Below, piece by piece: positions 1-32,320 of a stretch of 32,320 nt of DNA. The position numbers were made by a program, and so were the translations under genes. Within the stretch, counting starts at the first letter, position 1, and each line of letters opens with the position of its first letter. This stretch comes from Geosiphon pyriformis uo1. Its lineage: Eukaryota; Fungi; Glomeromycota. The stretch lies in the NCBI GenBank assembly GCA_016748015.1, contig JAAOMT010000379.1, forward strand, positions 30,194 through 62,513, in the 5' to 3' direction. The notes below the pieces were generated by a model. That model was not told the DNA's origin. It worked only from the letters and a program-made list of their open reading frames with translations, and made no database searches.

Positions 1-90
1 AATTAAGAGTTGGTTATTTTTTTCACTGGTTAATAGTTATTGTTTTTATGTTTAAAAATAGTAGTATTTCTGAATAATCTTAAAATATAG
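1..90 (-). pseudogene. E3 host fragment: C-terminal part of ORF3
   Basis: F*DYSEILLFLNIKTITINQ aligns without gaps to E2 ORF3 FQDRLQILLNPEINFITVNQ. Confidence 0.8.
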
Positions 91-829
91 TGTTATGGGT
101 TGGAATAACAAGCTAATAGATAGCAAGGGAAAACAGAATTGTAGAGTAATAAAAAAAAATCAAAGAGAATTCAATTTTAAAGAACAAATTAAATGAGTAT
201 GAATTCAATGTATAAGATCAGTTTTATAAAATATCTCAGTCACTATACTTTTCAAAAGATAACCAGAGAATCTGAAAGTAGAAAGATAGTTTGTACTGTT
301 AACAAATGATTACACACTGGTATAATTCTATGTTTCATATTAGTGCTCTTAGAATTTAATATTAAGTATTAAATATACTTTTCAATCATGTTTTATTTAA
401 TAATCTTCAAATGCTATAATTATATGAGTCAGAAAAAGAGTAGATAAATACCAACAAGTAATCTTTTATCTTAAAATGTTCAAATACTTGAAAGTAAGGA
501 AAAAAAAATTAGTAAGAAGAGAAGAATTAAAATAAAGTTGTTATTTTATTTTATTTTTCTTTTTGATTCTTACATGCTTTTTTATAGCTAAGAGATTCAT
601 TGCTTATATAGCTATCAAAAGTGGTCAATGATCAGATCAACAACTAGGTCAATAATCAAATTGATGACTAGGTCAATAATCAGGTTATTGATCAGATTGA
701 TAATCAAATCAATGATCAGATTATTAATCAGGTTAATAATTACTATTTAAAAATAGGGTGGCTAATTATATGACATCAGTAGCTAATATATGTAATAACT
801 AATAAAAAATATGAGTTTTAATCATAACA
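91..829 (-). repeat. E1 3' LTR
   Basis: TGTTATG...CATAACA terminal inverted repeats; colinear with 7159-7800. Confidence 0.95.
622..740. repeat. ~12-bp tandem array (GGTCAATGATCA-like, ~10 units) in E1 LTR U3
   Basis: Visible units ggtcaatgatca, gatcaacaacta, ggtcaataatca; only ~2 units in the partner LTR (7690-7712). Confidence 0.85.
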
Positions 830-840
830 TTATTTTTTCC
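830..840 (-). other. E1 polypurine tract (degenerate)
   Basis: Minus-strand GGAAAAAATAA abuts the 3' LTR. Confidence 0.55.
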
Positions 841-1455
841 AAAGAGATTGAACTCCAGCAAAATCAAGCTATTTATAAAATAATTTATTTGAAGTGTTTT
901 ATCTAATTCAAAACTAACTAATTTGTTGAAGTCTTTTGTAGATAGAGTGTATAATACTTGAGGCAAAATGAGTTTTGTATCTAAGAGATCAAATCTTTGT
1001 ATTAGAGTTTTGGCTCTTTTAACAATAGTTAAAACTCTTGGGACATTCAACTGTATAATGTTCAAAATTTCTGTCTATATTTTTAAAGTTGTTTTCTTTA
1101 TAAGTTTTATATCCTTTATGATTTTTCTAAGGTAACCATAGAATTTTAATTGTCTTTCATATAACAAATTTTTGTCTATGGGTAAGATTTCTTGGATTGT
1201 TTTTCCAATTATGCTAAAAAGTGAGAATATAGCTGCTATTATACTTTCTAACAGATATTTATCCATTTTGCTACTAATTCTTTCTCTTTTGGTAGTGGTT
1301 TTCTTTGGTTTAATAAAAGTGTGTGTTCTACTGTTATTAGTTATGATGATTTGTTTTTCAATAATCAGAATAGCATTTGGATAGTTTTTGATTCAATACT
1401 CATAAAGAGTATAGAAAGTGTTTTGAATGTTTTGATCCAGAAAATAATTGTTCAT
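830..1455 (-). pseudogene. E1 ORF3, unknown ~205 aa protein downstream of integrase
   Basis: ATG at 1455. ORFs 1075-1266 and 799-1065 are in the same frame, interrupted by only two stops (TGA, TAG). Confidence 0.75.
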
Positions 1456-1509
1456 GTTGATTAAAGATATCTCTGTTTTGGAAATGGTGTATTTATTTAT
1501 ACTTAATTT

Positions 1510-2815
1510 TTGCTGATTATTTGGGTCGATATTATTACAACAAACAACCAATCAAGTCGTTTATGATATTTCTTGAGTCATATATCATGAACAAAATAAT
1601 CATTAAAGATTGTTTCAGATTGATCTTAAAGAATATAAGAATCATTGTTCAAAACTTTGTTGACTAAAAAGATTCTTTTCTATTGGTTAGAGAATTTATT
1701 ACCATAGATATTGTTTTTGTCTGAATGGTATTCTAATATTAAGTTACCAATACTTAAGAAAAGTGTTTTATAGATTTTCTTTTTTTTAAGCTTTTCTTAA
1801 AACTGTTTTATCTTTTCAAAAGCAATTATTTGTGCTTCTATTAAGGAGTCAAAAATGGTATTAAGTCTTTTTTGCAAAATGTTTTTATAATTCTCTATTG
1901 TGATTTTCTTAAAAGATATTATTTTAGGATTATTTTCTATTAGTAATATTGCCATGCATCCATTAAGCAGATAAAAAGGTTCATAACTTGTTATATCATA
2001 ATTCACAGTTCTATAAACAAACAAGGCTGAAGGCAGTACTTTGTCTTATAAGTTTGTTTCTTTACTGGTTTTGGCTAGAGTTTCACATAGTGTTTTATTG
2101 AAATGTTCTACTAGACCATTTGTTTGAAAGTGGTAAAAAGAAGAAAGTTTATGATATATTCTTATTTTTTTGCAAAGTTCTTTAACCAGTGTACTGAAAA
2201 AAGCTCTTTTTTTATCAAATAAAAATTCTTTGGGGCAGCTATGACAGTAGATAATATTTTCATAAATGAAATTGGATATTGAAACTGCTGTTTGATCTGA
2301 AATAGTTCTTGCTTTTACTCACTTTATAAGATAGTTAGTAGCTGTAATAATATATCTATTGCTATTAAGAATTATTGTTAAAGGTCCAACAACATCTATA
2401 CTAATTCTGTTAAATGGTTGACTAACAGAGATTGGATAAATATTTTTTTTTTGATTGGGTTTGCCTCTTTTTTGGCAAATGTCACAGATTTTAATGTATT
2501 CAGCAATGTCTTTTTCCAAAATAGGCCAATAATAATGAGCTAAGGTTTTCTGAATTGTTTTTGTTTTTCTAAAGTGTTTAGCTAATGAATTAGTATGTAT
2601 GTTGTATATTACAATTTCTTTTTCTTCAAATCTGATGACTCTTTGAGGGTGGTCAGAATTTTTTTTGTTTCTTTTATATAACTGATTCTGGCAGATCAAA
2701 TAGAAATTTGATTGTTTGCACAAATGTTTTCTTTGCTGTTAAGTGTAGTCCAATGGGTATTGTTTTTTACCCAAAAATTCTATTAAGACAAAATAGTTGT
2801 CTAAGTCCATTATCA
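1510..2815 (-). pseudogene. E1 integrase (HHCC zinc finger, DDE core, GPY/F-type C-terminus)
   Basis: H..LAKHF...YYWP...CDICQ...PFNRISIDVVGPL; YRTVNYDITSYEPFYLL. Confidence 0.92.
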
Positions 2816-2879
2816 TGTTTATTTATAAAAGAGTTACTAATAATTAAGTTGGTTTGGTTAAGAGGTTATATTATCACTG

Positions 2880-3320
2880 AATAGTAAGTCTGAAGAAAGC
2901 ATTAGCATTTTGATGATTAGCTTCTTTGTAATGTTGAATATCATAGTTGAATTCATTCAGATGAAGTATTCAGTAAGTTATTCATTTATGTTTCAGCTTT
3001 TTTTTGTTATGCAGTTAAACCAAGACTTGATAATCTGTTACCACTAGAAATTTCACACCAAGAAGATATTAATCCCAATAGTTAGTAGTTCAAACTACTG
3101 TTAAACATTCTTGTTCAGTTATTGAATAGTTTTTTTCTGCTGGTGTGAAAGATCTATTGGCATATGCTATAGTATGTTCTCTATTATTTTCATCTTTCTA
3201 TAAGAGAACAGCACCAAGTCTATAGCCAGATGCATCAGTATGAAGAATAAAAAATTGGTTCAAGTCAGGTTGTTTGAGAATTGGTTCAGTAACAAGTTTT
3301 TTCTTCAGAATTTCAAAAGC
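2880..3320 (-). pseudogene. E1 RNase H (RT_RNaseH type)
   Basis: FILHTDASGYRLGAVL...IAYANRSFTPAEKNYSITEQECL. Confidence 0.92.
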
Positions 3321-3329
3321 TTTTTGTTG

Positions 3330-4230
3330 ATGAATGCTTCAGTAATAATTGACATTTTTTCTGAGTAGCTGATTAAGTAAGAAAGCACTTTTAGAAAAAT
3401 TTTTGATAAATTTGTGATAATAAGAAGCCAAACCAAGAAAAAAGCATAGTTTAGGAACATTCATTAGTTGTCTAATGTTCTGAACTTTTTCAACTTTAGC
3501 TGAATCAGAGAAGATTCCATCTTTTGTAATAAAATAACCAAGAAACTAGATAGATTGGCATCCAAAGAAAAATTTGATTAGGTTAATCTTAAGACCAACA
3601 TTTTTAAGAAAGTCAAAAACCTTTTGCAAGTGTTCAAGATGTTTATCCCAGATTTTTGAGTATACTATTATGTTATCTAAGTAGACCAAAACAAAGTTTT
3701 TTTTTACTGATTTAAATACTTTGTCTATTAAGCATTAAAAAATGGAAGGGACATTAGTGAGACCAAAAAATGTAGCTGTGAATTCATAGATGCCATACTT
3801 GATAATAAAAGCAGTTTTTTTTCTGCTTTCTGAATCCATTTTTACTTGCCAGAATTCAGCAGTTAAGTTAATAGTTAAGAAGAAAGCAGCACTATTGAAT
3901 TTGTTTAGCATTGCATTAATTTTGGGAAGTAAGTACATGTCTTTTATAGTAATAATATTTAATTGGTGATAATCAACACAAAAACATAGGGTTCTATCTT
4001 TCTTGGATACCACTACAACTGGAAAAGCCCATTTATTCTTGGTTTTTTATATAAAACCAAGATTTTTTATTCGGGTTACAACTTTTTTAATGAACTTATT
4101 ATTGTGCTAATTGGATTAATAAAACTTTAAATAGATAGTGCAAGTTTTTTTGTTGATAATAGTGTGTTGTATTACATGGGTTTATTCAAAGATATCATTT
4201 TTTTTGAGATAATTGGGCTATTTTTAGCCA
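3330..4230 (-). pseudogene. E1 reverse transcriptase
   Basis: KKDRTLCFCVDYHQLN, INLTAEFWQV, FGLTNVPSIF, LVYLDNII (decayed YLDD, ~3672-3683). Confidence 0.95.
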
Positions 4231-4740
4231 ACAGATTTTCAATGTTCACTTTTTTTTCTTCAGGAAAAGGTTTTTTTTGTTCTATAATTAGTAATTAGAT
4301 TTCAGGTGGTTCATTCTTAAAAAACTTTTGTACTTCTTTTAGTTTTTCTTTGGGTATCAAACTAATTGGCTCTTAATCTTTGTAATAGATTAGGCAAAAC
4401 TTGTATTCATTACTAGAAGAATATAAAAATTTATTGCACCAGCACCTAATACAAGAACCATATTATTAATAGCTATATTTGGCTTTCTTGCCAGGTTTTT
4501 TATCAAAGGTTCTTCTGAGGATATCATAGTAGAGCCAGCAAATTAGCTTGCCATTTACCATGATTCTTTTTTTGTTAGCTTTAACATTATTCAGTGACTT
4601 GTCATTGCTAATGAAAATAGTATAAACGAGTTCAGTAGTTTTTTTTTGTTCTTCTTAATTTTTTTTTCATTGTTTTTATCATTATCTGATTCATTTGATT
4701 GTTTTTCTTCTTGGTTCTGTTTGATTATTAAAGGAGTTGT

Positions 4741-5100
4741 TCAATAACAGCACTTAACCATAATGGGTTTTTCATCACATTTGATGGTTAGCTTACAAAG
4801 TTTATAGTCAAGTAATGCTTTGGCTTTCTTGAGCCACTTATTACTAACAATGATAGTATACTCTTTTGCTTCAAATACTTCTATGTTAGTTTCAATGCTA
4901 ATGCCATTGATGCAAACAGAAACAGCTTTGGCTATATTCAAGTTTTTCTTCTTGTCACCATGTATATTGGTTATAAGCCAGGTGGAAAGTTCATCAATCT
5001 TTCTTTTAATGGCTTCTAGAAAGTGTTTGGCAATTACACTAACAGATAATCTACTGTCTAGGATCAAGACAATAAAATAACCAGCCACTTGGGTTTTGCA
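4741..5100 (-). pseudogene. E1 aspartic protease
   Basis: VLILDSRLSVSVI (decayed DSG) and IIVSNKWL (decayed IIVGNxWL). Confidence 0.9.
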
Positions 5101-5149
5101 AATAAGGGAGATAATATTGCTGTTGTCAGCAAATTTAGCTTAGTGAAAA

Positions 5150-7090
5150 CACTTGTTGGTTTTTGGTGTTTTCTTCTTTAGAATCAATGATTTGTGAAGA
5201 TCTTTTCTGAACTGTGGATGGATTATCAATTGGCCAAAAGTGATATGAGCTGGAGTTTCTATAAGGTCTTTGACAACAGAATAGGGGCCAGATTTTTGTA
5301 CAATTTCTGGGAATTTTAACTTTAAAGAATTCTTAAAAACTTTAGTCTTTGGTAGTTTATTGTTATTAGCAGTTGATATAAATGCTTTGTTTGGGTTCAG
5401 AACGAAATCAACCTTGGCTTTCTTCTTCTTTCTTGTTGATTTAAAGGTGTTAATTGCTAGTTTATCTATGTTATGGTCATTATTAGTTAGATTAAAAGTG
5501 TAAAAGAAGTTTTTTTCTGGTTGGCTTGCACTCTTACTTTTTGGAAGTGCACTTATTAGTTTAAAGACTAATAAACAGTGGCTTTAACTAAGAAATTCTC
5601 TTCAAAGAAATTGATGTTGGCATGATTGGGTCTTTGATTAAGGGCATTGTTGTTAATAGTTTTGTTGTTTTGATTGTCATTGTTTTTAGGAACTGGAAAA
5701 AGTAATGGAAGATTGTTGTAATCTCTAGAAAAGTGTCTAATTAATCCACAGCAATAGCACACAAGTGAATCACAATTTTGTTGTCTTTAATAAGGAAATT
5801 ACTAGAGCTGATTAAAATGGGGCTCAAATCTGGGTCTTTGTAGTTGCTGATTTTTTCTGACTGCTTGGGCTAAAAGTTTTAATAACTGCACAAGATTAGC
5901 TGTAAGCCTATCTATTAATTGTTTATTGAAATTTAAAGTCTGAGCAGTAAAAAAAATAACAGCCATTTGAGGAGCAAGAGTCATTTGAAGAGCAGGAGCA
6001 AAAACTAGTAGTGTGAATCCTAAGTACATTCTTTGGTTGTCTTCAATTCATTGAGCAAGTTCAATGATCATGTCTATTGTGAGATTGTCTTTTAAGGCCA
6101 AAAGAGGCCAAAAAGCATATAAGAGATCAGTTCTCAATCTTTTTATAAAGGAGTGAATTTTTTGTTCTTCTGTTTAGTTTCTTCCAGAATCTACTCATTT
6201 GATTAGTTTTCTAATGACTTTAACATATTTAGTCACAACTTTACCAAAATCTTGAGTTTTTCTTTTTAATTCCATATGCTATTTTGAGATTAAGATAGGA
6301 GCTCTAAATTTAGTTTCAAACCAGATTGTGAAAGAGGTGTTTTCTTTTCCAATATTTGTTGGTATTCATTTAATGATTTTTTAATAAGCATCAGCATTGG
6401 TTTCTTGTAAAAACCAAGTAGCAAGAGAATCTTGGAGGTAGCCACCAATAATTTGAAACTTGTATTTATTATCATATTGGTTGGCTGTGACAGCTTTTTC
6501 AAAGTCATCTAATCATTCAATTGGATCTTGTATATTGTCTTTAAATAAAGTTAGTGGGGTGTTATTTTTTTGCCTTAAAGCAGTTTTTATGCTTTGGAAG
6601 GCAATCAGAATGTTTTGTTGCAAAGGGTCATTAGTTATTGGTTTAGGAATAGCTGTTTGTATGGAGTGTTTTGATTTACTTGAAAAGAGATCAAAAACAA
6701 AAATGGTTTAATAGCTTTTTTCTTCTGTTTTAAATAGTGTTTTAGTTAACTGATGGGCAGCAATCCAAATGTGAATTTGGTGATTTAGGTATTCAAAATT
6801 AGGGGGCTGTTGTTCAAAAATTGTGGAATATAAAAGCTGATTGATACTGTTGTTTCTTTTTTCAAAGTTGTCTTCAAAATAAGCTTAATAAAAGTAATAA
6901 GTTGTATAAACTATGTAGGTTTTAGCTGAATGCTTGTTTAGAAACCAGTTTCAAAAGTCTTAGAATTGTCTGCTAAATTGTTTTTCAATAAGAAAGCAAA
7001 TCAAGCAGAAGGGCAAATAATTAAGTTTAATAAAATCTAAATTGTTTTTGTTGTGTGCTTCAAAGTGTTCTTCTGATTATTGTGACAGAT
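5150..7090 (-). pseudogene. E1 gag (capsid and CCHC zinc knuckle)
   Basis: DPIE*LDDFEKAVTANQY capsid-like segment; CYCCGLIRHFSRDY knuckle at ~5718-5759. Confidence 0.85.
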
Positions 7091-7135
7091 ATAAATAATC
7101 ACCCATACAATAAAAAACAAAATGGATTTTGACAA

Positions 7136-7152
7136 TCTTACAAAAAGCACCA
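7136..7152 (-). other. E1 primer binding site
   Basis: TGGTGCTTTTTGTAAGA differs from the E2 PBS by transitions only. Confidence 0.85.
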
Positions 7153-7158
7153 CTTTTA

Positions 7159-7800
7159 CATTATAAGTTGGAATAACAAGCTAATAGATAGCAAGGGAGA
7201 ACAGAATTGTAAAATGATAAAAAAAAATCAAAGAGAATTTAACTTCAAAGAGTGAATTGAATGAGTATGGATTTAATGTGTAAAATCAGTCTCATAAAAT
7301 ATCTCAGTCACTATACTTTTCAGAAAATAACCAGAGAATCTGAAAGTAGAAAAATAATTCATACTGTCAACAAATAATTACACACTGGTATAATTTTATG
7401 TCTTATGTTAATGCTTTTAGAATTCAATATTAGGTATTAGATGTATTCTTTAGTTATGTTTTATTCAATAATTTTCAAATGTTACAATTATATGAGTCAG
7501 AAAAAGAGTAGATAAATGTTAACAAGTAAGTTTTATTCCAAGATGTTCAGATACTTGAAAGTAAAAAAAGAGAAATTAGTAAGAAGAAAAAAATTAAGAT
7601 AAAATTGTTATTTTATTTTTTTTCTCTCTTTGATTTTTATATGCTTTTCTACAACTAAGAGATTCATTGCTTATATAGCTATCAAAAATAGTCAATAATT
7701 AGGTCAATAATTACTATCTAAAAATAAGGTAGCTAATTATATAACATTAGTGGCTAATATATGTAATAACTAATAAAAAATATGAGTTTTAATCATAACA
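7159..7800 (-). repeat. E1 5' LTR
   Basis: Colinear with 91-829 and ends CATAACA; 97 bp shorter, mostly from fewer 12-bp tandem units. Confidence 0.93.
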
Positions 7801-7831
7801 ATAATATATAATTGATAAATTGTTTTGATGT
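7801..7831 (-). pseudogene. E3 host fragment: 31 bp of ORF3 between E1 and E2
   Basis: IKTIYQLYI vs E2 ARTIY*LHI. Confidence 0.75.
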
Positions 7832-8607
7832 TGTTACAGATGATTATTTGGGGTCTCCAATCAAATAACAAACCCATAACTTAGTGCTCAAAAGCTGATT
7901 TAAGTGATAATATCTGAAGGCTGTTTGTATCTGAAGATTTTGTTTGTTGAATCCTTTGTATAATAAACAGAGATTTAATTGATTGTTTTATCCGTAGCTT
8001 TCCGAAACTGCAGTTTTGTCAATTTTTTTTTCAGTATGATGGCTGGTAATCTTCCTAGTAAGATATTCTCAATTCCAAGTGTCTATTCTTATTTCTGGGT
8101 TTTTTACCAGTGCTATATTCTGATATCAGTACTTCTGCACATGAAATCTTTTAATCAAGTTAATAAACAAAAGAAATAACAAAAGAAAATAAAATTAAAG
8201 AAAATAAAGAATAAGTCAAGACAATAATAGTTAGTATCTTGTCAATAGCTGTGATTAAGAGCTATTGTTCCAGTGTGGTTAAGTATCAATTACTATTAAC
8301 ATGAAATATTGATAGTGAAAAGTGAATTTGAGATATGAAATAATTATTTATTAATATTTGTGATGTGAAAAGTTGCTTAGATTAAATCTAAACTGAAAGG
8401 TCTGTCTTTTCTACTTCTAACACTACTATTATATATACATAATTGAGATTCCTTAATTTCTTAATTCTTTACTTCAGGAATTCTGGAATCTTACAATTCC
8501 TTGTATGAGAATTCTGAAATTTCTGAAATCACAATTCCTCTTGAGAGGAATCCTGAAATTCCATATTTACTATAGCTACTTCTGATTGGCTAATTTATAT
8601 ATTAATA
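7832..8607 (-). repeat. E2 3' LTR
   Basis: Starts TGTTACAGA and ends TAATA (decayed TAACA); colinear with 16910-17736. Confidence 0.92.
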
Positions 8608-8620
8608 TACTTCCTTTCTT
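8608..8620 (-). other. E2 polypurine tract
   Basis: Minus-strand AAGAAAGGAAGTA next to the LTR. Confidence 0.75.
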
Positions 8621-9289
8621 TTAATATTGAGTTCTGTTAAAATCTTCCAAATATCCTAATTCTAATTCTCTATCTTTGAGTATTTCTTGAACTTTTTTTT
8701 TGAAAATTACTTGAGTTATCTTTTTCTGTAATTCTTCAAATTAAGTGTTGGTTATTTTACCCATTTGGTTAACTGTAATGAAGTTTATTTCCGGATTAAG
8801 TAAAATTTGCAGTCTGTCTTGAAATCTTATATGTAGCTAATAGATGGTTCTTGCTTGTGTAATTAAATTGTTCTTTCCCACAAATTGTTCTAATTGTTGC
8901 AGTATTGTGGTGTTAAATAATCGTTTTGTTTTATCTATGTATAAGTTTTGAATATTCAAGTATCATTCCAAGTAGAAATAACAAAAGTTCTTTGGAAATT
9001 TATGTATCCATTATTTCCAAGTTTTTTTGGTTAACTCTTTATATGTAGTAATACTTGTTGGTTCTTCTATTGCTAATTTTATTTTCAGAACCATTTTATT
9101 GATAGTGTTTTTTGTTTTCTTTTCACTTTTGTATTTGGGTATCTTTCTGGTATTTCAGTATTAAATGGTTTGTTGATTGATAGTAATTTCTATATTCTTT
9201 TGTTGAATTAGTTGGAAGAGTTGTTGTGCTAGTAAGTAAATATTATCAGTGATTTCTATTTTTCTGAAGTCTTTCATTGTGTCTATCAT
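8621..9289 (-). pseudogene. E2 ORF3, unknown ~220 aa protein
   Basis: ATG lies ~30 bp after the pol stop and the frame ends at the PPT; one frameshift and several stops: MIDTMKDFRKIEITDNIYLLAQQLFQLI...FCYFYLE*YLNIQNLYIDK...ARTIY*LHIRFQD... Confidence 0.78.
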
Positions 9290-9320
9290 GTTTTTATATT
9301 CTCTTTTTATTTGTTCAATT

Positions 9321-10700
9321 TTACATGTCTGGTTCAATGATTATAATTGGTTCCAGGTCTCGTGGAATCTCATTTGGTTGAACCAGTATTTTCTGTATTC
9401 CTAATTGTAAAATATTACTAGTAGATAATGATACTGTATGGTGATATGGTTTCAGTTGATTACCATATGCTGCTTTGGTTAAAATTTTGTTGTTCAACTT
9501 TAATTTATAAGCTCTATTTCTAAGAATTTTTTCTATGTAAAATGGTTTATCTCATTTGGGATCAAATTTTCTACTCTATTGTTTTTTTGCTTTAGTATAA
9601 TATAGAAGTACTTTGTCTCCAATCTTGAATTCAACTGGTTTATCTAATAGTCAGTTATTGTGTCTTTCTTTTTGTTTCTCTTGTGACTTTTGGATGTTAT
9701 CAGCTGTTTGTCACTGTTTGTTTTCTAGTGTTTCTATTAAGTTATATGTTTTTCTCAACAATGTTCTTTGGAAATTCTCTTCTGTTATTGGTTCTGTTGA
9801 ATATATTTGTACTTTTATTTCAACTGGTAATGTTGCTGTTCTATCATATACGAATTCAAATGGTGTTGCTTGTATAGTATCTTGTTTCATTGTCTGATAA
9901 ACAAATAATATTGATGGTATAAACAAATTTCATTCATCTTAATTTTCTTGGCTGATTTTGGCAATTGCTTCACACAATGTTCTATTGAATCTTTTAACTA
10001 ATCCATTTGTTTATGGATGATATGACAATGATAATGGTTTTTTAATTCCAAATTTTTGGCTTAATTCTGCTAATATTCTATTCACAAAGTAAGTTTCTTG
10101 ATCAGATAATAATTTTTTTAGACATCTATGTTGACAGATCAAATCTTGATAGATGAATTTGACAATAGATTCTGCATTTGCTCTTTGAATGGCTTTTGTT
10201 TCTGGTTATTTTGTAAGATAGTCTATGACTATTATGATATATCTGTTGTCTCTGCTGGTTATTGTTAATAGTCCTACTAAGTCAATTCCAATGCAATTAA
10301 ATGGTTGTTCCACTTTGATTGGTCTTAATGGCTTACTTGGTCTTGCTTCTCTTCTTTTCTGACAAGCATCACAATTCTGAACATATTAGATAATGTCTGG
10401 ATACATTGATGACCAATAGTATTTTTTTCTAGTTTTTTCTATGGTTGTTTCTTTATGAAAATATCCTGTTGTTGGATCTGAATGCATGTTGAACAATATT
10501 GTCTCTTTTTCTGGTTCTGTAATTACTCTGGTTGGTTGGTCTGAATTTCTTCTGTTTTTCTAGTAAAGTATATTTTGATAATTGATAAAATATTTTGATT
10601 ATTGTTTTATGTTGTTTTGTTCCTTTTGAGATAATTTCTTCTTGAACAATTGGGTATTTATATAATATTGGAGTTGTTAGTATTTTTGTATATTCATCTT
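9321..10700 (-). pseudogene. E2 integrase
   Basis: FNMHSDPTTGYF, CDACQ, IGIDLVGL, QTNGLVKRFNRTL, TPFEFVY, decayed KFDPKWDGPF (GPY/F) motif. Confidence 0.93.
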
Positions 10701-10734
10701 TTGTTATATTTTTGAGTTAAAATGTTTTTAGATT

Positions 10735-11160
10735 TGTCTCATTTACAACAATCCATTGGCATTTCTATTGTTTTTTTCTTTTTTATAATGTACTGTAAAT
10801 GTATATGGTGATAGTGCTATTTTCTATTTTGCATAACAATCATCTCCAAATTCTTGCTTTTAAATTAAAGTCAATCCTTTGTGGTCAGTATAAACATCAA
10901 ACTTTTGGCTCAAGTATTCTTTTCATTTGGTAACAGCCCAATAGATAGCTAATTGTTCTAGTGCTAGAGTTCCATAATTTTTTTCAGCTGGACTTAAGTT
11001 TCTACTGGCATAAATTACTGAATGTTCTCTTCCATCTGGTCTTTTCTGTAATAGTACTGCTCCCAATGCTTGGCCTAATGCATTGATGGTAATAATGAAT
11101 GGTTTGCTGTGATCTAAATACATCAACACTAGAGCTTGAATAAGTTTTTTTCTTAATGTT
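10735..11160 (-). pseudogene. E2 RNase H
   Basis: PFIITINALGQALGAVLLQ...VIYASRNLSPAEKNYGTLALEQLAIYWAV. Confidence 0.93.
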
Positions 11161-11169
11161 TCAAATGCT

Positions 11170-12090
11170 TTTTGTTGAACTTCTGTTTATTCATACTTTA
11201 TATTCTTAGTTTGTAGCTGATAAAGTGGCTGAGCCAGTTTGAAAAAGTTCTTGATAAAGTGGCAATAGTAGTCTGCAAATCCCAAAAATGCTCTTAGTTC
11301 TGTTAAGTTAGTTGGTACTGAAAAGTTCTTAACTACTTCAATCTTGTCTGGATCTGTTTCGATACCATTTTTGCTTACATGTTTTAAAAACTTGAGTTTT
11401 GTTTTTCCAAAGAAACATTTGTTGGCATTTAGTTTCAATTCTGCTTGTCTGAGTCTTTCAAATACTTGTTGGAGATAATGCAGATGATTATTAAATGTTT
11501 TTAAAAACACATTGGTATTATCCAAGTATATGACTACTGATTTTTATAACAGTCTAATATAGACAATTTTTATAAGCCATTGAAACATGGCTGGAGTGTT
11601 CATTAATCCGAATGGCATGACTTCAAACTCAAAATTTTTCTCTCTTGTGGTAAATGCTGTTTTCTCTTTGTTAGCTGAATTCATGACTACTTGCCAGTAA
11701 TTATTGTCTAAGTCTAATGTCAAGAACTATTTCTTTTCACCAAAAGCATCAAAAAGTTCTTGAATCTTTGGAGTTGGGTAGCTATCTCTTTTGGTTACTC
11801 TATTCAGTTTACAGTAATTCACACAAAAGCAAATTTTTCTATTCTTCTTATGGACCAATACTATTGGTAATAACCATAGACTTATTGATGGCTGAATTAG
11901 CCTATTGTTTAACATCAGATTGATTTCTTAATGAATGATTTCATGGCTGATTGGTGGTACTCTATATGCTCTTTGTTTAATTGGCATTGTATTTCCAGTC
12001 TTGATCTGATGTTGGATGATATCAGTTCTGCCAAATTTGTTTTCACTAGCAAAGATGTCATTGAAATTGTTGAGCAACATTTTGAGCTAC
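11170..12090 (-). pseudogene. E2 reverse transcriptase
   Basis: ICFCVNYCKLN, MPFGLMNTPAMFQ, IYLDNTN (decayed YLDD), LRAFLGFADYY. Confidence 0.95.
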
Positions 12091-12554
12091 ATACGTTGTA
12101 GTGGGTCTAAGTTTCTTATGTTTATTTGTTTCAATTGTTCTGGTTGGAGCAGATAACATTTATTTTGTCCATAAATGATTTGTGATGTGATATTCACATA
12201 TCTGCAAAGCTGTAGAAAATCTGAAATGTAGTTTGGTGGTTGATCTTCAACTTCAATGGTTAGATATCCAATAATAATTTTTTTTGGTATCTCAATAACA
12301 TTTCCAGTGTTGTTGTAAATGGGGATTTTGATGTGGCTGTGGTTTTTTGCTAGTATGTGTAGATTGACTAATCCAATTTTTTCTGATTTACAAAGTGTTG
12401 CTTCTGCCTCGAAAATTTGAACCTGATTCCTTACTTTTCTCTCTATAGTTACCATATACTGGTCATATGATAGAATATAAATTAATTAATGGATGGAGAT
12501 AATTTTTCCTTTGTTAACAATTTTTTCTTCTGCTATATTAACTGGTATATCTAT

Positions 12555-12955
12555 TCTACCTGTTGATCCAAATCTTTGTATTCCTCTAGCTGTAATTTTT
12601 AACTTTTCCCTGTTTCCCACTGATACTAATTGAGCTATTTTCATTAGAGGTAGGAATATTGCTTGTGCTATCTTTTTATTTGGATCTATAGTATATGTCT
12701 TTTCCAAGTCATTTTGTAGCATAGCAATGATATTTCCTATGTATCCTGCATCAATTATTTTTCTTCTGATGTTAATTCCCTTTTTGGCTAAACTACTCCT
12801 AGATGCTAACTGTATTATTGTTATTTCTAGAATTTCCAGTGCTATTTTCAGATCAATGCAGGTGTGCAAATGTGGTTTCAATTTGATGGCATCTTTTTTT
12901 GAATATCTTAGATTAAATTTGGCATCAGTATTGTGTGCACATTCTGGCATAATAC
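12555..12955 (-). pseudogene. dut: E2 trimeric-type dUTPase domain in pol, between PR and RT
   Basis: All five motifs recognisable: DAKFNL (from DAGFDL), SRSSLA, IIDAGYIGNI, KIAQAI, RGIQRFGSTG. Confidence 0.93.
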
Positions 12956-13214
12956 TTTCATTGTTATCACTGAACCATTTCAGTTTCTGCTTCTTGGTGA
13001 GGTCAGGAAGCACGATATATTGTTCAGGATTTAAATTGGAGTTTGAATCATTGTAATTTTTATTGCCATTTTGAACAGAGCTGGAACTGTTATTTTTATC
13101 ATTATTGTTGTTGGAATTTGAATTGAGATTAAACAATAATTCCAATTCTGATTTGCAGCTGCTAATTGGTTCTTCTTCCTCTGGAATTGTGTAGATTATG
13201 TGTGATGGTAAATT

Positions 13215-13850
13215 GTAAATGAGATCACACTCATTACAATATTGAAAGTCATATAGAATCAAACAGTGGTCACATAGTCAGGTGTTGATTTCTTCTAAGC
13301 ATTGCTCCTGTTCTTTTTTTGTAGGTGTTAGCTCTTGGTAGTGTTTGTGAAATTGTTCTGGATCCAAGAGATTTATGACTGGTTCTGGGTCTTAGTTAAG
13401 TTTTATAGGTTTAGGTGGATTGTTTTTTATTATTTTTATTTCTTCTGATGACACTTTTTCGATTTTGGCAAGAGCCATTTGCCAAATTTTGTCATTATCA
13501 TGTGGACATCTGTCTAAACATTTGACTGCTCATTTCCAAGCAACATTTATGGGTGTTCTTTTTCTTACTCAGTCACTTATGAGAATTGTGTATTGACATG
13601 ATTCTTTGCATGTTTTTTCTCTCTTAGGAATGTCATTCCACATCCCTTTGTCAAGAAGAGTTTTTCCACAAGTAAGACAAAACTTATTATCCTATTTTTC
13701 AACTTGTTTTGGTCTTCCAAAGCATTTAATAAGGCATGAGTGGCAATAGAACTTAGTTGCTGTCTGGTATTCCTTGTTATCATCTAGCATGTGCTCATTG
13801 ATGACAATTTCTTGCTGCAATCGACACATACCAGTTTTGGGTGACAATAG
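13215..13850 (-). other. E2 Cys-rich putative multi-zinc-binding region
   Basis: CVDC-x7-C, CHSC, CLTC, CKESC, CPHD, and LCDHC...YCNEC. Confidence 0.7.
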
Positions 13851-14239
13851 TTAGATGGTTGTGGTAGAGTATATGTGTATGGAGTATAAGTAGTAGTGGT
13901 AGTTAATATTAGTTCTTCTTTTTTCCCCTTTCCTTTTACTTTTGTATTTTTTTCTCACTTCCAATTTATTAATTCTTTTTGGTTGTTGTTGGTTTCTCAG
14001 ACTTGGTCAAAATTTCAGATAAGTTCTTCTTTTTGTTTCCCTTTTCTATTGTCATTCTAGAAGGATATTGGCAGTAACTTGTTGTGATCACTTTCAGTCC
14101 ATAATACTTGATAGGCTTTTCAGATAAGTTTCTTTTTTTCTTCCTTGAACTCAATAAGTAGGGCTAACATGTTAGTGGTCTTGAAATAGCTACACATAGT
14201 TGGTACACATGTGTGTTAACTGTTTAGGCTTAATTGAAG

Positions 14240-14600
14240 CTTCTGCATGTTTCAGTCAAGCATAGCATTTGTTTTGACTAGCCAGTCATTACCAACTAAA
14301 GCTTGGTATTGGGTGGCTTCTATCACCAAAACTTTAATGGGTGTAATGAGACCATTAATTTCAAATAGAAACTTGTCAATCTCTCCAATAGGCATTTTTG
14401 TGGCTCTATTGGCAGTGATAATTCTTGCATTGGCAGCATAGTCAACTCGGTGACCTAATTGATCCATAAGTTGCTTAGTAATGATGCTGTCAACTGATTT
14501 ACAGTCTAGAATCAGTTTAATGAACTGTTTATTAACTTTAGTATCTATATACATTACAGTGATAAGTTTTGATTCTAGGGTGGCTCTACTGAATAGTAGC
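14240..14600 (-). pseudogene. E2 aspartic protease
   Basis: IKLILDCKSVDSII (decayed DSGS) and ALVGNDWL. Confidence 0.92.
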
Positions 14601-14619
14601 ATTTAACTTGTTCTTTGAG

Positions 14620-16880
14620 TTCAAAAGGGAAGATAGCAGTGAGTAATTTATCTTCAGTAATAGTTGCTGGTAAAATATTGCTGGTAAGTGGCTGCTTTTG
14701 TTTGGTTTTCAAGTTGTGAAATGTGGCATCTTCTGGGGTTATCAGGAGACTTAAATAGTTCTAAGAACTTGGGTTTTGAGTATATCTGGTTCCTGAACTC
14801 TATTGTTAAGATCCTGATAGTTGCATAGAAAAACTGAGGATTGGTTGGTGAATCACCATCAACAATCTCCAGCTTTGTTGTATCTGTCTTGGCCTTTGGG
14901 TTCCAGTTTGAGGTAAGTTTTGTGGCAGTATTAGAATTTGTTGTGATTAATAAATTACTTGAGACTGCAGCTATTAGATAGGTTAGAACTGCAGTTGATA
15001 AACAACAGATACTAAGGACTGATAAATTGGTGGTTGATAGATTGGCTGTTGCATCATAAGTAGGTAATTTGGTTGATATGATGCTAGGTTGGATTGATAA
15101 TTTGGGGCTTGAAACTAGTAATCAGAGTTTCAATATTGATTTCCTGATTGTGAGTTATTATTATAAGCATGGCAGTCAATTTTCAAATAATCTTGTTTAC
15201 CATAATTGTGGCAAATATGTATTTTTTGTTGCCACTGCTAATTGGATAATGATGATAGATATGACTGATTTTGAGAGCAATTTATGCTTCTAGAATTATT
15301 ATGTCGTTGAGATGGCTAATAAATTGCATGATTGTCAGCTAAGTATCCTTCTAATTTCTAATTAATTGAATCACTGAATTGTTTCAATTTGGAATCCAAG
15401 TCAGATGATCTATTCATAACTAGGTTAATGGCTTGGACATGATTTGCTTCAAGTTCTGCTGATTTAAAATCTCTTGTATTGGTAACTGCATCCTGGAGAG
15501 TTTGTGGATGCATTGGATGTATGTATTGGAAAAGACTACTGTGTAGTTCACAGATGAACTGGTTAGGATCTGTGGTGCTGTAAAATAGTCAGCTTAAATT
15601 GCTTGAATTTGGTGCAAGTTCTTGTGGAAGTGTTCCAAGTAAGTGGTAACTGCTTCAGTTTCTTTCTGTTTGATTATAGTAAAGGTGTTGGCTAAACAAT
15701 AATACTGTTATTATTACTGAAATATCTCAAGAATGCAATTTTAAATTCCTGGAACGTTTGAAGTTTAGTGGTTAAACTCTGATATTACGAATTAGCAGTA
15801 TTCTGTAAAAAATAGAAAATTGCTTGAAAAGATCTGTCATCATTCTATCTATTTGTTGCAATGGCTTTTTTCACATTGTTGAGCCATACTTGGGTGATGT
15901 TCTCTTCACCAGTAAATTTTTCTATTTTGGCAATTGGAGTGTAAGCCATTGGTTATTGTTGTGGTTGCTGTTGGATTTGTTGTTGGGATAGTAATTGTGA
16001 CTGTTGTTGCTATTCAGTAATTGGTAAAATAGGTGGTAGATTGATCTCGATTATTGGAGGTAAGTTTTGTTGATTAATTATGTTAGGGTTTTGATTGTTC
16101 TGATTTTCTGGAGTTTGATTAACTGGAGTTTTAATTTCTGAATTTTTTAGAATTGGGTTTTGTTTGCTAATTTTCTAATTACTGCTTTTTTTTTCTTTGG
16201 AGTTGGTTATTTTCCAAGAACTAACAGCTCCAAAATCTGGTTGTGGTAGTGGTGATCAAATTCCTAATGGCATTGGGAATTGTGATTTAAATCTCTCAAA
16301 ATAATCACTGTATGTTCTTAATAGCTCTGCTTTCTTTTGTTTACTTTGGAATGGGATTCTGTTTAGTGGTGTTGTCATGCTTGTTATAGCTGTGCTTATT
16401 ATATTGATAGTGCTTCCAGGTGTGTAGTGATATGATGGATTAGCAGATGAATCAAATCTTTGTTTCTTCCAAGTGGGTAGTTGGATTTGCTTTAGTGTTT
16501 CTGCTGGTGTTTGTAATCTTTCTTTTTCTTTGTTGGCAAAAGTAATAAGAAATCTATGTTTAGTATATTTTTCAATTTTCCTGTTTATTTTTGTAATTAG
16601 GAGTGCAAATAGGTAGTTTTGTAGAAGGGTGGTGCTTTGGAGCAATTCACTAAAGAAGTTGTTGAAGGTAAATTCTGAATTTTCTTGGCCTCTCAAGTGA
16701 TATACTATTCTTTCATTGACATAGCAATTGAAAGCTGATTCTGTTGGCCAACTATTATTTGTTAATCCAAGGTGGGTGTAATAGTGTTGGAATAAGGATT
16801 TTGCAAATCCCAGATGGTTGTCACTGTTTCTTTGGATTCTGCCACTGTTTTGGATAAGTGTTGTGATGTTGGTTTCTTTG
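14620..16880 (-). pseudogene. E2 gag with long N-terminal extension, Q/P-rich linker, capsid and CCHC knuckle
   Basis: MAYTPIAKIEKFTGEE capsid start at ~15948; CHNCGKQDYLKIDC at ~15170-15213; ORF 16256-16696 upstream. Confidence 0.85.
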
Positions 16881-16890
16881 TTAGATTATA

Positions 16891-16907
16891 CCTCACAGGG
16901 AGCACCA
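16891..16907 (-). other. E2 primer binding site TGGTGCTCCCTGTGAGG
   Basis: 2 nt from the LTR end; complementary to a tRNA 3' end ...CCUCACAGGGAGCACCA. Confidence 0.92.
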
Positions 16908-16909
16908 AA

Positions 16910-17736
16910 TGTTACAGATAATTATTTGGGGTCTCTAATCAAATAACAAACCTGTAACTTAGTGCTCAAAAGCTGATTTGAGTGGTAATATTTGAAGACT
17001 GTTTGTATCTGAAGGTTTTGTTTGTTGAGTCCTTTGTATAATGAACAGAGATTTAATTGATTGTTTTATCTATAGCTTTCTGAAACCACAGTTTTGTCAA
17101 TTTTTTTTTCAGCGTGATGGCTGGTAATCTTTTTGGTAAAATATTCTTAATTCTGAGTGTCTACTTTTATTCCTGGGTTTTTTACCAGTACTATATCCTG
17201 ACATCAGTATCTTTGTGCATAAATCTTTTTAATCAAGTTAATAAACAAAAGAAATAACAAAAAAAAATAAAAGAAAAGAAAAGAAAAAATAAGCCAAGGC
17301 AATAATAGTTAGTATCTTGTCAATGGCTGTAATCAAGAGCTATTGTTTCAGTATGATTAAGTATTAATTACTAACAATATAAAATGTTAATAGTAAAGAG
17401 TAGATTTGAGATATAGAATAATTATTTAGTGATATTTGTGATGTGAAAGATTGCTTAGATTAAATCTAAACTGGGAGGTCTGTCTTTTTTACTTCTAATG
17501 CTACTGCTATATATACATAATTAAAATTCCTTAATTCCTCAATTTTTCACACCAGAAATTTTGGAATTCCTGGAATTCTGCAATTTTTTTTGAGAAGAAT
17601 TCTGGAATTCTGGAATCCTGTAATTTTTTGTATGAGAATCCTAAAATTCCTGAAATTCTGCAATTTTTCTTGAGAGAAATCTTGGAATTCCAAATTTACT
17701 ACAGCTACTTCTGATTGGCTAATTTATATACTAATA
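16910..17736 (-). repeat. E2 5' LTR
   Basis: Colinear with 7832-8607, with extra GGAATTC-rich units. Confidence 0.92.
17507..17718 (-). promoter_or_regulatory. E2 U3 promoter: CCAAT box, GGAATTC(C/T) repeat array, TATA box
   Basis: Minus-strand AGCCAATCAG (~17711-17720), repeats at 17520-17695, then TATATATAG (17507-17515). Confidence 0.6.
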
Positions 17737-19055
17737 TACTTTCTATATTCTATAAATAATAATATATAGTATAGAATTTGTTTTTTTTTAATAAAGTTTT
17801 TAATTTGTTGTACTATTTCTTGATTGAACATTTTTTTAGATTTGTTAATATATAATTTCTAAATATTCAGCTTTTGTTTTAATTGATAGTAGCAATATAC
17901 TATTAAAAGTTGTTTTATCTATAATTTTCAATTTTTCTTAATTAATTTTTCAATTGGAATAGTAATTAGTATTTTTCTAAAAGTGGTTTTTACTTTTTCT
18001 ATAATTTTATTTGATTAGTGTTTTGTTTAGTTTTGTGGTTGCTAATATAAAATAATCTTTGCTTTTTCTTTTTTTTTTTGTGTTTTATAACAAATTATTT
18101 GAAATTAATAATTATTTCTATGTCTAATTATTGTTAATTTATAACTTAAAATAATTGTTGTGTTATTGTGTAGATATGATTTGAGATTTTTATTTTTTAT
18201 TGTTGCTTTTATTATATATACTGTGTTTTTATATACTATTAACTTGATTTACTTTTCTGTATTTTTTTTAATAATTATAATTAATTCTAAATCTTGTAAA
18301 ATTTTATCTGCTTTGACTAGTATTTTTTGTACTCTCAGTTGTAGAATATTATTGATAGATAATACTACTATATTGTAATATAATTTCAGTCAATTATTAT
18401 GTACTGCTTTGATTAAAATTTTGTATCTTAATTTATAAGTTCCATTTTCTAGAATTTTTTTGATGTAAAATAGATTATTTTATTTGGAGTTAAACTTTTT
18501 ATTCTATTGTTTTTTTGTTTTGGTATAATGTAAAAATACTTTGTTTTCAATTCTAAATTTGATCAGTTTATTTGGTAATTGGTTGTTATGTCATTTTTTT
18601 TGTTTTTATGATTTTTGTATATTATTAACTGTTTTTCATTTTTTGTTTTCTAGAGTTTCATTAAGTTATATGGTTTTTTTAGCAATGTTTCTTAAATATT
18701 GGCTTCTGTTATTGGTTTTATTAAATATGTATTAATATCTATCTCAACTGATAATATTGCTGTTCTTTTATATGCTAGTTTAAATAATATTATTTATATA
18801 ATATTTTATTTTATTATTCAATAAGCAAATAATACTGATAATATAAACAAAATTATATTTATTTTGGTTTTTTTGGCTGATTTTAGCTATTGTTTTGTAT
18901 AATGTTTTGTTAAATCTTTTAACTAAGTTATTTGTTTGTAAATAATATAAAAATAATAGCAGTTTTTTAATTCCAAATCTTTGACTTAATTTTGTTAATG
19001 TTTTGTTTACAAAATAAGTTTCTTAATCTGATAACAATTTTTTTAAACATTTATG
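17737..19055 (-). mobile_element. E3 host fragment: integrase core/C-terminus and N-terminal part of ORF3 (family B-like, heavily decayed)
   Basis: Colinear with E2 ~8870-10130; IYTITQQLF and LNI*KLYINK match E2 ORF3. Confidence 0.88.
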
Positions 19056-19442
19056 NNNNNNNNNNNNNNNNNNNNNNNNNNNNNNNNNNNNNNNNNNNNN
19101 NNNNNNNNNNNNNNNNNNNNNNNNNNNNNNNNNNNNNNNNNNNNNNNNNNNNNNNNNNNNNNNNNNNNNNNNNNNNNNNNNNNNNNNNNNNNNNNNNNNN
19201 NNNNNNNNNNNNNNNNNNNNNNNNNNNNNNNNNNNNNNNNNNNNNNNNNNNNNNNNNNNNNNNNNNNNNNNNNNNNNNNNNNNNNNNNNNNNNNNNNNNN
19301 NNNNNNNNNNNNNNNNNNNNNNNNNNNNNNNNNNNNNNNNNNNNNNNNNNNNNNNNNNNNNNNNNNNNNNNNNNNNNNNNNNNNNNNNNNNNNNNNNNNN
19401 NNNNNNNNNNNNNNNNNNNNNNNNNNNNNNNNNNNNNNNNNN

Positions 19443-19502
19443 TATAGTATACTGTATAATTGAATAATAATAATTTTATTTTCTATTTTGCATGACAATT
19501 AT
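19443..19502 (-). pseudogene. E3 host fragment: end of RNase H
   Basis: Matches E2 ~10784-10843. Confidence 0.75.
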
Positions 19503-20287
19503 TGTAAAAAAAAAATACAAGAAAAGATAGAAAAAACAGATCATAAAAAAATAAACCAATAAAAGAATTGTAATTAATAAATAAGCACATTTTTAAGAAT
19601 GAACATATTTCTAAAAAATAGTATAAAAAAAATAAAAATGTGTAAAATCTTATATAATATGAATTATGTATATATAGCAAAAGTATTAGAAGCAAAAAAA
19701 ACAGAACAGTAATAACTAATTAATAGTTAATAAATATTTTTCTTTTTAAAAAATAGTTTTCTATAATTTATAGTAGAATTATATTTATATCAATAAAACT
19801 ATCTATTATTATTCAATTTATATTATCATTGCTTAATTAAAAAATATTAATTACTTTCATATTATCAACAACTTATGTTAATAAAATTTAATACTTAACT
19901 ATACTAAACCAATAACTTTTGATTATGGCTATTAACAAGATACTAATTTTTTATTTTTTTTATTTGGTTTTGTTATTTACTAATTGATTAAAAAATTAAG
20001 CATTGAGTAATTAATATCAAAAATAGTCTGGTAAAAAACTCATAAAACAAAATAAAAAACTTAAGAATAGCTTATTAAAAAAACATAACTGTTAGATTAA
20101 ACAAGTTATTATGTTAAAAACAGAAATTAAGAAAAAACTATTACTTAAATTTTTGTTTATTATACAAAAGACTTAACCAAAACCTTTAGATACCAAAACT
20201 TTTAAAAATTATCATTAAAAATAGCTATTAAGCATTAAGTTACAGATTTGTTATTTGTTTTAACACTCCAAATAATTATTTGTAATA
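19503..20287 (+). repeat. E4 5' LTR
   Basis: TGT...TGTAATA; 19660-20287 is homologous to the reverse complement of the E2 LTR; length (785 bp) similar to the E2 LTRs. Confidence 0.8.
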
Positions 20288-20289
20288 TT

Positions 20290-20306
20290 TGGTGCTTTTT
20301 ATAAAG
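20290..20306 (+). other. E4 primer binding site
   Basis: TGGTGCTTTTTATAAAG, a transition-only variant of the E2 PBS. Confidence 0.85.
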
Positions 20307-20309
20307 TAT

Positions 20310-21980
20310 AATCTAACAAAAAACCAGTATTAACATTTACTATTCAGAATAGTGACAAAATTAGAAATAATAAAGACAAATCACTTAAGATTTACAAAGA
20401 TTTTATTTCAATATTATCAAACTCATCTTAAACTGACAAGTAATTATTGGCCAGCAGAATTAGTTTTCAACTTTTATATTAATAAAAAAATTATATTTTA
20501 CTTAAAAGACCAAAAAAATTCAAAAACTACTTTCAAAAATTTCTATAATAAATTACTTCAAAACACTATACTTCTATAAAATTATTTGTTTATTACACTA
20601 ATTATAGAAATAAATCAAGAAATTGAGAACACACTTAACTGAATTTCTTATTATTTTTGCAAACAAAAAAAAAGAAAAGTTATAAATCTTAGCAGAAATA
20701 CCAAAAAAAATACAACTGCTTACCTAAAAGAAACCAAGAGTTATTTTACTTATCTATATATTATTATAGGCCCAAAAGCACTATTCAGATAATATTAACA
20801 ATTATATCTACATCAAAAATATCATTAGCATAAATATTATTTTAAAGTAATTAAAAAAAAACTAAACTATTAAAAACCTATAACAATTTTTTCAAAAAAT
20901 TTAAATTACAACTAACAACTTTATTAGAACTCTAAACATTGTCACTTTAATCAAATTTCGAATTTATTAGTAATTGGACAAAAACTGAATCAAAAGAAAA
21001 AGAAAACAACAATCAAGAAAACAATAATTAAAACCCAATTTCAAATAATCTAGAAGTTCAAACTCAGCAAAACCCAAAAAATTTAAACTCTACTTCTATT
21101 GTCAACAACAATTTACTTTCAGTTATCCAAATTAATTCTTTTATTGTATTAATAGGCATTCTTATCAACCACTAATCAACTTATCTTTAAAACAAATAGC
21201 ATATACACTAAATTGTTAAACTTAAAAAATTTACCAATAAAAAAAATAACACCTAAACATAATTAAATAATATGGTAAAAGCTATTTCAGTCAATAAATG
21301 AGATAACACTAAAGCTATTCAAATAATTTTCTACTTTTTACAAGATATTACTAACTTGTGGTATTAGAGTCTAATCAACAAATCATAAACTTTTAACACA
21401 TTCCAAGTTGTGTTTCTACAATATTTTAGTAATTACAACAGTATTAATTGGTTATTAACTGGTTTTACTACAATTAAGCAAAATAATAACAAAGTAATTA
21501 TTACTTATTTAAGACACTTTTACAAAAATTTATGCCAAATTCAAGCAGTTAATGCTAACTATTTTACAATATTACAGATTTTGAATCAATTTATTTATAG
21601 ATTATATAGTAATTTGTTATAACAAATATGTTTATTATATTTAAACATACTTTAAGGCACAATTATTTATACCAAAAATTTCAAGTTAGCTAAACTTAAA
21701 GCCAATTACACCCAAACTGTGAATCTAGCAATAAACAAATTATTTGAGTTAGATACCAAATTGAAACAATTTGGAAAAACAATCAACCAGAAAATTAAGG
21801 AATACTTAACTTATAATTAGACAATTTATTAGTTTTTTCAACATCATAATAATCTAGAAAACTATAATTGAAGTTTTAGTTAGTTATATTCATCATTATT
21901 AAATCAATTATGACAACAAAAAACATGTATCTGTTATTACTATAGTAAACAAAAATACTTAAAAATAGATTATAGAACAA
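20310..21980 (+). pseudogene. E4 gag, through the zinc knuckle
   Basis: Colinear with E2 gag; decayed knuckle CYYYSKQKYLKIDY at ~21932-21973. Confidence 0.85.
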
Positions 21981-21981
21981 A

Positions 21982-22840
21982 ATAACCAATTAATTAACAT
22001 GAAATTATTTTTCGAATTCTTAGCATTAATTAAAATATATTATTATTATTTTAATTATCACTTATTAGTTAATTAAATTATCAAATATTATTATTCAATT
22101 AATAATCCGATTTATATCATAGAAATTAAGATGATTAAATTATACAATACCCTGAACCATTTAATATTCAAAAATTCGCCAAAATTAGTAAAAATTGGCT
22201 AAAATAATTAATAGTTTGTAGAAATAATTTATAGTTTGCCAAAATGTATTTTTAGTTTGCCAAAATTATAGCAAAGAGAAAAGTGCAAGTTCAAAAACTA
22301 GTACTATAGCAAGTTGTATAAAAGAAAAGCTTTTTTTTCAAGAAAATATATTTTACTTTAGATATCTTAATTAAAACAAATTATTTTTTATACATCTTTA
22401 TGAAATCAAATAAAAATTAAATANNNNNNNNNNNNNNNNNNNNNNNNNNNNNNNNNNNNNNNNNNNNNNNNNNNNNNNNNNNNNNNNNNNNNNNNNNNNN
22501 NNNNNNNNNNNNNNNNNNNNNNNNNNNNNNNNNNNNNNNNNNNNNNNNNNNNNNNNNNNNNNNNNNNNNNNNNNNNNNNNNNNNNNNNNNNNNNNNNNNN
22601 NNNNNNNNNNNNNNNNNNNNNNNNNNNNNNNNNNNNNNNNNNNNNNNNNNNNNNNNNNNNNNNNNNNNNNNNNNNNNNNNNNNNNNNNNNNNNNNNNNNN
22701 NNNNNNNNNNNNNNNNNNNNNNNNAATAATTTGAAGATAAATTCAGTTATCAAAGGTCCAATTACTTTCAAAAAACGTGAATTCTTAATCAATAGACATT
22801 AACAACATTCAAGAAAAGAGACCAAAAACTTTCAATAATA
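21982..22840 (+). repeat. E5 5' LTR (first ~17 bp missing; contains an N gap)
   Basis: Homologous to 31727-32162 and 31133-31246. Confidence 0.85.
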
Positions 22841-22842
22841 TT

Positions 22843-22860
22843 TGGTGTTTTTCTACAGAA
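22843..22860 (+). other. E5 primer binding site (probably a different tRNA)
   Basis: TGGTGTTTTTCTACAGAA, 2 nt after the LTR. Confidence 0.7.
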
Positions 22861-22869
22861 ATAACACAA

Positions 22870-24880
22870 CAATAACAACTTCAAAGTGGTGACTACACCA
22901 GACACAATAACTCTAGAATATTATCAGTCGATTTATACTTATTGTAAGCAAAGATTTAACATCCAAGACGAAATTAAAATTTTCAAAAAAACATTATACT
23001 AATACATCAAAAATTGCATCAACAATTATCTTTTTGAAAACTACAATATTTTAGAAGTCAGAAGCCACCTCTATAAAAATCTATTAAATTATTCTAACTT
23101 GAAAACTAAAGACTTTAACAGTAAAACACTTGACATCTATTTTCATAAACTCAATTATAATATTATTTAGTATTGTGAAGAAAAATACTCAGTACAGTCC
23201 AAATACTTTCTTGATTTTAAATTAGAACCAGAAAATAGCAACAATAGAAAACAGAAAAAGAAAACATTTCAAGTTAGGCATACAATTTACAACACACCAA
23301 AAACAACTGCCAAACACTTACAAATACCCAAACAAAAAACCAGTGCCAAATTACCACTTTTTATTACACCATTTCCAATTTTATTTGCTCAATTGTAAAC
23401 TTTTAACTCATTACTTATCTAGTTCTCGAAACTAAAAAATTTTCAGTTATCTAAAAGTCCTACTCAACAGCAGAAACCAATATTAACCAGCACCAATTTC
23501 TTGATTACTTAAAAAAAAACCAAAGTAATTACTTAAAAAACATAGAAAGTAAAAAAACTAAATTAGAACAAAAAGAAACTACTAAAAACGAAGAAGAAAT
23601 GGCAACTACATACATTGCAAAAATCACTGAATTCACAGGAAAAGATGCTGACACCAGCCCACAAGAATGGCTTGACAAAGTCCAGAAAGCAGAAGATGCA
23701 AACAGATAGAATGCAACAAGAATACTAAAAGCAATCTCATACTTTTTCTAAAAAACAGCAGGAGAATGGTTTGAAAATTTGACTGAACTTTTTGAAAGCT
23801 AATAAGCATTCAAAGATGCTTTTTTGGAGCAATTTACTGACAACAACACCTTTATTACTTTCTGAAATTGCTTTCACAATATCAAACAAAAATCATCTAA
23901 AACTGTCATGACTTATTTTGAAAGGTTTAACAAACTTTTCAAATAAATTTAACAATTGAAAACCAATAACTATTACTCCAATACTCAAATTTTGGATCAG
24001 TTTATTGCAGAATTGAAAGATAAATTAATTAAGAAAGTTTGTTCTTATGCTCTAACAAACTTAGCTACAGCCATACAATATGCAAAAAACTATGAAATAA
24101 CTATAAAAGAAGCAAATTAAACATAACTTGTAAATCTTGTTATGAGAAAAACTAGCTCAGCAGCTGAAAAAAAAATTGACCAACTCACAAAGAAGATCAA
24201 AAATTATTTTATTAATTAACAATAATAGCAACAACCACAAAGATATTAGTTATTCAAATAACACAATCAAAACAATTATGCCTTATTACCTAATAATTAA
24301 TTACAAAGCTGTCATTATTATGAAATTCTAGAACATTAAAAATGAGATTGCAGAAAATTACAATAAAACCAACAAAACAGAAGTAATCAATATTACTTTT
24401 CATCACAACAATTTTATTACCAATCTTCACCATTAACTTATTACCTACCAAGATCACAAAATCAAAACAGTTACTATCAATCTGCTTTACAATCTATGCA
24501 GCAGCAATATTAGCAACTTCTACTAATTTAGCAATATCAATTATTATCTACTTAACAATATCAAATATTTGTTGGAAAATTGGTTTAACAAAACCAATTT
24601 ACACATCAAAATTGCTTTCAAAGTAACAATAACAGAATTAACTTAAACAACCAGTTAGTTCTCCAAAATTTTGGTAAACAAAAGTCTAATCACTATTATA
24701 CTCAACCAAGTTACTTAACCATGTCTAAAGAACAGAATTTTTAACAAACTGCACTTTCTGAAAATTAAGCCACAGCAATAAAATTAAATTCTTTTATTAA
24801 TACCATCTAATCAGCTTAAATTGCTCAAAATGCTAACCTTTTAGACATATTTTTATTCGAATTTAAAGCCAATAAATTAC
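22870..24880 (+). pseudogene. E5 gag
   Basis: MATTYIAKITEFTGKDADTSPQEWL at 23599; decayed CCHC knuckle at 24310-24351. Confidence 0.87.
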
Positions 24881-24914
24881 TATTTTTGCTTAGTAATATA
24901 GCAATTAATGAACA

Positions 24915-25265
24915 AAAAACAATTACAGCTATGTATATTGAAACTAAAATAGAAGAAAAACAAATCTGTTTAATTCTAAACAATAAATTTGCTGAAAGTA
25001 TTATTACCTATTAATTGATATAACAGCTTAAAAAAAACATTGACAGATCAGCTCAAACTGTAATTTTTATAGCTGATAACATGAAAAATACCTTTATAAA
25101 AGAAATTGACAACTTTCTATTTACTATTAATAAAATTACTATTTCAGTCAAAATTTTAGTTATGAATGCACCCTAATATTAAGCTCTTGTCAGAAATGAT
25201 TGACTTCTTAAGACAAATACAAATTTAGATTAGAAAATCCAGAAATTGAAGATTTTTTATCAAAG
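24915..25265 (+). pseudogene. E5 aspartic protease
   Basis: ITAMY...LILNNKFAESII...ALVRND*L, colinear with E2. Confidence 0.85.
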
Positions 25266-25489
25266 ACAATATACCCAAGTACTTGCTATTTATAGTATTT
25301 TTAACAAACAAGCAGAAAAGGCCTCAGTATTCGAATTTGAAGAGAAAAAAAAATACCAATCATTAAAATTTTTATGGCTTTTGGATTACTATTTAATTGG
25401 GCTGAAGAAATAGAACAAAAATTTTTTAAAGAAACTAAAGGATGAAATATTGTTTGTTATTCTATACCAGAATTATGAAAACAACTACC

Positions 25490-26110
25490 CTATATATTAC
25501 TCAAATGCAAAAATTGCAACAAAAAACTTTCATCAATAGGAGCATGCATATTCCCAAAAAAAAATATGAAATTTGCACCTACTACTTTTGCAAAGTCTGT
25601 CATAAAAAATGATTTAGATATCCCAAATAAAGTGGAAAATAGGACAATACTTCTTGTCTTATATGTAAAAAAATGCTATCAGAAAAATGCAACTGAATTG
25701 AAATTGCAATGAGAGGAGAAGTATGTGACCAAACTTGTCAATACACTCTATTCATTGCAGAAAAAGTAAAAAAAAACCTTATTTGATGTTGTTTACAATA
25801 GTGCTCTCAACAAACTTTATTATTACCCACATAATGCTAAGATAATTTATGAATTAGTCATGATTTTAATTAATAGAAAAACCCAAAAAAATGTTTACTA
25901 AATGAAAAAAGCTAAATACATTGAGTATATAATAAAATTAGCTAGACTTAACTATAAAAATAAAGTAAAAACATATCACCAAATTGCAAGTCATACTTAT
26001 TTGACTCAAAAAGCTCAAATTCAATGATTGGAGCAAATAAACATTTAATTATGTGAAGAATACATCATATCTTGTAATAACAAATAGTGTTTAGAATGTT
26101 ATGCTCTTAG
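25490..26110 (+). other. E5 Cys-rich region
   Basis: CKNCNKKLSSIGAC, CKVC, CLIC, CDQTCQY, LCEE...CLEC. Confidence 0.7.
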
Positions 26111-26249
26111 CACCTTTTTGCTCAGCAAAAATAACCAGAAGGAAATTGAGTTTGGAGAATCAAAGCACAAAGAAAAAATTGTAACAACTCCAATCTATCT
26201 CACTAAAAATTAACCAGCTCTACAACTTAAATATTTCGACAATAATAAT

Positions 26250-26655
26250 CAAAAAATTAAGTCTGAGAAAGCTTATAAAATTGATGCAAGATATAATTTA
26301 CAATATTCTGGCAAAAATACTTTGGTCTTTTAACCAAAATTCCTTACTAAAATCAATCTAAAAATTGCTCTTGAAATTCCACTAAGAATAATAGTACAAA
26401 TTGCTTCCTGATTATTATTGGCAAGTAAAAAAATCAATGTTAGAGGAGAAGTTATAGATACAAAATATACAGAAGACATCATCATAATGCTACAAAATAA
26501 AACTAAGAAACTATTTAGAATAAAGCATGTTAAAAAATTTGCACAAGCTATTTATTTATTTTTAATTAACATTTTAGGATTACAATTACTTAATAACAGA
26601 AAACAATTAGAAAAAAATAAAAAAAGAACTTAAGATTTTGGTTTAACTAAACAAT
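26250..26655 (+). pseudogene. dut: E5 dUTPase
   Basis: IDARYNL, QIAS*LLLASKKINVRGEVIDTKYTEDI, KFAQAI, RT*DFGLT; colinear with the E2 dUTPase. Confidence 0.85.
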
Positions 26656-27109
26656 TTACAGTTTTAGTATATATAGCTTTCAATATATAAAATAAATTTT
26701 ATCAAATTCTTTGACTTTTCCAACCAATTACTATTTCACTTTTTAGAAAAAATTATGAAATCTACATTTGCTTAAAATCCACTACTACTCAACAAATCTT
26801 TGAGTCAAATAAACAAATCTGTTTAAAGCATGAAATTTCAATTCTAAACATTTATATTTCACAAAAAATAAAAAAATTTCGAGTTACATTCTATAATCTC
26901 AACAATTACTGTATTATTTTATTAAATAAATTGGAAATTGGAATTATACATAGCAACATCTTCCAAGATGAAAACTCTCAAATTGTTTCTAATTTTATTA
27001 AAATTGCAAGACATATTCTACTTCTTAATCCAAACAATATCTTTATTATTGAAAACTACTACATAATAGAAAAAAAGCTTTTTTGAATTAACATGAGTCC
27101 CTTAGAATT

Positions 27110-28495
27110 TTAACAACAAAGACAATTAAAACAGTTAATAGCTAAATTTGCTAATATATTTGTAAAAAACAACAATGATTTAGGAAAAACAGATATTATT
27201 CAACACCAAATCCATACAGAAAATGCTCTACCAAAATGGCAACAAGCTTACTAAATTCTATTTTCTAACCACCAATTTATTAGAAAAGAGATTCAAAGAA
27301 TACTTAATAATTGATTGATTCAACCATCAAGAAATCCATGAATCTCATCAATAGTTTTTGTCAAAAAAAACGAAAAAATCAGATTTTGTGTTGATTATTA
27401 ACAATTGAATAATGTTATAATTAGAAATACATACCCACTTTCAAGAATTAATGACATGTTAGATGTTTTAAAAAAAGCCAAGTTTTTTTCAACATTAGAC
27501 TTAGAAAGTAGATACTGACAAGTTGAAATAAATCTTAAAGATTGTCTTAAAACAGCATTTACAACTCAAGAAGAAAACTATAAGTTCAATATTATACTAT
27601 TCAGACTTTGTAATACACCAGCAACATTTTAGTGACTCATAGATGTTGTTTATAAAAGATTCCTATAGCAATTAGTAGTTGTCTATTTTAATAATACTAA
27701 TGTGTATTTTTTAAGCTTTAAAGCTTATTTGATTTACCTGTAAAAAGTTTTTTAACAATTATAGAAAGCAAAATTGAAATTGAACATTGAAAAATATTAC
27801 TTTGAAAAAACAAATTTAATCTTTCTTGATCATATTGTCAGTAAAGATAGAGTATCACCCAATCCAGAAACAATTAATGCTATAAAAAACTTTAAAATTT
27901 CTTAAAATACCACAGAACTAAAAAGATTTGTCAGTTTAGCTTCTTACTATTGAAAATTTATCAAAAAATTTTCAGAAATTGCCAAACTTCTTAATCATTT
28001 TACCAATAAAAATATTAAATACCAATGGACTTTAGCACAACAAACTGCATTTAATACTCTTAAAGAAAAACTCACAACAACATTAATATTTGCTTATCTA
28101 GACTTTAATAAATGATTCCAGTTAATCACTGATGCTTTACACATAGCTTTTAGTACTATTTTATTACAATTAGATAACAATGACAATAAATAAGTAATTG
28201 TTTATGCAGTAGAATACTCAAACCAACAAAACTCAAATATGGTTCAACAGAATTAAAAACTGCTACAGTTATTTGGGCTCTCAAACATTTTCAATAGTAC
28301 CTGAAGAATAGAAAAAAATTTGACATTATAATCAACAATATTGGTCTCAAATGGCTTAATAAAAAGAAATCTGAACAAAGTGCCAAAAAATCTCAATGGA
28401 ATAATTTTCTAGCAAACTACAAATATATTGTACATTACAAACTTAGAAAACTACATACTAATATTGATAATCTTTCAAGAATAAGACAGAATTAA
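27110..28495 (+). pseudogene. E5 reverse transcriptase and RNase H
   Basis: IRFCVDY*QLN, FSTLDL, FVSLASYY, FQLITDA. Confidence 0.92.
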
Positions 28496-28554
28496 TACCA
28501 ACAGCAATTCTATCACAACTTACTAATTTATTAATAAATAATAATCAAACAACA

Positions 28555-29935
28555 ATGAACTCCAAAACTACAATATTAAAAACTATTTAAAAACTCTTAC
28601 CATGCTAAAAAATTGATTTCCAAGTAAAAAATACTAATTACAACATTAAACAAAACAATATTTTATTTACCACAACAAAATTTATTATTAAAATTGCAGA
28701 AATTTATTCAATCTATTCAGATTAGTTTAACAAAACAAAAAAGAAACAATTTTATACAACATGCAAACAAATTCTTCATCAGAATATCTAAAAAAAAATA
28801 ACACAATACAAAAAACACTTGAATATTATTTTTGGCCCCAGATGCAAAAAGACATTCGACAGTATATAAAATTATGTAATAGTTGTTAAAAAAGAAGAGA
28901 AATTCGACTCACTAAATCTTTAAATTCAATTAAAGTTAAACAATTTTTTGACAAGGTTGGTATTAATTTAATCAAACCACTATCTATTACAAACCAAAGA
29001 AACTGTTATATTATAGTTGTAAAAAATTATCTCACTAAATGGCCTAAAACCAGAGCCATTCAAAAAGCAGATAACAAATGAGTAGCAAATTTTATTTATG
29101 AAGACATTATTTATAGACATAAATATTTAATTAAACTTTTATCAAACCAAGAAACTTATTTTGTAAACAACTTAATACAAAATATTTGTGAACAATTTAA
29201 TATTAAAAAATCTTTATCATTACTCTATTACTTACAAACAAATATATTTGTAGAATATTTTAACAGAACATTGTATAAATTATAGCCAAAATTTCAACTA
29301 ATTTTGAGCAAAAATAGAATATTTTTATTCTATTAATATTATTAATATACAGAATACTAAAACAAAATACAACAAAGCATATACTATTTGATTTGACTTA
29401 TAGAAAAATAGCAATACTACCAATTAATTTATAGTAAAAACATACCTAGTACAATCAATTACTGAAAAAAACTTCTAAAAAACACTTTAATAAAAAGCTT
29501 ACATCCTGTTTAGTACTTTAGAAGAAAAACAATGAATAACAGCAACTTATATTAAATATTCTTATGCTTAATAAAAAGAATGGCATAACAACACATTGCC
29601 ATCAGTCACCAATAAATTTAAAATTGGAAACAAAGAGTTTTTACACAAAACTAAGGCTAAAAAACAATGGAATGAGAAATTTGAATATAAATAGGATAAA
29701 TTATTTTATATTCATAAAATTCTAAGCAATAAATCATACAAATTAAGACTTGATAACAAAGTTTTAGCAAAAGTTGCACAGGGAGATTAATTAAAACACT
29801 ATTAATTCAAAAATCATTCTGAACTACTAATTTTACAAATTGGTACACATTCTCCTTTAATTAATCCTGAAGATATTTCCTGAAAGTTAAAACCAATAAT
29901 TGTAGTAGAACAACAACCAAACTTTAATACTTAAT
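28555..29935 (+). pseudogene. E5 integrase
   Basis: YYFWPQM, YLTKWPKTRAI, FNRTL, and a GPY/F-like tail. Confidence 0.9.
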
Positions 29936-30099
29936 TTAACATTACTTATAATAATTTCTTTTGATAATACAAACATAAAACAAAAATAGTAAATAATTAC
30001 AAAAAATATCCAAACCCAAAAACACATAGAAAACTCTATACCCAAAAATAATCTCTTTTATTCTTTTTTAAATTTTATTTTTAGTTAGTCATTTTTTTA

Positions 30100-30525
30100 A
30101 TTATAATCATTCTCTAAAACATTTAACAATTATCTTAAAAATTAATGTTAACTTTAAAAACACTTCCTGACTTATTTATAACAATTAATAAAAGTCAAAT
30201 TAATTATACCCAAAAAGAAACTATAATACCAGTAGTAAATAATTTTCAAAATTATTACTCTTATAAAAAAAACACAAAAAGTTATTCTGAAAGTTATTTA
30301 CCAGAACTTTTAAAACAAGCTCTCAAAAAAAATTTTTTAATTGTTTCTATTGACATTTTACCAAATGCCACAATCCAACAAAAACTTTTACTATTTCTCA
30401 ATGAACAAAACAATAATTATATTCTTATTTATAAATATTTTTATATTGAAAGAACACTTTATGAACAAAAACTAGAATTTGAAACAACAAATCTCACTTT
30501 TGAAGTTATATAAAAACAAATTCAC
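30100..30525 (+). pseudogene. E5 ORF3 (partial, runs into a gap)
   Basis: 122-aa ORF at 30145-30513; ITINKSQINY and YFYIERTL match E2 ITINQQTI*Y and YFYLE*YL. Confidence 0.75.
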
Positions 30526-30567
30526 NNNNNNNNNNNNNNNNNNNNNNNNNNNNNNNNNNNNNNNNNN

Positions 30568-31246
30568 GAAATGTATCTTTAGTTTGCCAAAATTATAGCA
30601 AAGAGAAAAGTACAAGTTCAAAAACTAGTACTACAGCAAGTTGTATAAAAGAAAAACTTCTCTCTTCAAGAAAATATATCTTACTTTAGATATTTTAATT
30701 AAAACAAATTATTTTTTATATATTCTTACAAAATCAAATAAAAATTAAATATTTAAAAACCAAATTCTTAATTATTATACTTGAAATTCACAAAAACTAA
30801 CTAATGTTTTGAAATTGATTAGCTACTAATTTCAATAATCTGTTAGTAACTTCAGACTTAAATAGAAAACTTTTTTCTTGACAATATTTCATTTTTTTTA
30901 TTTTTTTTTTATTTTTTTTTACTTTTCTTATCATAATTTTTAAGGTAGTCTACAGATAAAATTTCTGTAAAAGAGTTAACTTTTACAGCAAAGTAATTAC
31001 ACATTTTTAGTGGGCTTCCAGATGAGCAATTTTTGGAAAAGAGTTGATGTTTACTACATCATAACTACATAAAATAACTGGTATGGAATTGGTCATTCTA
31101 CTTATAAGCCCAGCAGTTCAAATTATTGGAGATAATTTAAAGATAAATTCAGTTATCAGAGGTCTAACTACTTTCAGAAAACATGAATTCACAGTTAACA
31201 GGCATTAAAACCATTCAAAAAAAGAGACCAAAAATCTTTGATAACA
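30568..31246 (+). repeat. E5 3' LTR (start lost in gap)
   Basis: Ends TTTGATAACA; homologous to the 5' LTR. Confidence 0.88.
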
Positions 31247-31334
31247 CCAGTCATTAAGATTACACAAATAAAATTCAGGAAATGAATACATCCAAAATCC
31301 AAATTCCCAGAACTATTTAAGTCTTTTAGTAATA

Positions 31335-31627
31335 TTATTTCTAAATTTTTGCTTTTAAATCAATGTTAATACTTTGTGATTAGTATATATATTAAATTTT
31401 TGACTTAAGTATTTCTTTTATTTAATAATAGCTCAATAAATGGCTAAATGTTTTAATGCTAAAGTGTTATAGTTCTTTTTAGCTGAACTTTAACTTTTGT
31501 TAACATATATTACTGAATGTTTTTGTCTATTTAATTCTTTTTGTAATAGTATTGTTCTTAATAGTAATAATGAATAGTTTGCTGTAATCTAAGTAGATTA
31601 ATATTGGAGCTTAAATAAGTTTTCTAT
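31335..31627 (-). pseudogene. E3 host fragment: RNase H
   Basis: Matches E2 ~10840-11150 and continues directly from 19502. Confidence 0.85.
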
Positions 31628-31696
31628 TGTTATTAGCAAAAATGATATTTTTTATAATAATAATTTANNNNNNNNNNNNNNNNNNNNCTCAGTCTT

Positions 31697-32320
31697 GAGA
31701 AGAAGATTATGTTACCAGTAAAATTTTAACTATTAATTAGTATAAAATTATCTTTTTAATTCCTAGTATTAATTAGTATATATTATTTCAATTATCACTT
31801 ATTAGTTAATTAAATTATCAAATATTATCATTCAATTAATAATCCAATTTGTACTATAGAAAGTAAGATAATTAAATTACATAATACTTTAAACCATTTA
31901 ATATTCAAAAATTCGTCGAAATTTGTAGAAATTGGCTGAAATAATTAATAGTTTGTAGAAATAACTTGTAATTTACCGAAATGTATTTTTAGTTTGCTAA
32001 AATTATAGCAAAGAGAAAAGTACAAGTTCAAAAACTAGTACTACAGCAAGTTGTATAAAAGAAAAACTTCTCTCTTCAAGAAAATATATCTTACTTTAGA
32101 TATTTTAATTAAAACAAATTATCTTTTATACATTCTTACAAAATCAAATAAAAATTAAATATTTAAAAACCAAATTCTTAATTATTATACTTGAAATTTA
32201 CAAAAACTAACTAATGTTTTGAAATTAATTAGCTACTAATTTCAATAATCTGTTAGTAACTTCAGACTTAAATAGAAAACTTTTTTCTTGACAATATTTC
32301 ATTTTTTTTATTTTTTTTTT
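31697..32320 (+). repeat. PPT plus family-C LTR copy (runs off the window)
   Basis: GAGAAGAAGA then TGTTACC at 31710; nearly identical to 30568-30910 over the overlap. Confidence 0.88.

Follow-up and report, generated by a model that had tools for sequence, protein, structure and literature searches.

Ty3/Gypsy retrotransposons of the fungus Geosiphon pyriformis carry a separate gene, ORF3, behind the integrase, and its product is predicted to be a soluble and mostly helical protein. We analyzed one window (the whole 32,320-nucleotide stretch of DNA presented above) and find that the ORF3s of its elements E2, E1, and E5 are real genes, as evidenced by their stop counts, the lengths of their relatives, and the same gene order in other copies. 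Sequence comparison divides them into two families of no name (E2/E3/E5 and E1) rather than one. The integrase-ORF3 arrangement exists beyond the decayed Geosiphon copies, in a metagenomic Gypsy element that we call L001. For the role of ORF3 we tentatively favor, at a probability of about 0.4, a factor that binds the LTR of its own element and acts as an activator or anti-silencing protein in a probably methylating host.

ORF3 and element architecture

The window has a GC content of 18-36% in its gap-free parts and contains decayed elements of the Ty3/Gypsy group: protease, RT, RNase H, and integrase lie in this order between LTR pairs, with a primer-binding site and a polypurine tract. Pfam recovers the four domains in Gypsy order from E1 and E2 when stops are read as X, and partially from E5. 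As originally predicted, E2 has a separate sense ORF after the integrase that ends at the polypurine tract (Table 1). This ORF has the orientation of gag-pol, begins at an ATG of its own, in a different frame from the integrase and 31 nt past its stop, and has its stop codon at the purine tract. Its frame contains 6 internal stops versus 14-23 in the other five frames and 19 expected (binomial P ~3e-4). Q, R, or W predominates among 21 aligned relatives at five of these stop positions, and Q, K, or T at the sixth. One DNA run contained 4355 records matching E2 ORF3.

E1 ORF3 has 2 stops in its frame versus 13-26 in other frames (P ~7e-7). It had been placed at 830-1455 and is indeed a real gene, but its end lies at 799, beyond the purine tract, which it overruns by ~10 codons into the LTR. 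The E1 and E2 genes have 218 and 222 codons, respectively, and the E2 gene is not open in this copy. E5 ORF3 is present after its integrase, as claimed, and is left incomplete by a gap in the assembly. In E3, again as predicted, ORF3 is broken between two frames; by eye it resembles the proteins P0260 and P0322. Gene models that fuse an integrase tail to ORF3 show that further copies of each of the three families are arranged alike.

Table 1. Coordinates of ORF3 genes and associated features in the window
Feature	Position	Strand	Description
E2 ORF3	8621..9289	-	222 codons + stop; 6 internal stops from decay
E2 integrase	9321..10697	-	Zinc finger, core, SH3/GPF tail; no chromodomain match
E2 polypurine tract	8610..8622	-	Directly at ORF3 stop; from sequence
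E2 3' LTR	7831..8609	-	5' edge approximate
E2 dUTPase	12558..12956	-	Between protease and RT; Pfam PF00692, E 1.5e-12
LTR common to E2 (5') and E3 (3')	16910..~17740-17752	-	From LTR alignment
E3 ORF3	17769..18190 (approx.)	-	Frameshifted over two frames, heavily decayed; apparent sister lineage of E2 ORF3
E1 ORF3	799..1455	-	218 codons, 2 stops; ends inside 3' LTR
E5 ORF3, N-terminal two thirds	30103..30525	+	Start approximate; cut by N gap at 30526
C-terminal codons of E5-type ORF3	31688..31729	+	Span purine tract and LTR start
40-nt tandem repeat, 3.3 copies	17557..17691		U3 of E2/E3 LTR
20-nt tandem repeat	22201..22266		E5-type LTR
12/24-nt tandem repeats	623..740		U3 of E1 3' LTR

The integrase is apparently a separate gene as well. 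E1, E2, E5, and L001 all have a stop at the end of RNase H and an ATG of the integrase's own a few codons later (junctions at 10697-10745 and ~2800-2880 on the minus strand and 28490-28560 on the plus strand of the window, and at 772-801 of L001). Because the integrase, too, appears to start after a stop, these elements probably can express downstream genes. We considered an integrase C-terminal domain or chromodomain as the identity of ORF3 and rejected it: a stop and a spacer precede ORF3 in E1, E2, E5, and L001, and Pfam returned no chromo or SH3 match on ORF3.

Several other features of the window deserve mention. A dUTPase is located between protease and RT in E2 and E5 (~26270-26615, plus strand), with no match in E1, and a long cysteine-rich insert between protease and dUTPase (E2, ~13100-14200, minus strand; E5, 25400-26200, plus strand) has no Pfam match at E ≤ 0.01. 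Retrotransposon dUTPases are reported, in a passage of PMC5408684 and as of 2017, only from basidiomycetes besides the rotifer elements described there. E3, E2, and E1 lie head to tail on one strand, with a gap of ~30 nt between E2 and E1 (7800-7831), and no target-site duplication of E1 is evident by eye. Two LTR pieces at the end of E5 (30568-30910 and 31978-32320) are 98% identical around N gaps and probably represent an assembly duplication. A truncated and heavily decayed copy of the E2 family (LTR plus gag, 66% identical) occupies 19656-21969 on the plus strand.

Two ORF3 families and their relatives

The E2 and E5 ORF3 families align over 187 columns at ~22% identity (hhalign 93%, E 2.9e-7), and their profile scores have medians of 10-20 bits versus <0 for reversed sequences, which indicates true cross-family homology of E2/E3 ORF3 with E5 ORF3. 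The original prediction had rested on motifs shared across families with dissimilar LTRs. However, the LTR at 16910-17752, which sits between E3 ORF3 and E2 gag and is followed by a primer-binding-site-like TGGTGC at ~16908, is 82-85% identical to the E2 3' LTR, and the DNA from integrase to ORF3 is 74% identical between E2 and E3. By these alignments, E2 and E3 are sister lineages with one LTR rather than families with unrelated LTRs, and the motifs they share are therefore not cross-family evidence; three of the five motifs quoted (two from E2/E3 and one from E1) carry no cross-family weight. Despite the common LTR family, the ORF3 lineages of E2 and E3 are only ~41-43% identical (with P0260 standing in for E3).

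E1 ORF3 had been joined to the same family through a weak RAKTL..LSTKDFNKL motif, a kinship for which we found no homology by hhalign, shuffling, or profile search. Four hhalign comparisons with E2 and E5 ORF3, using a shallow E1 profile, gave 0.1-0.2%; 35 of 80 shuffles did as well in a global alignment that gave 84% for the positive control; and a wide ORF3 profile run over the window matched E2, E3, and E5 but not E1. By all of these tests E1 ORF3 appears to be a separate family. By eye it has a similar length and hints of likeness at both ends, so that a remote kinship may exist. A GAGCTC-A(A/G)T-CT-like element is found just before the purine tract in E1, the E5-type, and L001 (820-850 on the minus strand and 31688-31716 of the window, and 3093-3123 of L001), where the ORF3 frame translates it as ELNL or ELSL. 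This element is the sole hint joining E1 ORF3 to the others and may reflect a constraint at the DNA level.

All named relatives of the E2, E1, and E5 ORF3s are Geosiphon gene models, many of them full-length. Searches identified 56 relatives among 219 candidates for E2, 40 among 337 for E5, and 122 among 1540 for E1. Lengths are well kept: exactly 218 aa in 20 of the 120 E1 relatives listed, and 221 aa (17/40) or 239 aa (9/40) in those of E5. A profile of the E2 and E5 families matched 112 proteins among 1.84 billion, and 23 of the 103 new matches are <50% identical to the six reference ORF3s. Ten matches were looked up, of which eight come from Geosiphon and two are metagenomic (P0263 and P0270); searches of viral and of prokaryotic contigs yielded no relatives. 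The lineage-wide distribution that had been proposed is borne out across at least seven divergent Gypsy lineages, with 15-43% identity between lineages, one intact member outside Geosiphon, and a position behind the integrase wherever the context is visible, but E1 does not detectably belong to this family.

The intact metagenomic member, P0270 (230 aa), occupies the same slot in L001, where RT-RNase H and a stop are followed by the integrase, itself interrupted by one stop, and then, after 316 nt of spacer, by the 230-codon ORF3, which runs into purine tract and LTR. E2 and L001 are 51% identical in integrase and 24% in ORF3, so that ORF3, as judged by these identities, diverges faster than integrase. 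In the E5/L001 group an acidic C-terminal tail ("EEEIML") is conserved; its codons are those of the purine tract and the first bases of the LTR, and it is no sign of protein function.

That a third ORF can follow pol, and that it is not necessarily env, is established according to passages of three papers (PMC5718144, PMC7264820, and PMC5408684). ORF3 qualifies as an aORF-3S, being an ORF on its own, in sense orientation, located between the integrase and the 3' LTR, and recurrent in many copies. It shares position, orientation, and retention in most copies with the aORF-3S/ORF3 genes of plants and bdelloid rotifers, as described in parts of PMC7264820 and PMC5408684, and the rotifer ORF3s, at 210-230 aa in the latter, are of similar size. 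Unlike the plant and rotifer genes as characterized in those parts, the present ORF3 has no membrane segments and no GDSL or DEDDy match, resides in a fungal host, and belongs to a different protein family. The earlier statement that fungal Ty3/Gypsy elements encode only gag and pol was too strong, as Boty of Botrytis has an antisense extra ORF (cited in a passage of PMC7264820). Our literature search, which covered work other than the Geosiphon genome papers and supplements, found no description of this ORF3 family, and PMC11952901, which reports the LTR expansion in Geosiphon, mentions no third ORF in its portions on Gypsy, LTR, and open reading frames.

Predicted fold and remote likenesses

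AlphaFold, given an alignment of 28 rows, predicts a confident and mostly helical ORF3 (pLDDT 80.8, rising to ~90 over residues 81-200; pTM 0.65); an earlier model from an E2-only alignment had reached pLDDT 45 and returned nothing from Foldseek. The model comprises a helix (7-20), a beta-hairpin (25-38), a loose and basic linker, a second helix (54-66), a compact helical core (82-182), and, at the C-terminus, a long helix (185-220). Within the core (~80-200), a G-K-x-N turn precedes an R-[LI]-[YH]-x-x-F helix, and residues conserved across lineages include P99, Y102, Y104, L111, K143, N145, A152, R155, L156, F160, L167, N178, F188, and I195. Foldseek returned no PDB or viral match at E ≤ 0.001, and the best VIA hits (Z up to 5.2) were to long helices or designed bundles; these searches used the whole model rather than the core alone, and the absence of a match is not proof of a new fold. 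The rows returned by the whole-model searches, in which the long C-terminal helix weighed most, include no helix-turn-helix fold.

By a simple Kyte-Doolittle hydropathy scan, none of nine ORF3 proteins has a membrane segment or a signal peptide (highest 19-residue hydropathy 0.27-1.33), all nine lack a furin-type R-x-[KR]-R site, and their 0-3 cysteines are not conserved. An Env fusion glycoprotein, which would have a signal peptide, a C-terminal anchor, a furin site, and conserved cysteines, was rejected on this basis. The original prediction had likewise judged that ORF3 does not look like a fusion Env; our Pfam and viral fold searches, together with the stop and spacer, give no match to a known Env or an integrase C-terminal domain. 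The two undecayed metagenomic ORF3s are acidic (pI 5.4 and 5.9), whereas the Geosiphon copies are basic, which may be due in part to mutational decay.

One of the two best leads is Pfam DUF1016_N (PF17761), which falls on the ORF3 core in three of eight proteins (E 0.015-0.092), with a best score of 15.8 bits that is under the Pfam cut-off of 32.8. Two of the 28 members match in each of two ORF3 alignments. Comparison by hhalign with 27 collected DUF1016_N domains gave 62 nearly gap-free columns at 11.8% probability, a score reached by 6 of 60 block shuffles. In a search with an ORF3 core profile, DUF1016_N domains took the top six places (best 18.7 bits, versus controls of 5.1 bits for 195 other tiles and 6.4 bits for 27 reversed sequences), and conversely a DUF1016_N profile scored a median of 10.1 bits on 37 E5-family proteins versus 0.8 bits on their reversals, these rank tests being inflated because the scored sequences are related. 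The latter profile showed no lift for 23 E2-family and 40 E1-family proteins. Remote homology of ORF3 to the N-terminal domain of DUF1016/YhcG stands at about even odds. ORF3 resembles DUF1016/YhcG in the 62-column stretch, in a Y-x-Y/W-x-I-G-x-x-[LI] motif, and in the G-K turn that leads into the last helix, but differs in lacking a nuclease domain and in having an extra N-terminal helix-hairpin and the long C-terminal helix. Part of PMC1189080 describes DUF1016_N as a helical N-terminal domain that accompanies a predicted DNA endonuclease. The domain may itself bind DNA.

The other best lead is a pair of Mucoromycota clusters of no name, which Atlas, queried with residues 78-205, ranked first (0.95 with 176 shared features, and 0.94), followed by a closterovirus coat-protein cluster (0.93 with 151 shared features, below the 170 of same-family Atlas matches) and DUF6192 (0.91). 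The whole protein P0212 retrieved prokaryotic clusters of no name (0.93, with a recognition value under the threshold of the tool) and the closterovirus cluster again, at 0.89. Sequence searches of Pfam, PHROGs, NCBIfam, and PDB with ORF3 produced weak rows only, of which Importin-5 (E 0.0035, then 0.089) and FtsQ were judged to be chance. The phage family phrog_23683 matches the core stretch (best E 8e-5); a phage protein picked as its guessed representative gave no alignment to ORF3, and a genome check of this lead found one weak, stop-broken match in 101 genomes. DUF3102 is, we presume, a further possible lead, and a motif like that of ORF3 presumably occurs in many hypothetical proteins of mycorrhizal fungi.

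Possible roles of ORF3

Distinct tandem repeats occur near the start of U3 in all four LTR families (E1, E2/E3, E5, and L001, the last with 8/20-nt repeats). The window has a CpG observed/expected ratio of 0.08, with CpA/TpG at 1.23, a pattern of decay that would fit CpG methylation and not CpA-type RIP, and the host probably methylates its transposons. The tandem repeats that VANC proteins target vary from one transposon to its relatives (PMC5735166, in part). We favor binding of ORF3 to its own LTR because of this VANC-like pattern, the fast divergence of ORF3, the family-specific U3 repeats, and the CpG depletion, with the DUF1016_N likeness as a lead to DNA binding. Among the functions first suggested, DNA binding and anti-silencing find weak circumstantial support here, and movement finds none. 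ORF3 would be translated from its own ATG, via a subgenomic RNA or reinitiation, as the integrase seems to be; the protein would enter the nucleus, bind the family-specific U3 repeats, and activate or unsilence its own element family, and its fast divergence would reflect shifting target specificity. The likeness to VANC of Arabidopsis VANDAL elements (a fast-evolving element-encoded factor, family-specific tandem repeats, a methylating host) thus extends to the proposed way of working, but VANDALs are plant DNA transposons and we see no homology of VANC to ORF3.

Several observations count against own-LTR binding. Tandem repeats in U3 are commonplace, being found in LTRs that lack any third gene; E2 and E3 have one LTR family, yet their ORF3s have diverged to the extent given above; the undecayed metagenomic ORF3s are acidic; the DUF1016_N link is below threshold; and our searches gave no significant sequence or structure match of ORF3 to any DNA-binding protein. 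A more specific scenario is possible but doubtful: that a multi-cistronic Gypsy clade of Glomeromycotina (gag-pol, separate integrase, ORF3) encodes a sequence-specific protein that counteracts silencing or acts in trans as an activator, contains a helical domain distantly related to bacterial DUF1016_N, and co-evolves with the U3 repeats, and that this has helped LTRs to fill ~41% of the Geosiphon genome (41.2% in LTR sequence according to a passage of PMC11952901). If true, ORF3 would represent, in a fungal retrotransposon, the equivalent of VANC or retroviral trans-activators. A conserved accessory protein encoded by the elements is a direct candidate for explaining their spread despite silencing.

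ORF3 could alternatively coat, export, or package genomic RNA as an RNA-binding or particle-associated helper, like CERV of Cer1 (a reported precedent, PMC10309623) or retroviral Rev. The closterovirus coat-protein cluster in both Atlas searches and the apparent need of these elements to express several downstream cistrons are in keeping with such a helper, but the number of shared features stays below the same-family level and neither Foldseek nor VIA returned a coat or nucleocapsid protein, and we consider it unlikely, if still plausible. A tether that replaces the chromodomain and steers new copies beside old ones would explain why the integrases have no chromodomain match, why E3, E2, and E1 are stacked so closely, and why several gene models run from an ORF3 on into the gag of the next element. 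Such stacking can, however, come from tandem reverse transcription, recombination, or selection, and nothing connects ORF3 with integrase, which makes a tether a distinctly unlikely role.

An Env-like or movement protein, serving spread between cells or nuclei, is improbable: ORF3 resembles retroviral and errantiviral Env in its position behind pol and its overlap with purine tract and LTR, and the host group has coenocytic hyphae, but the sequence hallmarks of Env listed above are negative in all nine proteins and no viral fold matches. Possibly related domains in Mucoromycota proteins of no name and the origin of the "EEEIML" tail in purine tract and LTR start might suggest that ORF3 was captured from the host or arose as a by-product, and does nothing for the element. 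We regard this as very improbable, given that lineages at 15-43% identity have retained both the frame and its length, that ORF3 follows the integrase wherever context is visible, and that the core is predicted to fold confidently. The remaining probability falls to some other role of ORF3. More than 200 "hypothetical" Geosiphon gene models are explained here as transposon ORF3s, and P0270 provides an intact member with its own LTR at hand.
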